The notes under the pieces: model-generated | Database searches by the model: none | What the model was told of the DNA's origin: nothing | What the model saw: the letters and a program-made list of their open reading frames with translations, nothing else | Made by a program: the position numbers and the translations under genes | Shown here: positions 1 to 64,000 of the stretch, piece by piece | Layout of the letters: every line of letters begins with the position of its first letter | Position numbering within the stretch: the first letter of the stretch is position 1 | Origin: Escherichia coli | Lineage (GTDB): Bacteria > Pseudomonadota > Gammaproteobacteria > Enterobacterales > Enterobacteriaceae | NCBI RefSeq assembly: GCF_003334255.1 | Contig: NZ_QOWU01000008.1 | DNA: 64,000 bases | Strand: one strand, 5' to 3'

Positions 1-1
1 G

Positions 2-694
2 TCTGACCGGGTGCAGAACGGCATGTTTGGTGCGTGTCTGATGGGTAATGCGCAGCTGGTTGCCGACTGCGTGAAAGCGATGCGCGATGTGGTGTCGATT
101 CCGGTGACGGTGAAAACGCGTATTGGCATCGACGACCAGGACAGCTATGAATTTCTCTGCGATTTCATCAATACCGTTTCCGGCAAAGGCGAGTGTGAGA
201 TGTTCATCATCCACGCACGTAAAGCCTGGCTTTCGGGGTTAAGCCCGAAAGAAAACCGTGAAATCCCGCCGCTCGATTATCCGCGTGTGTATCAACTGAA
301 GCGTGACTTTCCGCATCTGACAATGTCGATTAACGGTGGTATCAAGTCGCTGGAAGAGGCCAAAGCACACCTGCAACATATGGATGGCGTGATGGTCGGG
401 CGCGAGGCGTATCAGAATCCGGGTATTCTGGCGGCGGTAGACCGGGAGATCTTTGGTTCCTCGGATACCGATGCCGATCCGGTGGCGGTAGTGCGCGCCA
501 TGTATCCGTACATTGAGCGTGAACTCAGCCAGGGGACGTATCTCGGCCATATTACCCGGCATATGTTGGGCTTGTTCCAGGGTATTCCTGGCGCGCGGCA
601 GTGGCGGCGTTATTTAAGTGAAAATGCCCATAAAGCGGGTGCAGACATTAATGTGCTGGAACACGCGCTCAAACTGGTGGCGGATAAGCGTTAA
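2..694 (+). CDS. dusA: tRNA-dihydrouridine synthase A, 3' portion (5' end lies outside window)
   Basis: ORF 11..694 with no start inside the window; translation recognised as Dus-family flavoenzyme C-terminus; lies upstream of pspG-qor-dnaB as in E. coli. Confidence 0.85.
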
Positions 695-776
695 CTTTTC
701 ACCAAAAAGTAGTCAAATTCACCACGCCCTGCGCACCGTCGCGGGGCGTTTTGCTGTTAAATCAATAGATTATTTT

Positions 777-791
777 TGGCATGATTCTTGT
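777..791 (+). promoter_or_regulatory. candidate sigma54 (-24/-12) promoter for pspG: TGGCAT-N5-TTGT
   Basis: Motif TGGCATGATTCTTGT about 37 bp upstream of the pspG ATG; GG..GT spacing as in the pspA sigma54 promoter; an IHF-like motif AATCAATAGATTA sits at 760..772. Confidence 0.45.
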
Positions 792-827
792 AATGCCAGC
801 AAGAGATTTCATATTTGGGAGAGCATC

Positions 828-1070
828 ATGCTGGAACTACTTTTTGTGATTGGCTTTTTTGTCATGCTGATGGTCACCGGCGTTTCGTTGCTGGGCATTA
901 TCGCCGCGCTGGTTGTGGCGACGGCCATTATGTTCCTCGGCGGTATGCTGGCATTGATGATTAAGTTGCTGCCGTGGTTACTACTGGCGATTGCGGTGGT
1001 GTGGGTTATTAAGGCGATTAAAGCACCAAAAGTGCCGAAATATCAGCGTTATGACCGCTGGCGTTACTAA
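828..1070 (+). CDS. pspG: phage-shock protein G, small inner-membrane protein (80 aa)
   Basis: Internal ATG of ORF 618..1070; translation MLELLFVIGFFVMLMVTGVSLLG... is hydrophobic and matches PspG; the 5' extension of the track ORF overlaps dusA and was rejected. Confidence 0.8.
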   Translation: MLELLFVIGFFVMLMVTGVSLLGIIAALVVATAIMFLGGMLALMIKLLPWLLLAIAVVWVIKAIKAPKVPKYQRYDRWRY

Positions 1071-1205
1071 GGGATTGTGCGGATGATCACAACCTAAGGT
1101 TTTATCCTTAGAACAAAATAGGAATTGATAATCAAATCTGTCACTATTGCGCCTCTAACAGATTCATCGTGCTGTACCCTACATACAGCCGAACTATAAA
1201 AAGAA

Positions 1206-1228
1206 AGGGCTTCCCAGGTGGAAGCCCT
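1206..1228 (-). terminator. hairpin downstream of qor (AGGGCTTCCcaggtGGAAGCCCT), flanked by A/T runs
   Basis: Perfect inverted repeat immediately 3' of the qor stop codon. Confidence 0.6.
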
Positions 1229-1235
1229 ATTTCTT

Positions 1236-2219
1236 TTATGGAATCAGCAGGCTGGAACCTTGCGTCGCCCGGCTTTCCAGAATCTCATGCGCACGCTGCG
1301 CATCCTTCAGCGGATATTTCTGCTGCTCGGCGACATCGACCTTAATCACACCGCTGGCAATCAAAGAGAACAGTTCATTACTGGCCTCGGTTAATTCCTC
1401 CCGCGTGGTGATATAGCCTTGCAGGGAAGGGCGTGTCACATACAACGAGCCTTTTTGATTGAGAATGCCTAAGTTCACACCGGTAACCGCACCTGATGAG
1501 TTGCCAAAACTGACCATTAAGCCGCGGCGTTGCAGGCAATCCAGCGACCGTTCCCAGGTGTCTCTGCCCACGGAATCGTACACCACGCGCACTTTCTTAC
1601 CGCCGGTGATCTCTTTTAACCGCTCGACCAGATCCTCTTCACGATAGTTAATAACCTGCCACGCGCCCGCTTTTAGCGCGCTTTGCGCTTTTTGCGCGGT
1701 TCCTACGGTGCCGATAAGTTTCGCGCCCAGGGCTTTTGCCCACTGGCAGGCAATTAAGCCAACGCCGCCAGCCGCTGCGTGGAACAGGAACTGTTCATCG
1801 GGTTTAATTTCATAGGTTTTGCGCAGCAGATAATAAACCGTTAAGCCTTTCAGGAAGGATGCCGCAGCTTGCTCAAAAGAAATTGCCGCAGGCAGAATCG
1901 CCGCTTTATCCGCAATAATGTTATGCACAGAGCTGTAAGCGCCTAACGCCGACTGCGCATAGACTACACGATCGCCTGCCTTAATATGCTTTACACCACT
2001 GCCGACTTTACTCACGATGCCTGCTGCTTCGGTGCCTAATCCGCTGGGTAGCGATGGCGGCGGGTAAAGGCCGCTGCGGATATATGTGTCGATAAAATTG
2101 ATGCCGATGGCTTTATTTTCGACCTGGATTTCATTCTCCGCCGGATCGGCAGGAGTGAACTCTACGGCTTGAAGTACTTCCGGGCCACCGTGCTTGTGAA
2201 ATTCAATTCGTGTTGCCAT
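1236..2219 (-). CDS. qorA: NADPH:quinone oxidoreductase (zeta-crystallin family), 327 aa
   Basis: ORF 1236..2327 trimmed to MATRIEFHKHGG...; medium-chain dehydrogenase fold with AAGGVG motif. Confidence 0.9.
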   Translation of the reverse strand: MATRIEFHKHGGPEVLQAVEFTPADPAENEIQVENKAIGINFIDTYIRSGLYPPPSLPSGLGTEAAGIVSKVGSGVKHIKAGDRVVYAQSALGAYSSVHNIIADKAAILPAAISFEQAAASFLKGLTVYYLLRKTYEIKPDEQFLFHAAAGGVGLIACQWAKALGAKLIGTVGTAQKAQSALKAGAWQVINYREEDLVERLKEITGGKKVRVVYDSVGRDTWERSLDCLQRRGLMVSFGNSSGAVTGVNLGILNQKGSLYVTRPSLQGYITTREELTEASNELFSLIASGVIKVDVAEQQKYPLKDAQRAHEILESRATQGSSLLIP

Positions 2220-2301
2220 GTGTCCTCCAGAACGTATCGTCAGGGTCTGCTTCATATGATAAAGTTTCGACCCATTCTTTATCTCGGTAACTCCATTCAC
2301 T

Positions 2302-3717
2302 ATGGCAGGAAATAAACCCTTCAACAAACAGCAGGCTGAACCCCGCGAACGCGATCCACAAGTTGCCGGGCTGAAAGTGCCTCCGCACTCGATCGAAGCG
2401 GAGCAGTCGGTGTTGGGCGGTTTAATGCTAGATAACGAACGCTGGGATGATGTAGCCGAGCGTGTGGTAGCAGACGATTTTTACACCCGCCCACACCGTC
2501 ATATCTTTACTGAAATGGCGCGTTTGCAGGAAAGCGGTAGCCCTATCGATCTGATTACTCTTGCGGAATCGCTGGAACGCCAGGGGCAACTCGATAGCGT
2601 CGGTGGTTTTGCTTATCTGGCAGAGCTGTCAAAAAATACGCCAAGTGCGGCTAACATCAGTGCCTATGCGGACATCGTGCGTGAACGTGCCGTTGTCCGT
2701 GAGATGATCTCGGTTGCGAATGAGATTGCCGAAGCTGGTTTTGATCCGCAGGGGCGTACCAGCGAAGATCTGCTGGATCTGGCTGAATCCCGCGTCTTTA
2801 AAATTGCCGAAAGTCGTGCGAACAAAGACGAAGGGCCGAAGAACATCGCCGATGTGCTCGACGCAACCGTGGCGCGTATTGAGCAGTTGTTTCAGCAGCC
2901 ACACGATGGCGTTACCGGGGTAAACACCGGTTATGACGATCTCAACAAAAAAACCGCTGGCTTGCAGCCGTCGGATTTGATCATCGTCGCCGCGCGTCCG
3001 TCGATGGGTAAAACAACATTTGCGATGAACCTCGTCGAAAACGCGGCGATGTTGCAGGATAAACCGGTACTTATCTTCTCGCTGGAGATGCCATCAGAAC
3101 AGATCATGATGCGTTCTCTGGCGTCGCTGTCGCGCGTTGACCAGACTAAAATCCGTACCGGGCAGCTCGATGACGAAGACTGGGCGCGCATTTCCGGCAC
3201 CATGGGTATTTTGCTCGAAAAACGCAATATCTATATCGATGACTCCTCCGGCCTGACGCCAACGGAAGTGCGTTCCCGCGCACGCCGTATTGCCCGTGAA
3301 CACGGCGGCATCGGGCTTATCATGATCGACTACCTGCAACTGATGCGCGTACCGGCGCTTTCCGATAACCGTACGCTGGAAATTGCAGAAATCTCTCGCT
3401 CGCTGAAAGCACTGGCGAAAGAACTGAACGTGCCGGTGGTGGCGCTGTCCCAGTTGAACCGTTCTCTGGAACAACGTGCCGACAAACGCCCGGTCAACTC
3501 CGACCTGCGTGAATCTGGCTCTATCGAGCAGGATGCGGACTTGATCATGTTTATCTATCGTGATGAGGTGTATCACGAAAACAGTGATTTAAAAGGCATC
3601 GCGGAAATTATTATCGGTAAACAACGTAACGGCCCAATCGGGACGGTACGCCTGACCTTTAACGGTCAATGGTCGCGCTTCGACAACTATGCGGGGCCGC
3701 AGTACGACGACGAATAA
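2302..3717 (+). CDS. dnaB: replicative DNA helicase DnaB, 471 aa
   Basis: Translation contains Walker A (ARPSMGKTTFAMN) and the conserved DnaB C-terminal RecA-like domain. Confidence 0.95.
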   Translation: MAGNKPFNKQQAEPRERDPQVAGLKVPPHSIEAEQSVLGGLMLDNERWDDVAERVVADDFYTRPHRHIFTEMARLQESGSPIDLITLAESLERQGQLDSVGGFAYLAELSKNTPSAANISAYADIVRERAVVREMISVANEIAEAGFDPQGRTSEDLLDLAESRVFKIAESRANKDEGPKNIADVLDATVARIEQLFQQPHDGVTGVNTGYDDLNKKTAGLQPSDLIIVAARPSMGKTTFAMNLVENAAMLQDKPVLIFSLEMPSEQIMMRSLASLSRVDQTKIRTGQLDDEDWARISGTMGILLEKRNIYIDDSSGLTPTEVRSRARRIAREHGGIGLIMIDYLQLMRVPALSDNRTLEIAEISRSLKALAKELNVPVVALSQLNRSLEQRADKRPVNSDLRESGSIEQDADLIMFIYRDEVYHENSDLKGIAEIIIGKQRNGPIGTVRLTFNGQWSRFDNYAGPQYDDE

Positions 3718-3769
3718 TAATTATTTTATGAATTAGGTAATTAAAGCAAACACTTATCAAGGAACACAA

Positions 3770-4849
3770 ATGCAAGCGGCAACTGTTGTGATTAACCGCC
3801 GCGCTCTGCGACACAACCTGCAACGTCTTCGTGAACTGGCCCCTGCCAGTAAAATGGTTGCGGTGGTGAAAGCGAACGCTTATGGTCACGGTCTTCTTGA
3901 GACCGCGCGAACGCTCCCCGATGCTGACGCCTTTGGCGTAGCCCGTCTCGAAGAAGCTCTGCGACTGCGTGCGGGGGGAATCACCAAACCTGTACTGTTA
4001 CTCGAAGGCTTTTTTGATGCCAGAGATCTGCCGACGATTTCTGCGCAACATTTTCATACCGCCGTGCATAACGAAGAACAGCTGGCTGCGCTGGAAGAGG
4101 CTAGCCTGGACGAGCCGGTTACCGTCTGGATGAAACTCGATACCGGTATGCACCGTCTGGGCGTAAGGCCGGAACAGGCTGAGGCGTTTTATCATCGCCT
4201 GACCCAGTGCAAAAACGTTCGTCAGCCGGTGAATATCGTCAGCCATTTTGCGCGCGCGGATGAACCAAAATGTGGCGCAACCGAGAAACAACTCGCTATC
4301 TTTAATACCTTTTGCGAAGGCAAACCTGGTCAACGTTCCATTGCCGCGTCGGGTGGCATTCTGCTGTGGCCACAGTCGCATTTTGACTGGGTGCGCCCGG
4401 GCATCATTCTTTATGGCGTCTCGCCGCTGGAAGATCGCTCCACCGGTGCCGATTTTGGCTGTCAGCCAGTGATGTCACTAACCTCCAGCCTGATTGCCGT
4501 GCGTGAGCATAAAGCCGGAGAGCCTGTTGGTTATGGTGGAACCTGGGTAAGCGAACGTGATACCCGTCTTGGCGTAGTCGCGATGGGCTATGGCGATGGT
4601 TATCCGCGCGCCGCGCCGTCCGGTACGCCAGTGCTGGTGAACGGTCGCGAAGTACCGATTGTCGGGCGCGTGGCGATGGATATGATCTGCGTAGACTTAG
4701 GTCCACAGGCGCAGGACAAAGCCGGGGATCCGGTCATTTTATGGGGCGAAGGTTTGCCCGTAGAACGTATCGCTGAAATGACGAAAGTAAGCGCTTACGA
4801 ACTTATTACGCGCCTGACTTCAAGGGTCGCGATGAAATACGTGGATTAA
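3770..4849 (+). CDS. alr: alanine racemase (biosynthetic), 359 aa
   Basis: PLP-binding motif [10 protein letters not shown] near the N-terminus; follows dnaB as in E. coli. Confidence 0.92.
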
Positions 4850-4872
4850 TCGTTCTGTAATATTTGATTGTC

Positions 4873-4908
4873 TGTGCCGGATGCGGCGTGAATGCCTTAT
4901 CCGGCCAA
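4873..4908. repeat. REP (repetitive extragenic palindromic) element
   Basis: GCCGGATGCGGCGTGAATGCCTTATCCGGCC palindromic unit in the alr-tyrB spacer. Confidence 0.8.
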
Positions 4909-5101
4909 TAAAATCCTAAAAATTCAATAAGTTGATGTTCTTTCATGCTCTTATAAAGGTCGTGCCTCTGGCGGATGTACGTTTGTCATGAGTCTCACTC
5001 TGTTGCTAATTGCCGTTCGCTCCTGAACATCCACTCGATCTTCGCCTTCTTCCGGTTTATTGTGTTTTAACCACCTGCCCGTAAACCTGGAGAACCATCG
5101 C

Positions 5102-6295
5102 GTGTTTCAAAAAGTTGACGCCTACGCTGGCGACCCGATTCTTACGCTTATGGAGCGTTTTAAAGAAGACCCTCGCAGCGACAAAGTGAATTTAAGTATC
5201 GGTCTGTACTACAACGAAGACGGAATTATTCCACAACTGCAAGCCGTGGCGGAGGCGGAAGCGCGCCTGAATGCGCAGCCTCATGGCGCTTCGCTTTATT
5301 TACCGATGGAAGGGCTTAACTGCTATCGCCATGCCATTGCGCCGCTGCTGTTTGGTGCGGACCATCCGGTACTGAAACAACAGCGCGTAGCAACCATTCA
5401 AACCCTTGGCGGCTCCGGGGCATTGAAAGTGGGCGCGGATTTCCTGAAACGCTACTTCCCGGAATCAGGCGTCTGGGTCAGCGATCCTACCTGGGAAAAC
5501 CACGTAGCAATATTCGCCGGGGCTGGATTCGAAGTGAGTACTTACCCCTGGTATGACGAAGCGACTAACGGCGTGCGCTTTAATGACCTGTTGGCGACGC
5601 TGAAAACATTACCTGCCCGCAGTATTGTGTTGCTGCATCCATGTTGCCACAACCCAACGGGTGCCGATCTCACTAATGATCAGTGGGATGCGGTGATTGA
5701 AATTCTCAAAGCCCGCGAGCTTATTCCATTCCTCGATATTGCCTATCAAGGATTTGGTGCCGGTATGGAAGAGGATGCCTACGCTATTCGCGCCATTGCC
5801 AGCGCTGGATTACCCGCTCTGGTGAGCAATTCGTTCTCGAAAATTTTCTCCCTTTACGGCGAGCGCGTCGGCGGACTTTCTGTTATGTGTGAAGATGCCG
5901 AAGCCGCTGGCCGCGTACTGGGGCAATTGAAAGCAACAGTTCGCCGCAACTACTCCAGCCCGCCGAATTTTGGTGCGCAGGTGGTGGCTGCAGTGCTGAA
6001 TGACGAGGCATTGAAAGCCAGCTGGCTGGCGGAAGTAGAAGAGATGCGTACTCGCATTCTGGCAATGCGTCAGGAATTGGTGAAGGTATTAAGCACAGAG
6101 ATGCCAGAACGCAATTTCGATTATCTGCTTAATCAGCGCGGCATGTTCAGTTATACCGGTTTAAGTGCCGCTCAGGTTGACCGACTACGTGAAGAATTTG
6201 GTGTCTATCTCATCGCCAGCGGTCGCATGTGTGTCGCCGGGTTAAATACGGCAAATGTACAACGTGTGGCAAAGGCGTTTGCTGCGGTGATGTAA
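5102..6295 (+). CDS. tyrB: aromatic-amino-acid aminotransferase, 397 aa, GTG start
   Basis: ORF 5060..6295 trimmed to GTG at 5102 ([14 protein letters not shown]...); class-I aminotransferase with the PLP-lysine motif [14 protein letters not shown]. Confidence 0.9.
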
Positions 6296-6304
6296 TGCAG
6301 GAAA

Positions 6305-6328
6305 GCAGGCTGGAGCTACCCAGCCTGC
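6305..6328 (+). terminator. hairpin downstream of tyrB (GCAGGCTGGagctaccCAGCCTGC)
   Basis: Inverted repeat 10 bp after the tyrB stop; no clean T-run, so weak. Confidence 0.4.
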
Positions 6329-6796
6329 AGTGAAATTAAACTGTCGTCGCTTTCACTCTTTCTTTATAGATGATTTTTTTGATGCCATCGTTCTACGTGA
6401 GAGATAATAAACGTTGTTAGTTCTTTTATTGTTAAGCTTATCCCAATTATCTGGAATTCCTTATCCTGTTTTTTTGGGTGGAGTAATAATTTCTGCACAT
6501 CTAACCATTATTAAATTTAATAATAAGTATCGGGTTTGTTACGATAGAATATTTCTATATCCTCAAGAATATGCTTTGCCTTATTGCCTGTGACTTTCTG
6601 AGATTCAATTATAGTATCGTTAAATTCTAATGTTAAAGAGAACTCTTTTTTCCGCTTTGTGTAAGTTTAACCTTATATTGATTACCAATATCAAATAAAA
6701 AGGTCCTGTAATGAGAATAATCACCTTTAACCTCCTCGGCAAAACAGCAAAGCGTGCAAATATACATAAAGTCTTTCTTACCCCTGATTTTGTTAA

Positions 6797-7000
6797 CTAA
6801 ATCAATAAATGCGTGAAAAACTTTACTTGCAATAGAACTTGATACTTCTTCTCCAGGTCTAAAAAATCTTTTGCAATTTTTAACTGTGTTTCTATGTATA
6901 AAAAGAAATCTTTGGCATAAGAGATATCTTTATTATTTAGTGCATCTAGCTCAACAGGTAAAGATGTCGTTTTGTTGCTATTCACATATGATATATTCAT
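6797..7000 (-). CDS. yjbS: small uncharacterised protein (67 aa) in an AT-rich intergenic island
   Basis: Internal ATG of ORF 6797..7039; position between tyrB and aphA matches yjbS; no domain recognised; AT-rich. Confidence 0.45.
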   Translation of the reverse strand: MNISYVNSNKTTSLPVELDALNNKDISYAKDFFLYIETQLKIAKDFLDLEKKYQVLLQVKFFTHLLI

Positions 7001-7122
7001 ATCATCATCTCCATCGCGAGTAATAAAATTAATCACCATTGTAGGGTAGGGGGCTGGTCAATCAGAAATCATCTTTATAAACTTCGATTGTTTTTGTAAT
7101 GCTGTATCATTAAGTTCATTAA

Positions 7123-8115
<993 letters not shown>

Positions 8116-8121
8116 CAGAGC

Positions 8122-8157
8122 GGGAGAGCGTGATGCTCTCCCGAATGCTGTTTTTTT
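8122..8157 (+). terminator. rho-independent terminator of aphA
   Basis: GGGAGAGCgtgatGCTCTCCC hairpin followed by a TTTTTTT run. Confidence 0.7.
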
Positions 8158-8225
8158 AATCACACCTTTATCCTTTCGCTGTCTTGCTGCAAACTGATTA
8201 AGAGAGTTTTATCAAGGAGCAGCAC

Positions 8226-8642
8226 ATGTGGTATCAAAAGACGCTCACGCTTAGCGCCAAATCTCGTGGGTTTCATCTGGTAACGGATGAAATTCTGAAT
8301 CAGCTGGCTGATATGCCGCGCGTTAACATCGGCTTACTGCATCTGTTGCTGCAACATACCTCCGCCTCTCTGACACTTAATGAGAACTGCGATCCCACCG
8401 TACGCCACGACATGGAGCGTTTTTTCCTCCGCACCGTTCCCGACAACGGAAATTATGAGCATGACTATGAGGGAGCAGACGATATGCCTTCTCATATCAA
8501 ATCCTCAATGCTGGGAACATCGCTTGTATTGCCGGTGCATAAAGGGCGTATTCAGACCGGCACCTGGCAAGGCATTTGGCTGGGGGAACATCGCATCCAC
8601 GGCGGATCGCGTCGCATCATCGCGACACTACAAGGGGAGTAA
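8226..8642 (+). CDS. yjbQ: UPF0047 family protein (thiamin-phosphate synthase-like YjbQ), 138 aa
   Basis: ORF with an RBS-like GGAG upstream; conserved order aphA-yjbQ-yjbR-uvrA. Confidence 0.8.
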
Positions 8643-8645
8643 AAA

Positions 8646-9002
8646 ATGACCATTTCGGAGTTGCTACAATATTGCATGGCAAAACCAGGCGCAGAACAGA
8701 GCGTGCATAATGACTGGAAAGCGACGCAGATCAAAGTGGAAGATGTACTGTTTGCGATGGTGAAAGAAGTAGAAAATCGCCCAGCTGTTTCGCTGAAAAC
8801 CAGCCCGGAGCTGGCGGAGCTGCTACGTCAGCAGCACAGCGATGTGCGTCCAAGCCGCCATCTGAATAAAGCGCACTGGAGCACCGTGTATCTCGACGGT
8901 TCGCTGCCAGATTCGCAAATCTATTATCTGGTGGATGCGTCTTATCAGCAGGCGGTGAATTTACTGCCGGAAGAAAAACGTAAATTGCTGGTGCAACTCT
9001 GA
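8646..9002 (+). CDS. yjbR: uncharacterised protein YjbR (118 aa)
   Basis: ORF begins 4 bp after the yjbQ stop; conserved position. Confidence 0.8.
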   Translation: MTISELLQYCMAKPGAEQSVHNDWKATQIKVEDVLFAMVKEVENRPAVSLKTSPELAELLRQQHSDVRPSRHLNKAHWSTVYLDGSLPDSQIYYLVDASYQQAVNLLPEEKRKLLVQL

Positions 9003-9010
9003 AAGGAAAA

Positions 9011-9029
9011 GGCCGCTCAGAAAGCGGCC
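9011..9029. terminator. bidirectional hairpin between convergent yjbR and uvrA
   Basis: GGCCGCTcagaaAGCGGCC inverted repeat between the two stop codons. Confidence 0.7.
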
Positions 9030-9036
9030 TTAACGA

Positions 9037-11859
9037 TTACAGCATCGGCTTAAGGAAGCGTGCCGTGTGTGATGCTTCGCACTCCGCGACGGTTTCTGGC
9101 GTACCGGAGACGAGGATCTCGCCGCCACCACTGCCGCCTTCTGGTCCCAGGTCGACAATCCAGTCAGCGGTTTTGATCACGTCGAGATTGTGCTCAATCA
9201 CCACAATGGTGTTGCCCTGATCGCGCAGTTTATGCAGTACGTCGAGCAGTTGCTGAATATCGGCGAAGTGCAGACCGGTGGTCGGCTCGTCGAGAATATA
9301 CAGCGTCTGCCCGGTGCCGCGTTTTGACAGTTCACGCGCCAGCTTCACGCGCTGGGCTTCACCGCCTGAAAGGGTGGTTGCGGACTGCCCCAGTCGAATG
9401 TACGTCAGGCCAACGTCCATCAACGTTTGCAGCTTACGCGCCAGTGCAGGTACGGCATCAAAGAACTCACGCGCCTCTTCGATGGTCATATCCAGCACTT
9501 CGTGGATGGTTTTGCCTTTGTACTTAATCTCCAGCGTTTCACGGTTATAGCGTTTACCTTTGCACTGGTCGCACGGCACGTAGATATCCGGCAGGAAGTG
9601 CATCTCCACTTTGATCACGCCATCGCCCTGACAGGCCTCGCAGCGTCCGCCACGAACGTTAAAGCTGAAACGTCCCGGCGTATAGCCGCGCGCACGGGAT
9701 TCCGGTACGCCCGCAAACAGTTCGCGCACAGGCGTAAACACGCCGGTATAGGTCGCCGGGTTAGAACGTGGAGTACGACCAATTGGGCTTTGGTCGATAT
9801 CGATCACTTTATCGAAATGCTCCAGCCCCTGAATATCGCGATACGGTGCTGGTTCGGCGATGGTCGCCCCATTCAACTGGCGTTGGGCAATCGGGAACAG
9901 TGTGTCGTTAATCAGCGTCGATTTACCGGAACCTGAAACCCCGGTGATGCAGGTAAACAGACCCACCGGCAGCGTCAGCGTCACGTCCTTCAGGTTGTTG
10001 CCGCGTGCGCCTGTCAGCTTCAGCACTTTTTCCGGATTCGCCGGAACGCGTTTCTTCGGCACTTCAATCTTGCGTTTGCCGCTCATGTACTGCCCGGTCA
10101 ACGACTCCGGCACCGCCATAATCGCTTCCAGCGGACCTTCTGCGACCACTTCACCGCCGTGAACACCTGCGCCCGGGCCAATGTCGATCACATGGTCAGC
10201 GGCGCGAATTGCGTCTTCGTCGTGCTCCACCACAATCACGGTATTACCGAGATCGCGCAGATGGATAAGCGTACCCAACAGGCGCTCGTTATCACGCTGG
10301 TGCAGGCCGATAGACGGCTCGTCCAGCACGTACATAACGCCAACCAGGCCCGCACCAATCTGGCTCGCCAGACGGATACGCTGTGCTTCACCGCCAGAAA
10401 GCGTTTCTGCCGAGCGGGAAAGCGTCAGGTAATTCAGGCCGACGTTAACGAGGAATTTCAGACGATCGCCGATCTCTTTAAGGATTTTTTCTGCAATCTT
10501 CGCCCGCTGACCTGCGAGTTTGAGATTGTTGAAGAATTCCATCGCATGACCAATGCTCATGTCGGAGATAGCAGGCAGCGGCGTATTCTCGACATACACG
10601 TGGCGCGCTTCCCGACGCAGACGCGTCCCTTCGCAGCTGGCGCACGGACGATTACTGATAAACTTGGCTAATTCTTCGCGTACCGCGCTGGATTCCGTCT
10701 CTTTATAGCGGCGCTCCATATTATGCAGCACGCCTTCGAACGGATGACGACGAATGGAGGTATCGCCACGATCGTTCATGTATTTGAATTCAATGTTTTC
10801 TTTGCCAGAACCGTACAACACCACTTTATGCACGTTCGCGCTCAGGCTGCCCCACGGCGCTTCGACGTCGAACTTATAGTGATCTGCCAGCGATTTCAGC
10901 ATCTGGAAATAATAGAAGTTGCGGCGATCCCAGCCACGGATCGCACCACCAGCCAGCGACAGTTCCGGATTCTGGATCACTCGATCAGGATCGAAATATT
11001 GCTGTACGCCAAGGCCGTCGCAGGTCGGGCAGGCCCCCGCCGGGTTGTTAAACGAAAACAGTCGCGGCTCCAGTTCACGCATACTGTAGCCGCAAATTGG
11101 GCAGGCGAAGTTGGCGGAGAACAGCAGCTCTTCCGCTTTCGGGTCGTCCATATCCGCCACTACCGCGGTACCACCGGAAAGCTCCAGCGCGGTTTCAAAT
11201 GACTCGGCAAGACGTTGGGTAAGATCGTCACGCACCTTGAAGCGATCAACCACCACTTCAATGGTATGTTTCTTTTGCAGTTCCAGTTTTGGCGGATCGG
11301 AAAGATCGCAGACTTCGCCATCAATACGAGCACGGATGTAGCCCTGGCTTGCCAGGTTCTCCAGCGTTTTGGTGTGTTCGCCTTTGCGCTCTTTAATGAT
11401 TGGCGCGAGTAGCATCAGACGCTTGCCTTCCGGCTGCGACAGCACGTTATCCACCATCTGGCTGACGGTTTGCGCCGCCAGCGGGACGTCGTGGTCCGGA
11501 CAGCGCGGCTCGCCAACGCGGGCGAATAACAAACGCAAATAGTCGTGGATTTCGGTGATTGTCCCCACCGTAGAACGCGGGTTATGAGACGTCGATTTCT
11601 GCTCAATTGAGATGGCAGGAGAAAGCCCCTCAATATGATCGACGTCCGGCTTTTCCATCAGTGACAGAAACTGCCGCGCGTAGGCGGAAAGGGATTCAAC
11701 GTAACGGCGCTGCCCTTCGGCATATAAGGTGTCGAAAGCGAGCGAGGATTTGCCAGAACCCGAAAGCCCGGTCACGACAATGAGCTTGTCGCGGGGGATA
11801 ACGAGGTTGATGTTTTTGAGATTATGGGTGCGGGCGCCCCGAACTTCGATCTTATCCAT
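9037..11859 (-). CDS. uvrA: excinuclease ABC subunit A, 940 aa
   Basis: Two ABC ATPase modules ([10 protein letters not shown] and [10 protein letters not shown] Walker A motifs) and zinc-finger cysteine clusters. Confidence 0.97.
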
Positions 11860-11942
11860 TCACCTTTCCCGGATTAAACGCTTTTTTGCCCGGTGGCATG
11901 GTGCTACCGGCGATCACAAACGGTTAATTATGACACAAATTG

Positions 11943-11962
11943 ACCTGAATGAATATACAGTA
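11943..11962. promoter_or_regulatory. LexA (SOS) box in the divergent uvrA-ssb control region
   Basis: ACCTGAATGAATATACAGTA matches CTG-N10-CAG with the AT-rich core of the LexA consensus. Confidence 0.85.
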
Positions 11963-12112
11963 TTGGAATGCATTACCCGGAGTGTTGTGTAACAATGTCT
12001 GGCCAGGTTTGTTTCCCGGAACCGAGGTCACAACATAGTAAAAGCGCTATTGGTAATGGTACAATCGCGCGTTTACACTTATTCAGAACGATTTTTTTCA
12101 GGAGACACGAAC

Positions 12113-12649
12113 ATGGCCAGCAGAGGCGTAAACAAGGTTATTCTCGTTGGTAATCTGGGTCAGGACCCGGAAGTACGCTACATGCCAAATGGTGGCGCAG
12201 TTGCCAACATTACGCTGGCTACTTCCGAATCCTGGCGTGATAAAGCGACCGGCGAGATGAAAGAACAGACTGAATGGCACCGCGTTGTGCTGTTCGGCAA
12301 ACTGGCAGAAGTGGCGAGCGAATATCTGCGTAAAGGTTCTCAGGTTTATATCGAAGGTCAGCTGCGTACCCGTAAATGGACCGATCAATCCGGTCAGGAT
12401 CGCTACACCACAGAAGTCGTGGTGAACGTTGGCGGCACCATGCAGATGCTGGGTGGTCGTCAGGGTGGTGGCGCTCCGGCAGGTGGCAATATCGGTGGTG
12501 GTCAGCCGCAGGGCGGTTGGGGTCAGCCTCAGCAGCCGCAGGGTGGCAATCAGTTCAGCGGCGGCGCGCAGTCTCGCCCGCAGCAGTCCGCTCCGGCAGC
12601 GCCGTCTAACGAGCCGCCGATGGACTTTGATGATGACATTCCGTTCTGA
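12113..12649 (+). CDS. ssb: single-stranded DNA-binding protein, 178 aa
   Basis: ORF 12050..12649 trimmed to [16 protein letters not shown]; OB fold, glycine/glutamine-rich tail and acidic C-terminus DFDDDIPF. Confidence 0.95.
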
Positions 12650-12717
12650 TTTGTCATTAAAACAATAGGTTATATTGTTTTAAGGTGGATGATTAAAGCA
12701 TCTGCCAGCCATAAAAA

Positions 12718-12742
12718 AGAAGCCTCCGTTATGGAGGCTTCT
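12718..12742. terminator. bidirectional terminator between convergent ssb and yjcB
   Basis: AGAAGCCTCCgttatGGAGGCTTCT hairpin with A-run upstream and T-rich sequence downstream. Confidence 0.75.
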
Positions 12743-12747
12743 ACGTA

Positions 12748-13029
12748 TCAGGTCAAAATCATTGGCCATTGTGGCGGTGTCTGATTCATCTCTTCTATCA
12801 TCACCGACTCGATGTTGTGCCAGATAGCGGTGATGTCCGCCATTGTGATGCCAAGCAACCCCATTGCGAACCAACAGGCGGAAACAACGCCCAGACCGCT
12901 GCTGATCACCGCAAGCCCGACATAATCAGACCGACGAAAACGGATGTTGAGTGTGCTGGCCAGAAACATCATTACGGCACTAAGAAGTTGCCAGCGAAGA
13001 AGAACCACGCCAGTGGTGAGGGTAGCCAT
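12748..13029 (-). CDS. yjcB: small membrane protein YjcB (93 aa)
   Basis: ORF 12748..13128 trimmed to MATLTTGVVLL...; two hydrophobic helices. Confidence 0.6.
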   Translation of the reverse strand: MATLTTGVVLLRWQLLSAVMMFLASTLNIRFRRSDYVGLAVISSGLGVVSACWFAMGLLGITMADITAIWHNIESVMIEEMNQTPPQWPMILT

Positions 13030-13458
13030 CAAACAATTCCTCTGAAAAGAGCCGATGCCCTGGACAGCGCGGCGTTGTTCACGGGAGGCGTGGTACACTC
13101 TGGCTATCGCGGGGCTTGCAGAACACAAAAATGAAACACTCTGTTTGTTTCATTAATTTTGTGAACTATATCACAATTGATTGTTTGTTAGCCATATTAG
13201 GCCGTGACTTTTATTGCTGTACAGATTATGTGGTTTTTCAGTGGCATTAAGGGCATATCTTCCCGCCGCCTCTGCATTCCTGTAGGAAATTAATTTTGAA
13301 TATCAATGAATTATTTTCATCCAGGTGACGATTAGAAAGGTATCAATTTCAAATCAGGCAAAAGTGCTATTTATACCGTAAGATTTATCTAAAGACGTCG
13401 GTACCCAGGGTTTTCACCTTGCAATGGCCGGGTATAAACAGGCAGGAAATTGATAGCA

Positions 13459-15045
13459 ATGAGTCATCGTGCACGACACCAATTACTGGCGTTGCCGGGC
13501 ATTATCTTTTTAGTTCTCTTTCCCATCATTCTTTCGCTATGGATTGCCTTCCTTTGGGCAAAATCAGAAGTGAATAATCAGCTCCGAACCTTTGCTCAAC
13601 TGGCACTGGATAAATCCGAGCTGGTCATTCGCCAGGCAGATTTAGTGAGCGATGCAGCTGAACGCTATCAGGGGCAAGTTTGCACTCCAGCCCATCAAAA
13701 GCGAATGTTGAATATTATTCGTGGCTATCTTTATATTAATGAATTGATCTATGCCCGTGATAACCATTTTTTATGCTCATCGCTGATAGCGCCTGTAAAC
13801 GGCTATACGATTGCACCGGCCGATTATAAGCGTGAACCTAACGTTTCTATCTATTATTACCGCGATACGCCTTTTTTCTCTGGCTATAAAATGACCTATA
13901 TGCAGCGGGGAAATTATGTGGCGGTTATCAACCCTCTCTTCTGGAGTGAAGTGATGTCTGATGACCCGACATTGCAATGGGGTGTGTATGATACGGTGAC
14001 GAAAACCTTTTTCTCGTTAAGCAAAGAGGCCTCGGCAGCAACGTTTTCTCCGCTGATTCATTTGAAGGATTTAACCGTACAAAGAAATGGCTATTTATAT
14101 GCGACAGTTTATTCGACAAAACGCCCAATTGCAGCCATTGTTGCGACTTCATATCAACGTCTTATAACCCATTTTTATAATCATCTTATTTTTGCGTTGC
14201 CCGCCGGTATTTTGGGGAGTCTTGTTCTGCTATTACTCTGGCTACGTATTCGACAAAACTATTTATCTCCCAAACGTAAATTGCAACGCGCCCTCGAAAA
14301 ACATCAACTTTGTCTTTATTACCAGCCAATAATCGATATCAAAACAGAAAAATGTATCGGCGCTGAAGCGTTGTTACGTTGGCCTGGTGAGCAGGGGCAA
14401 ATAATGAATCCGGCAGAGTTTATTCCGCTGGCAGAAAAGGAGGGGATGATAGAACAGATAACTGATTATGTTATTGATAATGTCTTCCGCGATCTGGGCG
14501 ATTACCTGGCAACACATGCAGATCGCTATGTTTCTATTAACCTGTCGGCCTCCGATTTTCATACGTCACGGTTGATAGCGCGAATCAATCAGAAAACAGA
14601 GCAATACGCGGTGCGTCCGCAGCAAATTAAATTTGAAGTGACTGAGCATGCATTTCTTGATGTTGACAAAATGACGCCGATTATTCTGGCTTTCCGCCAG
14701 GCAGGTTACGAAGTGGCAATTGATGATTTTGGTATTGGCTACTCTAACTTGCATAACCTTAAATCATTGAATGTCGATATTTTGAAAATCGACAAATCGT
14801 TTGTTGAAACGCTGACCACCCACAAAACCAGTCATTTGATTGCGGAACACATCATCGAGCTGGCGCACAGCCTGGGGTTAAAAACGATCGCTGAAGGCGT
14901 CGAAACTGAGGAGCAGGTTAACTGGCTGCGCAAACGCGGCGTGCGCTATTGCCAGGGATGGTTCTTTGCGAAGGCGATGCCGCCGCAGGTGTTTATGCAA
15001 TGGATGGAGCAATTACCCGCGCGGGAGTTAACGCGCGGGCAATAA
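13459..15045 (+). CDS. pdeC: c-di-GMP phosphodiesterase with periplasmic sensor and EAL domain (528 aa)
   Basis: N-terminal TM helix, second TM helix, then an EAL domain (LYYQPIIDI ... EALLRW ... [10 protein letters not shown]). Confidence 0.85.
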
Positions 15046-15047
15046 AA

Positions 15048-15371
15048 TTACAGGCGGTGGCGATAATCGCTGGGAGTGCGATCAAACTGCCGACGGAAAA
15101 CGCGGGAGAAGGTCTGCTGCGAGACATAACCCAGGTCCATTGCGATATCAAAAATCGGACGCTCGGTGGTGCGCAACTCAACGGCGGCCAGTAACAGGCG
15201 GCGTTGGCGAATGTAATCGCCAAGCGTCTGATGCGTCACCGTGCGGAACATTCGTTGCAAGTACCACTTTGAATAGCCTGATTTTTTTGCGACTACATCA
15301 ATGTTAAGCGGCTGGTCAATATGCTCGTCAATCCATGCGATAAGATCCTGAATAATTTTCTGATGGGACAT
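15048..15371 (-). CDS. soxS: AraC-family superoxide-response activator SoxS (107 aa)
   Basis: Translation MSHQKIIQDLIAWIDEHIDQPLNIDVVAKKSGYSKWYLQRMFR with two HTH motifs. Confidence 0.95.
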   Translation of the reverse strand: MSHQKIIQDLIAWIDEHIDQPLNIDVVAKKSGYSKWYLQRMFRTVTHQTLGDYIRQRRLLLAAVELRTTERPIFDIAMDLGYVSQQTFSRVFRRQFDRTPSDYRHRL

Positions 15372-15427
15372 AAATCTGCCTCTTTTCAGTGTTCAGTTCG
15401 TTAATTCATCTGTTGGGGAGTATAATT

Positions 15428-15445
15428 CCTCAAGTTAACTTGAGG
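15428..15445. promoter_or_regulatory. SoxR operator within the soxS promoter (perfect 18-bp palindrome)
   Basis: CCTCAAGTTAACTTGAGG in the divergent soxS-soxR spacer. Confidence 0.9.
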
Positions 15446-15456
15446 TAAAGCGATTT

Positions 15457-15921
15457 ATGGAAAAGAAATTACCCCGCATTAAAGCGCTGCTAACCCCCGG
15501 CGAAGTGGCGAAACGCAGCGGTGTGGCGGTATCGGCGCTGCATTTCTATGAAAGTAAAGGGTTGATTACCAGTATCCGTAACAGCGGCAATCAGCGGCGA
15601 TATAAACGTGATGTGTTGCGATATGTTGCAATTATCAAAATTGCTCAGCGTATTGGCATTCCGCTGGCGACCATTGGTGAAGCGTTTGGCGTGTTGCCCG
15701 AAGGGCATACGTTAAGTGCGAAAGAGTGGAAACAGCTTTCGTCCCAATGGCGAGAAGAGTTGGATCGGCGCATTCATACCTTAGTGGCGCTGCGTGACGA
15801 ACTGGACGGATGTATTGGTTGTGGCTGCCTTTCGCGCAGTGATTGCCCGTTGCGTAACCCGGGCGACCGCTTAGGAGAAGAAGGTACCGGCGCACGCTTG
15901 CTGGAAGATGAACAAAACTAA
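15457..15921 (+). CDS. soxR: MerR-family redox sensor SoxR with [2Fe-2S] cluster (154 aa)
   Basis: MerR-type HTH N-terminus and C-terminal [12 protein letters not shown] cysteine cluster. Confidence 0.95.
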
Positions 15922-16054
15922 AGCGCCACAAGGGCGCTTTAGTTTGTTTTCCGGTCTTTGTCTTTCTCTCTATCCCGCTGGTACACAGGAGGGTTTCCCC
16001 CGACGTCAACACACCTCATTCGAGCACGTGGTGGAGGTTCCGGTTGGTGTTGAT
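15915..16054 (-). ncRNA. ryjA: candidate small RNA RyjA/SraL, convergent with soxR
   Basis: Placed from recollection that K-12 carries this sRNA just 3' of soxR on the opposite strand, sharing the terminator hairpin; not verifiable from sequence alone. Confidence 0.35.
15921..15950. terminator. hairpin at the soxR 3' end (AAAGCGCCacaaGGGCGCTTT), likely bidirectional
   Basis: Inverted repeat overlapping the soxR stop, followed by a T-rich tract. Confidence 0.7.
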
Positions 16055-16196
16055 GCTTTAATTGTATGTCACCGACGTTTCTTCGCCAGTGTAAAAGTAT
16101 ACTTTTTAACCGCAATATTTTTGTCATCTCAGACGATTTTTTATCGCAATCCTGAACGGTATACGGCTCGATAACGCTGCAATCTTGCGCACCGAC

Positions 16197-16213
16197 GATA
16201 ACGTTTGCGCATC
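16197..16213. promoter_or_regulatory. PurR-box-like motif (reverse complement GCGCAAACGTTATC) upstream of ghxP
   Basis: Similarity to the PurR operator core CGCAAACGTTT; a second AAACGTTTGC copy at 16341..16350 and a weaker one near 16397. Confidence 0.3.
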
Positions 16214-16466
16214 AATTGCCTGGTTTTTCATCGTCAAGACAATAAAAGAGAAAAAAGCAGCAAACTTCGGTTGAAAAAGCCGCTATGATCGCCGGATAAT
16301 CGTTTGCTTTTTTTACCACCCGTTTTGTATGCGCGGAGCTAAACGTTTGCTTTTTTGCGACGCAGCAAATTGTCGCAAACCTGGAGCAGGAAGATAACGT
16401 TTCGCTGGCAGGGGATTGTCCGCCACGCATCTTGACGAAAATTAAACTCTCAGGGGATGTTTTCTT

Positions 16467-17816
16467 ATGTCTACGCCATCAGCGCGTACCGGCGGTTCAC
16501 TCGACGCCTGGTTTAAAATTTCACAACGTGGAAGCACTGTCCGTCAGGAAGTGGTTGCCGGGTTAACAACGTTTCTGGCGATGGTCTACTCGGTCATCGT
16601 CGTTCCAGGTATGTTGGGTAAAGCAGGCTTCCCGCCTGCGGCAGTTTTCGTTGCAACCTGTCTGGTTGCCGGACTCGGTTCTATCGTGATGGGTCTGTGG
16701 GCTAATCTGCCGTTGGCGATTGGTTGCGCCATCTCCCTGACAGCGTTTACCGCATTCAGCCTGGTGCTGGGGCAACATATTAGCGTACCTGTCGCGCTGG
16801 GTGCCGTGTTCCTGATGGGTGTGCTGTTTACGGTAATTTCTGCCACGGGTATCCGTAGCTGGATTTTGCGCAACTTGCCTCACGGTGTGGCGCACGGCAC
16901 GGGGATTGGTATCGGTCTGTTCCTGCTGCTCATTGCCGCTAACGGTGTCGGTCTGGTGATTAAAAACCCGCTTGATGGTCTGCCCGTTGCGCTGGGTGAT
17001 TTCGCGACCTTCCCGGTGATTATGTCACTGGTAGGTCTGGCGGTGATCATCGGCCTGGAAAAACTGAAAGTCCCTGGTGGCATTCTGCTGACCATTATCG
17101 GTATCTCAATTGTCGGTTTGATCTTCGATCCTAACGTCCATTTCTCCGGCGTTTTCGCCATGCCTTCATTGAGCGATGAAAACGGCAATTCACTGATTGG
17201 CAGCCTGGACATTATGGGCGCGCTGAATCCTGTAGTCCTGCCAAGCGTTCTGGCGCTGGTGATGACGGCAGTATTTGATGCCACCGGAACTATCCGTGCC
17301 GTCGCCGGCCAGGCGAACCTGCTGGATAAAGATGGGCAGATCATCGACGGTGGGAAAGCACTGACCACTGACTCCATGAGCAGCGTTTTCTCTGGCCTGG
17401 TGGGTGCGGCTCCGGCAGCGGTATACATCGAGTCTGCGGCGGGTACGGCGGCGGGCGGTAAAACCGGTTTGACGGCTATCACCGTTGGCGTGCTGTTCCT
17501 CCTGATTCTGTTCCTCTCTCCGCTCTCTTACCTCGTTCCGGGGTATGCAACGGCTCCGGCGCTGATGTACGTTGGCCTGCTGATGCTGAGCAACGTGGCG
17601 AAAATCGACTTTGCTGATTTTGTTGATGCGATGGCGGGTCTGGTTACGGCTGTATTCATCGTGCTGACCTGTAACATCGTAACAGGCATCATGATCGGCT
17701 TCGCGACTCTGGTGATTGGTCGTCTGGTTTCCGGCGAATGGCGCAAGTTGAACATCGGTACGGTCGTTATCGCCGTGGCGCTGGTGACCTTCTATGCGGG
17801 TGGCTGGGCTATCTAA
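16467..17816 (+). CDS. ghxP: guanine/hypoxanthine permease, NCS2/AzgA family (449 aa)
   Basis: Polytopic membrane protein with AzgA-like sequence; conserved position after soxR. Confidence 0.85.
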
Positions 17817-17834
17817 TCTTTCATCGGATTCTGA

Positions 17835-17868
17835 AAACGGGTGGCAATGGCTGCCCGTTTTTATTTTC
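17835..17868 (+). terminator. rho-independent terminator of ghxP
   Basis: AAACGGGTGGCAATGGCTGCCCGTTT hairpin followed by a T-run. Confidence 0.7.
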
Positions 17869-17966
17869 TCCGCACATTGTGTGAGCTTTTGCGATATTCT
17901 GAAAAAATGAGAATTCAGGCATAACGTCTTTCTCAGATCATAAAAAACATCGCAAACAGGGAACGC

Positions 17967-19616
17967 ATGGAAATCTTCTTCACCATACTGATAATGACCC
18001 TCGTGGTCTCGCTGTCCGGGGTGGTCACTCGTGTCATGCCCTTTCAGATCCCGCTTCCGCTTATGCAAATCGCCATCGGTGCGCTACTGGCGTGGCCGAC
18101 GTTTGGTTTGCATGTGGAGTTTGATCCTGAACTCTTTTTAGTCTTGTTTATCCCGCCGTTGCTGTTCGCTGATGGCTGGAAAACGCCGACCCGTGAATTT
18201 CTCGAACATGGTCGAGAGATTTTCGGCCTCGCGCTGGCGCTGGTGGTGGTCACCGTGGTCGGCATTGGCTTCCTTATTTACTGGGTGGTGCCGGGCATTC
18301 CGCTGATCCCTGCCTTTGCGCTGGCGGCGGTGCTTTCTCCGACCGATGCTGTGGCGCTCTCCGGGATTGTTGGCGAAGGGCGCATCCCGAAAAAAATCAT
18401 GGGCATTTTGCAGGGCGAAGCGTTGATGAATGACGCCTCCGGTCTGGTGTCGTTGAAGTTTGCCGTAGCAGTGGCGATGGGGACGATGATCTTCACCGTC
18501 GGCGGTGCGACGGTCGAATTTATGAAAGTAGCCATTGGCGGTATTCTCGCCGGTTTTGTGGTGAGCTGGCTGTACGGTCGCTCGCTGCGATTCCTCAGCC
18601 GCTGGGGCGGTGATGAACCCGCGACGCAGATCGTCCTGCTGTTCCTGCTGCCATTCGCTTCTTATCTGATTGCCGAACATATTGGCGTTTCCGGCATCCT
18701 CGCTGCGGTTGCCGCCGGGATGACCATCACCCGCTCCGGTGTGATGCGCCGTGCGCCGCTGGCAATGCGCCTGCGTGCAAACAGCACCTGGGCGATGCTG
18801 GAATTTGTCTTTAACGGCATGGTGTTCCTGCTGTTAGGTCTGCAGCTGCCGGGTATTCTGGAGACGTCGCTGATGGCAGCAGAAATCGACCCTAACGTCG
18901 AAATCTGGATGCTGTTTACCGATATTATTCTGATATATGCGGCGCTGATGCTGGTCCGTTTCGGCTGGCTGTGGACGATGAAAAAGTTCAGCAACCGCTT
19001 CCTGAAGAAGAAGCCGATGGAGTTTGGTTCGTGGACCACACGAGAAATCCTGATCGCGTCTTTCGCCGGGGTGCGTGGGGCGATCACTCTGGCCGGTGTG
19101 CTCTCTATCCCGCTGCTCTTGCCGGATGGTAACGTCTTCCCGGCGCGCTATGAGCTGGTGTTCCTGGCGGCTGGCGTCATTCTCTTCTCGCTGTTTGTCG
19201 GCGTGGTGATGTTGCCTATTCTGCTACAACACATTGAAGTCGCGGATCATTCGCAACAATTGAAAGAGGAACGTATTGCGCGAGCGGCAACGGCAGAAGT
19301 GGCGATTGTGGCGATCCAGAAAATGGAGGAGCGTCTGGCGGCGGATACCGAAGAGAATATCGATAACCAGCTGCTTACGGAGGTCAGTTCTCGCGTCATT
19401 GGTAACCTGCGTCGTCGCGCCGATGGACGTAACGACGTTGAAAGTTCCGTGCAGGAAGAGAACCTTGAGCGTCGCTTCCGTCTGGCGGCATTGCGTTCTG
19501 AACGTGCTGAACTTTACCACCTGCGCGCCACACGGGAGATCAGCAACGAAACGCTGCAAAAATTACTGCACGATCTCGATTTGCTTGAAGCGTTGCTAAT
19601 TGAGGAAAATCAGTAA
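17967..19616 (+). CDS. yjcE: CPA1-family Na+(K+)/H+ exchanger (549 aa)
   Basis: Hydrophobic N-terminal 400 aa plus charged cytoplasmic tail; NhaP-like. Confidence 0.85.
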   Translation: MEIFFTILIMTLVVSLSGVVTRVMPFQIPLPLMQIAIGALLAWPTFGLHVEFDPELFLVLFIPPLLFADGWKTPTREFLEHGREIFGLALALVVVTVVGIGFLIYWVVPGIPLIPAFALAAVLSPTDAVALSGIVGEGRIPKKIMGILQGEALMNDASGLVSLKFAVAVAMGTMIFTVGGATVEFMKVAIGGILAGFVVSWLYGRSLRFLSRWGGDEPATQIVLLFLLPFASYLIAEHIGVSGILAAVAAGMTITRSGVMRRAPLAMRLRANSTWAMLEFVFNGMVFLLLGLQLPGILETSLMAAEIDPNVEIWMLFTDIILIYAALMLVRFGWLWTMKKFSNRFLKKKPMEFGSWTTREILIASFAGVRGAITLAGVLSIPLLLPDGNVFPARYELVFLAAGVILFSLFVGVVMLPILLQHIEVADHSQQLKEERIARAATAEVAIVAIQKMEERLAADTEENIDNQLLTEVSSRVIGNLRRRADGRNDVESSVQEENLERRFRLAALRSERAELYHLRATREISNETLQKLLHDLDLLEALLIEENQ

Positions 19617-19652
19617 GCCGAAAGCGACGTAACCAGGCCCGAGGTAATCTGA

Positions 19653-19680
19653 AAAAGGTGCAATCTTTTGCACCTTTAAC
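19653..19680 (+). terminator. rho-independent terminator of yjcE
   Basis: AAAAAGGTGCAatcttTTGCACCTTT hairpin. Confidence 0.65.
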
Positions 19681-19769
19681 AGGTTAGCTCGGGCTAACAT
19701 TCATGATTCTAAAACAAATAAGTTATCTCTCTTTTAAAGTCAATTCATTGGCTGTTCTTCGACTTAACC

Positions 19770-21062
19770 TCAATCTGCATCTTGCATAATATCTGCAGTA
19801 ATCTTCATAGCGACTGCATGAAGATTATCCTCAGTTTGTGACATGCCAGTATGAGTGGCACAATCTTCTTCAAAGAATTTCTGTAGTGTTACCAGGATAT
19901 CACTATTAATGGAGATATTTTCCTCACCACGGAGAATGGTAATACCCATTCCCTGGACGCTAGCCTCATCGAAATTAACACGATAGAGACGGATATTAAA
20001 CATCCAGGCTTTTGTTAAAACAGAACAGTTGAAATGGCAATTGCTTAAATTGGCATTATTAAAATTAACATTAGCCATATTAGAGCCGGTACATATAACC
20101 ATTTCGAGGAACGTATTTGTTAACCGCGTAAAAAAGAGTTTGCTATCAATTAAGTTTATATTCTGGAGGGTTGCTTTATTCAGGTTGACACGAGACAGAT
20201 CAGCATGTTCAAAGTTAATTAAATCAAGTTTAGAGAAGCTAAGGTCGGCTCTAAATAAATTAATATATGGCGCTATTACTTTATAAAGATTTACCTCAGC
20301 CATGTATGCCATATAAAAATTTGAATAATCAAGGAAGGTATTTTTAATATTGGCTCTATTCATTGTTGCATTGTAGAATTGAACATGCATAGCGGAACAT
20401 GAATTTAGAGTTCCGTCAGTCATTTTTATCTGAGCGAAATTTGAGTCATCGAGAATACAATTATCAAAAAGTATTTTTTCCATTATGGCGAAATTAAAAT
20501 TCGTTTTATACATATTACAGTCCTGAAAAATAGCGTTTTGTAGTCTGCAACCTGCAAAATTCGAATTGGATAAATCTTCATCTTTAATCACGATACCTTT
20601 CAGGCTAAGGTGTGAAAAATCGTAACCACCATTTACTGTCTGTGGGATTTCGATAGTATTATTATGGACGGTGACATTATTTATAAAATATACCACCTTA
20701 ATTGACACTTCCTTATCTTTATTAAGGTAAACTCTTCTCGTAATTCTATCGTCACATTTATTATTTGCATGTGAAGCTATATCTATAAAATATTTATGTA
20801 TTTTCCTGTCCGTTTCTTTCGTGATTTTTCCTGATGGTAAACTATCATAAATTCTTTTCATTTTCTGAATCAAGCCTATCACTTTTTCATGATCATCCAT
20901 TTTGAAAAGAGAGAGGGCTTTATTGTCAATTAACGTGTTTTTATGATGTTTGCTGTAATTATCTGATTTTGTTTTCTTTGTATGTGATGGACTTGTGACA
21001 GAGTGGTTATCGTTAATCAGGCAAAGAGGGAAAAACATATTATTTAAACCATTATAGCGCAT
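19770..21062 (-). CDS. yjcF: pentapeptide-repeat protein of unknown function (430 aa)
   Basis: C-terminal half has tandem A(D/N)LSxxNL(x)xA-type pentapeptide repeats (NLYKVIAPYINLFRADLSFSKLDLINFEHADLSRVNLNKATLQNINL); gene is AT-rich. Confidence 0.75.
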   Translation of the reverse strand: MRYNGLNNMFFPLCLINDNHSVTSPSHTKKTKSDNYSKHHKNTLIDNKALSLFKMDDHEKVIGLIQKMKRIYDSLPSGKITKETDRKIHKYFIDIASHANNKCDDRITRRVYLNKDKEVSIKVVYFINNVTVHNNTIEIPQTVNGGYDFSHLSLKGIVIKDEDLSNSNFAGCRLQNAIFQDCNMYKTNFNFAIMEKILFDNCILDDSNFAQIKMTDGTLNSCSAMHVQFYNATMNRANIKNTFLDYSNFYMAYMAEVNLYKVIAPYINLFRADLSFSKLDLINFEHADLSRVNLNKATLQNINLIDSKLFFTRLTNTFLEMVICTGSNMANVNFNNANLSNCHFNCSVLTKAWMFNIRLYRVNFDEASVQGMGITILRGEENISINSDILVTLQKFFEEDCATHTGMSQTEDNLHAVAMKITADIMQDAD

Positions 21063-21239
21063 AAAATATCCTTATAATTAACAAGAAAGAAAAGGCATAT
21101 TCTCTGCATTATCATTTTCTACGACTGTCAAAAATCGCTCATTTTTTAATGAGTTTATTTGTTTAATATTATGGGAAAAGGTGATGCATTTGGGAGAGGA
21201 AGAGTATTCCCCGGTCAGACGACCGGGGAAGGGGAGAGA

Positions 21240-23200
<1,961 letters not shown>

Positions 23201-23278
23201 CACAGATTCTCCAGAGGTAATGTAGGGATTGTTTTAATTCCCGCTCCCTTATGGGAGAAGGTTAACGCTCGGGTAACC

Positions 23279-23372
<94 letters not shown>

Positions 23373-23399
23373 TACCGACTCGCATCGGGCAATTGTGGG

Positions 23400-25358
<1,959 letters not shown>

Positions 25359-25608
25359 GCTTTTGTTCTCCTTGTAGGATGTTAATAATATGTGGCATAA
25401 GCGTTAAATGTAGGGGTATTGGCAGTTTTGTTTAGTATTTGGGCGACAGATCACGCAAAAGTAGAATTGTGCAAATAAACGGCAGGGTAATTTTTGAAGG
25501 TCAGCAACAAAAGTTGATTAATTCTTTGAGGAACATGCAGTTATGCATGCTGTTGAAAAAGAGGAAGATACTGACTAACTCTAAAGTGGTATTTTACATG
25601 CACTTACA

Positions 25609-25622
25609 ATTGATTAAAGACA
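25609..25622 (+). promoter_or_regulatory. candidate FNR half-site-like motif in the nrfA promoter region
   Basis: TTGATTAAAGACAA partially matches TTGAT-N4-ATCAA about 130 bp upstream of the nrfA start; nrf is FNR-dependent by established knowledge; exact site not verified. Confidence 0.3.
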
Positions 25623-25708
25623 ACATTCACAGTGTGGTTATTTGTTACACATAGGGGCGAGCAATGTCATGACAGTGTAGGTGCGGTTACTGTCGTGAAA
25701 AACAATAA

Positions 25709-27187
<1,479 letters not shown>

Positions 27188-27231
27188 CCCCGTTCCGCCT
27201 CGCAAGGGGCGGAAAACACAATGGAGTGAAT

Positions 27232-27798
27232 ATGAGCGTATTACGTTCGTTATTAACTGCCGGGGTGCTGGCGTCGGGCCTGTTGTGGAGCCTGAACGGA
27301 ATTACCGCTACCCCTGCGGCGCAGGCATCTGATGATCGCTACGAAGTTACCCAGCAGCGTAACCCGGATGCCGCCTGTCTGGACTGTCATAAACCAGATA
27401 CCGAAGGTATGCATGGAAAACATGCTTCCGTTATCAACCCGAATAACAAACTGCCGGTCACCTGCACCAACTGTCACGGCCAGCCATCACCGCAACACCG
27501 CGAAGGGGTGAAAGATGTGATGCGCTTTAACGAGCCGATGTACAAGGTTGGAGAGCAGAACAGCGTCTGTATGTCCTGTCATCTGCCGGAACAGTTGCAA
27601 AAAGCGTTCTGGCCGCACGATGTCCACGTAACCAAAGTGGCGTGCGCCAGCTGCCATTCCCTGCATCCACAGCAAGATACGATGCAGACGTTAAGTGACA
27701 AAGGACGGATTAAGATTTGCGTCGATTGCCACAGCGATCAGCGCACCAATCCGAACTTTAACCCGGCGTCTGTTCCGTTGCTTAAGGAGCAGCCATGA
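27232..27798 (+). CDS. nrfB: pentahaem c-type cytochrome NrfB (188 aa)
   Basis: Signal peptide plus five CxxCH motifs. Confidence 0.9.
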
Positions 27799-28466
27799 CC
27801 TGGTCTCGTCGCCAGTTTCTCACCGGCGTCGGCGTGCTGGCAGCCGTCAGCGGCACCGCAGGGCGCGTGGTGGCGAAAACGTTGAATATCAATGGGGTGC
27901 GTTACGGCATGGTGCATGACGAGTCGTTATGCATCGGCTGTACCGCCTGTATGGATGCTTGTCGGGAAGTGAACAAGGTGCCGGAAGGCGTCTCGCGCCT
28001 GACGATTATTCGTAGCGAGCCGCAGGGCGAATTTCCTGATGTGAAATATCGCTTCTTCCGTAAGTCTTGCCAGCACTGCGATCATGCGCCGTGCGTTGAC
28101 GTCTGCCCGACCGGTGCGTCTTTTCGCGATGCTGCCAGTGGGATTGTCGATGTTAATCCGGATCTCTGCGTCGGTTGTCAGTACTGCATCGCCGCCTGTC
28201 CGTACCGCGTGCGCTTTATCCATCCGGTCACGAAGACGGCGGACAAATGCGATTTCTGCCGTAAGACCAATTTGCAGGCCGGTAAGTTGCCCGCGTGCGT
28301 TGAAGCTTGCCCGACCAAGGCGCTGACGTTTGGCAATCTGGACGATCCCAACAGTGAGATTTCGCAACTGCTGCGCCAGAAGCCCACTTACCGCTACAAG
28401 CTGGCGCTGGGAACCAAACCGAAGCTGTACCGCGTACCGTTTAAATACGGGGAGGTGAGCCAATGA
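27795..28466 (+). CDS. nrfC: 4Fe-4S ferredoxin-type subunit NrfC (223 aa)
   Basis: Tat-like signal (RRQFL) and four CxxCxxCxxxCP clusters. Confidence 0.9.
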
Positions 28467-29419
28467 CGCAGACTTCCGCATTTCATTTTGAATCGCTGGT
28501 GTGGGACTGGCCGATTGCCATCTACCTGTTTTTGATTGGTATTTCTGCTGGTCTGGTGACGCTGGCCGTGCTGTTACGTCGCTTCTACCCGCAGGCGGGC
28601 GGTGCAGACAGTACGTTGCTGCGCACCACGCTGATTGTCGGGCCGGGCGCGGTGATCCTCGGTCTGTTGATCCTCGTCTTCCACCTGACAAGACCGTGGA
28701 CCTTCTGGAAGCTGATGTTCCACTACAGTTTTACCTCGGTGATGTCGATGGGGGTGATGCTGTTTCAGCTCTACATGGTGGTGCTGGTGCTGTGGCTGGC
28801 GAAAATCTTTGAACATGATTTGCTTGCCCTGCAACAACGCTGGTTGCCGAAGCTGGGGATCGTGCAAAAGGTTCTGAGCCTGCTGACGCCCGTTCATCGC
28901 GGACTGGAAACATTGATGCTGGTGCTGGCGGTGTTGTTGGGGGCTTATACCGGCTTTCTGCTGTCGGCGCTGAAATCGTATCCGTTCCTCAATAACCCGA
29001 TCCTGCCGGTGCTGTTCCTCTTCTCCGGCATCTCGTCCGGTGCGGCGGTGGCGCTGATCGCCATGGCGATACGCCAACGCAGTAACCCGCATTCCACGGA
29101 AGCGCAGTTTGTACACCGTATGGAAATCCCTGTGGTATGGGGTGAAATCTTCCTGCTGGTGGCGTTTTTTGTCGGTCTGGCGCTGGGCGATGACGGTAAA
29201 GTTCGTGCGCTGGTGGCGGCATTAGGTGGCGGTTTCTGGACGTGGTGGTTCTGGCTTGGTGTCGCCGGGCTGGGGCTGATTGTGCCAATGCTGCTCAAAC
29301 CGTGGGTCAATCGCAGTTCCGGCATTCCTGCCGTGCTGGCGGCGTGTGGGGCCAGTCTGGTCGGCGTGTTGATGCTGCGCTTTTTCATTCTCTACGCCGG
29401 ACAGTTGACGGTGGCGTAA
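28463..29419 (+). CDS. nrfD: NrfD-family integral membrane quinol dehydrogenase subunit (318 aa)
   Basis: Polytopic membrane protein; 4-bp overlap with nrfC. Confidence 0.9.
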   Translation: MTQTSAFHFESLVWDWPIAIYLFLIGISAGLVTLAVLLRRFYPQAGGADSTLLRTTLIVGPGAVILGLLILVFHLTRPWTFWKLMFHYSFTSVMSMGVMLFQLYMVVLVLWLAKIFEHDLLALQQRWLPKLGIVQKVLSLLTPVHRGLETLMLVLAVLLGAYTGFLLSALKSYPFLNNPILPVLFLFSGISSGAAVALIAMAIRQRSNPHSTEAQFVHRMEIPVVWGEIFLLVAFFVGLALGDDGKVRALVAALGGGFWTWWFWLGVAGLGLIVPMLLKPWVNRSSGIPAVLAACGASLVGVLMLRFFILYAGQLTVA

Positions 29420-29474
29420 GCCAGAAAAGAGGTGGTTTCTGGACGTATTCCTTCCTGAAGTCGGTTTTCTGGCG

Positions 29475-31157
29475 TTGTTGTTAAGTCTCGGGGTCAACGT
29501 GTTGACCCCGTTGACGGCCTTCGCGGGAGTGCGGTTGCGCTGGCCTGCCATGATGCGACTCACTTGCATCGGCATTCTGGCGCAGTTCGCGCTCCTGCTG
29601 CTCGCCTTTGGCGTACTGACGTATTGTTTTCTCATCAGCGATTTCTCGGTCATTTATGTCGCGCAACATAGCTATAGCCTGCTGTCGTGGGAACTCAAGC
29701 TGGCAGCGGTGTGGGGCGGCCATGAAGGTTCGCTGCTGCTTTGGGTGCTGCTGCTTTCCGCCTGGAGCGCGCTGTTTGCCTGGCATTATCGGCAGCAAAC
29801 CGATCCGCTATTTCCGCTGACGTTAGCCGTTTTATCTCTCATGCTCGCCGCACTGCTACTGTTTGTGGTGCTGTGGTCCGATCCCTTCGTGCGGATATTT
29901 CCACCAGCAATCGAAGGCCGCGATCTCAATCCGATGCTGCAACATCCCGGTCTTATCTTTCATCCACCGCTGCTTTACCTTGGCTATGGCGGTTTGATGG
30001 TAGCGGCGAGCGTGGCGCTGGCGAGTCTACTGCGCGGCGAGTTTGATGGTGCCTGCGCCCGAATTTGCTGGCGCTGGGCGTTACCTGGCTGGAGTGCATT
30101 AACGGCGGGGATCATCCTCGGTTCCTGGTGGGCCTACTGCGAACTCGGCTGGGGCGGCTGGTGGTTCTGGGATCCGGTGGAAAACGCCTCTTTATTACCC
30201 TGGCTTTCTGCCACTGCGCTGCTGCACAGTTTGTCCCTGACACGCCAGCGGGGGATTTTTTGCCACTGGTCGCTGTTGCTGGCGATAGTTACTCTGATGC
30301 TGTCGCTGCTGGGCACCTTAATTGTCCGTTCTGGCATTCTGGTTTCGGTTCATGCGTTCGCGCTGGATAACGTCCGCGCCGTGCCGTTGTTCAGCCTGTT
30401 TGCACTGATTAGCCTTGCGTCTCTGGCTCTGTATGGCTGGCGAGCGCGGGACGGTGGCCCGGCGGTGCATTTTTCGGGGTTATCGCGGGAAATGTTAATC
30501 CTCGCTACGCTGTTGCTGTTTTGCGCAGTGCTACTGATCGTGCTGGTGGGAACGCTTTATCCGATGATTTACGGCCTGCTGGGCTGGGGACGCCTCTCCG
30601 TTGGCGCGCCGTATTTTAACCGCGCGACGTTACCGTTTGGTCTGTTGATGCTGGTGGTGATTGTGCTGGCGACGTTTGTCTCTGGCAAACGCGTGCAGCT
30701 TCCGGCGCTGGTAGCTCATGCGGGCGTGCTGTTATTTGCCGCTGGGGTCGTGGTCTCCAGCGTCAGCCGTCAGGAGATCAGCCTGAATTTACAGCCGGGT
30801 CAGCAGGTGACGCTGGCAGGATACACCTTCCGTTTTGAGTGCCTCGATCTACAAGCCAAAGGCAATTACACCAGCGAAAAAGCGATAGTGGCACTGTTTG
30901 ACCATCAGCAACGCATTGGTGAACTGACGCCGGAGCGGCGTTTTTATGAAGCACGCCGTCAACAAATGATGGAACCGTCAATTCGCTGGAACGGCATCCA
31001 TGACTGGTATGCGGTCATGGGGGAGAAAACTGGGCCGGATCGTTACGCTTTTCGTTTGTATGTACAAAGCGGTGTGCGCTGGATCTGGGGGGGAGGATTG
31101 TTGATGATTGCGGGCGCATTGTTAAGCGGATGGCGGGGGAAGAAGCGCGATGAATAA
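29475..31157 (+). CDS. nrfE: CcmF-like haem lyase for NrfA maturation (start codon uncertain)
   Basis: Large polytopic protein with the WWFWDPVENASLLPW tryptophan-rich haem-handling motif; track ORF starts at TTG. Confidence 0.85.
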   Translation: MLLSLGVNVLTPLTAFAGVRLRWPAMMRLTCIGILAQFALLLLAFGVLTYCFLISDFSVIYVAQHSYSLLSWELKLAAVWGGHEGSLLLWVLLLSAWSALFAWHYRQQTDPLFPLTLAVLSLMLAALLLFVVLWSDPFVRIFPPAIEGRDLNPMLQHPGLIFHPPLLYLGYGGLMVAASVALASLLRGEFDGACARICWRWALPGWSALTAGIILGSWWAYCELGWGGWWFWDPVENASLLPWLSATALLHSLSLTRQRGIFCHWSLLLAIVTLMLSLLGTLIVRSGILVSVHAFALDNVRAVPLFSLFALISLASLALYGWRARDGGPAVHFSGLSREMLILATLLLFCAVLLIVLVGTLYPMIYGLLGWGRLSVGAPYFNRATLPFGLLMLVVIVLATFVSGKRVQLPALVAHAGVLLFAAGVVVSSVSRQEISLNLQPGQQVTLAGYTFRFECLDLQAKGNYTSEKAIVALFDHQQRIGELTPERRFYEARRQQMMEPSIRWNGIHDWYAVMGEKTGPDRYAFRLYVQSGVRWIWGGGLLMIAGALLSGWRGKKRDE

Positions 31158-31533
31158 AGGGCTTCTCACGCTACTGCTGTTATTTACCTGTTTTGCGCAC
31201 GCTCAGGTCGTAGACACCTGGCAATTCGCCAATCCGCAACAACAGCAACAGGCGTTAAATATTGCCAGCCAGTTACGTTGTCCGCAGTGCCAGAATCAAA
31301 ACTTACTGGAATCCAACGCGCCGGTGGCTGTCAGTATGCGCCATCAGGTTTACAGCATGGTGGCGGAGGGGAAGAACGAAGTCGAAATCATTGGCTGGAT
31401 GACCGAACGCTACGGAGATTTTGTTCGCTATAACCCACCGTTAACGGGTCAGACGCTGGTGTTATGGGCGCTGCCAGTGGTGTTGTTACTGCTGATGGCA
31501 CTGATCCTCTGGCGAGTGAGGGCGAAGCGATGA
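31150..31533 (+). CDS. nrfF: CcmH-like thiol-disulfide protein NrfF (127 aa)
   Basis: Signal peptide and LRCPQC motif. Confidence 0.85.
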
Positions 31534-32126
31534 AACAGCCCAAAATACCGGTGAAAATGCTGACAACACTCACGATATTGATGGTATTTCTCTGTGTCGG
31601 CAGTTATCTGTTAAGCCCAAAATGGCAGGCGGTACGTGCGGAGTATCAGCGTCAGCGCGATCCGCTACATCAGTTTGCCAGCCAGCAAACCCCGGAAGCG
31701 CAGCTTCAGGCATTGCAGGATAAAATCCGCGCTAATCCACAAAACAGCGAACAGTGGGCGTTACTGGGCGAGTACTATCTGTGGCAAAACGATTACAGCA
31801 ATTCGTTGCTGGCGTACCGTCAGGCGTTGCAACTACGTGGTGAGAACGCTGAACTGTATGCGGCGCTGGCGACGGTGCTTTATTACCAGGCCAGCCAGCA
31901 TATGACCGCCCAGACTCGCGCAATGATCGACAAAGCCCTCGCGCTGGACAGTAATGAAATCACCGCCCTGATGCTGCTGGCTTCCGATGCGTTTATGCAG
32001 GCGAACTACGCGCAAGCCATCGAACTATGGCAAAAAGTGATGGATCTCAACTCACCGCGAGTTAACCGAACACAGCTGGTTGAGTCGATTAATATGGCGA
32101 AATTGTTGCAGCGGAGATTGGATTAA
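31530..32126 (+). CDS. nrfG: TPR-repeat haem-lyase accessory protein NrfG (198 aa)
   Basis: ORF 31464..32126 trimmed to [13 protein letters not shown]...; TPR-like repeats. Confidence 0.85.
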
Positions 32127-32467
32127 TCATCTGGTGATGAAGATTATGTCATTGAGCTGCATAAAAAATAATCGAATGAACATATGCCAAAAATAATCAC
32201 TAATCAGTATTATTGCAGATTAAACAAATAAAAATCTTTCCATAACAAATGGTTATTCATTAATCCTGCCATAAACTCGCGTTATTATGCATTAATGCAG
32301 CGAAAAGCTCTGTTGTTAAAGGGTTGCGCAACATACCGCGCAAATGATACTGATCATAAGCGTTAAAAAAATCTACAAACCAACGCAACACAATTCATGC
32401 CCTGGCAGTATGTCACGTTCTCGCGTTTCTGAACGGGGAACGGCGCTCCATTGAGGAAGTCATTCAT

Positions 32468-33781
32468 ATGAAAAATATAAAATTCAGCCTGGCCTGGCAG
32501 ATTCTGTTTGCTATGGTGCTGGGCATTCTCCTGGGAAGCTACCTGCACTACCATAGCGACAGCCGCGACTGGCTGGTCGTCAATTTGCTCTCTCCGGCGG
32601 GTGATATCTTCATCCATCTGATTAAAATGATTGTTGTGCCGATTGTGATCTCCACGCTGGTGGTGGGTATCGCGGGTGTTGGTGATGCCAAACAGCTCGG
32701 GCGTATTGGCGCGAAAACCATTATCTACTTCGAGGTGATCACCACCGTCGCCATCATTTTGGGGATCACTCTGGCGAACGTCTTCCAGCCCGGTGCCGGG
32801 GTGGATATGTCGCAGTTGGCGACCGTCGATATCTCGAAATATCAGAGCACTACGGAAGCGGTACAAAGCAGTTCCCACGGCATTATGGGCACGATTTTGT
32901 CGCTGGTGCCGACGAACATTGTGGCGTCGATGGCGAAAGGCGAAATGCTGCCGATCATCTTTTTCTCGGTGCTGTTTGGTCTGGGGCTTTCTTCCCTGCC
33001 CGCGACGCATCGTGAACCGCTGGTGACCGTGTTCCGCTCCATCTCTGAAACCATGTTTAAAGTGACTCACATGGTGATGCGTTATGCACCGGTGGGTGTG
33101 TTTGCGCTGATTGCGGTGACGGTGGCTAACTTTGGTTTCTCGTCTCTGTGGCCACTGGCGAAACTGGTGCTGCTGGTGCATTTCGCCATTCTGTTCTTCG
33201 CGCTGGTAGTGCTGGGAATTGTGGCGCGCCTGTGCGGGTTAAGCGTCTGGATCCTGATTCGTATTCTGAAAGATGAGCTGATTCTGGCGTACTCCACTGC
33301 CAGCTCTGAAAGCGTGCTGCCGCGAATTATTGAGAAGATGGAAGCCTACGGAGCACCGGCGTCGATCACCAGTTTCGTGGTGCCGACCGGTTACTCTTTT
33401 AACCTTGATGGTTCGACGCTGTATCAAAGTATTGCCGCTATCTTCATCGCGCAGTTGTATGGCATTGACCTGTCCATCTGGCAGGAAATCATTCTGGTGC
33501 TGACGCTGATGGTGACCTCGAAAGGGATTGCTGGCGTGCCTGGCGTGTCGTTTGTGGTGTTGCTGGCAACGCTGGGTAGCGTAGGTATTCCGCTGGAAGG
33601 TCTGGCGTTTATTGCTGGTGTTGACCGTATCCTCGACATGGCGCGTACTGCGCTGAACGTGGTGGGTAATGCGCTGGCGGTGCTGGTGATTGCCAAGTGG
33701 GAACACAAATTTGACCGTAAGAAAGCGCTGGCTTATGAGCGTGAAGTGCTGGGCAAATTTGATAAAACTGCGGATCAATAA
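32468..33781 (+). CDS. gltP: glutamate/aspartate:proton symporter, DAACS family (437 aa)
   Basis: Sodium:dicarboxylate symporter fold with GIAGVPG and NVVGNALAV motifs. Confidence 0.92.
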   Translation: MKNIKFSLAWQILFAMVLGILLGSYLHYHSDSRDWLVVNLLSPAGDIFIHLIKMIVVPIVISTLVVGIAGVGDAKQLGRIGAKTIIYFEVITTVAIILGITLANVFQPGAGVDMSQLATVDISKYQSTTEAVQSSSHGIMGTILSLVPTNIVASMAKGEMLPIIFFSVLFGLGLSSLPATHREPLVTVFRSISETMFKVTHMVMRYAPVGVFALIAVTVANFGFSSLWPLAKLVLLVHFAILFFALVVLGIVARLCGLSVWILIRILKDELILAYSTASSESVLPRIIEKMEAYGAPASITSFVVPTGYSFNLDGSTLYQSIAAIFIAQLYGIDLSIWQEIILVLTLMVTSKGIAGVPGVSFVVLLATLGSVGIPLEGLAFIAGVDRILDMARTALNVVGNALAVLVIAKWEHKFDRKKALAYEREVLGKFDKTADQ

Positions 33782-33814
33782 TTGAAGATTGCCGGGGATA
33801 TCCACCCGGCAATG

Positions 33815-34310
33815 TGTGAATGCCTGATGCGACGCTTGCCGCGTCTTATCAGGCCTACGCCAGACAGCGCAATAGCCTGATTTAGCGTGATTTTGTAGGT
33901 CGGATAAGGCGTTTATGCCGCATCCGACATCAACGCCTGATGCGACGCTTAACGCGTCTTATCAGGCCTACGCCAGACAGCGCAATAGCCTGATTTAGCG
34001 TGATTTTGTAGGTCGGATAAGGCGTTTACGCCGCATCCGACATCAACGCCTGCTGCGACGCTTGCCGCGTCTTATCAGGCCTACGCCAGACAGCGCAATA
34101 GCCTGATTTAGCGTGATTTTGTAGGTCGGATAAGGCGTTTATGCCGCATCCGACATCAACGCCTGATGCGACGCTTAACGCGTCTTATCAGGCCTACGCC
34201 AGACAGCGCAATAGCCTGATTTAGCGTGATTTTGTAGGTCGGATAAGGCGTTTACGCCGCATCCGACATCAATGCCTGATGCGACGCTTGCCGCGTCTTA
34301 TCAGGCCTAT
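33815..34310. repeat. REP/BIME cluster: about 4.5 tandem units of 113 bp, each holding two REP palindromes
   Basis: CGTCTTATCAGGCCTAC recurs at 33842, 33955, 34068, 34181 and 34294 (period 113 bp). Confidence 0.9.
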
Positions 34311-34311
34311 C

Positions 34312-35001
34312 TTAACCGTTGGTTAATTTTTCAAACTCTTCACACCCGGTATCAAACCCTTCCATACAGCTCAGGTTCAACCAGTGCAGCGCCTTTTGCT
34401 TGTTCTTCTCGATAAAACCTTCTTCACCGTTTAAGAACATCATTCCCGCCCAGTACTCGGAATAACCGGTTCGGGAAATTGCAGAGCTGCGTTTGAAATA
34501 CCAGGTTGCCTTGTCATCGTCGGCCTTAATGCCCACGCCGTTGGCGTAAATCAAACCAAGCAGCATTTGGGCATCGACGGCAGAGTCGTTCTCCAGATCT
34601 TCCGAGGCGTTTTCTAACAGCGAAATTGCCTTTGGATAATCCGGTTTACCCGCTTGAGTATTTACCAGAATATGCGCCAGCGTTACTTCACCTTCTTTAC
34701 TGCCCGCTTGCGCCGCTTTCTCTGCAAGAACTTTTGCTTGTGGATAGTCCAGACTGACCGGATTGGTGATTTTGATCTGCGCCAGCAGCGCGCAGGCATC
34801 AGCATCACCGCTGTCGGCGGCTTTCTGTGCCCAATATTCGGCTTTGCTCAAATCGCCGGAGCTAAACCAGCTGTCGGCAAGAAAATATTGTGCGCGTCGG
34901 TCCCCGGCCTCTGCTGCCTTTAAATACTGGCTGCCAGGCTCGGAGTCGTTGGCGTGGGCAAAGAATGTCAAAAACAACATCAATGCGATAATTTTTTTCA
35001 T
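34312..35001 (-). CDS. yjcO: Sel1/TPR-like repeat protein with signal peptide (229 aa)
   Basis: N-terminal MKKIIALMLFLTFFAHA signal and repeated AxxWxxKAAxxGxxxA Sel1-like motifs. Confidence 0.8.
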   Translation of the reverse strand: MKKIIALMLFLTFFAHANDSEPGSQYLKAAEAGDRRAQYFLADSWFSSGDLSKAEYWAQKAADSGDADACALLAQIKITNPVSLDYPQAKVLAEKAAQAGSKEGEVTLAHILVNTQAGKPDYPKAISLLENASEDLENDSAVDAQMLLGLIYANGVGIKADDDKATWYFKRSSAISRTGYSEYWAGMMFLNGEEGFIEKNKQKALHWLNLSCMEGFDTGCEEFEKLTNG

Positions 35002-35051
35002 TTTGATAATACGATTGGGTAGGGAGTAACCAGTATAAAGAGTTCGAATGG

Positions 35052-35080
35052 ATAAAAAAACAGCCTCCGAAAGGAGGCTG
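35052..35080 (-). terminator. rho-independent terminator of fdhF
   Basis: CAGCCTCCgaaaGGAGGCTG hairpin with a plus-strand A-run (T-run on the minus-strand transcript). Confidence 0.7.
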
Positions 35081-35094
35081 TAGAAAGGACGGTA

Positions 35095-37242
35095 TTACGC
35101 CAGTGCCGCTTCGCGCAGGCGAGTTTTCAACTTGTTGTACTCGTCAATCACGTACTGCTCGGCGGCGCGCTGATCGGCGATCGGCTCGACGCGAACGGCG
35201 CAGTATTTGTACTCCGGCGTTTTCGTAATCGGGCTTAAGTTTTCGGTAACCAGCTCGTTACAGGCACCAATCCACCACTGGTAGGTCATGTAAATCGCCC
35301 CTTTGTTCGGACGATCGCTGACCTGCGCACGGGTGATAATTTTGCCTTTACGCGAGTGCACCCAAACCAATGCCTCATCTTCAATACCCAGACGTTTGGC
35401 GTCTTCGGTATTGATTTGTGCGTAGCCAGGTTCATCAGCCAGCGCCGCCAGTGCCGCACAGTTACCGGTCATCGAACGGCAAGAGTAGTGACCAACTTCA
35501 CGCACCGTTGACAGTACCATCGGGTACTCGTCGGTGAGTTTGTCGATTGGCGCTACCCAGTCGCAGGTGAAGAACTGCGCCAGACCGTTCGGGGTATCAA
35601 ACTTCTCTTTAAACAGATAAGAAGTCCCCTGATCGGCATCTGAAGTATCGCGGCAAGGCCACTGAATGAAGCCCAGTTCGCCCATTTTCTCGTAAGTCGC
35701 ACCGTAGAAATCCGGGCACAGATGACGCAACTCATCCCAGATCTCCTGGGTGTTGTTGTAGTGCATCGGATAACCCATACGGGTGGCGATTTCACTGATG
35801 ATTTGCCAGTCCGTTTTCAGATCCCATTTCGGTTCAACCGCCTTGAAGAAACGCTGGAAGCCACGGTCAGCCGCAGTAAACACGCCTTCATGCTCGCCCC
35901 ACGACGTTGACGGTAAAATAACATCCGCCGCCGACGCGGTTTTGGTCATAAAGATGTCCTGAACGATAACCAGTTCCAGATCTTCAAAGGCTTTACGTAC
36001 TGCCGACAGCTCCGCGTCAGTTTGTAGCGGATCTTCGCCCATAATGTACGCGGCACGCACTTCGCCATGCGCTGCGCGGTGCGGCAGCTCGCTGATGCGA
36101 TAGCCGGTATGCGCTGGCAGGCTTTCCACGCCCCAGGCTTTGGCGAATTTCTCGCGGTTAGCCGGATCTTTCACGTACTGGTATCCCGGATACGTATCCG
36201 GCAGCGCGCCCATATCGCAGGCACCCTGAACGTTGTTCTGACCACGAACCGGGTTAACACCCGCATGCGGCTTACCGAGGTTACCGGTCAGCATCGCGAG
36301 GCTGGTCAGAGAACGCACGGTTTCCACGCCCTGGTAGAACTGGGTTACACCCATGCCCCACAGGATGGCGGCGCTTTTCGCCTGGGCATACATCCGTGCC
36401 GCCTGACGAATCTCACTGGCGCTGACGCCGGTGATATCTTCAACCGACTCCGGCGTGTAGCCTTCAACGATTTTACGATACTCTTCAAAGCCTTCTGTAC
36501 GTGAAGCGACGAACGCTTTGTCGTACAGATTTTCTTCAATAATGACATGGCCCATCGCATTCAACAGCGCGATGTTCGAGCCGTTTTTCAGTGCAATGTG
36601 CATGTCAGCAATGCGCGCGGTTTCAATTTTGCGCGGATCGCAGACGATAATTTTCGCCCCGTTACGTTTAGCGTTAATTACGTGATTCGCCACGATTGGG
36701 TGGGAATCCGCCGGGTTGTACCCGAAAACGAACACTAAATCGGTATTATCAATTTCGTTAATAGCATTGCTCATTGCGCCATTACCGACCGATTGGTGCA
36801 GACCTGCAACCGATGGGCCGTGTCAGACACGAGCGCAGCAGTCAACGTTATTGGTACCAATAACGGCGCGCGCAAATTTTTGCATTACATAGTTGGTTTC
36901 GTTACCCGTACCACGCGAGGAGCCGGTCGTCTGGATGGCATCCGGACCGTACTTCTCTTTGATGGCGCTCAGGCGCTCGGCAACGTAATTCAGTGCCTCA
37001 TCCCAGGAAACAGGTTCGAGTTTGCCGCCACGCTGGCGACGGATCATGGGGGTTTTCAGGCGCGGGGTCAGGATCTGGGTATCGTTAATGAAGTCCCAGC
37101 CATAATAACCCTTCAGACACAGGGTACCCTGGTTGGTTTTCCCCTGCGCTGCCTCCGCCCGGACGATTTTGCCGTTATCGACGACCAGGTTGATTTTGCA
37201 ACCTGATGCGCAATAGGGGCAAACCGTGACGACTTTTTTCAT
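35095..37242 (-). CDS. fdhF: formate dehydrogenase H, selenocysteine-containing molybdoenzyme (715 aa)
   Basis: Track ORFs 36823..37242 and 35095..36774 are one reading frame joined by TGA at 36823..36825; N-terminal Fe-S motif CPYCASGC; 2148 nt is 716 codons. Confidence 0.95.
36780..36822 (-). promoter_or_regulatory. SECIS recoding element directly 3' of the fdhF UGA codon (extent approximate)
   Basis: Bacterial SECIS lies immediately downstream of the Sec codon (established); the stretch after TGA is GC-rich and hairpin-prone. Confidence 0.65.
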
Positions 37243-37293
37243 CGGTCTCGCTCCAGTTAATCAAATCACGCATACGCGCTCTCGACTACAGTA

Positions 37294-37309
37294 TGCATCT
37301 TTTATGCCA
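37294..37309 (-). promoter_or_regulatory. sigma54 (-24/-12) promoter of fdhF: TGGCAT-N5-ATGCA
   Basis: Reverse complement of 37294..37309 is TGGCATAAAAGATGCA, about 50 bp upstream of the fdhF ATG; inverted TGACGAAA-type motifs at 37360..37410 are a candidate FhlA UAS. Confidence 0.7.
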
Positions 37310-37439
37310 CATTTTATGTGGGGTCATTCCCTGATATTACGGGCACTATTTATTCAAAACTCTGACGAAAAACAGGCTGTCGTCAGTTTTGACGTGACGA
37401 AACGAAATACCGCGTGACAGCCATCACGCGGCAGACATT

Positions 37440-38906
37440 TTATTTTTTCTCGACGACGGGACCTGCCTGATACCCGCCGCCCAGCGATTTCATCAACTGA
37501 ATGCTTTGGATCACCCGGCGGCTGTCCAGCATCAGTAATGACATCTCTTCGGCAAGCACTGGCAACCGGGCTTCGGTGGCCTGTAAGCGGCTGGTTAAGC
37601 CGCGCTGATAGGCGGCCTCGGCAGCGCGCTGGGTAAAGCGCGTGGCTTCCACGCGTTCAGCCTGCATTTCTCGCTCGTCGTTGAGCGTTTGCAGACGCGT
37701 GCCGTTGACGGCAACGTCACGCACCGCGTTCAGTACTGACTGGTTGTAACGTTCAATCATCATGTTGCTGGCGGCGCGCGTGCCTTCGAGATTGGCATTC
37801 AACCGTCCACCGTCAAACAGCGGCAATTTCAGACCCGGGATGAAGTTGAACTGGCGACTGGTTTTTTTGAATAAGGTATGCAGATGGATGGAGTCCAGAC
37901 CGAAAAACGCTTTGATATCAAAGCTCGGATAGAACAACGCCCGCGCGGAATCCACCTGATCTAATGACGCCTGAACATACCAGCGCATGGCTTGCAGATC
38001 CGGGCGTCTGGCGAGCAACTCATAAGAGAGTGTCGCCGGAATGCCGGTCTGGACTTGCGGTAATGCCACCGGTCTGATCTCCGGCATATCGCTGGCTCCC
38101 GCGCCAATCAATGCACGCAGAGATTCTCGCGTTTCGGTGATTTGCCCTTTGACGGCAACAATTTGTTTATCGACCGCCAGAATCTGTGCCCGCGCGCCGT
38201 GGAAAGGCACTTGCGCTTCCAGACCGTGCGCCACTTTACTCTGGTGCGCTTTCACCGCGTAATCAATCACATCGTGAGTTTGTTCTAACAGATCGAGCAT
38301 CTGATAGCTGGCCTGCATACTGTAATAAAGCTGCGCTACGCCCGTGGCCAGCGATAGCTCTACTGCTGCGGTTTCTGCCAGCGCGGCATTATGCGCGCCA
38401 ATGGCGGCGGCAACCGCTGAGCGATGCACACCCCACAAATCAAGATCCAGTCCGGCAAACAAACCTACTGTGGCTTCCGTATAGTACGGCCCGTCCATAC
38501 CCAGTGCTGGCGCATCCATTGAATAAGGGCTTAAAAAGCCGTTCGCCGAGACACGTTGGCGGTTGAGCATCCCTAACGCTGCGACCTGTAATTGTGAACC
38601 GGCATCTAACAAATCGGCCTGGGACTGCGCTTTTTCTTCCCGCAGTTTCGCTTCGGCGAGGGTGTGTGAACCACTTAGCGTCCGTTGGATCAGCGCATCC
38701 AGCTGCGGGTCATTGAGTTGTTTCCACCACTGCGCCTGCGGCCAGCCGGAGCTGGCAAGATGAATATCGTCGGCCAGTTTGATTTGTTCCGGTTTGAGCT
38801 GTTGATGAGGTGCAGAATCCTTACGTACCAGGGCACAGCCGGAAATCAGCGTCGTGCTGCCGAGAATGCTGCACAACAGCAGACGTGAAAGTTGACGATT
38901 GATCAT
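37440..38906 (-). CDS. mdtP: outer-membrane factor (TolC-like) of a tripartite efflux pump (488 aa)
   Basis: Lipoprotein signal (LISGCALV) and OMF-family repeats; last gene of the ytcA-mdtNOP cluster. Confidence 0.88.
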   Translation of the reverse strand: MINRQLSRLLLCSILGSTTLISGCALVRKDSAPHQQLKPEQIKLADDIHLASSGWPQAQWWKQLNDPQLDALIQRTLSGSHTLAEAKLREEKAQSQADLLDAGSQLQVAALGMLNRQRVSANGFLSPYSMDAPALGMDGPYYTEATVGLFAGLDLDLWGVHRSAVAAAIGAHNAALAETAAVELSLATGVAQLYYSMQASYQMLDLLEQTHDVIDYAVKAHQSKVAHGLEAQVPFHGARAQILAVDKQIVAVKGQITETRESLRALIGAGASDMPEIRPVALPQVQTGIPATLSYELLARRPDLQAMRWYVQASLDQVDSARALFYPSFDIKAFFGLDSIHLHTLFKKTSRQFNFIPGLKLPLFDGGRLNANLEGTRAASNMMIERYNQSVLNAVRDVAVNGTRLQTLNDEREMQAERVEATRFTQRAAEAAYQRGLTSRLQATEARLPVLAEEMSLLMLDSRRVIQSIQLMKSLGGGYQAGPVVEKK

Positions 38907-40954
38907 TGCGTGGCTCCTTGTGCCTGTTCCGTGGCGGGCGTTAATGCCGGGGCTGTCCAGTCTGGCAAGCGGGCGAAAAGCTGGCAGACGTGTTGCTCCT
39001 GTTTTAATAAGGTGGGCAGGATGGCCTGAGAGGCGGGTGTCTCTTCAAGCGTTATTTGAGGAGAACGGCTGAGTGCGGTTGCCAGACCGGCAGCGTATTT
39101 CTCCAGGGCGTCGGCAAACTGACCTGCTCTGTCCGGCTGTAGTGCGTTATCCAGCGCCTGCGCCGAGTTCCAGGTGGCATCCCAGGCGTGAAGAAGATCG
39201 CGGCCCTGACGAATAACCGTTTGCGAACGTTCAATCAGTAATGCGCGTTCTTCGCTGTCCAGTTGACGCTCCAGCGCCACGCGTTGGCACATCTCTTCAC
39301 AGGCATTAAACGCCGCATGCAGACCGATACGAATTTGCAGATAAGTGCGCAGAGCCGTGACTTCCTGCTGGCGTGGGATCCGCATTACTTTACTTAACAT
39401 ACCCAGCGTGCCAGCCAGTTTTTGCGGCAGTGTGCGCGCTTCACTTTCAGGCCAGACAAAGGTGTAAATCACCGCGGACACCACGGTACCAATGATGATA
39501 CCCAGGGCGCGATCGCGAATTTCCACCAGGTCGTACACTGGGCCAAAAACGTTTTCGAGCGTGGCGAGCGCGAAGGTGACCACCATCTGTGTGCCGATAT
39601 AAGAAGAGCGTTCAGAGCTGGTGGCAATCCATGCGCCCAACAGGAAAATCGGTGCCAGCACAAACAGCAATTCGACAATATTGTCCAGCCAGGGCATGAC
39701 CAGTAGCGTGAATAACAGCGCCAGAATCGCGCCGCAAAAGGCCCCGCCAAAACGCAGCACCATCTTCTGGTACGACGAACCGACATTTGGGTTAGCGACG
39801 ATCACGCATGTCAGCATACAGGTGTGAATGCCTTCCCAGTCCACGCCGCTGTAAAAGGTGTAACAGATCAAACAGGCGAGCAGCGTTTTTACCGCGTAGC
39901 GCATATAGTCTGGATTGGTAAAAGCATCGGCGGCCATTGATGGCGGTTTGGCTGCGGGCGTTGGCGGCGTATTCGGGTCCATCTGACCCAGTTGTAACAA
40001 CGTCTGGCAGATATTCTCCAGGTTACATTCCCGTGCCGCCATCGCTTCACTTTCACTGATCCGCCAGTCGCTTTGCCAGCACTGACCTTCAGCAACGGCA
40101 TGCTGCAGCTTGTTGATTTCTGAAGCTAATTTTTGTCGGAATTCAATAATTGCCTGAGAATCAGCAAAAGAGGTGGGATCGTAGCGATTCAGCGTCGAGT
40201 AAATGTAGGTTACCGTTGCCACGCAGCTTTGCCACCATGCGTTTTGAGTTCGCCAGTTGGCATCGTCCGCGAGGCAAAAGACATTGAGTTTTTGTAGCGC
40301 CAGCGCCTCTCTTTCAATCCGCGTTTCGGGTAGCGGTGCGAGGCTGTCTGTCAGGTGACTAATGGCATCATCAAGCCGATCATTAAGCGCCTGATGCATT
40401 TGCGAAATGGCACGACTGGGAAACCACAGCACGCCGATTAACGTCATCAGCAAGGTTGGATAGAGGCCAACAACGATACACCACAGCGTTAAGCGCACGA
40501 CCACTTCCGGATAGTCGAGCATGGCGGGGAAGGTTTGCCCGTAAATAGCGACAATGGCGACGGCGAAAAAGACCAGCCCCAAGCGATGGGTGCGCATCAA
40601 AAACATGCAGCCCATCAGGATCGGTCCGGCGATGATCAATCGGATCAACGGTTCGCCGTATGACCATTTGTAGATCAAAAACAGGCTGCCGATCTCCAGC
40701 ACCGTGGCAACCACAAACAAGATCGCGACAAATTTGGTGTAAAACGCGTTCGACTGAATACCGTAAAACAGCACTGCCAGCGATAACGCCACAAAAGGGA
40801 TCTCAAAGGTCATCGAGATCAGAATCACCAGCAGGCAGCCTACCCAGAGTTGCACGGTCTGTGGCACGCGACCTGGTCGCCGCTCGCTTAACTCTTCATG
40901 AAAGAACGCCAGCAGCCTGACCACCGGTAATGGCAGGGAGTTGAGCGCGCTCAT
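38903..40954 (-). CDS. mdtO: aromatic-acid-exporter-like inner-membrane efflux component (683 aa)
   Basis: Two hydrophobic bundles separated by a soluble domain; 4-bp overlap with mdtP. Confidence 0.85.
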   Translation of the reverse strand: MSALNSLPLPVVRLLAFFHEELSERRPGRVPQTVQLWVGCLLVILISMTFEIPFVALSLAVLFYGIQSNAFYTKFVAILFVVATVLEIGSLFLIYKWSYGEPLIRLIIAGPILMGCMFLMRTHRLGLVFFAVAIVAIYGQTFPAMLDYPEVVVRLTLWCIVVGLYPTLLMTLIGVLWFPSRAISQMHQALNDRLDDAISHLTDSLAPLPETRIEREALALQKLNVFCLADDANWRTQNAWWQSCVATVTYIYSTLNRYDPTSFADSQAIIEFRQKLASEINKLQHAVAEGQCWQSDWRISESEAMAARECNLENICQTLLQLGQMDPNTPPTPAAKPPSMAADAFTNPDYMRYAVKTLLACLICYTFYSGVDWEGIHTCMLTCVIVANPNVGSSYQKMVLRFGGAFCGAILALLFTLLVMPWLDNIVELLFVLAPIFLLGAWIATSSERSSYIGTQMVVTFALATLENVFGPVYDLVEIRDRALGIIIGTVVSAVIYTFVWPESEARTLPQKLAGTLGMLSKVMRIPRQQEVTALRTYLQIRIGLHAAFNACEEMCQRVALERQLDSEERALLIERSQTVIRQGRDLLHAWDATWNSAQALDNALQPDRAGQFADALEKYAAGLATALSRSPQITLEETPASQAILPTLLKQEQHVCQLFARLPDWTAPALTPATEQAQGATQ

Positions 40955-41985
40955 TATTGCGGCTCAAGATTAGCGACTGCCGAAGCGCCGATGCGGAACA
41001 TTTCCGGGTCAGGTTTATCGACCATGATTTTGACCGGAAAACGCTGGGCAACGCGGACCCAGTTAATAGAACGAGACACTTTCGGCAGGCCGCCCAGCAC
41101 CAGGCCGCCGTCATCCGGTAGCACGCCGTAGCCAATCGAATCCACTTTACCCTCGAAGGTTTTGCCGCTGTCACTCATCAGGCGAATCGTTGCGGGTGTA
41201 CCTGAGCGAATATTTTTCAGATCGGTTTCGCGGAAGTTGGCGATCACATACCAGTGACGAGTGTCGATTAGGGTAAAAATAGGGCGCATGGCAGAAGCAA
41301 ATTGCCCGACGGAGGTTTTGAGGGAAATGACCCGGCCATCAAACGGCGCGCGAACGGTCGCCATTTCCAGATGCAGTTTGGTCAGGGCAATATCCGCTTC
41401 GACCGCCGCACGCTGGGCAACTAATGCATCCACGCCGCTGACGGCGCTGGCGGCTGACTGCGCCTGTAACAATACGGCATTAAGATCCGCTTCTGCGGCG
41501 CGCTGCGCCGTTCTTGCACGGTCAACATCTTCCGCTGAGACAAAACCTTCTTTCAGTAATGGCTCGGTGCGGCGTAATGTATCTGTGGCCTGTTTCGCGG
41601 CGGCACGGGCTTTTTCTACCGTGGCATTAACCGAGTCGGCACCAAACTGTTGCGCGTCAACGCTACGCTGGGTGAGCATAATTTGCTTATCCAGCGCCGC
41701 GAGGGAGGCTTCAGCTTTCGCCAGATTGGCTTCGTACGGGCGCGGGTCGATGCGGAACAGCAAATCGCCCTGTTTGACTGCCTGGTTGTCGGTGACCGCC
41801 AGTTCTACAATGCGGCCGCTGACTTCCGGTACCACATCAATGGTATCTGCTGACGCGTAAGCGTCATTAGTTGATGGCGCACTGTCTACGCGCCAGATAA
41901 CGAAAACAAGGGCAACCAGCGCCAACGCAACCACTAACAGAGCAGGGAATTTACTGCGAGGAGCTTTTTTCGGCGTACTTTCCAT
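40954..41985 (-). CDS. mdtN: membrane-fusion (periplasmic adaptor) protein, HlyD family (343 aa)
   Basis: N-terminal TM anchor and coiled-coil/beta-barrel adaptor architecture; TAATG stop/start overlap with mdtO. Confidence 0.88.
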   Translation of the reverse strand: MESTPKKAPRSKFPALLVVALALVALVFVIWRVDSAPSTNDAYASADTIDVVPEVSGRIVELAVTDNQAVKQGDLLFRIDPRPYEANLAKAEASLAALDKQIMLTQRSVDAQQFGADSVNATVEKARAAAKQATDTLRRTEPLLKEGFVSAEDVDRARTAQRAAEADLNAVLLQAQSAASAVSGVDALVAQRAAVEADIALTKLHLEMATVRAPFDGRVISLKTSVGQFASAMRPIFTLIDTRHWYVIANFRETDLKNIRSGTPATIRLMSDSGKTFEGKVDSIGYGVLPDDGGLVLGGLPKVSRSINWVRVAQRFPVKIMVDKPDPEMFRIGASAVANLEPQ

Positions 41986-42003
41986 GAGCGCGTCTCAAAT
42001 AGA

Positions 42004-42279
42004 TTAGAAAAATGCCAGCCAGAACAGCATGGCGTAGAGAGCAAAAAGGGCGGTATAAATAATTCCGACAAATGCCAGATTGATATTTGCCCGCTGAATA
42101 ACTCGCCTCGTGATGAGCGTCAAAATAAGGCTGGCAATGGCGCAGAAAAACCAGCTGGGATAATAAGCGCCGATCACCGGGATTGCCGAAGATAATGAGC
42201 ATCCCGAAACCATGAAGACGGGAATTATCCAGGCTGTTTTTTTGAGTTGCATCGCCATGCGAGAGAGAACTGTTGGCAT
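42004..42279 (-). CDS. ytcA: small lipoprotein/membrane protein at the head of the mdtNOP operon (91 aa)
   Basis: ORF 42004..42327 trimmed to MPTVLSRMAMQLKKTAWIIPVFMVSGC (lipobox-like). Confidence 0.6.
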   Translation of the reverse strand: MPTVLSRMAMQLKKTAWIIPVFMVSGCSLSSAIPVIGAYYPSWFFCAIASLILTLITRRVIQRANINLAFVGIIYTALFALYAMLFWLAFF

Positions 42280-42450
42280 ATTAAATACATCCTGTCTGCT
42301 GCGAACAATATCTGTAGTGAATATCAATATCCATTGAAGGCGTCAGTATGGCTATTTTCTTGATGAATAAAAATAGCTTTATTCAGCCACCGCATTCATA
42401 ACTTATATATTTTATTTATTAATTGGCTGTATATATTTTTAAAATAAATA

Positions 42451-42478
42451 CTTTTGGGGGCTTCAGCGCCCCCAAAAG
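42451..42478 (-). terminator. hairpin downstream of yjcS
   Basis: CTTTTGGGGGcttcagcgCCCCCAAAAG inverted repeat about 10 bp after the yjcS stop. Confidence 0.65.
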
Positions 42479-42487
42479 CGAGTGACA

Positions 42488-44473
42488 TTAATTTGGGGTT
42501 ACGATATTCACCCACAAATCGAAATTATCCAGACAGGCGATAATTTCTTCCAGTTTCGCGCCATTGCCAATAATTTTGGCTTTCTTCGCTTTTACCAGAT
42601 CCGCCATTTTGGCTTGTCCGGTCAGCACGGCGTGCAGATCTTCACGGCTGATGTAGAAAGAGGCGTCGGCTTGCGGTTGCAGCGTTTTCCGGTAGTTAAG
42701 CACGCTATCGTTCAGCGTCAGGTTGAGGTTATCGCCGTTGCTCATATTGAAGTTCAGGCTGATATTTTTACCCGCAGCTTTCGCGCTATCGAGGCGAACG
42801 GCCATAAAGTCGAACAGCATTTCGACCGACATCCCGCGAATGGTGTCCGGGGAACCGGTGGTGCCGTGGCTGAACTTATGCACCCCTTCGCGCAGCTCTT
42901 TCGCGCCGGTCAGGTAGAAACCGCGCCATGTGGCGGACTCGGCCTGATAGCCCAGCTGTTCAAAGTTATTCGCTTGCAGATTCTTCGCGACCTGGTCACC
43001 CGGGTTGGCGGCAATCACCTGTTTCAGCAGTTCTGCCGACCAGCGGTAATCACCTTGCTTGTTCGCTTCTTGCGCCAGGTTGATGACACGGGCAGAACCG
43101 CCCAGCGCCTGCACGTAACGTTTACCCATCTCCACCTGACCATACGGATGCAGGTTAGCCGGGTTACCGTCGTAATAGCCAAGATAGAAGTTATACACCG
43201 CGCGGGCGTTGTGGCTGACAGAACCGTAATAGCCGCGGCTGGCCCAGTTATTGGCAAGTGCAGGCGGCAGCTTAATCATGTCGCCGATTTCATTCATGGT
43301 GTAGCCCTGGTTCGCCAGGTGCAGGGTCTGGTCGTGAATGTACTTGATGGTATCGCGGTATTTACCAATATAATCATTGATATGCTTATTGCCCCAGACC
43401 GGCCAGGTGTGCGGCATAAACAGCACTTCCGCGTCGTTACCCCACATATCCAGCGTTTCGTTCAGATACTCGGTCCACTTGCTGGTGTCGCGGGTTTTCG
43501 CGCCGCGCAGAGTGTAGAAGTTGTGCAGGGTATGCGTGGCGTTCTCGGCGGTACACAGGGCTTTCAGGGCCGGAATATAGAAGTGCATTTCGGCTGGCGC
43601 TTCGCTACCTGGGGTCATCAGGAAGTCAAACTCCAGGCCGTCGATAATCATCTTCTCGCCAGTTCTGACGATAGTTTTCGTCGGTGCAATAATGCTCGGG
43701 TCGCCCGTTGCCAGCGTCACGCCAAGGCCATTACCCACATTGCCTTGCGCGTTGTGCGGCAGTAACAGACCGTAAGAGTAGAGCGCACGGCGGCTCATGA
43801 TGTTACCCGCCAGCACGTTTTCGCTGATGGCTTCGTCCATAAAGCCTGCAGGGGCAATCACCTGAACTTTGCCGGATTTAACATCGGCTTCAGAGATAAT
43901 GCCTTTCACGCCACCATAGTGGTCGGTGTGGCTGTGAGTGTAGATAACGGCAACAATCGATTTTTGCGGACGATGCTGGAAGTAAAGGTCAAGTGCGGCT
44001 TTTGCGGCAGGCGGCGTCACCAGCGGGTCGATAACAATAATGCCTTTCTCGCCCTCAACGAACGTAATGTTAGAGATATCCTGGCCGCGCACCTGATACA
44101 TTTTATCGGTGACTTTGAACAGGCCAGAAATACCGTTGATTTGCGACTGACGCCACAGGCTGGGGTTTACGGTTTCCGGCGCTGCGGCATTAATATCAAA
44201 TTTGTAATCGTCCGCGCGGTAGTAAACTTTACCGTTCGCATCACGCAGAATACCTTCATCCAGCAGCGGGGCGATAAATCCACGCTGGGCATCGTCAAAA
44301 TCCTGACGATCGCTAAACGGTAATGATTTGGCGTAATTCTGATTAACCTGTTGGGTATATTGAGTGGCGGCTTTCGCTTCCTCTTTCGCGTTAGCGGTAT
44401 TTACCATCATGCCGCTGGCGGCAGTTAACGCAATAACAATCCTGCTCAAACGGAATAACCGAGAGTTATTCAT
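42488..44473 (-). CDS. yjcS: secreted alkyl/aryl-sulfatase, metallo-beta-lactamase fold (661 aa)
   Basis: Signal peptide; HxHxDH metal motif ([11 protein letters not shown]); C-terminal SCP2-like domain. Confidence 0.85.
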
Positions 44474-44745
44474 ATAAATCTCCATTTATCATTTATGTCG
44501 TAAATATGTAATCCATGCAAAATACGTCATTTAAAGCTGGCGTTATCATAATTGGGAAATTGCGACTTTAATAAGTGGAAGTGTGAGCGGAACGCGCCAT
44601 TTTATTAGGCATTTGTGCTGAAGAGGGAAAATTACAGTAAAACTATCATTGCAGAAAATAATATGAGTCGTTTTATGTGTTTATTATATATATTGTACCT
44701 GTCGTTGGCACAGCGGGACATTGCGCTACTGTGCCAACGTTTTAC

Positions 44746-46354
<1,609 letters not shown>

Positions 46355-46364
46355 GTTCAATTCC

Positions 46365-47345
46365 TTACTTACTGATAAGACGGTCAAGGGCGACAGCCGC
46401 GATAATTAATCCGCCCATCACCACCAGTTGGTAATAGGTTTGTACCTGCAAAATATTCAGACCGTTGTTGATGGTGCCGATGATCAACCCGCCAATCACC
46501 ACAGAGAAAATGCGCCCCTTGCCGCCGAAGAAACTGGTGCCGCCAATGATGGCGCTGGCAATGGCATAGGTTTCAAAACCCATACCGGCAAGCGGTTCTG
46601 CGGCACCGAGTCGTGCAGTTGAGACGACGCCTGCCAGACCTGCACAAACACCGGAGATGATAAACACCACCAGGATGTGGAATTTCACGTCAATCCCGGA
46701 ATAGAACGCCGAATTTTTGTTGCCGCCCAGTGCGTAGATGTTGCGCCCGAGCCGCATACGCGTTGTCAGAAACCAAAGGATGAGCGCGACAATTAGTGAG
46801 AAGATAACGGGGACAGGTATCCCAATTACGCTGGCGGCAAAGAAGTTCACGAAGTCAAATGAGAAGCCGTATACCGAGTTGGCATCGGAGATCACCAGCG
46901 TGATCCCACGGAAAATCGCGTTGGTGCCAAGGGTGATGATGAACGGGTGTAGCCCCGTCCAGTTGACCAGGCAGCCGTTGATCGCCCCCAGTGCGCCGCC
47001 AACCAGTACACCGCCAATCATCGCTGCGAGAAACGGGTCAACACCTGCCAACATCAGTTTGGCGGTCACCATACCGGAAAGCGCCAGAATCGCGCCAACC
47101 GAGAGGTCGATACCAGCGACCAGGATAGCGAAAAACTCGCCCATGCCGATCAATACCGTCACGGAGCTTTGAACAAAAATCTGGGTAATATTATTGGTGG
47201 TCAGAAAATATTCTGGTGACAGCGAACCAAAGATGGCGACGATGATCGCCAGGATAAAAAAGGTGCCGTATTTATCCCAGAACAGCGCAAAGTTGAACGG
47301 TTTCTTCTCGCTCGCTTCGCTTTTTACTCTTGTGGTAAAGCCCAT
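46365..47345 (-). CDS. alsC: D-allose ABC transporter permease (326 aa)
   Basis: Ribose-type ABC permease topology. Confidence 0.9.
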   Translation of the reverse strand: MGFTTRVKSEASEKKPFNFALFWDKYGTFFILAIIVAIFGSLSPEYFLTTNNITQIFVQSSVTVLIGMGEFFAILVAGIDLSVGAILALSGMVTAKLMLAGVDPFLAAMIGGVLVGGALGAINGCLVNWTGLHPFIITLGTNAIFRGITLVISDANSVYGFSFDFVNFFAASVIGIPVPVIFSLIVALILWFLTTRMRLGRNIYALGGNKNSAFYSGIDVKFHILVVFIISGVCAGLAGVVSTARLGAAEPLAGMGFETYAIASAIIGGTSFFGGKGRIFSVVIGGLIIGTINNGLNILQVQTYYQLVVMGGLIIAAVALDRLISK

Positions 47346-48856
47346 GCCATAATCTCCTCTTCGCTCATGTCATCGCGATTCGTCAGGATTTGCGTCAGTC
47401 GTCCTTCGCAGAACACGGCGATGCGGTCGCAGACGGTGATAATTTCAGGTAGTTCAGATGACACCATCAGGATGACTTTTCCGTCGTCCGCCAGTTGGCG
47501 CATCACTTTGTAAATTTCGGCTTTCGCGCCAACGTCGATGCCGCGGGTAGGTTCATCGAAAATAATCACTTCCGGGCAACAGCACAGCCATTTGGAGATC
47601 AGGACTTTCTGCTGATTTCCCCCGGAGAGTTCGGTGATATTCTGGTTTACCGAATGACATTTCAGCGCCAGCAGTTCGCGTTGATTTTCAGCGGTACGTT
47701 GCTCGTCAACTTCATGAAACAAGCCCATCGCGCCTTTATAGCCGCCGTCTTTCAGACTGCGGCTGATCGCCATGTTCTGAGCGATGGAAAAGTTGGGGAA
47801 AAAACCGTTATCCCGGCGGCTTTCAGTGATGTAAGCCATCCCTTTTTTCACGGCATCCAGGGGTGAACGTGGAGAGATATCTTTGCCATTAAGACGGATT
47901 TCTCCGCCAGCGCGTTTATCCACGCCAAACAGACAATTCATCAGTTCAGTACGTCCGGAACCGACCAGTCCGGCAAAGCCTAATATTTCTCCCCGGCAGA
48001 CGCTAAATGAGATATCCCGGACCTTTTTTCTGTCACGACTGGTGACGTTCCGCACCTCAAAAACCGTTTCGTGCGCAAGGTTGCTGACATTCTCCTTCAT
48101 CGCGTTAAAACGGTTTTGCAGTTCGCGGCCTACCATCAGACGGACGATATCGTCATTTGACACATCGCTTACTATGCCGCTGCAAACGCTGCTGCCGTCT
48201 TTCATCACCGTATAGCGGTCGCAAATACGGCGAATTTCCGCCAACTTATGCGAGATATAGACGATGGCCGTACCCTCTTTACGCAACTGATTCATGATCA
48301 GAAACAGATAGTCCACCTCTTTATTGGTGAGTGAGGAGGTGGGTTCATCCATGATGATGACTTTGGCATCGAGCATCAGCGTTTTGGCAATTTCTAGCAT
48401 CTGCTTGTGGCTGATAGATAAATTCGCCACTTTCTCATCTAGATCAACTTTCAAGCCCACGCGTAATAACATCATGGCGGCGCGGACACGCATTTCTCGC
48501 CAGTCGATAATATTGACGCCACAGATTTTTTTCGTCAGATGACGACCAATATATAAATTTTCCAGTACGGTTAATTCATCAATAACGCTGAGTTCCTGAT
48601 AAATAATCCCGATACCGAGTTGTGCCGCTAATTTATGATCCAGCTTGTTATAGCTAATGTTATTAATGGTAATGGTGCCTTTGGTCGGCTCATGTATTCC
48701 GGATAAAACTTTCATTAGCGTGGATTTACCCGCGCCATTTTCTCCTAGTAATGCATGTATTTCACCAGGATAAACCGTTAAATTAACCGACTTTAATGCG
48801 TGAACCGGACCAAAGGACTTGCCGATCCCCGCCATCGATATATATGGCGTGGCCAT
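47324..48856 (-). CDS. alsA: D-allose ABC transporter ATP-binding protein, duplicated ABC domains (510 aa)
   Basis: Two nucleotide-binding domains (GENGAGKST Walker A, LSGGNQQK signature). Confidence 0.92.
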   Translation of the reverse strand: MATPYISMAGIGKSFGPVHALKSVNLTVYPGEIHALLGENGAGKSTLMKVLSGIHEPTKGTITINNISYNKLDHKLAAQLGIGIIYQELSVIDELTVLENLYIGRHLTKKICGVNIIDWREMRVRAAMMLLRVGLKVDLDEKVANLSISHKQMLEIAKTLMLDAKVIIMDEPTSSLTNKEVDYLFLIMNQLRKEGTAIVYISHKLAEIRRICDRYTVMKDGSSVCSGIVSDVSNDDIVRLMVGRELQNRFNAMKENVSNLAHETVFEVRNVTSRDRKKVRDISFSVCRGEILGFAGLVGSGRTELMNCLFGVDKRAGGEIRLNGKDISPRSPLDAVKKGMAYITESRRDNGFFPNFSIAQNMAISRSLKDGGYKGAMGLFHEVDEQRTAENQRELLALKCHSVNQNITELSGGNQQKVLISKWLCCCPEVIIFDEPTRGIDVGAKAEIYKVMRQLADDGKVILMVSSELPEIITVCDRIAVFCEGRLTQILTNRDDMSEEEIMAWALPQE

Positions 48857-48888
48857 AAATAACCTCTCTGCACGAAATATCGTATTAT

Positions 48889-48973
48889 TGCCTGATGGCT
48901 ACATTTATCAGGTCTACGTTCAGGTTATTTTGTTGGCCGGATAAGACACTTCATTAGCATCATCATCCGGCAT
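48889..48973. repeat. degenerate REP-like palindromic element in the alsA-alsB spacer
   Basis: GCCTGATGGC...TCAGGTCTAC and GCCGGATAAGACACT...CATCCGGCATC resemble diverged REP units. Confidence 0.5.
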
Positions 48974-48982
48974 CATTCAGTT

Positions 48983-49918
48983 TTATTGAGTGACCAGGAT
49001 TGAATCGACCAGTTTAAATTCCGGTGCTTTATCCAGCGGGATAACCTTGCCGGATTTCTCAGCGTCAACCATCAGCTTCAGACCCGTTGCGCCGATATCC
49101 GCCGGGTTCTGGGCAACCGTCGCGGTCATTTGTCCGGCTTCCACCATTTTGCGGGCTTCCGGAATGCCATCTGTACCGACGACCAGCACTTTTCCCGTTT
49201 TTCCGGCGTTTGCGACTGCCTGAGCAACACCCATTGCCATCGTGTCATTCGCGCAATAGATCGCTTTAATATTCGGATTACGTTGCAACACGTTAGTGGC
49301 GACATCCAGTGCTTTAATGCGGTCCCAGTCGGCAGGCTGGCTGGCGACAAGCTTGATCTGGCTTGCTTTTTTGAAGGCTTCGGTGGCACCATTACGACGC
49401 GCTTCACCGGAGGCGTTACCGGCTTTACCCTCAATGATTGCGACTTCACCACCTTCAGCGCCCAATTTGTCAATAATGAACGACGCGCCTTTCGCCCCGA
49501 CAGCAACGTTATCGGTGGTGACAAAAGCTTCCACATTGCCGCCAGCTTTTTTCAGATTATCCATGTCGATTTTTTCATCGAGATTAACCAGATAAATGCC
49601 TTTTTTCCATGCGCGGGCGACAGGCATGACCAGATTCACTGAGGATAATGGAGCGAAGGCGATACCTTTGTAATTTTTATTACTGAGATCTTCAAATAAC
49701 TGCAATTGAGATTGAAAATCGCCTTCTGAAGGAGAGGCAAAAATATCAACGCTGACGCCCAGTGTTTTTGCTTCATCTTCAATGCCTTTTTTCATATCTA
49801 CCCAAAATGGGTTGGAGAGGGTTTTCAATACGACAGCATATTCGGCGGCAGCAAAAGCGCTGGTTGACAACATTAAGCCCACGAGTGTGCCGCTGAAATA
49901 TTTCAGATATTTATTCAT
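48983..49918 (-). CDS. alsB: periplasmic D-allose-binding protein (311 aa)
   Basis: Signal peptide and ribose-binding-protein-like fold. Confidence 0.9.
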   Translation of the reverse strand: MNKYLKYFSGTLVGLMLSTSAFAAAEYAVVLKTLSNPFWVDMKKGIEDEAKTLGVSVDIFASPSEGDFQSQLQLFEDLSNKNYKGIAFAPLSSVNLVMPVARAWKKGIYLVNLDEKIDMDNLKKAGGNVEAFVTTDNVAVGAKGASFIIDKLGAEGGEVAIIEGKAGNASGEARRNGATEAFKKASQIKLVASQPADWDRIKALDVATNVLQRNPNIKAIYCANDTMAMGVAQAVANAGKTGKVLVVGTDGIPEARKMVEAGQMTATVAQNPADIGATGLKLMVDAEKSGKVIPLDKAPEFKLVDSILVTQ

Positions 49919-49976
49919 AATAATGTTCTCACGGTAAGGGGACAGGTAACTCCGCGATGGCGGAATTACCTTTTTC

Positions 49977-50867
49977 TTATTTCAGCGCGCCTGGTGAGAA
50001 GAAATCAACAATTGCGCCGGTTTTTTGCATATTAATATTAGCTTGTTCAATGTTGAGCTGGGCGACAGAGACAAAAAAAGCGTCCAGCAAAGTTAGTTGT
50101 AATATTCTTGCCGAGGCATTACGACCTAATAACGGCGTTTCCGGGGCTGGTGAGCAAATAATATAATCGGCCAGTTTCGCTATCGGTGAATGGTAGCTAT
50201 GGGTTATACAAATAATCTTTGCCCCGTTCTTTTTTGCCAGTTCTACGGCCGCTTTTACATCACTGGTTCGCCCGGAATGGGTCACTACCAGCACAACATC
50301 TCCTTCCTGTAACAACGAAGCGGACATCATCATGATGTGAGCATCAGGATAGGCCTGACAGCGTACGCCAATGCGCAAGAACTTGTGCTGTACATCAGCA
50401 CAGATAGCATTTGATCCTCCGGCACCGTACAAATCCCGCTGTCTGGCCTGATAGAAAAAGCGGGCGGCACGGTGGATCTCATCAACGTTGACGATCGACT
50501 GACCTTCCATAATGGTGCGTAAAGTGATGTTAAATACCTTATTCACCACATCCTGCGGCGCTTCATCAAAAGCCAACTCGGAAGGCAATACCTGTTCTGA
50601 CTGAGAAAAATAATCTTCCAGCGCACTGCGTAAGTTACGAAAGCCGCTAAACCCCAGCAGCTTTGATACCTTAACTATCATCGCTTCAGATACCGCCAGA
50701 GCTTCTGCGACATCTTTAATTGCGGGTGCACAACTCAGGTTACCGGGTTTGAGTAACCACTCCACGATGCGGCTTTCATTTTCTGTCATTCCTTCCTGCT
50801 TCATTCGCAGGTAAGGCGCTAACCCTATACCGTTCGGAAGCGCTGAATCAAACTCTGACTGGCTCAT
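49977..50867 (-). CDS. rpiR: RpiR/AlsR transcriptional repressor, HTH plus SIS domain (296 aa)
   Basis: ORF 49977..50900 trimmed to MSQSEFDSALPNGIG...; RpiR-type HTH then sugar-isomerase (SIS) domain. Confidence 0.85.
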   Translation of the reverse strand: MSQSEFDSALPNGIGLAPYLRMKQEGMTENESRIVEWLLKPGNLSCAPAIKDVAEALAVSEAMIVKVSKLLGFSGFRNLRSALEDYFSQSEQVLPSELAFDEAPQDVVNKVFNITLRTIMEGQSIVNVDEIHRAARFFYQARQRDLYGAGGSNAICADVQHKFLRIGVRCQAYPDAHIMMMSASLLQEGDVVLVVTHSGRTSDVKAAVELAKKNGAKIICITHSYHSPIAKLADYIICSPAPETPLLGRNASARILQLTLLDAFFVSVAQLNIEQANINMQKTGAIVDFFSPGALK

Positions 50868-51225
50868 CACGTTCTCTTGTCCTTGAATTGAAGACGCCAC
50901 TATATCACCACAGCAAGAACAGAAAAGATGCTGGCGACTTCACAAAAAAATAAAATTTATAAAGTTTATTTTATTGTGAACAATGGCGAGTGGCTTAAAA
51001 TTTTATTTCATTTAATTAGTTTAAAAACATGATGTTATTTGTTTTTCTGGTTTTTTAGATGATAGATGTTGCTGGATGGTGAGTGTCTTTAACGCTATTG
51101 CGCTGTCAGATGTAACTCTGTAAAACAGATCAGGAAGGCGTAATTCATCGATTTTGGGTGTTTTTAATTCATTAACATCACAAATGTTTTTTGATTGTGA
51201 AGTTTTGCACGGACGGGGAAGATGA

Positions 51226-51675
51226 ATGAAAAAGATTGCATTTGGCTGTGATCATGTCGGTTTCATTTTAAAACATGAAATAGTGGCACATTTAGTTGAG
51301 CGTGGCGTTGAAGTGATTGATAAAGGAACCTGGTCGTCAGAGCGTACTGATTATCCACATTACGCCAGTCAAGTCGCACTGGCTGTTGCTGGCGGAGAGG
51401 TTGATGGCGGGATTTTGATTTGTGGTACTGGCGTCGGTATTTCGATAGCGGCGAACAAGTTTGCCGGAATTCGCGCGGTCGTCTGTAGCGAACCTTATTC
51501 CGCGCAACTTTCGCGGCAGCATAACGACACCAACGTGCTGGCTTTTGGTTCACGAGTGGTTGGCCTCGAACTGGCAAAAATGATTGTGGATGCGTGGCTG
51601 GGCGCACAGTACGAAGGCGGTCGTCATCAACAACGCGTGGAGGCGATTACGGCAATAGAGCAGCGGAGAAATTGA
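51226..51675 (+). CDS. rpiB: ribose-5-phosphate isomerase B / allose-6-phosphate isomerase (149 aa)
   Basis: RpiB/LacAB family (MKKIAFGCDHVGF..., CGTGVGISIAANK); divergent from rpiR. Confidence 0.92.
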   Translation: MKKIAFGCDHVGFILKHEIVAHLVERGVEVIDKGTWSSERTDYPHYASQVALAVAGGEVDGGILICGTGVGISIAANKFAGIRAVVCSEPYSAQLSRQHNDTNVLAFGSRVVGLELAKMIVDAWLGAQYEGGRHQQRVEAITAIEQRRN

Positions 51676-51743
51676 GATTCATCCACTACTTGCATGGATG
51701 AGTAATGATTAATGTGGATAGAGTTTCTTTTTGAGGCTGGCTA

Positions 51744-52073
51744 ATGAAACGCTTTCCGCTATTTCTTTTATTCACCCTGCTCACGCTGTCCACCGTTCCG
51801 GCCCAGGCCGATATTATCGACGACACCATTGGCAATATTCAGCAGGCGATTAATGACGCTTATAACCCTGACCGTGGGCGAGACTATGAAGATTCGCGCG
51901 ACGACGGCTGGCAGCGTGAAGTGAGCGACGATCGGCGCAGGCAATATGACGACCGCCGCCGCCAGTTTGAAGATCGCCGCAGGCAGCTGGACGATCGCCA
52001 GCGCCAGCTTGATCAGGAGCGTCGGCAACTGGAGGATGAAGAGCGGAGAATGGAAGATGAGTATGGGCGATGA
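51744..52073 (+). CDS. yjdP: small secreted protein with charged DDRRRQ-type repeats (109 aa)
   Basis: Signal peptide MKRFPLFLLFTLLTLSTVPAQA then repeats (DDRRRQYDDRRRQFEDRRRQLDDRQRQLDQERRQLEDEERR). Confidence 0.6.
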   Translation: MKRFPLFLLFTLLTLSTVPAQADIIDDTIGNIQQAINDAYNPDRGRDYEDSRDDGWQREVSDDRRRQYDDRRRQFEDRRRQLDDRQRQLDQERRQLEDEERRMEDEYGR

Positions 52074-52094
52074 GGTTGGGTATGGAGCAGGCAT

Positions 52095-52197
52095 CGCCCC
52101 TCACCCCAATGGGGAGAGGGAGAAAACGAGCGCAATATTCAATATCGAGCACAATCGGTCCCCCCGCCCCTCTGGGGAGAGGGTTAGGGTGAGGGGG
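52095..52197. repeat. GC-rich inverted-repeat intergenic element (CCCCTCACCCC / GGGGAGAGGG / GGGTGAGGGGG)
   Basis: Two copies of GGGGAGAGGG flanked by complementary CCCTCACCCC and GGGTGAGGGG arms between yjdP and phnP; resembles a box-C-type enterobacterial repeat, family not verified. Confidence 0.5.
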
Positions 52198-52219
52198 CCA
52201 GCGCGCACATTCCCTCTCA

Positions 52220-52978
52220 TCACGCCACCCCAATCTCCATCCCATCAAACCCCACCTCAAACCCTGACGGTAGTGCGTTTTCCATCAGCCACGCATCAAA
52301 CTGGTGGCTGATATGGGTCAGAATCACCCGTGGCGAGCGGATAACCTGATTCAGCGCAAGCACGGTATTTAAATCACAGTGATTACGCGGTGCATCCGCG
52401 CGCGGCGGGTGACTGCAATCCATCACCATTACCTGCGGCTGATTATTGCGTAAAAATTTCAGCGTTTTTTCCGGCAAGCCTGCGGTGTCAGACAGCCACG
52501 CCACCCGGCTGTGTGCCGTTTCCAGCAGATAACCGAAGGTCAGTTTTGAGTGGTTGAGCGGCAGGGGCGTGACCTGTAACCCCTGCAAATCAAACACCAC
52601 AAACGGTTCCACCGTGTGGCTGAAATCAAGCAGGCCCGGATGTTTAAACAGATCGTCGCAGCCCTGTTCATCCGGCGGGCCGTAAACCGGGATCGGATCG
52701 CCAACGCCCCAGCGCAGCGGAAACAGCCCCTGGACGTGATCCATATGATAATGCGTCAGCAAAAACTGCTGGAACGATCCGGGCGACCAGCGATCGGCGA
52801 GATCGTGCAGCCCGGCGTCGATCAGGGTGATTGCGTCGTTAAACTTCACTACGCCGCTGCACGGTTGGCGGCGATACTGCGGCGAGCGCCGCGCTCTGGC
52901 GCAGGCCGCACACTCGCAGCCCCATGCCGGAACGCCCTGTGCGCCGCCGGTGCCGGTGAGCGTGAGGGTCAGGCTCAT
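52220..52978 (-). CDS. phnP: phosphoribosyl 1,2-cyclic phosphate phosphodiesterase, MBL fold (252 aa)
   Basis: Metallo-beta-lactamase motif HYHMDH; last gene of the phn operon. Confidence 0.9.
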
Positions 52979-52979
52979 G

Positions 52980-53414
52980 TTACAGCGCCTTGGTGAAGCG
53001 GAAGTGGCTCTGCTCGTAGCCTTCGCGCAGATAGAAACGGTGCGCGTCGTGGCGCTTCACGTTGGTCGAAAGTTCGGTCATTTCGGCCCCGGCCTGGCGG
53101 GCTTCTTCTTCTGCCCACGCCAGTAACTTACTGCCGACGTTCAGACCGCGCGCCTGCGGCATTACCACCAACTCCTGAATTTCGCCGATCCAGTTGACAT
53201 GATGCAGATGAAACTGCAAATGCAGGCCGATCATGCCGACAACTTCGCCATCAAGCAGCGCCAGATGGTAGCGCATGTTTGGGTCGCGCAGATTGGCGTT
53301 AAAACCCACGCGAAACGCGTGGTGGTCAAACTCCGCCTGTTTTAGCTCACAAATCAGCGCGTAAACCGCGTCGGTGTCGTACTGCGTGGCCGGGCGAAGC
53401 TCACAAGCAGGCAT
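52980..53414 (-). CDS. phnO: aminoalkylphosphonate N-acetyltransferase, GNAT (144 aa)
   Basis: GNAT acetyl-CoA-binding motif region ([22 protein letters not shown]). Confidence 0.88.
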
Positions 53415-53958
53415 GGTGTTTCTCCTTCTGATGGATCAGCGTCAGCAGCGTGTCGACCGACTGGCGCAGGCTGCCGTCATTGTTGAGCGTATGGCAATCC
53501 TGTGGAGTATAGCGGGCGGCGCGCGCCAGGCGGGCGTTAATTTCACTGGCGTTTTCACGGCCACGGTTTTCCAGGCGCTGGCGGAGGATCTCCGGCGAAA
53601 CCTGTAAACAGACGGGCAGCAGCGCCGATTGATAGCGCGCCCGCGCCTGCGGCAGATGGGCGCGTGAGCCGTTGACCAGCACGTCGAATCCGGCGTGCAG
53701 CCAGAGATCAATCTCGACGCCGACGCCATAATACAGACCGTTAGCGTGCCAGCTTAAGGCCAACAGATTTTGCCCCGCGCGGGTAAAAAACTCCTGCTCG
53801 CTCAGGGCGATATGGTTTTCACTTCCGGCGCTGGCATCGCGCGTGATGTAGCGATGCGCCACCAGTAACTGAGTTTGTTCCCGCAGGCGGAGTTCCGCCA
53901 GCAGGCTGTCTTTCCCGGAGCCGGACGGCCCCATTAACCAAATCAGTTTTCCCATCAT
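53401..53958 (-). CDS. phnN: ribose 1,5-bisphosphate phosphokinase (185 aa)
   Basis: P-loop [10 protein letters not shown]; guanylate-kinase-like. Confidence 0.9.
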
Positions 53959-55094
53959 CAGAACACCCTTTTACCCTGACGCCAGACGTGGTCGATATGA
54001 ATATGATTGTCCTTGCGATGCGCCAGCACCAGGTCGGCGCGTTTGCCCTCGCCAATCACCCCGCGATCCTGGAGATTAAGCGCCTGCGCTGGATTTTTAG
54101 TCACCAGCTTCACCGCCTGCGGCAGCGTAAAGCGGTTGCTCTGGTCATCGGCGACGCGAAATGCCGCATCGAGCAGGCTGGCGGGGTAGTAGTCGGAAGA
54201 GAGGATATCCAGCAGGCCAAGCTGCGCCAGTTCACTGGCCGCCACGTTGCCGGAGTGCGAGCCGCCGCGCACAATATTCGGCGCGCCCATCAGCACGTTC
54301 ATGCCATGCTTGCGCGAGGCTTCCGCCGCTTCGAACGTGGTGGGAAATTCGGCGATCACGCTGCCAAGCTGGTGAGATTCAGCAACGTGGGCGTGGGTGG
54401 CGTCATCGTGGCTGGCAAGCGCAATTTTTCGCGCGCGGCACAGGGCGGCGATGGATTCGCGATTCGGCTGCGACCAGCGTGCGGCGAGCGCCAGTTGCTC
54501 TTCTTCGTACTGCTGCATCTGCGCATCAGTGAGGGAGTATTTGCCCTGATAATATTCGCGATACTTCTCGCGGTTGGCGAACTGGCGCTGGCCCGGCGAG
54601 TGGTCCATCAGCGACACCAGCGTCACCGGCTCGCGCTGCACCAGTTTTTCAAACAGCGGCAGCGTGGTGTGATGCGGCAGTTCGCAGCGCAGATGCAGAC
54701 GGTGCTCGGCGCGGTTGACGCCGCGTTTCTGCGTCTCTTCGATGGCGTTGATCATCTTCTCCAGATTCTCCAGCCGATCGCCGCCGTCGCGCACGTCGCC
54801 AATTGCCACGGCATCCAGTACGGTGGTGATGCCGCTCGCCACCATCAGCGCGTCGTGGCTGCTCATCGCCGAGTGGGCAGGCCAGTCAACTTTCGGGCGC
54901 GGGGTGAAGAATTTATCCAGATTATCGGTATGCAGCTCAATCAGCCCCGGCAGCAGCCAGCCGCCTTCGCCGTCCATCGCCTCCGGCAGGCGGCTCTGGC
55001 TTTCGGCAAAGGCGCGGATTTCGCCGTTCTGCACCTCCAGCGAACCGCTTACCACCTCGTTTTCCAGCACCAGCTTAACGTTATTGATAATCAT
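53958..55094 (-). CDS. phnM: amidohydrolase-family triphosphate hydrolase (378 aa)
   Basis: Amidohydrolase metal-binding HTD motif ([11 protein letters not shown]). Confidence 0.9.
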
Positions 55095-55771
55095 GAAGAG
55101 GCTCCCATTGGGTGCAGGCGGTCGGCGACGTCATTACGTACAGCTTCGTCATGGAAGATGCCTACGATGGCTGCGCCACGGGTTTTGGCTTCGCGAATCA
55201 GTCCCACCACCGCGGCGCTGTTTTTGGCGTCCAGCGAGGCGGTAGGTTCGTCAAGCAGCAGAATGGGGTAGTCGACGATAAAGCCGCGGGCGATGTTGAC
55301 GCGCTGCTGTTCGCCACCGGAAAATGTCGATGGTGCCAGGTGCCACAGGCGTTCCGGCACGTTCAGGCGGGTGAGAAGACGCGCGGCTTTAGCGGCGCAG
55401 GCTTCACGCGGAACGCCGGTATCGAGCAGCGGCTGCATCACCACTTCCAGTGCTGAGATACGCGGGATGACGCGCAGAAACTGGCTCACCCAGCCGACGG
55501 TGGTTTTGCGGATTTCCACCACTTTGCGCGCTGGCGCGGTGACCAGGTCTACCCACTCGTCACCGTGTTTGATCTGGATTTGACCTTCGTCGGGCAGATA
55601 GTTGGCGTACAGCGAGCGTAGCAGAGTTGATTTGCCGCTGCCGGAATGGCCGTGGAGCACCACGCATTCGCCCGCGTTGACGGTGAGCGAGGCGCGATTG
55701 AGGACGGGCAGGCGCACGCCGTTTTGCTGGTGCAGGATGAAGGTTTTACTGACGTTTTGTACGTTAATCAT
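55091..55771 (-). CDS. phnL: C-P lyase complex ATP-binding protein PhnL (226 aa)
   Basis: ORF 55091..55885 trimmed to [11 protein letters not shown]...; Walker [10 protein letters not shown]; the track 5' extension translates the adjacent REP. Confidence 0.9.
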
Positions 55772-55790
55772 TTTTCGCCTCGTGGTTCGG

Positions 55791-55877
<87 letters not shown>

Positions 55878-55881
55878 CGGC

Positions 55882-56640
55882 TCAATTCTGCAAAACCGAT
55901 GACACCAGCAGCTGTGTATACGGATGATGCGGGTCGTCGAGCACGCGGTCGGTTAACCCACTCTCCACCACTTGCCCCTGCTTCATCACCAGCAAACGGT
56001 CCGCCAGCAGGCGGGCGACGCCTAAATCATGGGTGACAATCACCACCGCGAGGTTCAGCTCCACCACCAGGCCGCGCAGCAGGTCGAGCAGGCGGGCCTG
56101 CACCGACACATCCAGCCCGCCGGTCGGTTCATCCATAAACACCAGCTTCGGATGCGTCACCAGGTTGCGGGCAATCTGCAAACGCTGCTGCATACCGCCG
56201 GAAAAGGTGGTCGGCAGGTCGTCGATCCGGTTGGCGGGAATCTCCACCTCTTCCAGCCACTTCTGCGCGGTGGCACGAATATCGCCGTAATGACGTGCCC
56301 CGGTCGCCATCAGCCGCTCGCCGATATTGCCGCCTGCCGACACCTGGCGGCGCAGGCCGTCGAGTGGATGCTGATGCACCACGCCCCATTCGGTACGCAG
56401 CAGGCGACGGCGGTCGGCCTCGCTCATTGCATACAGCGAACGGTTCTCGTAGTGAATTTCCCCCTGCTGCGGCGTCAGGCGCGCGGAGATCGACTTCAGC
56501 AGCGTGGTCTTCCCGGAGCCGGATTCCCCGACAATGCCCAGCACTTCCCCCGGCCATAAATCAAAAGAGACATCGCTAAAGCCTTTGCCCGGCGCGTAAA
56601 GGTGGGTCAGGTTATTGACCGAAAGTAACGGTTGATTCAT
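55882..56640 (-). CDS. phnK: C-P lyase complex ATP-binding protein PhnK (252 aa)
   Basis: ORF trimmed to [11 protein letters not shown]...; Walker [10 protein letters not shown]. Confidence 0.9.
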
Positions 56641-57482
56641 TGGTTTTTTGCCTCGCTCTGTTGGCGGCAATAATCGGTATCGGAGCAGACAAACATGCGG
56701 TTTCCGGCGTCATCCAGCACCACTTCATCAAGATAGCTGTGGGTCGATCCGCAGATGGCGCATGGCTCATCCCACTGCTGAACGGTGAACGGGTGATCGT
56801 CGAAATCGAGACTTTCCACGCGGGTAAACGGCGGCACCGCATAGATGCGCTTCTCGCGCCCCGCGCCGAACAGTTGCAGGGCGGGCATCATGTCCATTTT
56901 TGGGTTATCGAATTTCGGGATCGGCGACGGGTCCATCACGTAGCGCCCATTTACCTTCACCGGATAGGCGTAGGTGGTGGCGATATGACCGAAGCGGGCG
57001 ATATCTTCATACAGTTTCACCTGCATCACGCCGTACTCTTCCAGCGCGTGCATGGTGCGGGTTTCCGTTTCGCGCGGCTCGATAAAGCGCAGCGGCTCGG
57101 GGATTGGCACCTGGAAGATAATTATCTGATCTTCGGTCAGCGGCGTTTCGGGGATGCGGTGACGCGTCTGGATAACCGTCGCATCGTCCGTACGTTCCGT
57201 GGTGTTTACCCCGGTCACGCGCTTGAAGAAGTTGCGAATCGACACGGCGTTGGTGGTGTCATCCGCGCCCTGGTCAATCACCTTCAGCACGTCGCTTTCG
57301 CCAATCACGCTGGCGGTAAGCTGAATGCCGCCGGTTCCCCAGCCGTACGGCATCGGCATCTCGCGCCCGCCAAACGGCACCTGATAACCGGGGATCGCCA
57401 CCGCTTTTAAGATGGCGCGGCGGATCATGCGTTTGGTCTGCTCGTCGAGGTAGGCAAAGTTGTAGCCGCTCAGATTAGCCAT
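56637..57482 (-). CDS. phnJ: alpha-D-ribose 1-methylphosphonate 5-phosphate C-P lyase (281 aa)
   Basis: ORF trimmed to MANLSGYNFAYLDEQTKRMIRR...; C-terminal cysteine cluster CAICGS...C. Confidence 0.92.
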   Translation of the reverse strand: MANLSGYNFAYLDEQTKRMIRRAILKAVAIPGYQVPFGGREMPMPYGWGTGGIQLTASVIGESDVLKVIDQGADDTTNAVSIRNFFKRVTGVNTTERTDDATVIQTRHRIPETPLTEDQIIIFQVPIPEPLRFIEPRETETRTMHALEEYGVMQVKLYEDIARFGHIATTYAYPVKVNGRYVMDPSPIPKFDNPKMDMMPALQLFGAGREKRIYAVPPFTRVESLDFDDHPFTVQQWDEPCAICGSTHSYLDEVVLDDAGNRMFVCSDTDYCRQQSEAKNQ

Positions 57483-58539
57483 GGTTCTGCTCCTGTTGCA
57501 GACGTTTGAGTAGCTCCAGTTCGGCCTGGAAATCGACGTAGTGGGGGAGTTTGAGGTGTGAGACAAAGCCTGCGGCTTCGACGTTGTCGGCATGTGCCAG
57601 CACGAACTCTTCATCCTGCGCCGGGCCTGTCGCGTGCTCGCCGTACTCCGGGGCTTGCAGAGCGCGGTCGACCAGCGCCATCGCCATCGCTTTGCGCTCG
57701 CTCATGCCGAACACCAGCCCGTAGCCGCGCGTGAAGTGCGGCGGCTCACCCGGCGGGTCGATAAAACCGTTAACCATTTCACACTCAGTCATCAGCAGTT
57801 CGCCGACGTTCACCGCAAATCCCAGCTCTTCCGGCACAATCGACACGTCGATATAGCCGCTGCGGATCTCGCCTGCGAACGGGTGATTGCGCCCGTAACC
57901 GCGTTGGGTGGAGTAGGCCAGCGCCAGCAAATAGCCTTCGTCGCCGCGCATCAACTGCTGCAAACGGGAGGAGCGTGAGCAGGGGTAAACCGGCGGCGTG
58001 CGGGTGATGTCATCCGGCTGTGCGCCGCTATCCTCTTCAAACTTCGCCAGCCCCTGACGCGCCAGCAGGCTGAAAACGTGCGGCGACGGCTGCTGTTCGC
58101 TGTCGGCGGTGGTCAGCGTCGGCGCTTCGCCGTTTGCCAGCAGGGTAAAATCGAGCAGGCGATGGGTGTAGTCGTAGGTTGGGCCAAGCAGCTGGCCGCC
58201 GGGAATGTCTTTATAAACGGCGGAGATACGGCGTTCGAGACGCATCCCGGTGGTGTCGAGCGGCTCGCTTACCGCCAGCTTCGCCAACGTGGTGCGGTAG
58301 GCGCGCAGCAGGAAAATCGCTTCAACGTTATCGCCGCTGGCCTGTTTCAGCGCCAGCGCCGCCAGTTCGCGGTCGGCAATGCCGCCTTCGGTCATCACGC
58401 GATCTACCGCGAGGTTAAGCTGCTGTTCAATCTGGGCGACGCTCAGTTCGGGCAAATCGGTATCGCCTCGGCGTCGGCTCTCTTGCAGGGCGTGGGCGGC
58501 GTCGATCGCCTTCTCGCCCCCTTTCACGGCAACGTACAT
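57475..58539 (-). CDS. phnI: C-P lyase core complex subunit PhnI (354 aa)
   Basis: ORF trimmed to [19 protein letters not shown]... Confidence 0.9.
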   Translation of the reverse strand: MYVAVKGGEKAIDAAHALQESRRRGDTDLPELSVAQIEQQLNLAVDRVMTEGGIADRELAALALKQASGDNVEAIFLLRAYRTTLAKLAVSEPLDTTGMRLERRISAVYKDIPGGQLLGPTYDYTHRLLDFTLLANGEAPTLTTADSEQQPSPHVFSLLARQGLAKFEEDSGAQPDDITRTPPVYPCSRSSRLQQLMRGDEGYLLALAYSTQRGYGRNHPFAGEIRSGYIDVSIVPEELGFAVNVGELLMTECEMVNGFIDPPGEPPHFTRGYGLVFGMSERKAMAMALVDRALQAPEYGEHATGPAQDEEFVLAHADNVEAAGFVSHLKLPHYVDFQAELELLKRLQQEQNHG

Positions 58540-59123
58540 CAGCACACCTCCACATGAGTGGTTCGCGGAATAGCCAGCAGGCGCTCGCCACAGGTCAGGA
58601 TCAGGTCGATGCCGAGCGGGAACGGATGCGGGCGCTCGGTGAGTTCGTGCAGAATGCACTCCGGCAGCTGCGGAGCGATCATTCGTTCTTCGGCAATACC
58701 CGCACCAGTAAGGCGCAACATGCGTCCGCCGCTCAGGCTGGCGACCTGTAAAATCAGCGTCGCACCCGCTTCCGGCGCAACGGCGGTGCCGGTGGAAAGG
58801 GCGTTGAGCTGTTCGCTGGAAATCGCCTCATCCGTCACCGCGAAGGTCGCCTGTTCCGGCTGGCTGACCAGCGGCGCGTTGGTATGAAAACGCAGGCTCT
58901 GGTTGACGATATCGTTATTTAATGGGGTAGAAAGCCACACCGGCGTGTCGTTATCGGCCAGCGTCAGCAGCACGCTGGTGGTGGCGATATTCAGCGGTTG
59001 CCAGCCGCGTTTGAGCTGATGCAGGGCGACAATCACGCCCGGCTCGCTCATGGCCTTTAACAGGCGACGAAAACTGTGCTGGGCATCCTGCACGGGAAGC
59101 ATAAAAGCGGTTTCCAGGGTCAT
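58539..59123 (-). CDS. phnH: C-P lyase core complex subunit PhnH (194 aa)
   Basis: Conserved position between phnI and phnG; 1-bp overlap with phnI. Confidence 0.88.
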
Positions 59124-59572
59124 GCGTTGTCTCCGCGAACCATCGTAAAGAAGTCGACCCGGCTGGCGTTCACTTCGGCCTGGCGTGCGGCAATGCGTGC
59201 CATACGGTCAGCGTCCAGCGGGGCAATAAGGGTTTCTGATAAGTTTTGAAAGTGGCGAGATTGCTGCATCAGCGCGTCAATCAGCGCGCAGCGTTCGGCG
59301 TGCTGTTTATCACGCCCCTGCACCCAGCTGTAGCCGAGCGTGCCGTCAGTCAGGCGCACGGCGGCGCGGGTCAGCGTGGCGTCGCCGGCAAAAAAACGTT
59401 CGCCGGTGCCGCCCATCCGCGCCTGAATCTGTACCAGGCCAGTTTCAGCGGCGCGGATCACCTCATAGTCGGCGGTGATGTTTAGCGCGTTCAGGCGTGC
59501 TGCCAGTTCAGCCGGTTGGCTGTGCGCCAGCACGGACATCCAGTGCTGGCGGGTCGCGGTATCTGCGTGCAT
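59120..59572 (-). CDS. phnG: C-P lyase core complex subunit PhnG (150 aa)
   Basis: Conserved position between phnH and phnF; 4-bp overlap with phnH. Confidence 0.88.
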
Positions 59573-60298
59573 TCAGTGCTCCATAGTGAATTCAATCATG
59601 TCGGCGCGCGTCAGGCTGACGGAGTACTCCGCCGGGCTGCTTTCACCGTCACGGTGGTTAAGGGTGCGCACGCACAGCAGCGGCGACATATTCGGGATTT
59701 CAAGACGCTGGCACTCTTTGGCCTGGGCGCGGCGGGCGCTGATCCGCGTCTGGCTGCGGCGCAGCGCAATTCCGGTTTGCTCGCGCAGAAAATCGTGCAG
59801 CGAGCCGCTGTCGAAGCGTTGCAGCGTCGGCCAGAGGGTGAGGTCCGCGAAGTAGTGGTCGATTAAACAGAGCGCGACGCCGTTGACACGACGCAGGGTG
59901 CGCAGGTGGATGACGTTCTCCCCCTCGGTAATCCCCAGTGCGTCAGCGACGTGGCCGGACGCGGGGCGCAATACCGAAAGCAGTTTTTCGCTGGTGGGAT
60001 GGCTGCCCTGATCCAGCAGATTCTGGCTAAAACGCGCCTGGGCGTTGAGCGGGTAATCGAACGGGCGCATCAGCACCAGCACGCCGACGCCCTGACGGCG
60101 CTGTACCCAGCCTTTTTCCACCAGTTGGTCGATGGCGCGGCGCAGGGTGTGGCGATTCACCTCAAAGCGCGCTGCCAGTTGCTGCTCGGCGGGAAGATAG
60201 TCGCCGCAGCGGTAGTGTTGACGAAGCTCCTGCTCAAGTTTTGCGGCTATCTCTTGATAGCGTGTTGGGTAGCTGGTCGGATGTGTAGACAAGTGCAT
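59573..60298 (-). CDS. phnF: GntR-family transcriptional regulator of the phn operon (241 aa)
   Basis: ORF trimmed to MHLSTHPTSYPTRYQEIAAKLE...; GntR HTH plus UTRA effector domain. Confidence 0.88.
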   Translation of the reverse strand: MHLSTHPTSYPTRYQEIAAKLEQELRQHYRCGDYLPAEQQLAARFEVNRHTLRRAIDQLVEKGWVQRRQGVGVLVLMRPFDYPLNAQARFSQNLLDQGSHPTSEKLLSVLRPASGHVADALGITEGENVIHLRTLRRVNGVALCLIDHYFADLTLWPTLQRFDSGSLHDFLREQTGIALRRSQTRISARRAQAKECQRLEIPNMSPLLCVRTLNHRDGESSPAEYSVSLTRADMIEFTMEH

Positions 60299-60318
60299 AG
60301 ATATCAATGCCTCGCTTA

Positions 60319-61106
60319 TCAGATAAAGTGCTTACGCAACCGTTGAGAGAGGAAATCCAGCAGGCTGACCGTGACGATGATAAGCACCATCAGGGCGCAG
60401 GTTTGTTGGAACTGGAAACCGCGAATCGCTTCCCACAGGGTGACGCCGATCCCGCCTGCGCCGACCATGCCGACGACGGTCGCCGAGCGGACGTTGGATT
60501 CGAAGCGATAGAGGGAGTAGGAGATCAGCAGTGGCATCACCTGTGGCAGCACGCCGTAGAGGATCTCTTCGAGCTTGTTGGCACCGGTGGCGCGAATGCC
60601 TTCCACCGGGCCGGGTTCAATCGCTTCCACCGCTTCGGAAAGCAGCTTGGAGAGCACGCCGGTGGTGTGGATAAACAGCGCCAGCACGCCAGCACGCCAG
60701 CGAACGGGCCGAGGCCGACGGCGACCACGAACAGCATGGCGAAGACCATTTCGTTAATGGCGCGGCAGGCGTCCATCAGGCGGCGAACGGGCTGGTAAAC
60801 CCACCACGGCACCAGGTTTTCGGCGCTCATCAGGCCAAAGGGGATGGAGAGAACCACCGCCAGCGCGGTGCCCCAGACGGCGATTTGCAGCGTGACGGCC
60901 ATTTCGGTGAGGTAATCCTGCCACTGGCTGAAATCGGGCGGGAAGAAGTCGGCGGCGAACGTCGCCATGTTGCCGCCGTCTTTGATCAGCGTAAGCGGGG
61001 CCATTTCCGCGCCCTGCCACGAGACGACCAACACGGCGAGTACAACGGCCCAGCTCAGAAGCGAGAACCAGCTGCGCTTGGGTGGGGCGATGGTGATGGT
61101 TTGCAT
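60319..61106 (-). pseudogene. phnE: phosphonate ABC transporter permease PhnE, frameshifted by an extra 8-bp tandem repeat unit
   Basis: Two overlapping ORFs (60537..61169 and 60319..60687) in frames offset by 2; three 8-bp units at 60678..60701; removing one unit restores a single frame of about 260 codons. Confidence 0.8.
60678..60701 (-). repeat. 8-bp tandem repeat x3 inside phnE (minus strand GCTGGCGT GCTGGCGT GCTGGCGC)
   Basis: Plus strand GCGCCAGCACGCCAGCACGCCAGC; coincides with the phnE frame break. Confidence 0.9.
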
Positions 61107-61120
61107 GTTTGGCTCCGGTC

Positions 61121-61208
61121 TGTAGGCCGGATAAGGTGCTTGCACCGCATCCGGCATCAACGCCTGCACATTGTCGGATGCGACGCCGGGGCGTCTTATC
61201 CGACCTAC
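61121..61208. repeat. pair of REP elements between phnD and phnE
   Basis: GTAGGCCGGATAAGGTGCTTGCACCGCATCCGGC and GTCGGATGCGACGCCGGGGCGTCTTATCCGACCTAC. Confidence 0.8.
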
Positions 61209-61211
61209 GAT

Positions 61212-62228
61212 TTACTGCACCGCTTTACTCACCGAACTCATCGCGCTTAGCGCGTTGTTCAGGCGGTCCAGGTCATCCAGCTGCGCCTGAATCTCGGTGG
61301 TTTTTGCCAGCTTGTCCTGCTCATTCAGTCCTTTATTGCTTTTCACGCCCTGCATCTCTTTAAACAGCGCGAGCTGGCGAATCGGCACCAGTTGCAGGTC
61401 GCTGGAAGCGCGGAATGGCGCCCAGCCCAGGCGTTCCAGCACCGCTTTTTCTTCCGGCGTTTTGCCGTAGTTCATAAAGAAGTCGTAGATCTTGTCTTTG
61501 GTGGTTTCGGAAAGATTCTTGCGCCAGACGATCGGATCGCCTGGGATCAGCGGCGACTTCCAGATCACCTTCAGTTCTTTCAGCTTCTCTGGCGCGGAGG
61601 TTTTCAGCTTGTCGAGGTTTTCGGTGTTGTTGGTGGCAACATCCACCTGCTTGTTGGCGACGGCCAGCGCGTTGGTTTCATGCCCGGCGTTGACGGTGCG
61701 CTTGAAGTCGCTGGCGGAGATATTGTTTTTGGCGAAGACGTAGTAGCCGGGGACGAGGAAGCCAGAGGTGGAGTTAGGATCGCCATTGCCAAAGGTGAGA
61801 TCTTTCCGCTTCGCCAGCAGATCGTTCAGGTTGTTGATCGGACTGTCTTTGTTGACGATCAACACGCTCCAGTAACCCGGCGATCCATCCGCCGCGACCG
61901 TCTGGGCGAAGACCTGGCCATTGGCGCGATCCACCGCTTCCATCGCCGACAGATTGCCGTACCAGGCGATATCCACTTTATTGAAGCGCATCCCCTGGAT
62001 AATGCCCGCGTAGTCCGGGGCAAAGAAGGCGTTGACCTTCACGCCCAGCTTCTTCTCCATATCCTGCAAGAACGGCGTCCATTGCGGTTTCAGGTTTTGC
62101 TGTGATTCCGTTGAAATAATGCCGAAATTCAACGCCTTTTCCTGCTCTTCGGCGTGCGCCGGGCTTAACAGGGTGCTGAGGCTGAACATGCTGGTGAAGG
62201 CCAGCGAGGCAATTATCTTAGCGTTCAT
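61212..62228 (-). CDS. phnD: periplasmic phosphonate-binding protein (338 aa)
   Basis: Signal peptide MNAKIIASLAFTSMFSLSTLLSPAHA; substrate-binding-protein fold. Confidence 0.92.
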   Translation of the reverse strand: MNAKIIASLAFTSMFSLSTLLSPAHAEEQEKALNFGIISTESQQNLKPQWTPFLQDMEKKLGVKVNAFFAPDYAGIIQGMRFNKVDIAWYGNLSAMEAVDRANGQVFAQTVAADGSPGYWSVLIVNKDSPINNLNDLLAKRKDLTFGNGDPNSTSGFLVPGYYVFAKNNISASDFKRTVNAGHETNALAVANKQVDVATNNTENLDKLKTSAPEKLKELKVIWKSPLIPGDPIVWRKNLSETTKDKIYDFFMNYGKTPEEKAVLERLGWAPFRASSDLQLVPIRQLALFKEMQGVKSNKGLNEQDKLAKTTEIQAQLDDLDRLNNALSAMSSVSKAVQ

Positions 62229-62252
62229 TCGTTTTCCTCAATGATGGGGATG

Positions 62253-63041
62253 TCAGGCAGCTTTCGCGTTCTCTTCGACGCGGTTAATGCTGCGGTAGAG
62301 ATGGTCAAAACGTTCGTTATCAAACTGTTGGCTGCTGCCGTCGTAGAAGACGTGCCCCTGGCGCAGGGCGACGATGCGTTCGCAGTAGCGCAGGGCGTAA
62401 TCCACCTGATGCAGCGTGACGACCACGGTGATGCCGTCGTTCTGGTTGATGTCGCGCAGGGTGTCCATCACGATGCGCGCTGATTCTGGGTCCAGCGAGG
62501 CGATGGGTTCATCGGCCAGAATCACTTTCGCCTGCTGCATCAGCGCACGGGCAATCGCCACACGTTGCTGCTGGCCGCCGGAGAGGGTGGAAACGCGCTG
62601 ATGGGCAAAATGCACCATGCCAACGCGGGTCAGCGCCTGTAACGCGCGCTGTTTCTGCTCGCCGGTGAACCAGCTAAAACAGGTGCGCCAGAACGGCGTG
62701 CTGCCGAGCGCGCCAATCAGCACGTTCTCCAGTACGCTCAGGCGGTTCACCAGGTTGAATTGTTGGAATATGTAGCCGGTATGGGCGCGGCTTTTGCGGA
62801 TATCGCGGGCCAGGCGGCCTTCGCGCTGGACTGTGCGGCCCAGCAGCTCGATATGGCTACCGACAGATTTATCGCCGGTAATCAAACCGCTTAAGTGACG
62901 TAAAAGGGTGGATTTTCCGGAACCCGACGGCCCAAGCAGAGCCACCATTTCACCGTGATGAATGTTCAGATCAACCGCATGCAGCGCCTGATGCTGATTG
63001 AAGGTTTTGGCGAGCTTCTCGACACGGATAATCGTTTGCAT
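62253..63041 (-). CDS. phnC: phosphonate ABC transporter ATP-binding protein (262 aa)
   Basis: Walker [10 protein letters not shown], signature LSGGQQQR, Walker B ILADEP. Confidence 0.92.
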
Positions 63042-63082
63042 GATGCAGCCTCCCTAAAAAAGTGGCTCCATCGTGGCGGATT

Positions 63083-63118
63083 ATTGTGACGATTTGGTTA
63101 ATTAAAAGTGACTAACAG
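63083..63118 (-). promoter_or_regulatory. Pho box (PhoB binding site) of the phnC promoter
   Basis: Minus strand CTGTTAGTCACTTTTAAT TAACCAAATCGTCACAAT: two direct repeats matching CTGTCAT-A(A/T)A(T/A)-CTGT(C/A)A(C/T), about 45 bp upstream of the phnC ATG. Confidence 0.8.
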
Positions 63119-63173
63119 ATGAAGAGTTAACGGGAATTCGATGACAGTGCGGGAGGGCGGGCCTCCCGGCGGG

Positions 63174-63617
63174 TTATTGCGTTGGTTGTTGTTTGACGAC
63201 ATTAATCATCCACGGTACGCCAAATTTATCGGTGACTTTGCCAAAGCCATGCGCCCAGAAAGTTTCCTGCCAGGCCATTTCGATTTTTCCGTTAGCGGCA
63301 AGATTGTCAAACCAGCGTTTTCCTTCTTCGACCTGTTGCGAATCGAGCACCAGCGTAAAGCCGGAGTAGCTGGCTTTTCCTGACGGCATGGCATCGCTCA
63401 TCATGATGTCGCTTCCGGCAATGCGCACATTGGCGTGGGCGATGGCGGTATCGGGAAATTGCATTCCGGAAGGGCAGTTCTCGGCGCTGTCCTGCGCTGA
63501 TTTTGGCATTTCGCCGAAGCTGATTTTATAGAGCAGTTCCGCGCCCAACGTACGTTGATAATAGGCAATCGCGTCGGAACAGTTACCGGCAAAAGAGAGG
63601 TAGGGACTTAACGGCAT
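63174..63617 (-). CDS. yjdN: PhnB/YjdN-like glyoxalase-fold protein (147 aa)
   Basis: Compact ORF upstream of the phn promoter; VOC/glyoxalase-like family. Confidence 0.8.
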   Translation of the reverse strand: MPLSPYLSFAGNCSDAIAYYQRTLGAELLYKISFGEMPKSAQDSAENCPSGMQFPDTAIAHANVRIAGSDIMMSDAMPSGKASYSGFTLVLDSQQVEEGKRWFDNLAANGKIEMAWQETFWAHGFGKVTDKFGVPWMINVVKQQPTQ

Positions 63618-63649
63618 GATGGTGACCTCAGTTAAGAGAAGCCAGTTAA

Positions 63650-64000
<351 letters not shown>

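Follow-up and report, generated by a model that had tools for sequence, protein, structure and literature searches.

Sigma-54 promoter and probable FhlA enhancer in the mdtP-fdhF intergenic region of Escherichia coli: sequence elements, conservation and spacing

Introduction

How is the transcription of fdhF controlled, and can the elements responsible be recognised in the raw DNA upstream of the gene? These questions were raised by a 64-kb stretch of an Escherichia coli contig (NZ_QOWU01000008.1), analysed as a whole and referred to below as the window. According to the literature, fdhF belongs to the formate-FhlA regulon, its control by FhlA was recognised about 35 years ago, and FhlA binds upstream of the gene. 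A published consensus for FhlA binding is available (CATTTCGTACGAAATG). The intergenic region upstream of fdhF was therefore subjected to motif, matrix and comparative analysis, in which a sigma-54 promoter and an upstream enhancer were considered separately and weighed against other explanations of the same sequence.

Materials and methods

All positions refer to the window. A sigma-54 promoter was taken to have GG and GC exactly 10 bp apart in TGGCAC-N5-TTGCW and a high score with a published RpoN matrix, which was built from 186 sites and is printed in PMC7658346. The matrix replaced a loose search for TGGCAC-N5-TTGCA with up to two mismatches, which gave 22 matches vs 26.5 expected and was for this reason uninformative by itself. 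The transcription start was predicted as in Bonocora et al. 2015, who place it 19 bp beyond the centre of the motif; the resulting distance to fdhF is 41.

FhlA sites were searched with a published 14-mer FhlA matrix, with the 16-mer consensus and with counts of short half-sites. A 22-mer profile derived from fdhF orthologues was over-fitted and missed the hyc-hyp enhancer, and it was replaced by the half-site density counts. The comparative set consisted of 80 fdhF loci from different enterobacterial species (81 sequences with the window included), and 78 distinct upstream sequences were aligned.

Results

The fdhF coding sequence, for formate dehydrogenase H, occupies 35095..37242 on the minus strand according to the open reading frame list and the RefSeq annotation. 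The annotation is confirmed by a match to Rfam SECIS_2 (87 bits, 36776-36830, minus strand), which lies directly 3' of the in-frame TGA for selenocysteine, as expected; this TGA follows codon 139, and the downstream gene is fdhF. SECIS_2 scored above and SECIS_3 below the gathering score, and these models within fdhF were the only Rfam matches, with no family matching the fdhF 5' UTR or promoter region. The stop of mdtP is at 37440 and the ATG of fdhF at 37242, both on the minus strand, so that the region is the 197 bp between mdtP and fdhF. Over 1.2 kb around the promoter region, the sequence was 100% identical to that of K-12 MG1655, without a single sequence difference from the E. coli fdhF promoter and its FhlA-dependent upstream activator site (UAS), and this stretch was found in 5420 of the 5426 complete E. 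coli genomes, where the match covers annotated fdhF and mdtP. The 141 bp that span promoter and enhancer were present at an identity of at least 99% in 5295 E. coli records; no RefSeq feature is annotated on them, since promoters are left unmarked by the RefSeq pipeline.

A -24/-12 match about 50 bp upstream of the fdhF ATG had been proposed by the first-pass annotation, and it was recovered as TGGCATAAAAGATGCA at 37294..37309 on the minus strand, intergenic and pointing toward fdhF, with its 3' end 52 nt upstream of the A of the ATG (37242). The GG is at 37308-37307 (-25/-24) and the GC at 37296-37295 (-13/-12), which gives the exact 10-bp spacing. The window holds a single copy of the motif, and shuffles gave an expectation of 0. 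The scan with an RpoN weight matrix, which the same annotation had suggested as a check, gave 13.8 bits and rank 2 of about 128,000 window positions. The predicted transcription start lies at 37283 on the minus strand, 12 nt downstream of the -12 C, and would leave a 5' UTR of 41 nt.

Published data place sigma-54 on this element. In the ChIP-seq study of Bonocora et al. 2015, peak OS41 was assigned to fdhF with the minus-strand motif GTGGCATAAAAGATGCA, marked as experimentally confirmed in EcoCyc and given a predicted start 41 nt before the gene; TGGCATAAAAGATGCA is identical to this motif, and gene, orientation and mdtP neighbour also match. In genomic SELEX (Shimada et al. 2021), purified RpoN holoenzyme bound the fdhF-mdtP spacer in vitro. 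The orthologous Salmonella enterica gene (STM4285) carries TGGCATAAAACATGCATA, which differs from the E. coli element by one substitution in the spacer and was bound by sigma-54 in ChIP-chip; Salmonella fdhF is 29-fold sigma-54-dependent, and FhlA is named as its activator. From the published ChIP-seq, SELEX and Salmonella ChIP-chip, the -24/-12 element is occupied by sigma-54 holoenzyme. The first-pass annotation had named an incompatible mapped start as the refuting result; the ChIP-seq motif and the mark of experimental confirmation speak indirectly for a start compatible with this -12 element.

Occupancy of this kind could also mark a silent sigma-54 binding site, with fdhF transcribed from another promoter, and the best RpoN matrix match of the window is indeed intragenic. 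TGGCATAAAAGATGCA is instead intergenic and correctly oriented, with a predicted start 41 nt from the gene and the flag of an experimentally confirmed promoter. A simple scan of 37150-37550 returned 0 sigma-70-like promoter sites, Salmonella fdhF depends on sigma-54, and an RpoN match of at least 11.4 bits was located 37-70 nt before the ATG in 77 of the 80 fdhF loci, with the promoter kept as TGGCATAnAAnnTGCAT in 77 of the 80. We give the silent-site explanation next to no chance and treat TGGCATAAAAGATGCA as the fdhF promoter.

Two other RpoN matches in the window were recorded. The top match, TGGCAGACGTGTTGCT (38982-38997, plus strand, 14.9 bits), is antisense within the open reading frame 38903-40954 (mdtO); the main text of the ChIP-seq paper has no entry for it under mdtO/mdtP, yjcP/yjcQ or b4080/b4081, and it probably represents a weak or non-functional site within the gene. 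The fourth-ranked match, TGGCATGATTCTTGTA (777-792, plus strand, 13.2 bits), is intergenic and correctly oriented; it is the known sigma-54 promoter of pspG and matches ChIP-seq motif OS40 (Bonocora et al. 2015).

Upstream of the promoter, the first-pass annotation had pointed to inverted motifs at about 37360..37410 as candidate FhlA sites. Such motifs are present, and all of the elements it named, promoter included, fall within 37290-37420. On the plus strand, TGACGAAA occurs at 37363-37370 and 37395-37402, 32 bp apart and in equal orientation, and TCGTCA at 37380-37385 in the orientation opposite to this pair. On the gene strand the layout reads TGTCAC-N13-TTTCGTCA-CGTCA-AAAC-TGACG-ACAGCCTGTT-TTTCGTCA-G, in which TTTCGTCA, the reverse complement of TGACGAAA, includes the TTTCGT half of the FhlA consensus. 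This half-site is present three times in the fdhF upstream region. Five GTCA/TGAC cores can be counted in the array, at 37418, 37398, 37393, 37385 and 37366.

Three parts of the array can be distinguished on the minus strand. The UAS core, TTTCGTCA-CGTCA-AAAC-TGACG-A (37380..37402), covers -119 to -97 relative to the predicted start, with its palindrome centred at -104.5; the promoter-proximal block CTGTTTTTCGTCAG (37362..37375, -92 to -79) contains the second TTTCGTCA repeat; and a distal GTCAC half-site is at 37414..37418 (-135 to -131). Core and proximal blocks thus extend from -79 to -119 and the distal half-site from -131 to -135, all within about 70-150 bp upstream, where sigma-54 activators are located. 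The fdhF UAS was reportedly placed near -105 to -119 by Birkmann and Bock in 1989, which we take to equal 37388-37402.

Measured against the whole window, the array is singular as a cluster and goes far beyond what chance would give. The palindrome CGTCA-N4-TGACG (37381-37394) is unique, with 0.04 expected, and in no other part of the window do three TCGWCA hexamers fall within 45 bp. All windows of 60 bp with five to six YGWCR pentamers in the 64 kb were at 37340-37378, and the densest cluster of these motifs is the fdhF upstream region.

The scan with an FhlA weight matrix, likewise suggested by the first-pass annotation, was of mixed value. The GTCA-N4-TGAC core at 37381-37394 fits the published 14-mer matrix at 8.2 bits, yet it ranks only 99 in the window, and the matrix alone discriminated poorly. 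With the 16-mer consensus the best position in the enhancer agreed at 9 of 16 positions, a value equalled or exceeded by 0.6% of window positions. Because of this rank, this consensus score and the failure of the 22-mer profile at hyc-hyp, the sequence rules for FhlA binding must be regarded as loose. The proposal of FhlA sites is nevertheless supported by the TTTCGT half of the consensus, by the conservation footprint described below and by the FhlA binding upstream of fdhF known from the literature.

The moderate fit of the fdhF repeats to the FhlA matrix and consensus would also suit repeats bound mainly by a different regulator (HyfR, NarL or ModE), with FhlA acting elsewhere or indirectly. 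The literature lists fdhF as repressed by NarL and the regulon as secondarily activated by ModE, and it names HyfR, an FhlA paralogue, as a related enhancer-binding protein; against this, both binding upstream of fdhF and activation of the gene are ascribed to FhlA. Equivalent half-site clusters were also found at other FhlA-dependent promoters. In the K-12 upstream regions the number of YGWCR pentamers (TGTCA, CGTCA, TGACG, CGACA) per 60 bp was 6 for fdhF, 6 for hyc-hyp and 5 for hydN, and the hyfA upstream region was weaker with 3. The hyc-hyp and hydN regions share the strings TTTCGTC and TCGWCAC with fdhF, and their clusters are likewise upstream of a sigma-54 promoter, whereas the arrangement and spacing of their half-sites differ from those of fdhF, and the rigid orthologue profile misses hyc-hyp; unlike that of fdhF, the hycA-hypA enhancer serves divergent promoters. 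The effects of nitrate and oxygen on the formate regulon were reportedly found by Rossmann et al. in 1991 to act via formate levels. We consider binding mainly by a non-FhlA regulator very unlikely and continue with FhlA as the protein that recognises the repeats.

Directly upstream of the enhancer core lies the intrinsic terminator of mdtP (37408..37433, minus strand), identified by a terminator scan as an 11-bp stem with a 4-nt loop followed by TTTCGTTTCG; its RNA fold has -19.2 kcal/mol (z = -4.3). The terminator ends 6 nt before the enhancer core and contains the conserved distal GTCAC within the descending arm of its stem. The same stretch of DNA therefore appears to be both terminator stem and enhancer half-site, and we count the distal GTCAC as part of the enhancer by inference.

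This arrangement raises the question of whether the repeats have any enhancer role, or arose by chance or as a by-product of the 3' end of mdtP with its terminator. The distal GTCAC is inside the terminator stem, and short motifs such as TGACGAAA are individually not rare (6 copies in 64 kb vs 2.6 expected, 2 of the 6 in the fdhF enhancer). The core and proximal blocks, however, are downstream of the terminator, and promoter and enhancer core were both kept in 77 of the 81 sequences. A homologue of MdtP was found upstream of fdhF in only 14 of the 80 loci, which assigns the footprint to fdhF rather than to the adjacent gene or its terminator. Together with the cluster density, unique in 64 kb, and a spacing to the promoter that is fixed or moved by one helical turn, this makes an origin of the repeats without enhancer function extremely improbable, and the array is treated below as the fdhF enhancer.

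In the alignment, conservation was concentrated in sharp islands. The enhancer core is conserved as TTCGWCACGTCA-N4-TGWCGA (37402-37380, minus strand) in 77 of 81 sequences, and the proximal block as CTGnTTTTCGTCAG (37375-37362, minus strand), with columns at least 85-95% conserved and at a fixed 25-nt offset from the palindrome in 72 of 77 loci. A spacer block at 37341-37312, the -24/-12 element and the ribosome-binding region TTAACTGGAGC form the further islands. In 64 of 77 loci, the majority without mdtP, the distal half-site was present as GTCA[CT], 22-26 nt upstream of the palindrome. In Salmonella the fdhF region has minor substitutions, for example TTCGACAC for TTCGTCAC, and the S. enterica arizonae locus retains the enhancer blocks.

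Between the centre of the palindrome and the -24 GG lie 79.5 bp in 62 sequences, 80.5 bp in 7, 70.5 bp in 7 and 71.5 bp in 1. Unlike this spacing, the distance from the GG to the ATG ranged from 50 to 83 across loci. Shifts by only about one helical turn are what would be predicted for a looped contact between activator and polymerase that depends on the face of the helix.

A few loci deviate from this pattern. Those of Entomohabitans teleogrylli, Leclercia sp. 29361 and Enterobacter sp. BIGb0383 (L077, L081 and L084, at about 1350-1500) retain remnants of enhancer and spacer, with the -24/-12 element mutated or deleted, and that of Phytobacter massiliensis (L058) has a degenerate enhancer core, CGTCGCGTCAAATCTGGCGA. 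These four may be cases of regulatory decay.

Between enhancer and promoter, the conserved spacer block CGTAATATCAGG..ATGACCCCACATAAAA (CGTAAnATCAGG...ATACCCACAATAAAA) occupies 37312..37341 on the minus strand (-58 to -29) and forms an island across genera in the alignment of 78 sequences. A site for IHF was looked for in the block by eye, and just a weak partial match to WATCAANNNNTTR, with one mismatch, was seen; no IHF site was assigned. The literature lists IHF as an activator of hyc and hyp and not of fdhF.

Downstream of the predicted start, the fdhF 5' UTR (37243..37282, minus strand) contains the conserved ribosome-binding region at 37260-37250. A small 4-bp hairpin, GCGC-GUAU-GCGU (37279-37268, minus strand), would span +5 to +16 of the predicted leader and is supported by the folds of 48 distinct UTRs. 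Its pairing is kept in other genera by two-sided changes (CGCA/UGCG, GCA/UGC, GCG/CGC), and it is absent in the Enterobacter and Kosakonia lineages, which have leaders of 25-30 nt.

Discussion

The evidence makes us highly confident that the region is the control region of fdhF, made up of a sigma-54 promoter and a formate-responsive FhlA enhancer about 100 bp upstream. The elements, their singularity in the window, their conservation and their fixed helical phasing were observed in the sequences analysed here, while the occupancy by sigma-54 and the dependence of fdhF on FhlA and formate are taken from published papers.

On this basis, a sequence of events can be proposed. RNA polymerase with sigma-54 would sit on 37294-37309 as a closed complex that is unable to initiate alone. 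Formate-bound FhlA would occupy the array of (T)TTCGTCA, GTCA and TGAC half-sites from about -79 to -135 (37362-37418), although the contacts at individual half-sites are deduced from the motifs. By looping out the spacer of about 50 bp, FhlA could reach the polymerase and open the promoter by ATP hydrolysis, and transcription would then start near 37283, the exact nucleotide being predicted from the motif, to give a 41-nt leader. The same scheme is shared by glnAp2 with NtrC, norV with NorR and pspG with PspF, where a closed complex at -24/-12 is opened in an ATP-driven manner by an activator bound about 70-150 bp upstream and brought in by looping. The fdhF system differs from these in its activator, in its signal (formate) and in its enhancer sequence.

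The spacer block from -58 to -29 and the GTCAC embedded in the terminator could be uncharacterised parts of the fdhF enhancer, a suggestion that we regard as rather unlikely. If true, the spacer block could bind a DNA-bending or modulating protein that sets the geometry of the loop, and any such protein would fit an enhancer-promoter distance that changes in whole helical turns across genera.

The promoter and enhancer described here are the already known fdhF system itself and not a relative of it, and the finding as such is therefore already known. The additions made by this analysis are modest: the footprint across genera, the spacing quantised in single helical turns and the overlap of the distal half-site with the mdtP terminator. 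Since a real sigma-54 promoter and its enhancer were recognised from raw sequence, the locus is a useful positive control.

The region is a textbook one, which governs how the selenoprotein formate dehydrogenase H is made and, through it, the formation of hydrogen from formate. In the literature, fdhFp::lacZ is a standard formate reporter and a routine formate biosensor; when formate-responsive reporters are designed for other enterobacteria, the conservation footprint and the helical-turn spacing could serve as a guide.

Follow-up and report, generated by a model that had tools for sequence, protein, structure and literature searches.

ytcA-mdtNOP of Escherichia coli: a four-gene cluster around an ALMT-like FUSC protein, with a putative role in the export of anionic weak acids

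We analyzed a gene cluster in a 64,000-nucleotide stretch of an Escherichia coli genome (contig NZ_QOWU01000008.1), referred to here as the window. In megablast searches, positions 37000-42700 of the window were 100% identical to E. coli K-12 MG1655 with 100% query coverage. Of 5426 complete E. coli genomes, 5420 gave a match, and coverage reached at least 80% in 5388. The cluster is the named and annotated ytcA-mdtNOP of E. coli K-12 (older names YjcRQP and SdsRQP), the same locus for all four genes, and is already known, not a discovery. The RefSeq annotation and the open reading frame list were concordant for ytcA, mdtN, mdtO, and mdtP, all on the minus strand, and the reported span of 37440-42279 has the mdtP stop codon and the ytcA start codon as its exact ends, bearing out to the base the four-gene cluster of the preliminary description. 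The features identified were as follows.

42450..42479, minus strand: terminator-like hairpin of the upstream gene yjcS, with a 12-bp stem and a T-rich tail (pattern scan and sequence)
42280..42449, minus strand: AT-rich leader and presumed promoter region of ytcA (GC content and position)
42004-42279, minus strand: ytcA, 91 aa, small membrane lipoprotein
40954-41985, minus strand: mdtN, 343 aa, periplasmic adaptor (membrane-fusion protein)
38903-40954, minus strand: mdtO, 683 aa, inner-membrane protein of the FUSC/ArAE(PET) family
37440-38906, minus strand: mdtP, 488 aa, outer-membrane factor, a NodT-type lipoprotein
37408..37433, minus strand: terminator-like hairpin a few bases past the mdtP stop, with an 11-bp stem and a T-rich tail (pattern scan and sequence)

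The four co-directional genes are spaced by 18 nt (ytcA/mdtN), -1 nt (mdtN/mdtO, a 1-nt overlap in caaTAATGagc), and -4 nt (mdtO/mdtP, a 4-nt overlap in caATGAtc), with terminator-like hairpins on both sides. The TAATG and ATGA start/stop overlaps noted earlier are present in the sequence, and translational coupling may reasonably be read from them; a strong mdtP Shine-Dalgarno motif, AAGGAG, was identified within mdtO, 7 nt upstream of the start. In some natural Escherichia and Shigella isolates, mdtO carries nonsense or frameshift lesions that inactivated it independently, with mdtN and mdtP remaining intact; the K-12 copy of mdtO is intact.

The hairpin at 42450..42479 marks the upstream limit of the putative transcription unit, and that at 37408..37433 marks its downstream limit, before the fdhF control region. 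An Rfam hit to blv_FSE at 42455-42481 (E 0.38, under the gathering score) was rejected as a chance match to the yjcS hairpin. The 208-nt intergenic stretch upstream of ytcA has a GC content of 33%, compared with 53% for the whole window, and a promoter-pattern scan of the minus strand of the ytcA leader found no good sigma-70 consensus site. No regulator gene adjoins mdtNOP among the annotated neighbors. Activation of the operon by LeuO and antagonism of H-NS have been reported, and the operon takes its name from the efflux of sulfa drugs (Shimada 2009, cited in PMC11504656); a second, putative mdtP promoter has also been proposed, with the promoters of the operon described as experimentally unconfirmed in PMC11762307. 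In the explanation favored below, ytcA-mdtNOP is a four-gene operon with weak or no expression under laboratory conditions, expression probably hinging on relief of H-NS silencing by LeuO or on promoter-creating rearrangements.

The scores of MdtN, MdtO, and MdtP against their curated NCBIfam equivalogs lie far above the cut-offs, and the matches are not due to chance. MdtN scored 535 bits against its NCBIfam equivalog (cut-off, 376) and 419.7 bits against TIGR00998 (cut-off, 390.8), and was annotated with the Pfam domains HlyD_D23, CusB_dom_1, HlyD_3, and Biotin_lipoyl_2, which bears out the membrane-fusion protein claimed earlier and places it in the EmrA/EmrK/AaeA type. It shares 29% identity with AaeA (E 2e-35), and the Beta-barrel_AAEA domain was annotated in the adaptors of all relatives examined. 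Hydropathy placed a single hydrophobic segment at approximately residues 13-31, an N-terminal membrane anchor, and a lipobox was absent from MdtN. MdtP, likewise described previously as an outer-membrane factor, is a NodT-type lipoprotein with a TolC-like channel, with 1024 bits against its equivalog (cut-off, 597), 272.8 bits against TIGR01845 (cut-off, 210.05), and the lipobox L-I-S-G-C24. Among the known systems, MdtN belongs to the adaptor subfamily of EmrA and EmrK, with one N-terminal membrane anchor; however, EmrB is an MFS transporter, which MdtO is not, and EmrAB and EmrKY use TolC, whereas MdtNOP has its own outer-membrane factor. EmrAB acts on uncouplers, CCCP among them. Two related pumps, EmrCAB and VceCAB, are tabulated with such uncouplers as well (PMC8277102).

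We identified MdtO as a member of the FUSC family, with 1370 bits against its NCBIfam equivalog (cut-off, 821) and Pfam matches to FUSC (PF04632; i-E 1.3e-17, residues 170-537) and FUSC_2 (1e-7), along with a weak ALMT match. All of the full-length homologues listed carried PF04632, and nearly all also carried PF13515. This domain search agreed with the aromatic-acid-exporter type proposed from the sequence at the outset. The AlphaFold2 monomer model (pLDDT 92.6, pTM 0.90) returned ALMT1, ALMT9, or ALMT12 as each of its 10 top Foldseek matches, 8 at a probability of 1.0 and 2 at 0.99, and the MdtO family profile matched ALMT sequences at 4.9e-7 to 3.8e-5. The fold resembles that of plant ALMT/QUAC proteins and mycobacterial Rv2571c, with 6 transmembrane helices and a cytosolic helical domain per repeat, although sequence identity between MdtO and ALMT-type proteins is just 11-17%. 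Organic anions are the substrates of these proteins, and Rv2571c, a single-repeat bacterial FUSC protein, has been reported to work as an anion channel in the manner of ALMTs (bioRxiv 10.64898/2026.03.10.710584).

The two halves of MdtO (residues 1-335 and 336-683) aligned with each other in hhalign over 289 columns (probability 94.3%, E 9.5e-8), and plain BLASTP of half against half found no similarity. The secondary structure of the model contains two similar helix series, and in each repeat approximately 6 transmembrane helices lead into a cytosolic helical bundle. Two ALMT-like repeats in tandem, covalently fused, make MdtO a pseudo-dimer. Unlike MdtO, with its fused and asymmetric double repeat, ALMTs and Rv2571c have a single repeat and are described or modeled as homodimers, and they act alone in one membrane, without an adaptor or outer-membrane partner. 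R401 of MdtO aligns with R80 (TM3) of AtALMT1 and R482 with R165 (TM6), both being invariant across 104 homologues of 21-88% identity, and a near-invariant acidic residue, D481, adjoins R482. In the N-terminal repeat, R154 aligns with R482, and F80 occupies the R401 position, so that the TM3 arginine is missing. By alignment, both ALMT pore arginines, described as coordinating malate (bioRxiv 10.64898/2026.03.10.710584), are kept in the C-terminal repeat only.

The lead gene, ytcA, encodes a small lipoprotein, in agreement with the earlier reading, with the lipobox V-S-G-C27 and a Pfam Ytca match at 2.4e-14. YtcA also matched DUF1656 (i-E 0.0016), as did 3 of 5 of its relatives at E <=0.1, and aligned with E. 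coli AaeX at 37% identity over 63 aa (BLASTP, E 7e-5). Against AaeX family profiles, hhalign gave probabilities of 59-67% and E-values of 5e-5 to 1e-4, the best alignment (67%, E 5.2e-5) spanning nearly the whole of AaeX. The lipobox G-C was kept in 7 of 8 relatives; AaeX, unlike YtcA, has no lipoprotein signal peptide, and one Ytca-family member, L011, lacks the signal as AaeX does. Further, ytcA and aaeX occupy the same place, upstream of the adaptor gene. We interpreted the hydrophobic core after the YtcA lipobox as two membrane helices. YtcA is probably related to AaeX/DUF1656, from which its lipidation would set it apart; this homology is moderately supported. With this core and an added lipid anchor, the AaeX-like YtcA might act as an accessory subunit on MdtO in the inner membrane.

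The order of Ytca gene, AaeA-type adaptor, and FUSC gene was identical in all 7 distant loci examined, with the Ytca gene first in every one, differing flanking genes, and an annotated OEP gene adjoining in at least 6. With YtcA probably AaeX-like, the operon has the gene order of aaeXAB and adds an outer-membrane gene to it. AaeXAB, the E. coli p-hydroxybenzoic acid efflux system, is a gene-by-gene colinear paralogue (small membrane protein, adaptor, FUSC protein). MdtO and AaeB aligned across 157 aa at 24% identity (E 1e-4) and are very divergent. In contrast to mdtNOP, aaeXAB has no outer-membrane factor gene and has a divergent LysR regulator, aaeR. By their published descriptions, Stenotrophomonas FuaABC and the "tetrapartite" Burkholderia Bucl8-FusC-FusD-FusE resemble mdtNOP in joining a FUSC protein to an adaptor and an outer-membrane factor. 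Bucl8-FusCDE contains, in addition, a fourth protein that is small and DUF-type. The Burkholderia system differs from mdtNOP in gene order, with the outer-membrane gene first, and both FuaABC and Fus have dedicated inducible regulators, FuaR and FusR, with fusaric acid and p-hydroxybenzoate as demonstrated inducers or substrates. FusC-type pumps have been described as proton-motive-force dependent and ATPase-free (PMC3517613, PMC7682875).

On this evidence, we slightly favor an explanation, taken as a whole, in which ytcA-mdtNOP encodes a weakly expressed or silent, envelope-spanning FUSC/ArAE ("PET", TC 2.A.85-type) exporter of the same kind as AaeXAB, FuaABC, and Bucl8-FusCDE, and in which aromatic weak acids in their anionic form would be driven by voltage through MdtO into an MdtN-MdtP duct. 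A single anion-conducting pathway would lie at the interface of the two MdtO repeats, through which deprotonated hydrophobic or aromatic weak acids would leave the cytoplasm, candidates being sulfonamides, halogenated pyrrole or phenol protonophores, and perhaps aromatic acids made by the cell itself. The inside-negative membrane potential would provide the drive, approximately 140 mV supporting a roughly 200-fold gradient of a monovalent anion, so that export could proceed without ATP and not necessarily with proton antiport. MdtN, as an oligomer with a single N-terminal helix for its anchor, would seal MdtO to the MdtP trimer, and the substrate would therefore be released beyond the outer membrane. 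We infer the channel-like mechanism of MdtO from fold similarity and the conserved arginines only; ALMT-type channels are described in PMC6765260 as exporting organic acids with no coupling to protons, sodium, or ATP.

The phenotypes on record bear on this explanation in different ways, and the view that the physiological substrate is poorly defined agrees with the literature (PMC11762307). In a tolC+ clinical strain, mdtO deletion lowered the sulfamethoxazole MIC and had small effects on the chemically unrelated imipenem, streptomycin, and erythromycin (PMC6598151). In a tolC deletion strain, activated mdtOP raised resistance to protonophores of the armeniaspirol and pyrrolomycin types more than 16-fold, which mdtOP deletion reversed (PMC8672772). 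As cited in PMC11762307 and PMC8277102, the first phenotypes reported for yjcP and yjcRQP mutants concerned acriflavine, tetraphenylarsonium, and puromycin; these cationic or basic compounds do not fit an anion pathway.

Such cationic substrates would not readily pass along an anion pathway driven by voltage and would be easier to reconcile with the same architecture in which MdtO is a proton-coupled substrate/H+ antiporter working by alternating access, its ALMT likeness reflecting ancestry and not mechanism. D481, beside R482, could serve as the protonation site; the family is classed as an exporter in transporter nomenclature, and AaeAB is annotated as an efflux pump. The uncoupler CCCP abolishes FuaABC activity and the resistance that it mediates, FuaA having no nucleotide-binding domain (PMC3517613), but CCCP collapses both the membrane potential and the pH gradient, so this sensitivity cannot tell uniport from H+ antiport. 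Against an antiporter, the invariant columns of the 104 MdtO homologues include no pair of conserved carboxylates embedded in the membrane, such as RND and MFS antiporters have, the closest solved structures are all channels, and the anion channel behavior reported for a bacterial FUSC protein (bioRxiv 10.64898/2026.03.10.710584) points the same way. We regard the antiporter as unlikely.

Less probable still, in our judgment, is that most "MdtNOP" drug phenotypes reflect MdtP replacing a missing TolC for other pumps, such as EmrAB or AcrAB, with MdtO acting as a metabolite relief valve like AaeB; in PMC7682875, AaeAB is seen as a valve for metabolic efflux. In favor of this reading, MdtP is a complete factor of the TolC-like kind, the strongest phenotype was selected in tolC deletion strains, and the natural isolates with mdtO inactivated and mdtN and mdtP intact are compatible with it. 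Suppressors of tolC deletion strains in which ytcA and mdtN were deleted were still resistant, the phenotype needing mdtOP but not mdtN or ytcA (PMC8672772), and the full four-part assembly is therefore not required for it. However, armeniaspirol-selected mutants carried changes in mdtO itself (PMC8672772), mdtO deletion alone shifted MICs in the tolC+ strain, and the synteny of adaptor, FUSC, and OEP genes in distant lineages argues that the cognate partner of MdtP is MdtN-MdtO.

That MdtO is an RND, ABC, or MFS transporter and MdtNOP a conventional tripartite pump has practically no standing: it comes from the literature only ("RND efflux system" and "homologous of acrB" in PMC8672772; "major facilitator superfamily efflux pump" in PMC11762307; listed under MFS in PMC8277102 and PMC11504656) and was refuted by Pfam, which identified no ACR_tran, ABC_tran, or MFS domain in MdtO, and by Foldseek, which returned MFS structures only at probabilities <=0.10 and TM-scores <0.2 and no RND or ABC structures. 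The other NCBIfam matches of MdtO were solely to the FUSC-type YccS/YhfK models, and the AlphaFold2 secondary structure contains neither large periplasmic domains nor a nucleotide-binding domain. The preliminary claim that MdtO is neither RND nor ABC thus held against an ALMT-like predicted structure, and its label of "atypical" for the cluster is fair because published reviews place the operon under MFS or RND. No ATPase gene was found within the ytcA-mdtNOP operon in the open reading frame list or the RefSeq annotation. A PF00005 label on the homologues P0033 and P0034 was traced to longer fused or mis-assembled proteins, not MdtO.

Returning to the voltage-driven export of anionic weak acids, the explanation may extend beyond this locus. 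We tentatively suggest, as a possibility short of even likelihood, that FUSC-type pumps, including MdtNOP, AaeAB, FuaABC, and FusC, form a mechanistically separate class of tripartite exporters built on a fused ALMT-like anion channel in place of a coupled pump, in which the membrane potential alone would drive anionic weak acids, including protonophore antibiotics, across the envelope, and in which a small protein of the AaeX/YtcA type would serve the whole family as its fourth subunit.

Four minus-strand genes were identified concordantly by the RefSeq annotation of MG1655 and a mechanical ORF list:

42004-42279, minus strand: ytcA
40954-41985, minus strand: mdtN
38903-40954, minus strand: mdtO
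37440-38906, minus strand: mdtP

The preliminary description had placed the cluster at 37440-42279, and with these coordinates that interval is exact, its ends being the stop codon of mdtP and the start codon of ytcA. The two overlaps that it reported were both found in the sequence, 1 nt (TAATG) between mdtN and mdtO and 4 nt (ATGA) between mdtO and mdtP, and ytcA is separated from mdtN by 18 nt. In a megablast search of 5,426 complete E. coli genomes with window positions 37000-42700, 5,420 were matched, 5,388 of them with coverage of at least 80%, and K-12 MG1655 was among the strains with a full-length match at 100% identity. The cluster is MdtNOP itself, already known from the textbook annotation of E. 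coli K-12, so it does not represent a new discovery.

The Pfam search identified MdtO as FUSC-type (FUSC, 1.3e-17; FUSC_2, 1e-7; ALMT, sub-threshold) and returned no further match, in line with the aromatic-acid-exporter-like protein described before. A library of 1.84 billion representatives held 1,648 homologues of MdtO at E <=0.001, and 104 near-full-length sequences (21-88% identity) were aligned. The predicted structure of MdtO has a mean pLDDT of 92.6 and a pTM of 0.90. When this model was compared with the PDB using Foldseek, the best ten matches were all ALMT (AtALMT1, GmALMT12/QUAC1, and AtALMT9; probability 0.99-1.0), MFS transporters did not exceed a probability of 0.10, and no RND or ABC structures occurred among the matches. 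Independently of the model, the MdtO family profile matched ALMT among the PDB sequences across MdtO residues 358-654 (4.9e-7 to 3.8e-5); these are reachable by the family profile only, with a single-sequence search against PDB chains giving no match at E up to 1. No bacterial FUSC/PET transporter with a solved structure was present in the PDB copy searched. MdtO is therefore ALMT-like, with a canonical RND or ABC fold returned neither by Foldseek on the model nor by the family profile, so the interpretation in the preliminary description stands.

We identified an internal duplication in MdtO by profile-profile comparison of residues 1-335 with 336-683 (probability 94.3%, E 9.5e-8, 289 columns), visible by that method only, as the N and C halves showed no similarity by plain BLASTP. 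Each half comprises approximately 6 transmembrane helices followed by a cytosolic helix bundle in the predicted structure. An ALMT protomer has the same architecture as one such half, and ALMTs are homodimers with one central pore (bioRxiv 10.64898/2026.03.10.710584); thus, as modeled, MdtO is a covalently fused, asymmetric pseudo-dimer. Two ALMT arginines coordinate malate in the pore (bioRxiv 10.64898/2026.03.10.710584), and in the family profile alignment MdtO R401 aligns with AtALMT1 R80 (TM3) and R482 with R165 (TM6), with R401 and R482 invariant across the 104 sequences. In the N-terminal repeat, R154 is aligned with R482 by profile-profile comparison, and a phenylalanine occupies the TM3 position.

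The mdtO copy in the window (K-12) is intact. In 4 natural Escherichia/Shigella assemblies, mdtO is split into 2 ORFs by independent inactivating lesions that all differ (L013, 1258-3300; L014, 1169-3211; L015, 3089-5140; and L016, 3100-5140), of which 3 are premature stops at approximately amino acids 237, 231, and 278 and the fourth is an 11-bp deletion of nucleotides 898-908. All 4 lesions fall within the cytosolic domain of the N-terminal repeat, and mdtN and mdtP are intact in all 4 loci, which suggests recurrent loss of MdtO in natural Escherichia/Shigella.

The roles previously assigned to the other proteins were also borne out. MdtN scored above the curated NCBIfam cut-offs of both the MdtN equivalog and the EmrA/EmrK adaptor subfamily and contains HlyD-type barrel-sandwich and lipoyl domains with 1 N-terminal hydrophobic anchor. 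MdtP was identified as a NodT-type outer-membrane factor lipoprotein (TIGR01845, 272.8 against a cut-off of 210; lipobox LISGC24), and the lead gene, ytcA, encodes a lipoprotein (Pfam Ytca, 2.4e-14; lipobox VSGC27) for which NCBIfam has no model. The mature part of YtcA aligns end to end with E. coli AaeX, from the p-hydroxybenzoic acid efflux system AaeXAB, at 37% identity (BLASTP, E 7e-5), the profiles of the 2 families match with a probability of 67% (E 5.2e-5), and YtcA matches Pfam DUF1656 weakly (0.0016), as do 3 of 5 relatives at E <=0.1. Beside a distant MdtO relative, locus L011 encodes a 72-aa Ytca-family protein (3535-3750) that lacks a signal peptide and lipobox and begins at the conserved core; AaeX likewise has no lipoprotein signal, and the L011 form is a bridge between the YtcA and AaeX/DUF1656 families. 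YtcA and AaeX are probably homologous on these comparisons, and if so, ytcA-mdtN-mdtO would be colinear with aaeX-aaeA-aaeB, plus an outer-membrane factor.

We inspected the loci of 7 MdtO relatives that are 23-41% identical to MdtO in the alignment; the genes on either side of these loci are unrelated. The order Ytca, AaeA-type adaptor, and FUSC was found in all 7, with an adjoining OEP gene in 6; in the seventh, the OEP position is occupied by a gene that runs to the contig end. The start/stop overlaps are not kept exactly, with gaps ranging from -17 to +109 nt, and translational coupling is therefore no family-wide constraint. For the E. coli cluster, we infer translational coupling at the mdtN/mdtO and mdtO/mdtP junctions and co-transcription of ytcA-mdtNOP, both of which would follow from the gene layout. 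A pattern scan identified a terminator-like hairpin on either side of the cluster:

42479-42450, minus strand: terminator-like hairpin 3' of yjcS, 12-bp stem with a T-rich tail
37433-37408, minus strand: terminator-like hairpin 3' of mdtP, 11-bp stem

An AT-rich leader separates the yjcS terminator from ytcA, the 208-nt intergenic stretch 42280-42487 having 33% GC compared with 53% for the window. In the consensus scan, the coding strand of this leader gave no sigma-70-like site, and around the cluster 2 promoter-like matches were found against 4.0 expected by chance. The hairpins and the leader fit a putative 4-gene transcription unit with a poor promoter. LeuO activates mdtNOP and H-NS antagonizes LeuO, according to PMC11504656 (citing Shimada 2009), and the mdtNOP promoters are experimentally unconfirmed per PMC11762307. 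The low GC content and the missing sigma-70-like site are consistent with the reported H-NS silencing, LeuO activation, and poor laboratory expression. The sole coding-strand sigma-70-like site lies inside ytcA, upstream of mdtN (42160-42189, minus strand; TCGGCA-18-TATTAT, 9/12 matches), and is within the regional chance expectation. Between 36500 and 43000, Rfam gave no riboswitch or sRNA tied to the operon, its sole matches being the fdhF SECIS element and a sub-threshold chance match on the yjcS terminator. A functional tie to the neighboring yjcS (alkyl sulfatase) was rejected, given the intervening terminator and the other flanking genes in all 7 distant loci.

The remainder of the 64-kb window is an ordinary K-12 stretch from dusA to yjdN. 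The downstream neighbor, fdhF, appears as 2 ORFs (35095-36774 and 36823-37242) parted by an in-frame UGA, with the bacterial selenocysteine insertion element SECIS_2 present at 36776-36830 (minus strand; Rfam, 87.1 bits, E 1.8e-18). The gene is not a pseudogene; the UGA is the codon known to encode selenocysteine in formate dehydrogenase H. The mdtP-fdhF spacer (37243-37439) carries inverted repeats (GTCAAAACTGACGA ... TCGTCAGAGTTTTGA) right past the mdtP terminator, along with a TGGCAT-N5-ATGCA motif, which we take to resemble the FhlA upstream activating sites and sigma-54 promoter of fdhF. Farther away, the window carries the K-12 frameshift in phnE (approximately 60319-61106, minus strand), which the matching MG1655 record annotates as a pseudogene; this is the well-known K-12 phn defect, without connection to ytcA-mdtNOP.

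From the parts list and the MdtO fold, both established here, we infer the transport steps. Deprotonated aromatic or hydrophobic weak acids would exit the cytoplasm via MdtO through one anion pathway where its 2 repeats meet, with the inside-negative membrane potential as the driving force; MdtN would form the bridge from MdtO to the MdtP channel, and YtcA would be an accessory subunit in the inner membrane. On balance, we lean toward such a voltage-driven conduit. Export of organic acids by ALMT-type channels is not coupled to protons, sodium, or ATP (PMC6765260), the single-repeat bacterial FUSC protein Rv2571c reportedly behaves as an alpha-ketoglutarate anion channel (bioRxiv 10.64898/2026.03.10.710584), and the Stenotrophomonas pump FuaABC requires proton-motive force and has no ATPase (PMC3517613). 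Of the MdtNOP phenotypes, the better-defined ones are for weak acids, namely sulfa drugs (PMC11504656 and PMC6598151) and the protonophores pyrrolomycin and armeniaspirol (PMC8672772). However, the earliest phenotypes involve cationic dyes and puromycin (as cited in PMC11762307 and PMC8277102), and some of the MIC shifts are small and concern chemically unrelated compounds (PMC6598151). The CCCP sensitivity of FuaABC (PMC3517613) fits equally well the same architecture with MdtO as an H+ antiporter, which we consider a plausible but less probable arrangement. It is rather improbable that the main role of MdtP is to stand in for TolC with other pumps, a reading fed by tolC deletion suppressors that gained resistance despite deletion of ytcA and mdtN (PMC8672772), an observation that also counts against the conduit. 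An RND, ABC, or MFS identity of MdtO has almost no likelihood and was rejected, with Pfam matching FUSC-type only and the best Foldseek matches being ALMT.

Such labels nevertheless recur in publications, with MdtO called "RND" and "homologous of acrB" (PMC8672772) or "major facilitator superfamily" (PMC11762307) and listed under MFS (PMC8277102; PMC11504656, as "MdtNOP-TolC"). These classes are inconsistent and, on the present evidence, wrong; MdtO is FUSC/ALMT-type by Pfam and fold searches. Exporters of this kind, tripartite or tetrapartite, were described previously (AaeXAB, FuaABC, and Burkholderia Bucl8-FusCDE; PMC7682875, PMC3517613), as was the FUSC-ALMT structural link for Rv2571c (bioRxiv 10.64898/2026.03.10.710584), and the cluster is therefore already known in kind as well. 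The value of the check is that reviews and resistance-gene catalogues repeatedly mislabel MdtO as RND or MFS, when its fold is of the ALMT anion channel type. If MdtO is a voltage-driven anion conduit, this would explain the preference of these systems for aromatic weak acids and protonophores and would single out R154, R401, and R482 as residues to mutate.

Follow-up and report, generated by a model that had tools for sequence, protein, structure and literature searches.

The window analysed here is a stretch of 64,000 nucleotides of Escherichia coli DNA. It is K-12-like, and its positions are converted to NC_000913.3 coordinates by adding 4,262,124. According to the list of open reading frames and the RefSeq annotation of an identical E. 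coli sequence, alsK occupies 44746-45675 on the minus strand with its TGA stop codon at 44748-44746, and the ATG of yjcS lies at 44473, also on the minus strand. The als operon ends with alsK, which shares 17 nt with alsE. A repeat search identified a perfect inverted repeat between alsK and yjcS, whose 11-bp arms, CGTTGGCACAG (44703-44713) and CTGTGCCAACG (44729-44739), are 100% complementary. An earlier note, made from the sequence alone, had correctly described an 11-bp stem directly after the alsK stop codon and upstream of yjcS. However, the loop comprises 15 nt rather than the 14 nt given there, and the repeat ends at 44739 rather than at 44738. Along the als mRNA, the UGA stop codon is followed by GUAAAA (6 nt), the hairpin, a spacer of 229 nt and the ATG of yjcS. 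The features of the region are listed below.

44740..44748, minus strand: alsK stop codon UGA (44748-44746) and the 6-nt A-rich spacer GUAAAA before the stem
44729..44739, minus strand: 5' arm of the hairpin in the als mRNA, CGUUGGCACAG, a perfect 11-nt arm
44714..44728, minus strand: hairpin loop, UAGCGCAAUGUCCCG, 15 nt, whose outermost U.G is able to make a 12th pair
44703..44713, minus strand: 3' arm of the hairpin in the als mRNA, CUGUGCCAACG, containing the -35-like hexamer GTGCCA (44711-44706)
44683..44711, minus strand: sigma-70-like promoter match towards yjcS (GTGCCA, 17 nt, TATAAT), with 10 of 12 matches in a consensus scan
44474..44702, minus strand: AT-rich untranslated spacer with more C than G from the hairpin to the yjcS ATG, a candidate region for Rho loading and termination

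The folding energy of the RNA, which the earlier note had named as a check, agrees with a stable hairpin. The als-sense RNA folds with -21.1 kcal/mol (z -3.30), a value that 2 of 200 shuffles reached, and the plus-strand RNA folds with -20.6 kcal/mol (z -2.54). Perfect inverted repeats of at least 11 bp with loops of 3-20 nt are themselves scarce by chance: the 64-kb window contains five distinct ones, compared with a mean of 0.31 per dinucleotide shuffle, which is an enrichment of about 15-fold. Of the remaining four, two have U-runs and are canonical terminators, at 15915-15945 and at 42451-42478, just after yjcS. The alsK hairpin is a member of this enriched, mostly functional class and is located exactly at the end of an operon.

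The repeat at 42451-42478 is a canonical intrinsic terminator 10 nt past the yjcS stop codon (CTTTTGGGGGC...GCCCCCAAAAG), and the U-run that comes after it on the minus strand sets it apart from the U-less hairpin after alsK. The repeat at 15915-15945 has a perfect 13-bp stem between an A-run and a T-run and looks like a bidirectional terminator. Within the coding sequence of alsK, at 45155-45185, two perfectly complementary arms of 11 bp enclose a loop of 9 nt (TGGGTCATATC TCCCAGGGG GATATGACCCA). The perfect repeat at 12657-12683, TTAAAACAATA-GGTTA-TATTGTTTTAA, has arms made up entirely of A and T and is located just past an open reading frame of 199 amino acids, which is probably ssb, judging from its coordinates.

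The earlier note proposed that the hairpin could be the terminator of the als operon. Its position after the last gene agrees with this proposal, but on the als-sense strand the hairpin is not a Rho-independent terminator. The stem would be adequate for such a terminator (11 bp, about -20 kcal/mol). However, the 8 nt after the als-sense stem, ACAGGUAC, contain 1 U in 8, a U-tract at this place is absent from all homologues, and the loop of 15 nt exceeds the 3-8 nt that are usual for Rho-independent terminators. The terminator scan left the hairpin unreported because of this loop length. Compared with intrinsic terminators in general, the hairpin shares a GC-containing 11-bp stem at an operon end and, on the plus strand, the sequence UUUUACU after the stem, but the gene strand has no U-tract and the loop is about twice as long as the usual maximum.

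The plus-strand tail raises the question of termination in the opposite direction. The hairpin could be a Rho-independent terminator of plus-strand RNA, which would stop antisense or spurious transcripts coming from the AT-rich region upstream of yjcS before they enter the als operon. The plus-strand stem is directly followed by UUUUACUC, which has 5 U in 8 in the K-12 type and satisfies the tail rule of the scan. A moderately U-rich tail is kept on this strand in all homologues, and the A-tract upstream of the stem in the als-sense direction is a common feature of terminators viewed from the opposite strand. However, the alsK stop codon region limits how the tail can vary, and most E. coli lineages have CUUUACU with at most three consecutive U. 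The loop is outside the usual range in this direction as well, no promoter-like plus-strand site was found upstream in the scan, and the Term-seq lists of Adams 2021 contain no plus-strand 3' end at 43068xx. Moreover, the substitutions observed in divergent lineages weaken the plus-strand helix by 3-4 kcal/mol. We regard a plus-strand terminator as very unlikely.

The reading that we prefer assigns the hairpin to the 3' end of the als mRNA without a U-tract. Dar & Sorek (NAR 2018) reported that Rho-dependent transcripts end just past stable stem-loops without U-runs, with an enrichment of C over G downstream, and argued that such stems protect the RNA against PNPase and RNase II. The alsK hairpin is stable, lacks a U-run and closes a transcription unit, and a rut-like bias of C over G is observed just downstream: the als-sense spacer 44486-44702 (217 nt) contains 44 C and 26 G, and its 60-nt windows reach 17 C against 8 G. 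There is about an even chance, in our estimate, that the hairpin is the 3'-terminal, U-less stem-loop of the alsRBACEK mRNA and works together with Rho-dependent termination in the spacer. The palindrome would then work as RNA on the minus (als-sense) strand. RNA polymerase passing alsK would transcribe the hairpin 6 nt beyond the stop codon and then the AT-rich, untranslated spacer of about 230 nt, in which C exceeds G and on which Rho could load and end transcription at scattered sites. The 3'-to-5' exonucleases PNPase and RNase II would remove the tail as far as the foot of the stable helix of 11-12 bp, and this helix would define the mature als 3' end and shield it. The sensitivity of the region to Rho and the general trimming mechanism are taken from the literature, whereas the end of als transcripts at this stem and their stabilisation by it are inferred.

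Published data on the inhibition of Rho cover the region. Adams 2021 (supplementary file 2, PMC7815308) listed a Rho termination region here with its best position at 4306814 on the minus strand of NC_000913.3, a Rho score of 4.46 and p 6e-9. By coordinate conversion, this position is 44690 of the window, 13 nt past the base of the stem. The reads upstream and downstream, counted in windows 800 nt wide, were 53 and 32 in untreated cells and 75 and 202 with bicyclomycin (Adams 2021, PMC7815308). After bicyclomycin, the downstream reads exceed the upstream reads; therefore, als read-through cannot be the only source of the signal, part of which must come from RNA initiated within the spacer, for example at a yjcS promoter, and the data are ambiguous on als read-through. 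The Term-seq lists of the same study (supplementary file 1) contain no 3' end at 43068xx. The als operon was silent under those conditions, and a 3' end at the stem is not expected because als was not induced in those media.

Like the protective stem-loops of Dar & Sorek, the alsK hairpin is a stable stem-loop just past the last open reading frame, without a U-run and with more C than G downstream, and a published data set suggests that its region may also be sensitive to the inhibition of Rho. It differs from them in its loop, which at 15 nt is longer than typical, and in the A-rich tract before the stem. An A-rich tract at this place is untypical of U-less stem-loops (Dar & Sorek 2018), and it counts against the 3'-end reading. 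The most likely role of the hairpin is to cap the als mRNA and protect its end, which would make it an ordinary feature of a known kind. It would add one more example to this class rather than a new principle. For annotators, it would be relevant that the end of the als operon is set by Rho together with a protective stem-loop and not by an intrinsic terminator. The same arrangement would also bear on how well transcription from a derepressed als promoter is kept out of yjcS and the mdtNOP genes downstream.

The distribution of the hairpin was examined in E. coli and in related species. The hairpin region was found at a single place per genome in 3367 E. coli genomes (E <= 1), with at least 80% coverage in 3366 of them, and all als-positive E. 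coli genomes have the hairpin. The locus from yjcS to yjdP was compared across 5426 complete E. coli genomes and exists in at least three alleles.

Allele A: als operon and hairpin present, 3366 genomes
Allele B: lacks als and the 5' part of rpiB, keeps a diverged hairpin, 1570 genomes
Allele C: other replacements, for example a different sugar operon in O157, remaining genomes

The part of the window from 44700 to 51700, between yjcS and yjdP, is polymorphic (L001, L002, L003). The als-deleted allele leaves an rpiB remnant of 105 amino acids, which PGAP annotates as a gene that runs through the hairpin. In O157-type strains, als is replaced by a different sugar-utilisation operon.

The retention of a diverged hairpin in the 1570 genomes of allele B counts against the reading as a 3'-end stem-loop, since a function in als alone would not require it. 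We also considered the hairpin as the edge of a mobile or deleted island, because homology seemed to stop 4 nt before it in about 2000 genomes. In the alignment, an indel of about 88 nt accounts for this break, and a diverged hairpin is still present in the als-deleted allele; the island edge was rejected. The segment of about 88 nt beside the hairpin is present in allele B and in the als-positive strain 14EC007, and it is missing from the K-12 type (window 44698 to 44703). It is located between the hairpin and the AT-rich region upstream of yjcS (L001 6262-6340; L008 about 2895-2985). The segment holds an inverted repeat of its own, CCGGT...ACCGG in C1 and CCAG...CTGG in 14EC007, which appears to be a compensatory change.

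Outside E. coli, an AlsK-based scan with one genome per species found homologues of the hairpin only in Escherichia L010 and in E. whittamii (L023); in Klebsiella, Citrobacter, Enterobacter and others, the sequence past alsK is unrelated. Further searches of E. coli genomes and a pattern scan of metagenomes returned no new variants of the hairpin. Eight distinct hairpin sequences were aligned on the als-sense strand. Summed over the eight sequences, 96.6% of the stem positions pair, and two of the three that do not are at the terminal pair. RNAalifold independently returned the same helix together with the 12th pair (U.G or C-G). The 5' arm is invariant in four E. coli lineages and carries an A->G change in 14EC007, which produces a G.U pair, while a C->U change in the 3' arm of three divergent Escherichia lineages also produces G.U on the als-sense strand. 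These substitutions affect two stem positions (four sequence positions in total) and represent about two independent events. The only compensatory change, U-A to C-G, is found in the als-deleted allele B, and the covariation of the stem is not significant, since 129 of 500 column shuffles reached the observed score. In L010, L023 and 14EC007, each G.U pair on the als-sense strand corresponds to an A.C mismatch on the plus strand, and the als-sense hairpin is the more stable one by 3-4 kcal/mol. This direction of the substitutions weakly favours a role as RNA on the als-sense strand, as far as can be judged from the aligned sequences.

These comparisons also bear on whether the hairpin has any current function. 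It could be the remnant of an older terminator or a neutral palindrome that is carried along in a young, little-diverged Escherichia locus. The restriction of the homologues to Escherichia, the covariation test, the persistence of a somewhat decayed hairpin in the operon-deleted allele and the reshuffling of the intergenic region between alleles, including the indel that adjoins the hairpin, are all consistent with such a remnant. However, a perfect stem of 11 bp is rare by chance (0.31 per 64 kb), its position is exactly at the operon end, and the observed stem changes preserve pairing on one strand. The stem also varies less than the loop: when the als-deleted allele is excluded, 3 of 22 stem columns and 5 of 15 loop columns are variable, as read by eye from the alignment. 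In addition, the stems are identical in the als-positive lineages sampled (JJ1887, ATCC 25922 and CFSAN061771), although the surrounding intergenic DNA differs by 4-5%. On balance, a hairpin without function is unlikely.

The hairpin was also compared with known families of repeats and structured RNAs. A palindrome after the last gene of a sugar operon, which could block 3' exonucleases, resembles REP/BIME elements. However, the alsK hairpin has no sequence similarity to REP and occurs at one place per genome in the 3367 genomes, with no other copy in the window; its 9-mer is not enriched there, and membership of REP/BIME or another repeat family was rejected. A scan of 44300-45000 against Rfam (E <= 10) gave no match on the hairpin.

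As an alternative to a terminator, the earlier note suggested a protein-binding palindrome in the promoter region of yjcS. The consensus scan placed the -35 element of a candidate yjcS promoter inside the promoter-proximal arm of the hairpin. The AT-rich -10 region of this candidate is conserved across alleles and the context of the -35 element is not. Sigma-70-like sites are no more frequent in the region than in its shuffles, and a search of the Cappable-seq supplement gave no matching transcription start.

The palindrome could be an operator for the allose repressor AlsR (RpiR), with which the earlier note connected it, or for another regulator of yjcS such as SutR. It adjoins the als operon and is located upstream of yjcS, and yjcS is one of the targets listed for SutR in genomic SELEX. 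However, the only genomic SELEX peak of RpiR/AlsR is in the rpiR-rpiB spacer and not here (Shimada 2018, PMC5934670), which leaves an AlsR operator unsupported. The half-sites are 24-26 bp apart from centre to centre, or 2.5 helical turns, an uncommon arrangement for a dimeric operator, and the window contains no second copy of the motif at the als promoter. An operator of this kind is extremely unlikely.

A more specific candidate for binding at the DNA level is sigma-54. Both arms read TTGGCACAG, which is a perfect sigma-54 -24 box and matches the glnA and glmY promoters exactly in their -24 region. The palindrome may act as DNA, with its arms docking the RpoN holoenzyme with the assistance of NtrC; the complex would provide a weak start for yjcS or would block the sigma-70 promoter of yjcS under nitrogen limitation. 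The blocking variant is modelled on the 'repressive promoters' proposed by Shimada et al. 2021 (PMC8743547), and the sigma-70-like -35 element inside one arm is compatible with it. In genomic SELEX, both NtrC alone (43%) and the RpoN holoenzyme with NtrC (41%) gave a peak in the yjcS-alsK spacer, and a gel shift with a probe that corresponds to 44460-44833 of the window confirmed binding (Shimada 2021, PMC8743547). The peak at 4,304,842 in the old MG1655 numbering is located at about position 44695 of the window, 8 nt from the hairpin. This conversion uses the difference of 1,977 bp between the two versions of the MG1655 sequence, and it is consistent with the row for fdhF, which it places in the fdhF-mdtP spacer. 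However, the SELEX coordinates are coarse (about +/-100 bp). The fdhF peak is 81 nt from the true promoter in the same window; therefore, the position of the peak near alsK cannot single out the hairpin.

The arms were scored with a sigma-54 matrix derived from 38 intergenic sites observed in vivo (Bonocora 2015, Table 1). The -24 half of the arms (TGGCAC) scored 10.5 bits compared with a median of 9.8 bits for the in vivo sites. However, there is no -12 GC at the fixed spacing, and the -12 halves scored -11.2 and -16.3 bits: on the minus strand a GC is 1 nt too close, and on the plus strand a TTGC is 4 nt too far. The totals of -0.7 bits (minus strand) and -5.8 bits (plus strand) are far below the 9.6 bits of the weakest of the 38 sites. 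In the window, the top hit of the matrix was the known sigma-54 promoter of fdhF at 37294-37310 on the minus strand, GTGGCATAAAAGATGCA, which served as a positive control. The spacer between yjcS and alsK is absent from the SELEX list for RpoN alone (Shimada 2021, PMC8743547), and neither the text nor the supplements of the sigma-54 ChIP-seq study name a site at alsK or yjcS (Bonocora 2015). The hairpin was rejected as a sigma-54 promoter because it failed the matrix test. The GG on the plus strand is lost in three Escherichia lineages (TTAGCACAG), and by our estimate chance alone would produce about 35 exact copies of the 9-mer per genome.

Other sequences in the gel-shift probe could account for the binding. 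A candidate sigma-54 site with the correct spacing is located on the minus strand at 44816-44800, and a palindrome resembling an NtrC site is located at 44758-44774. The consensus NtrC enhancer is the 17-bp TGCACCA-N3-TGGTGCA. The half-sites of the hairpin are 24-26 bp apart, and the best match in the probe (9 of 14, at 44758-44774) is outside the hairpin; the hairpin does not match an NtrC enhancer. The sigma-54 promoters glnAp2, glmY and rpoH P6 are comparable in that the arms carry the -24 region of glnA and glmY, but the hairpin differs from them in lacking the -12 GC at the invariant spacing, reported in vivo occupancy and a nearby consensus NtrC site. Of the proposal of a protein-binding palindrome, the part that stands is that the spacer binds NtrC, and the RpoN holoenzyme with NtrC, in vitro; the arms themselves fail the sigma-54 matrix and have no ChIP-seq peak. 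We consider it distinctly unlikely that the arms act as sigma-54 docking sites.

The preferred role as a 3'-end stem-loop of the als mRNA may be combined with binding at the DNA level. In a dual use, the palindrome would cap the als mRNA as RNA and would offer spacing-defective sigma-54 docking boxes (TTGGCACAG) as DNA, on which a non-firing holoenzyme would occlude the sigma-70 promoter of the alkyl sulfatase gene yjcS in nitrogen starvation. The prospect of such a combination is slim. If true, it would provide a concrete, sequence-defined example of the 'repressive RpoN promoter' (Shimada et al. 2021). The resemblance of the arms to sigma-54 sites also carries a warning, because a perfect -24 box in a terminator-like palindrome may explain weak SELEX signals that are obtained in vitro without a promoter.

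Two further elements were observed in the 3' end of alsK. The sigma-54-like site at 44800-44816 on the minus strand, ATGGCGCTCAGGGTGCA, has GG and GC at the correct spacing and is directed towards yjcS. It scored 7.5 bits compared with 9.6 bits for the weakest real site, and it is conserved, but it lies within coding sequence. The last codons of alsK (44756-44775) contain a second, imperfect copy of the palindrome (TTAGCACAG-AA-CTGTGGCAA) with a geometry like that of an NtrC site (44758-44774, 9 of 14), which brings the 9-mer of the arms to four copies within 73 bp. An attenuator-like pairing between this copy and the hairpin was rejected, as the copy is not conserved outside E. coli or in other Escherichia lineages. 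In other genera, alsK directly adjoins the upstream activating region of fdhF (CGACACGTCAAAACTGACGA).

Follow-up and report, generated by a model that had tools for sequence, protein, structure and literature searches.

The locus analyzed here lies on the E. coli chromosome, within a 64-kb window (the whole stretch of DNA that was examined), where a short open reading frame (ORF), yjdP, sits between rpiB and phnP. Conserved motifs precede its start codon, and two related hairpin elements follow its stop codon. The features, in window coordinates, are:

51226..51675, plus strand: rpiB, the upstream neighbor of yjdP (RefSeq annotation)
51673..51686, plus strand: RcsB-box-like element TGAGATTCATCCAC, overlapping the rpiB stop codon (TGA, 51673-51675)
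51710..51715, plus strand: predicted -10 hexamer TAATGT (TANNNT), with T51710, A51711, and T51715 invariant in 8 genera
51722..51722, plus strand: predicted transcription start site (TSS; A), giving a 22-nt 5' UTR, placed by analogy with the 6-nt distance from the -10 to the 5' end of rprA
51733..51736, plus strand: Shine-Dalgarno (SD) GAGG, read from the sequence, 7 nt before the yjdP ATG; G51733 invariant in 8 genera
51744..52073, plus strand: yjdP ORF, ATG start, 109 codons (109 aa)
51744..51809, plus strand: predicted signal peptide, residues 1-22, MKRFPLFLLFTLLTLSTVPAQA, with n, h, and c regions and A-x-A
51810..51863, plus strand: conserved, putatively amphipathic N-terminal helix, residues 23-40 of mature YjdP, DIIDDTIGNIQQAINDAY
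51864..51926, plus strand: acidic and variable linker, residues 41-61, with the lowest conservation within mature YjdP
51927..52052, plus strand: six heptad repeats, residues 62-103, with a 21-nt tandem period
52053..52073, plus strand: C-terminal tail EDEYGR and stop codon
52097..52120, plus strand: first, short C-rich/G-rich hairpin copy CCCCTCACCCCAATGGGGAGAGGG, a predicted hairpin 83% identical to 52160-52183
52160..52196, plus strand: full HPG1 element, the C-rich arm plus GGGGAGAGGGTTAGGGTGAGGGG, with the exact HPG1 core
52220..52978, minus strand: phnP, the downstream and convergent neighbor of yjdP (RefSeq annotation)

RefSeq labels the ORF “yjdP: DDRRRQL repeat protein YjdP,” and the NCBIfam equivalog NF041443 (“DDRRRQL repeat protein YjdP”) matched it at 147.9 bits (E 8.9e-44; curated cutoff, 90) in a full-length alignment, with YjdP residues 1-103 aligned to all 101 profile positions. 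The annotation and the match confirm the name that had been given to the ORF in the sequence-only reading (made from the letters of the window before any database was consulted), just as the RefSeq coordinates of rpiB and phnP confirm its placement between rpiB and the end of the phn operon. A Pfam family, PF28054:YjdP, was also present in precomputed annotations. The sequence matched the RefSeq yjdP of K-12 and many other E. coli strains at 99.7 to 100% identity, and the allele in the window is the common 109-aa form. yjdP is already a known, catalogued gene and family, and both the gene and its repeat architecture have already been curated. No enzymatic domain had been recognized in the translated sequence, and none emerged here: a Pfam-A scan returned nothing at E<=0.001 (the version scanned apparently predates PF28054), a PHROGs search found nothing, and PADLOC gave a single weak match only (PbeC, E=0.019), with no meaningful domain. 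The JGI names “RuvC/YqgF nuclease,” “Skp chaperone,” and “colicin uptake protein” were rejected as low-complexity or coiled-coil artefacts. In the literature mentioning yjdP, we found no study devoted to the protein and no proteomic evidence, and the earlier description of a small, highly charged, and poorly understood repeat protein holds. Rice papers also use the term yjdP and are evidently unrelated.

Conservation of the ORF in related genomes, on which the sequence-only reading had hung its proposal, was clear: yjdP was carried by 5405 of 5426 complete E. coli genomes and was kept in other genera of the Enterobacteriaceae. A search of 1.84 billion representatives put the wider family at 53 clusters (E<=0.001), a count in which fragments, some metagenomic sequences, and a handful of weak matches to long repetitive proteins are included. 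Members with a named source were restricted to Enterobacteriaceae (Escherichia, Shigella, Citrobacter, Klebsiella, Cronobacter, Buttiauxella, and Entomohabitans), the Escherichia species including E. coli, E. albertii, and E. fergusonii. The start codon, SD, and signal peptide were conserved in 8 genera, and insertions and deletions preserved the frame in nearly all alleles. Compared with orthologues from E. albertii, E. fergusonii, and Citrobacter, the mature part of YjdP had a dN/dS of 0.02 to 0.08, with synonymous sites at or near saturation. These values, together with retention in 8 genera despite changes of both neighbors, show yjdP to be a real gene, namely, a genuine protein-coding core gene under strong purifying selection. 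The signal peptide was much freer than the mature part (dN/dS, 0.15 to 0.87), a contrast to be expected if YjdP is an exported protein.

The repeats of the D/E-D-R-R-R-Q type, previously put at “four or more,” proved to be six consecutive heptads that read, from residue 62, DDRRRQY, DDRRRQF, EDRRRQL, DDRQRQL, DQERRQL, and EDEERRM, of which three are exact (D/E)DRRRQ and three degenerate. At the DNA level, these appeared as a tandem repeat with a period of 21 nt (3.5 copies, 75% matches, TRF score 69) and as a 42-nt double unit (TRF score 103), with the 21-nt copies being 71 to 76% identical to the reference copy. The label “low-complexity region” was right in that the repeats are real, but it understated their regularity: the heptads form a strict array, their hydrophobic stripe is conserved, and their copy number is almost fixed. 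A length of 109 aa was common to almost all E. coli, E. fergusonii, and Citrobacter. Variation in repeat number, for which a homologue search had been proposed, exists but is rare: of the 5406 complete-genome records with a match, about 18 carried (at >=95% identity) a 102-aa allele with one heptad fewer, and E. albertii has a 123-aa form with two extra heptads from duplication of the 42-nt double unit. Most changes in the array removed one heptad or added two (-1 or +2), and a few alleles, all rare, were of odd length. The rarity of the 102-aa allele speaks against a hypervariable repeat, and the heptad array is length-constrained. In a large collection, the 102-aa allele was seen on >1000 contigs, which had suggested frequent variation.

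The N terminus has the makings of the clear signal peptide claimed for it, with Sec-type n, h, and c regions and A-x-A before Asp23. The n-region is MKR, the hydrophobic core FPLFLLFTLLTLSTV has a Kyte-Doolittle mean of 2.38 over residues 6-16, and the c-region PAQA is followed by D, for a cleavage context of VPAQA↓D. Ala at -1 was invariant among the homologues aligned; position -3 was A, T, or V in the 11 homologues aligned there gap-free, and the other 2, shifted by one alignment column, had A-x-A after gap closure. By rule, we infer cleavage before Asp23 and Sec export to the periplasm. No Cys was present after the cleavage site or anywhere else in the protein, and there was no twin-arginine motif; a bacterial lipoprotein was rejected, as the lipobox Cys at +1 is absent. 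An unexpected finding added by this analysis was that, in some E. coli strains, 9-nt units expand the signal-peptide core to (LFT)3-6, giving alleles of 112, 118, and 121 aa. Aligned spans consistent with (LFT)n expansion occurred in 6 of 60 evenly sampled E. coli records (about a tenth), and three of these six were fetched and translated.

Mature YjdP, as predicted, is 87 aa (10.98 kDa, pI 4.6) with 55% charged residues, including 20 Arg and 28 Asp+Glu. The most conserved stretch of the protein, residues 23-40, was near-identical from E. coli to Klebsiella and carries hydrophobic residues (I25, I29, I32, I36, and A39/Y40) at 3-4 spacing; it may therefore form an amphipathic helix with a classical hydrophobic seam. 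AlphaFold2 predicted a helix at residues 18-40 with low confidence (pLDDT 55-67), no secondary structure at residues 41-53 (pLDDT about 51), and one uninterrupted helix over residues 54-108 (pLDDT 89-97), the latter of about 55 residues and ~8.25 nm. Within the long-helix segment, opposite charges at i/i+3 or i/i+4 formed 35 pairs, compared with 20.7 +/- 3.4 in shuffled segments, and none of 2000 shuffles reached 35, so the order of charges is not random. The segment also carries one hydrophobic residue per heptad in a conserved stripe (Y68, F75, L82, L89, L96, and M103), of which Y68, L89, and L96 were invariant across the homologues aligned.

When viewed against the properties of single alpha-helix (SAH) domains, YjdP had the salt-bridge pattern (35 pairs) and also a hydrophobic seam (the Y68-M103 stripe); when viewed against those of coiled coils, the heptad period was clear, the long helix had one hydrophobic position per heptad, and the N-terminal helix had 3-4 spacing. 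Because dense charge pairs are combined with one conserved hydrophobic residue per heptad, the modeled long helix is intermediate between a salt-bridge-stabilized SAH and a leucine-zipper-like coiled coil. SAH domains of the ER/K type are found in eukaryotic proteins and are Glu/Lys-based. YjdP resembles them in its very dense i to i+3/i+4 opposite-charge pairs and its predicted long, isolated helix, but it differs in having Asp/Arg/Gln instead of Glu/Lys and a conserved hydrophobic residue at every 7th position, and it would be bacterial and periplasmic. AlphaFold2 gave no confident model for a fused dimer, in which a Gly-Ser linker of 60 residues connected two mature copies (pTM 0.41; N-terminal helix pLDDT about 40). 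A sequence-profile search of the PDB gave only weak coiled-coil matches (M protein, GCN4 fusions, EibD, and Skp; E 0.017-0.6), which were discarded as noise, and Foldseek searches of the PDB with the monomer and fused-dimer models found nothing.

Only 68 nt separate rpiB from yjdP, and a scan of 51100-52400 found no terminator-like site in this gap. In all 8 genera, it was located at the edge of phn genes, represented by phnP, phnH, phnB, or a YjdM-family (PF03831) gene that we take to be phnA. The genes upstream varied (rpiB, a hybrid histidine kinase, an alkyl-sulfatase-like gene, a sodium-solute symporter, and others), as did those downstream (phnP, higBA, phnB, phnH, a chemoreceptor, and others). 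In O157, the hybrid kinase stands in place of rpiB, and at the E. fergusonii locus only phnB was seen nearby. Since its neighbors vary, yjdP is maintained on its own and not within either flanking operon.

The spacer between yjdP and phnP is 146 nt long and contains two related C-tract/G-tract hairpin elements. Positions 52174-52196 contain the exact HPG1 core GGGAGAGGGTTAGGGTGAGGG (dGGGAGAGGGTTAGGGTGAGGG); HPG1 is a hairpin/G-quadruplex intergenic repeat, and a copy between yjdP and phnP has been tabulated (Table 1 in Kaplan et al. 2016, PMC5100583). The “GC-rich palindromic repeat” that had been described after yjdP is real inasmuch as two C-rich/G-rich hairpin copies are present, but these are of the HPG1 type and not classical REP/BIME elements: Rfam naRNA4 (RF02564) had no match at 52074-52219 and ten elsewhere in the window. 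A reading of the hairpins as an intrinsic terminator was likewise rejected, as they have no U-tract and were not scored by a consensus scan, and the fold of 52070-52225 was not unusually stable (z = -1.23). The number of HPG1 copies varied by strain, with none in ST131-like strains (27-nt spacer), one in O157, and two in this window, and the element was absent from the other genera examined. HPG1, which we suspect to be identical with the older “Box C” repeat, does not belong to yjdP; it is a small, independent repeat that has come to lie between two convergent genes.

Upstream of the gene, an alignment across eight genera of the ~100 nt that precede the ATG revealed two invariant islands in otherwise unconserved DNA: TTGAGA(A/T)T..TC(C/T).C at 51672-51687 and T-A-N-N-N-T at 51710-51715. 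The first island contains a match to the RcsB box, TN(G/A)GAN4TC(T/C)NA, a consensus defined structurally for RcsB homodimers (PMC7913699). Positions 51673-51686 matched 7 of the 8 specified positions of that box, with the final A being C in all 10 yjdP loci. The core match was found 70-73 nt before the ATG in 10/10 loci (8 genera) despite the differing upstream gene; the core pattern had 9 occurrences on both strands of the 64-kb window. From the box to TANNNT, the distance was exactly 23 nt in each of the 10 loci, and the sequence of this 23-nt spacer was not conserved. The same layout is found at the rprA promoter (PrprA) of MG1655, which consists of the box, 23 nt, TACTAT, 6 nt, and the annotated RprA 5' end, here taken as the TSS (box at 524-537, -10 at 561-566, and TSS at 573 of the sequence used). 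The osmC-proximal box has TAGTCT at the same 23-nt spacing, and RcsB presumably acts there at osmCp1; the 23-nt geometry was not found at the bdm box and is therefore not universal among Rcs promoters. A generic sigma-70 promoter scan of 51100-52400 found no promoter, as expected because the -35 is poor. By analogy with PrprA, the RcsB box of the yjdP promoter would span about -50 to -37, followed by a poor -35 and by TANNNT as the -10. The conserved RcsB-box/TANNNT block is a finding added by this analysis.

The sequence-only reading had also named lack of expression as grounds for doubt, and on the transcriptome side, published RNA-seq both detected yjdP mRNA and showed its induction: upon treatment with a LolCDE inhibitor, yjdP rose from an FPKM of 10.6 to 100.6 and 112.3, i.e., 9.5- and 10.6-fold (PMC5105897). 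Genes co-induced with yjdP were osmB, bdm, ivy, wca, rcsA, yjbEF, cpxP, and spy; rpiB was not found in the main text or the supplementary parts covered (PMC5105897). The authors ascribed the response to Rcs, Cpx, and sigma-S jointly (PMC5105897), and therefore any of them could drive yjdP. In the portions of supplementary text covered from envelope-stress transcriptome papers, yjdP was not found. In the PRECISE i-modulon analysis, yjdP was grouped with rpiB in “Crp-2” and not with RcsAB, which suggests read-through from rpiB into yjdP in K-12 under non-stress conditions. Overexpression of CsiR repressed yjdP 3.5-fold, with a ChIP peak reported inside the gene (one dataset). In comparison with PrprA and osmCp1, yjdP shares the TNRGA-N4-TCY box 23 nt upstream of a TANNNT -10, as well as induction under Rcs-inducing envelope stress (PMC5105897), and differs in that the last position of its box is C, not A, and that the box is predicted from sequence. 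From the conserved box, the PrprA geometry, and the induction by the LolCDE inhibitor, we infer with good support that RcsB probably controls yjdP directly.

Taken together, the explanation that we favor, at a probability of roughly 60%, is that YjdP is an exported, non-enzymatic helical rod that is switched on by Rcs via its own promoter and acts by binding. RcsB, a response regulator of envelope stress, would act on that promoter as its direct activator, with the same geometry as at PrprA, and some read-through from rpiB may contribute in K-12. The cleavable Sec signal peptide would deliver a protein of roughly 11 kDa, probably all-helical, to the periplasm. There, the Ile-rich amphipathic N-terminal helix is a candidate oligomerization or docking module, and a short, acidic, presumably disordered linker would join it to a rigid charged helix of roughly 55 residues (about 8 nm) that the structural model builds from the six DDRRRQ-hydrophobic heptads. 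Dense intra-helical salt bridges between Asp/Glu and Arg would stabilize this long helix, which would expose one conserved hydrophobic residue per heptad. The most likely role for YjdP is that of a stress-induced periplasmic rod of fixed length that binds through charge and the hydrophobic stripe and performs no catalysis; its biochemical role is conjecture. A partner could be bound through the conserved amphipathic N-terminal helix and the charged, Leu-striped long helix, and YjdP might serve Rcs-directed envelope repair as a scaffold or in the manner of a chaperone. Spy and CpxP offer a partial precedent: with YjdP as predicted, they have in common small size, export, helical structure, high charge, and induction by envelope stress, and cpxP and spy were up in the same experiment. 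However, they share no sequence or profile similarity with YjdP, which had no match to the Pfam LTXXQ family even at E<=10, and they form a hairpin cradle, whereas YjdP is predicted to form one long straight helix and is net acidic.

Other explanations share parts of this evidence. It is hardly credible that yjdP is a chance or decaying low-complexity frame, or that the functional unit is the 21-nt repeat as DNA or RNA and not the protein. Long mirror ORFs do exist (51768..52094 on the minus strand and 51946..52311 on the plus strand in another frame), Pfam-A found no known domain in YjdP, and the CsiR ChIP peak was reported inside the gene, but the dN/dS of the mature part in the annotated frame, with its saturated synonymous sites, effectively refutes this reading, and the conserved start codon, SD, and signal peptide, the frame-preserving indels, and the existence of a curated family all argue against it as well. 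Service to the sugar-phosphate or phosphonate neighbors, with yjdP either the last gene of an rpiB-yjdP transcript (Crp/RpiR) or a phn accessory, e.g., an Arg-rich phosph(on)ate binder, is quite improbable. The shared Crp-2 i-modulon, the short distance from rpiB with no terminator-like site between, and the constant location at the edge of phn genes are consistent with such a service, but the gene upstream differs from locus to locus, a conserved promoter-like block of its own accompanies yjdP in every case, and the phn genes run convergently or on the other strand. E. fergusonii, moreover, retains yjdP with only phnB seen nearby, and induction under Lol inhibition is reported for yjdP but was not found for rpiB in the parts of that report covered.

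Two further alternatives concern the regulator and the mode of action. That CpxR or sigma-S drives the promoter, with the RcsB-box match a coincidence, is unlikely. The response to the Lol inhibitor, in which Rcs, Cpx, and sigma-S regulons are mixed, the failure of every yjdP locus to match the final base of the box consensus, and the effect on yjdP of CsiR, the repressor of the csiD operon, which is sigma-S-dependent, speak for it; the C at that last position, the grouping in Crp-2 and not RcsAB, the repression and ChIP peak seen with CsiR, and the empty generic promoter scan weigh in turn against the RcsB model itself. Set against these, no CpxR-type repeat (GTAAA-N5-GTAAA) was seen in the conserved block on inspection by eye, the conserved bases are exactly the TNRGA and TCY half-sites, and the spacing from the box to the -10 equals that of PrprA to the nucleotide in 10/10 loci. 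It is doubtful, in turn, that YjdP is a periplasmic spacer or ruler, that is, a coiled-coil rod whose length is critical, as that of Lpp is for periplasmic width, with heptad indels tuning the distance. The Braun lipoprotein, Lpp, is a periplasmic heptad coiled coil, and YjdP resembles it as a short, presumably periplasmic heptad-repeat helical rod of conserved length. The strict heptad periodicity and the predicted helix of 55 residues (about 8.25 nm), the nearly invariant copy number across genera, the predominance of whole-heptad changes over a few rare odd-length alleles, and the N-terminal Ile residues, spaced as in oligomerizing zippers, are all compatible with such a device. But YjdP lacks the lipobox Cys and the C-terminal Lys by which Lpp attaches to peptidoglycan, and neither end has an anchoring motif; its single core hydrophobic residue per heptad would make for a weak coiled-coil core, the fused-dimer model showed no confident packing, and its low basal expression (FPKM about 10) is unlike that of a structural protein. 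We therefore retain the Rcs-switched rod that acts by binding as the preferred explanation. In its fullest form, which we put forward only tentatively as a possibility, YjdP would be an unrecognized direct member of the RcsB regulon and a salt-bridge-stiffened periplasmic helix of fixed length (an exported analogue of SAH rods), its Ile-rich helix would dock or oligomerize on an envelope partner, and, in some lineages of E. coli, the (LFT)n expansions would adjust its export or its retention in the membrane.

YjdP is one of the remaining core E. coli genes without an assigned function. The promoter model presented here (box at 51673-51686, -10 at 51710-51715, and TSS near 51722) makes its regulation directly testable, and the structural model offers a predicted 8-nm charged helix together with a conserved putative docking helix. 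If the favored explanation is true, YjdP would join the Rcs envelope-repair programme as a conserved component in the periplasm; if the fuller joint reading of the rod is true as well, YjdP would establish “charged rod” factors, periplasmic and induced by stress, as a new class.

Not all E. coli strains share the same YjdP signal peptide. In some, the hydrophobic core contains a 9-nt tandem expansion encoding Leu-Phe-Thr (MKRFPLFLLFTLFTLFTLFTLFTLFTVPAQA), at the equivalent of window 51765-51790, and the proteins reach 112, 118, and 121 aa. The expanded alleles lie as follows:

L010:401-757, L011:401-766, and L012:401-739, yjdP of E. coli strains AVS0283, AVS0967, and MNCRE44

Aligned spans compatible with the expansion occurred in ~10% of evenly sampled complete genomes. 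So extended a core might slow cleavage of YjdP or anchor it in the membrane.

Two long ORFs overlap yjdP:

51768-52094, minus strand, mirror ORF of 108 aa
51946-52311, plus strand, alternative-frame ORF of 121 aa

Both are by-products of GC-rich repeat sequence poor in stops, and selection analysis backed the annotated frame only. Elsewhere in the window, matches to the REP/BIME-derived naRNA4 (RF02564) were clustered, tandem arrays among them, and two further RNA elements were found:

23292-23362, plus strand, naRNA4
33898-34307, plus strand, four-copy tandem naRNA4 array
61125-61205, plus strand, naRNA4
63681-63957, minus strand, three-copy tandem naRNA4 array
15914-16054, minus strand, sraL Hfq-binding sRNA (153 bits)
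36776-36830, minus strand, SECIS_2 selenocysteine insertion element, presumably within fdhF (87 bits)

Both sraL and SECIS_2 are to be expected in this E. coli region.

Comparison of the yjdP-phnP spacer (window 52074-52219) with loci L010 to L013 revealed that strains differ in copy number of the HPG1-type hairpin/G-quadruplex element: none in the 27-nt spacer of three strains, one in the 76 nt of O157:H7 (L013), and two in the 146 nt of the window. With this pattern, the element resembles a small repeat that is mobile or recombines. In Citrobacter europaeus, an inserted toxin-antitoxin pair (higB-like toxin, HTH antitoxin) separates yjdP from phnP (L001:4487-5157), a further sign that this intergenic site is an insertion hotspot.

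The other flank also varies. Directly 5' of yjdP, EHEC O157 (L013) and Citrobacter (L001 and L002) have, in place of the als-rpiB locus, a gene for a hybrid sensor kinase/response regulator; the EHEC gene belongs to the OI167 island, together with lmvK/lmvR (PMC10128022). A hybrid sensor kinase likewise lies upstream of yjdP in Entomohabitans (L009). The yjdP promoter block, with its RcsB-box-like element and predicted -10, marks the conserved right-hand boundary of this variable region.

Follow-up and report, generated by a model that had tools for sequence, protein, structure and literature searches.

The inverted repeat between yjdP and phnP in the 64,000-nucleotide stretch of Escherichia coli DNA analysed here (the window) is an already catalogued member of the BoxC family, at this exact site. 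We consider it very probable that the locus holds a pair of BoxC units, the right one a complete type A unit and the left one a decayed type B unit, and that this pair is a passenger which was gained and has been eroding since. The right half, 52161-52196, was aligned base for base to MG1655 4,314,285-4,314,320, the sole difference being one T>C, and this interval is no. 22 (CCCTCGCCCCTCTGGGGAGAGGGTTAGGGTGAGGGG, sense strand, type A mm) of the 23 TMECO copies in MG1655 given in Table 1 of Holder et al. (2015, NAR, PMC4666352). The same study equates TMECO with BoxC, first described in the 1990s, and with PIT, its rediscovery by Maher's group (PMC4666352), whilst HPG1 and HPG2 (GGGAGAGGGTTAGGGTGAGGG and its CCG variant) are the BoxC 21-mers under yet another name (Kaplan et al. 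2016, NAR, PMC5100583). In a unit of this family a pyrimidine block, CCCTCNCCCC, precedes two purine blocks, GGGNGAGGG, with short loops between. The name BoxC reportedly goes back to Bergler 1992 and Bachellier 1999, and that of the PIT elements to Hoyne and Maher 2000/2002. Block structure, the TTA loop of type A and the intergenic site all agree with the published family, and, as 52161-52196 is both a published copy and a multi-copy motif, the feature belongs to a known family in which it is already listed.

The features of the locus are as follows, with positions in the window.

51744..52073, + strand: yjdP, the upstream neighbour, encoding a DDRRRQL-repeat protein and convergent with phnP.
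51850..52260, - strand: antisense ORF of 136 aa (411 nt, TTG start), probably spurious.
52097..52120, - strand: type B BoxC remnant, with C-block CCCTCTCCCC, ATT loop and one G-block GGGGTGAGGGG.
52121..52127, - strand: T-rich 5' flank of type B (TTTTCT on the - strand), also present at TMECO no. 18 and in TUM2330.
52128..52140, no strand: middle of the spacer, locus-specific and relatively A+T-rich, inside a short imperfect hairpin of the - strand fold.
52141..52160, + strand: 5' flank of type A, family-conserved and terminating in a near-invariant (A)CGGTC.
52161..52196, + strand: BoxC/TMECO type A core, from Table 1 of Holder et al. and the MG1655 alignment.
52161-52170, 52171-52173, 52174-52183, 52184-52186 and 52187-52196, + strand: C-block, TCT loop, G-block 1, TTA loop and G-block 2 of this core.
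52164, + strand: C for T at position 4 of the C-block; T in MG1655 and all best matches.
52197..52208, + strand: 3' flank of type A, GGCCAGCGCGCAC, of weaker family conservation.
52220..52978, - strand: phnP, the final gene of the phn operon, convergent with yjdP.

The original prediction had described two copies of a motif within complementary arms, an AT-rich spacer, and a family other than REP for which copies should be counted genome-wide and box C compared; on all of these points it was right. The motif GGGGAGAGGG lies at 52111-52120 and 52174-52183 and nowhere else in the 64-kb window, against an expectation of 0.08, and none of 100 dinucleotide shuffles of the window contained it twice or more; GGGTGAGGGG lies on the + strand at 52187-52196, with its complement at 52097-52106. 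A repeat search returned inverted arms of 13 nt at 52097-52109 and 52184-52196 (92% complementary, 74 nt between them), together with a direct repeat of 24 nt at 52097-52120 and 52160-52183 (83% identity). Read from the sequence, the 40-nt spacer has a G+C content of ~42%, against more than 80% in the arms. A 41-nt query from the right unit found its match in 5,408 of 5,426 complete E. coli genomes, the median number of places per genome being 15 and the highest 26, and the motif is thus not unique. No GCCGGATGCGGCG-type REP match with up to two mismatches lies within 52074-52219, whereas 31 lie elsewhere in the window.

The last result sets BoxC apart from elements that it otherwise resembles. 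REP/BIME elements and REPINs are likewise short, GC-rich, structured, intergenic and multi-copy, often in inverted pairs and mostly at the 3' ends of genes, yet their sequence is unrelated and they are simple palindromes where BoxC has three blocks. In the window, dense REP-type clusters form BIME arrays at 33822-34286 and at 63701-63956 (the latter with three repeats at a period of ~100 nt), and further REP-type units at 55793-55875 stand just beyond the end of phnL (~55771), apparently within the phn operon before its next gene. We also rejected an identity with RU-3 (Delihas 2007), which shares a length of 103 bp and an intergenic location with the element and nothing more: as published, RU-3 is a REP/BIME doublet (tatgccggatgcggcgtaaacgcc...), and unrelated.

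The surrounding DNA is K-12-like. Positions 48876-55876 of the window correspond to 4,311,000-4,318,000 of MG1655 NC_000913.3 in a gap-free alignment; across these 7 kb we observed four substitutions (51737, 51941, 52164 and 55203), every one a transition. The stop codons of the convergent genes yjdP and phnP are separated by a gap of 146 nt, and the BoxC pair lies inside it. Within yjdP itself, three tandem 21-nt repeats at 51951-52013 give rise to the DDRRRQL-type peptide repeats of its product, the size of which varies from 100 to 109 aa among E. coli homologues. The antisense ORF at 51850..52260 had been taken to be just the translation of the element; this does not hold, as the element takes up only about a quarter of the ORF, over half of which runs antisense to yjdP. 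It may be the ORF once called 'phnQ' in the earliest phn sequence, though a literature search gave no confirmation of this. The ORF is absent from the annotation of NC_000913.3 (MG1655 RefSeq) and is probably best read as spurious; nor does the RefSeq annotation of MG1655 carry a repeat feature at the yjdP-phnP gap.

How, then, do the two halves relate? The left one is a type B unit from which G-block 1 and the CCG loop have been removed by a 12-nt deletion. Strain TUM2330 carries 12 extra nucleotides at this point, and its - strand reads as a perfect type B unit, CCCTCGCCCC ATT GGGGAGAGGG CCG GGGTGAGGGG; since these 12 nt restore type B, the left half in K-12 and in the window is a type B unit minus one purine block. 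The missing block also explains why this partner, a degraded one, is not in the published TMECO list. Paired units in MG1655 always combine one type A with one type B unit (Holder et al. 2015, PMC4666352), and in TUM2330 and 151 other genomes, where type B is intact, an A unit (TTA loop) and a B unit (CCG loop) are indeed found in inverted pairing. The orientation differs from that of most published pairs: here the units stand head-to-head with a spacer of 40 nt between them, while of the five pairs listed for MG1655 four are tail-to-tail. The T-rich flank of type B was also noted for HPG2 by Kaplan et al. (2016, PMC5100583), and, as the flanks are conserved in the family, both ends of the spacer are to be counted with the units they adjoin, its middle alone being locus-specific.

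The locus is therefore an A/B pair, inverted head-to-head with a 40-nt spacer, and not one element with a long stem. The long stem originally envisaged survives in part, in that the outer arms do pair in the - strand fold, which they do because every C-block of the family complements every G-block; what it joins, however, are two units. Folding of the whole gap on both strands, also put forward as a check, was similarly divided, the + strand being unremarkable (z -1.4) and the - strand moderate (z -2.8). The defining structure of BoxC is instead that of a C-block with two G-blocks, as a hairpin or intrastrand triplex, and not a long stem; the predicted single-strand fold of the right unit is a hairpin in which the C-block is able to pair with either G-block.

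The right unit departs from its family at a single base. The published consensus is CCCTCNCCC N3-6 GGGNGAGGG N3 GGGNGAGGG (PMC4666352), to which the MG1655 allele conforms exactly, whilst the window copy is off at one specified position, 52164. Owing to this private T>C in the C-block the strict published consensus fails in the window, and the relaxed pattern alone matches, at 52161-52195. A perfect match to the 41-mer with C at 52164 is absent from all 5,426 complete E. coli genomes (the best is 40 of 41), and the substitution weakens the predicted single-strand DNA fold, from -9.2 to -7.1 kcal/mol, with z going from -2.0 to -0.06. When 11 type A copies of MG1655 were anchored on their cores, ~20 nt upstream proved to be common to them (consensus cAAAAaCG.GccCGgACGGTC), with a weaker GAAcA..ggCac downstream; conserved flank and core together explain the older, longer BoxC unit of ~56 bp. 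The downstream flank at 52197..52208 could belong either to the type A unit or to the sequence originally targeted, its comparison with the short allele described below giving an ambiguous placement.

The locus is hypervariable, as has been reported for the family. The spacer (52119-52160), a single-copy sequence with a median of 1 place per genome, was found in 3,109 of the 5,426 complete genomes, and by this measure the two-unit form is present in 57% of them. An intact type B unit occurs in 152 (2.8%), and a BoxC-less spacer of 27 nt in 1,011 (18.6%), Nissle 1917 among them; other alleles make up ~24%, and those sampled are deletion forms. Alleles were sampled evenly along the similarity ranking for a 701-nt query, which gave locus lengths of 713, 701, 650, 631, 597, 589 and 582 nt, and one of each length was aligned. 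Each shorter allele aligned derives from the full form by one deletion, as follows.

K-12 and window allele: 12-nt deletion, CCCC repeats at its ends.
cS51a allele: 63-nt deletion with no further mismatch, CCCTC repeats at its ends.
O157 allele: 82-nt deletion, 9-nt repeat TCGCCCCTC at its ends.
GDSC allele: 116-nt deletion, imperfect ~6-nt repeat at its ends.
TUM1586 allele: 124-nt deletion, CCC at its ends.

The deletions thus end in short repeats (3-9 nt) inside or next to the BoxC blocks. In cS51a the deletion leaves a perfect hairpin of 52 nt (-22 kcal/mol, z -5.1), which is the 'palindrome effect' described by Holder et al. (2015, PMC4666352) for the family. We posit that slipped-strand or microhomology deletion, acting on blocks that are nearly identical, would be wearing the pair down, and deletion from block to block could in turn underlie the local instability reported for BoxC.

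Where did the pair come from? Outgroup loci were found through homologues of YjdP. In E. albertii, of which one lineage was read in detail, the stop codon of yjdP is followed by a BoxC-less 24-nt spacer TATAGGGGGCGCGGGTATTTCTCT, homologous to the 27-nt short allele of E. coli, and then by a remnant of the phnP 3' end; the phn operon has been lost there, with ~80 nt of the 3' end of phnP kept. In E. fergusonii and Citrobacter, other genes lie downstream of yjdP, and both are uninformative on the gain of BoxC. The region downstream of yjdP appears as a variable spot, with a glyoxalase-family gene in E. fergusonii and, between yjdP and phnP in Citrobacter (C. farmeri and C. europaeus), a parE/phd or higB/HTH toxin-antitoxin pair. 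As the BoxC-less spacer is common to E. albertii, the BoxC-less state is probably ancestral, and the pair would have come in as a ~131-nt segment, into a yjdP-phnP spacer that originally measured ~25 nt. No target-site duplication is visible, and exhaustive two-breakpoint models left many solutions tied at 11-12 mismatches; with neither placeable junctions nor a visible target-site duplication, the gain is something that we infer. Alternatively, the short allele could be an old deletion spread by recombination, and not an empty site.

As for what the pair does once in place, we favour the view that it has no required function at yjdP-phnP. A search of the literature after 2015 found no demonstrated function for BoxC. 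Two considerations weigh against a neutral passenger: a statement of 'no function' is absence of evidence, and a core conserved across distant phyla is hard to square with purely neutral sequence.

An alternative, which we regard as unlikely, is that the head-to-head A/B pair is itself mobile, a composite like a REPIN or MITE whose triple-block units would serve as terminal inverted repeats on either side of the spacer, moved in trans by a putative enzyme recognising the blocks in folded form. The analogy is with REPINs and REP doublets, which are moved by RAYT transposases; to our knowledge no transposase is associated with BoxC. In species-representative genomes the BoxC consensus is found at at least 120 loci. 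Among the matches listed, it is multi-copy in Polaromonas, Pseudomonas sp. dw_612, Candidatus Contendobacter, Xanthomonas cucurbitae and Neisseria, as well as in metagenome-assembled genomes (MAGs) of Alphaproteobacteria, Hyphomicrobiales, Desulfobacterales and Verrucomicrobiales and in one unclassified MAG. Again among the matches listed, triple-block cores are kept across Enterobacteria, Pseudomonas, Polaromonas, Alphaproteobacteria, Desulfobacterales and Verrucomicrobia with differing flanks, the core sitting in each distant genome within longer, genome-specific repeats, as a composite would lead one to expect. Pseudomonas sp. dw_612, the Verrucomicrobiales MAG and the unclassified MAG GL140_5 have the triple-block core with at least 50 nt of conserved flank, and in GL140_5 a REP-like hairpin (GTGGGCTTGCCCAC or GCGGGCTCCGCCCGC) comes after the core.

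The pairing found in these genomes also speaks for such a composite. Pseudomonas sp. dw_612 has 13 head-to-head pairs, five of them at a fixed spacing of 89-90 nt, and these mostly join an A-like to a B-like unit, so that asymmetric A+B ends recur there and in E. coli; the Verrucomicrobiales MAG has four head-to-head pairs at 87-105 nt. The presence/absence polymorphism in E. coli and the BoxC-less outgroup point the same way. Against this, the single-copy spacer means that the composite as a whole is not repeated in E. coli, and in MG1655 the majority of pairs stand tail-to-tail, 16-27 nt apart. Of the hallmarks of a MITE, the locus has the inverted ends, but no target-site duplication could be resolved among the tied breakpoint models. 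Nor does a mobiliser gene accompany the motif: when 2,213 ORFs within 2.5 kb of it were clustered, none recurred among the 120 loci listed from 14 distant genomes other than members of large superfamilies (ABC transporters, histidine kinases and TonB receptors). Holder et al. likewise found no transposase or integrase remnants near it (PMC4666352). The more specific proposal that the pair at yjdP-phnP is the relic of such a composite, inserted as a ~131-nt unit into the ~25-nt spacer, with its cores as recognition structures for a putative trans-acting mobilisation, seems to us decidedly unlikely.

A role at the 3' ends of transcripts, with the hairpins acting, as REP can, to stop or stabilise the messages of the convergent genes yjdP and phnP, is in our view quite improbable, despite a suggestive position. 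The pair lies exactly between the convergent stop codons of two genes that both have no canonical intrinsic terminator, and stable local hairpins are predicted within it. Six of the 11 MG1655 type A copies examined are likewise between convergent genes (tauD/hemB, aaeR/tldD, frlR/yhfS, zntA/tusA, fimH/gntP and yjdP/phnP), with three between co-directional genes and none between divergent ones among those resolved, a placement at odds with a published remark by which upstream positions relative to ORFs are the more frequent. This bias fits either tolerated insertions at 3' ends or a role there, and to that extent it also counts against a purely neutral passenger. However, an intrinsic terminator has a GC-rich stem-loop followed by a T/U run, and the U-tract is absent from the pair; indeed, no terminator-like and no promoter-like sites were found on either strand of 51600-52600. 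For PIT elements, the summary given in PMC4666352 reports neither promoter nor terminator activity, no effect on RNA polymerase and no effect on replication in vivo. No Rfam family covers the element: at a permissive threshold, 50500-53500 gave two chance-level hits and nothing credible, one of them mir-615 (E = 6.8), whose 19.8 bits fall well short of the gathering score of 90. Moreover, a transcript role sits uneasily with an element that is missing altogether from 18.6% of genomes and is represented by other alleles in a further ~24%, the sampled non-K-12 forms being truncated.

We find it highly doubtful that the element acts as a regulatory switch between G-quadruplex, hairpin and duplex, as in the model for HPG1 (Kaplan et al. 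2016, PMC5100583). The likeness to HPG1 and HPG2 is close, with identical 21-mers, an upstream C-rich block and the T-rich flank for B/HPG2; the difference is one of interpretation, a quadruplex and not a triplex being read from one sequence, and both structures are known in vitro only. Positions 52174-52196 read GGGG AGA GGG TTA GGG TGA GGGG, that is, four G-tracts with 3-nt loops, and thus contain the canonical quadruplex motif (four runs of at least 3 G, loops of 1-7 nt). For HPG1 there is circular-dichroism support for a quadruplex, together with conservation in E. coli relatives (PMC5100583). On the other hand, oligonucleotides of the G-rich strand with the consensus sequence formed a hairpin and a purine-motif intrastrand triplex in vitro, and for the full-length oligonucleotide a quadruplex was excluded by NMR, 18 imino signals being read as a triplex (Holder et al., PMC4666352). 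Moreover, the structure was lost once the complementary strand was added, with no triplex in the duplex form, and DMS footprinting in vivo detected neither protection at the motif nor a triplex (PMC4666352). The locus is also dispensable in many strains.

That the feature is a chance GC-rich palindrome, a REP/BIME unit or coding sequence can be dismissed almost outright: REP units are abundant in the window and the 136-aa ORF does span the region, but the count of GGGGAGAGGG is far above chance with at least 15 copies per genome, the element has no REP consensus, and the ORF, which begins with TTG and is unannotated, lies on the strand opposite a real gene and is destroyed in the many deletion alleles.

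To conclude, the finding in itself matters little, as the element has been catalogued at this exact position and its family has carried four names since 1992. What we add is the decayed type B partner, the series of deletions with microhomology at their ends, and the probable empty site common to E. albertii. A single spacer thus offers a compact natural example of how BoxC behaves: besides what looks like an empty site and an A/B pair that is intact, it shows at least five deletion products. For considering how BoxC has spread and why its core is conserved, such a locus, whose probable empty site is found in an outgroup, is of some use.

Follow-up and report, generated by a model that had tools for sequence, protein, structure and literature searches.

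Cryptic phnE of Escherichia coli K-12: an out-of-frame 8-bp repeat array and its copy number across E. coli genomes

Introduction

A cryptic phnE gene in Escherichia coli K-12, carrying a third copy of an 8-bp repeat and reverting by slippage, was reportedly described by Makino 1991 and Iqbal 2004 (as related by later papers), and the title of the latter is said to assert reversibility. What is stated about phnE switching rates and about the ON-to-OFF direction draws on paper titles and later citations (Makino 1991, Iqbal 2004, Guillemet and Moreau 2012). According to more recent studies, phnE of K-12 is frameshifted by carrying three copies of the 8-bp repeat instead of two (PMC7566553, PMC3463581), three-unit K-12 is deficient in growth on phosphonate until 8 bp are lost (PMC3463581, PMC6469041), and revertants by exact 8-bp loss are readily selected (PMC6469041, PMC4759930, PMC3463581). 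In a sequenced revertant, GCTGGCGT was deleted at nt 407-414 of phnE (PMC6469041), and an 8-bp deletion arose in five strains evolved under phosphate starvation, which the authors ascribed to high-frequency slippage between direct repeats (PMC4759930). Stasi 2019 likewise describes the third 8-bp copy and slippage reversion under phosphonate or phosphate-limitation selection. The repeat frameshift in phnE is therefore already known, and published work is our source for the Phn- phenotype and for the recovery of 8-bp-deletion revertants under selection.

A second group of systems for comparison comprises the simple sequence repeat (SSR) contingency loci of Neisseria, Haemophilus and Campylobacter, in which the reading frame is switched by an intragenic repeat with a unit length not divisible by 3. 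These loci have long homopolymer or tetranucleotide tracts and concern surface antigens, whereas phnE is a metabolic gene and its array consists of 2-3 units of 8 bp.

Here, we describe phnE in a DNA stretch of 64,000 nucleotides (hereafter the window, 64 kb) and examine the copy number of its repeat in complete E. coli genomes. The locus in the window is almost certainly the cryptic phn(EcoK) allele of E. coli K-12, silenced by a third repeat copy and restored by losing one. It agrees with phn(EcoK0) of K-12 (Makino et al. 1991; Iqbal et al.) in gene, 8-bp unit, three copies at nt 406-429 and organism, and we see no difference between them; the three copies, the frameshift and the K-12 sequence that define phn(EcoK0) are all present in the window. 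For K-12 itself this adds nothing new, being the textbook reason for the lack of growth on phosphonate until reversion, and annotation pipelines already flag the gene. It is a practical concern for K-12 work on phosphorus limitation, phosphonate, glyphosate or fosfomycin, as phnE+ revertants sweep cultures easily (PMC4759930, PMC6469041). No description of the natural distribution of the three-unit allele was found in the literature searched, the original phnE papers lying outside its reach.

Results and discussion

The phn operon and K-12 identity of the window

Positions 40000-64000 of the window are 100.0% identical over 24 kb to derivatives of E. coli K-12 W3110. The annotation of one of these, W3110-P, was mapped to the window by adding 50000 and agrees with the window ORFs from 50001 onward. 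Between the W3110-P loci and the window there is also a 1-base offset near the window start, and the last mismatch is at 63923, inside a REP array. The phnCDEFGHIJKLMNOP operon lies on the minus strand and is otherwise intact, all other phn genes being annotated as such. The ATPase gene phnC (62253-63041) and the periplasmic binding protein gene phnD (61212-62228) were identified from their ORFs and from the annotation of the matching K-12 record, while the regulator gene phnF and the C-P lyase pathway genes phnGHIJKLMNOP occupy 52220..60298 (annotated intact in W3110-P). The disrupted gene (60319..61106, minus strand), which follows phnC and phnD and precedes phnF and the C-P lyase genes, has the context expected for phnE, and RefSeq flags phnE as a "frameshifted" pseudogene in K-12 J53 and W3110-P. 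The proposal of the sequence-only reading that the locus matches the K-12 cryptic Phn- state is thus borne out by K-12 identity, by the RefSeq frameshift flag and by the published allele with its slippage reversion.

One position within phnE differs among K-12 records: at 60616, K-12 J53 (NZ_CP070962.1) has G in place of the A shared by the window, VR50 and other K-12 records (GATTGAGCCCGG versus GATTGAACCCGG), which looks like a J53-specific SNP.

Repeat array and reading frames

On the minus strand, phnE contains three tandem 8-bp units, GCTGGCGT GCTGGCGT GCTGGCGC, at window positions 60701..60678, preceded by GGCCCGTTC and followed by TGTTTATCC. They correspond to nt 406-429 of phnE (codons 136-143), the array starting at CDS offset 405 in codon phase 0. 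Both the sequence and Tandem Repeats Finder (60679-60701, period 8, 2.9 copies, 100% matches) confirm the array at exactly the coordinates first proposed for it, 60678-60701. Scanning periods 5 to 12 for runs of 15 or more lag matches yields a single hit in the 64-kb window, namely this array, and such runs appeared 2 times when the window was simulated 1,000 times with a first-order Markov model (approximately 0.002 expected per 64 kb).

As encoded, phnE, the gene for the phosphonate ABC transporter permease, spans 788 bp and is a frameshifted pseudogene by RefSeq flag, TIGR01097 and Pfam, whereas the functional allele has 780 bp and encodes 259 aa. The ORF list confirms that the gene is split at the array into two overlapping ORFs offset by 2 nt, as had been noticed from the sequence. 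The upstream ORF (61169/61106..60537, minus strand) has its ATG start at 61106, and the frame translated from this start (60537..61106) contains 140 native and 49 out-of-frame residues before a premature stop at 60539..60537. The downstream ORF (60319..60687, minus strand) comprises 122 codons from a GTG and encodes the C-terminal half of PhnE (ORF list and TIGR01097 positions 131-251), including the region of the EAA-type loop and the final transmembrane segments; its first start codon, the GTG at 60687, is inside the array. The two ORFs overlap by 151 nt.

Since 8 is not divisible by 3, an extra copy puts translation out of frame at codon 141. In silico, the three-unit sequence shows this shift and terminates after residue 189, the two-unit sequence stays open for 260 codons including the stop (259 aa), five units are again in frame with 267 aa, and one or four units are out of frame. 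Deletion of one unit therefore yields the single frame of about 260 codons that had been predicted, and the extra third unit is the cause of the phnE frameshift. The array thus resembles contingency loci in lying within an ORF, in having a unit length not divisible by 3 and in toggling the frame as its copy number changes.

The restored PhnE protein

With one unit removed, PhnE matches the NCBIfam equivalog model TIGR01097 (PhnE) at 311.5 bits (cut-off 216.7) over contiguous profile positions 8-251 of 252. The N-terminal fragment as encoded covers positions 8-133 (127.7 bits) and the C-terminal fragment positions 131-251 (176.5 bits), so that they meet at profile positions 131-133, exactly at the array. 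Because both encoded fragments score below the cut-off, the locus as it stands in the window is a pseudogene of the TIGR01097 family. The Pfam domain BPD_transp_1 covers residues 88-258 of the restored protein; truncated PhnE retains only about the first 50 residues of this permease domain and lacks about two thirds of it, together with the EAA-type loop (...LP; judged by eye). Such loops are the sites where ABC permeases contact their ATPase.

The functional phnE of E. coli B (REL606), like that of most E. coli, provides the closest intact counterpart. REL606 has two units and an intact 780-bp phnE (WP_001193500.1), and once one unit is taken out, the K-12 gene departs from it at 16 of 780 nt. 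All 16 differences are synonymous, the proteins being identical at 259/259 residues, and hence K-12 phnE has no sign of decay apart from the extra unit. The operon order is also the same in both. The comparison with a Phn+ strain suggested in the sequence-only reading accordingly gives the same protein once one unit is removed, and the Phn+ background REL606 carries two units rather than the three-unit array.

Proposed mechanism

PhnE is the membrane permease of the PhnCDE phosphonate importer, the usual two-copy array encoding Ala-Gly-Val-Leu-Ala-Leu and K-12 carrying three copies. The third copy moves translation out of frame at codon 141 and ends it after residue 189. In the mechanism that we favor, because the truncated PhnE is without about two thirds of the permease domain, K-12 is unable to import phosphonates in spite of intact phnC, phnD and C-P lyase genes. 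During replication, the nascent strand can slip against its template by a single unit (slipped-strand mispairing); when one unit is lost in this way, the 259-aa permease is regained, and revertants take over when phosphonate is the sole phosphorus source or when phosphate is limiting. The array, its frame arithmetic, the agreement of the restored protein with functional PhnE and the polymorphism of copy number (below) are direct observations, while slippage as the molecular route, an event that a sequence does not display, is what we infer to connect them.

Copy number across complete E. coli genomes

The phnE array region is present in 5,393 of the 5,426 complete E. coli genomes surveyed. Two units were counted wherever a two-unit probe matched at 95% identity or higher, which gives 4,353 records (approximately 81%). 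Three units were detected in 999 records at 99% or higher identity to a 141-nt three-unit probe, a level unreachable for the two-unit allele, and in 998 genomes (approximately 18%) by at least 80% coverage of a 42-nt probe that is seeded only by arrays of three or more units. Longer arrays are rarer: four units occur in 12 records (100% identity, full coverage), including VR50 and isolates from humans, chicken, a pig farm and wastewater, while seven units are present in one record (OkiPb01713 from bovine faeces, 1560-1615 of its locus) and ten in another (2013C-4974 from human stool, 1560-1639 of its locus), both annotated as frameshifted. All of these natural 4-, 7- and 10-unit arrays are out of frame.

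To describe the carriers, an evenly spread sample of 58 three-unit records was sorted by strain name and source only. About a quarter are apparent laboratory K-12 derivatives (DH5alpha, BW2952, MG1655, C600, EPI300 and others). The other three quarters or so had been isolated from humans, dogs, cats, pigs, chickens, a pigeon, a deer, seawater, sediment and oil palm. Since natural isolates make up so large a share, the three-unit allele is not a laboratory peculiarity and is not confined to laboratory K-12. The OFF allele of phnE is thus carried by approximately one-fifth of sequenced E. coli, among them numerous isolates from patients and animals, and lack of phosphonate import through PhnCDE is probably common in one natural lineage.

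Probable descent of the three-unit allele

Six natural three-unit loci were compared with K-12 by pairwise alignment; a multiple alignment that included loci with a 1,371-bp deletion (described below) had been dropped for its spurious gaps and SNP counts. Five of the six differ from K-12 by 0-5 SNPs over 6.5-7.8 kb, as against 129 SNPs for REL606 over the same span. The sixth, SC516, has 49 SNPs, 42 of them in phnC or in the 5' two thirds of phnD and a single one in phnE; because of this clustering in phnC and phnD, a recombination breakpoint can be placed, from the alignment, inside phnD, which would leave phnE on the K-12-like side. A three-unit probe with the flanks of another common haplotype (B1-type) recovered no three-unit allele, only the 7- and 10-unit arrays, and three-unit alleles on other flank types amount to at most about 10 records (95-99% identity band of the three-unit probe). 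In view of the near-identical flanks in five of six loci and of the B1-type result, the three-unit allele looks mostly inherited by descent on one phn haplotype rather than produced by frequent two-to-three switching. Judging by this comparison of phn loci, the carriers would belong to the clonal complex of K-12 itself.

Longer arrays appear to have more than one origin. No SNP separates the four-unit locus of VR50 from K-12 over 3.1 kb, and the four-unit form therefore derives from the K-12 haplotype. The 7- and 10-unit arrays are found on a non-K-12 haplotype, 85-86 SNPs away, and are most readily seen as independent expansions. Taken together, the 4-, 7- and 10-unit alleles would show that slippage occurs in nature.

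The resemblance to the contingency loci of Neisseria, Haemophilus and Campylobacter consequently extends to a copy number that is polymorphic among strains (2, 3, 4, 7 and 10 units) and that varies between closely related genomes, as between VR50 and K-12. Unlike those loci, phnE has an OFF allele that behaves mostly as a stably inherited haplotype in natural genomes. The view of the sequence-only reading that the array acts as a phase-variation-like switch therefore holds in part: revertants are selected in the laboratory, but the natural three-unit allele appears for the most part to be one inherited haplotype, so that the phase-variation label rests on laboratory selection experiments and not on the population pattern. 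A wider proposal is that the cryptic allele is natural and long-lived, that OFF is favored in its lineage and that the array is a natural contingency switch whose longer, unstable versions have been caught mid-process; we consider this rather unlikely. If OFF did bring an advantage in that lineage, it might be that PhnCDE imports harmful phosphonates.

Alternative explanations

Inheritance of the three-unit allele in about 1,000 genomes on one near-identical haplotype is also what would be expected if phnE were an ordinary pseudogene en route to loss, formed by a one-off, stably inherited duplication in a lineage whose phn operon is decaying. The four-unit derivatives, being likewise out of frame, agree with such decay, and so do further phn lesions in some natural three-unit carriers. 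In both 2013C-4991 and 14EC017, the same 1,371 bp have been lost between GATGGCG direct repeats (equivalent to window 56312-57682), so that phnI is joined to phnK and phnJ is missing (annotated in one record as a single 1,287-bp "PhnI" gene), and SC516 has a 117-bp in-frame deletion in phnF (equivalent to window 59641-59757) as well as an internal stop in phnJ. These cases fit an OFF state that is sometimes the first step to permanent phn loss. Other natural three-unit isolates, such as 300709 and 51008369SK1, have an intact operon. Compared with E. coli B, moreover, K-12 phnE is free of nonsynonymous changes, the other phn genes are annotated intact, and strains restored by exactly 8 bp of loss are obtained with ease (PMC6469041, PMC4759930, PMC3463581); as a full account of the window, decay, the main rival, is very improbable. 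For K-12 the descriptions as a decaying pseudogene and as a switch are compatible, and decay fits some natural carriers better than it fits the window.

It might also be supposed that functional PhnE is made without any DNA change, through programmed ribosomal frameshifting, transcriptional slippage or a split permease, for the two frames overlap by 151 nt and the downstream ORF has a GTG start within the array. Neither fragment, however, reaches the TIGR01097 cut-off, and the published growth deficiency of three-unit K-12 persists until 8 bp are lost (PMC3463581, PMC6469041), which reduces this explanation to a minimal probability. The same near-zero weight is given to the extra 8 bp being a sequencing or assembly artefact: only the general error-proneness of repeats speaks for it, whereas the array is found in about 1,000 independent complete genomes and its three units have been confirmed by Sanger and Illumina sequencing (PMC6469041, PMC7566553). 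The cryptic K-12 allele, OFF with three units and restored by the loss of one, is hence the reading that we retain for the window.

Other features near the phn operon

Several additional sequence features were recorded in and around the operon. In the two-unit genome 2014C-3011, phnE is inactivated by another route: compared with the two-unit allele, 83 bp have been lost between CCCGTTCGC direct repeats, one of which abuts the array (equivalent to window 60694-60784). A search upstream of phnC for a Pho box gave no match to the typed consensus CTGTCATAAANCTGTCAC with up to 3 mismatches; repeated CTGT/GTCAC motifs (CTGTTAGTCACTTTTAATTAACCAAATCGTCAC) are present in this region (window 63080-63173, minus strand), and the same interval contains a G+C-rich hairpin, GGGAGGCCCGCCCTCCC, just downstream of yjdN.

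The phnD-phnE spacer has a single REP-type element (window 61125-61205, plus strand) that matches naRNA4 at 69.1 bits (gathering score 59.5). The naRNA4 family is a nucleoid-associated noncoding RNA of the REP element type. Between yjdN and yjdM (window 63681-64000), a 100-bp unit is tandemly repeated in 3.2 copies with 97% matches, and its units match Rfam RF02564 (naRNA4) at 107-111 bits on the minus strand (63681-63757, 63781-63857 and 63881-63957). The start of yjdM relative to yjdN in other strains is 151, 251, 294, 351 or 551, and because most of these offsets differ by multiples of 100 bp, they suggest that the copy number of the yjdN-yjdM array varies among strains.
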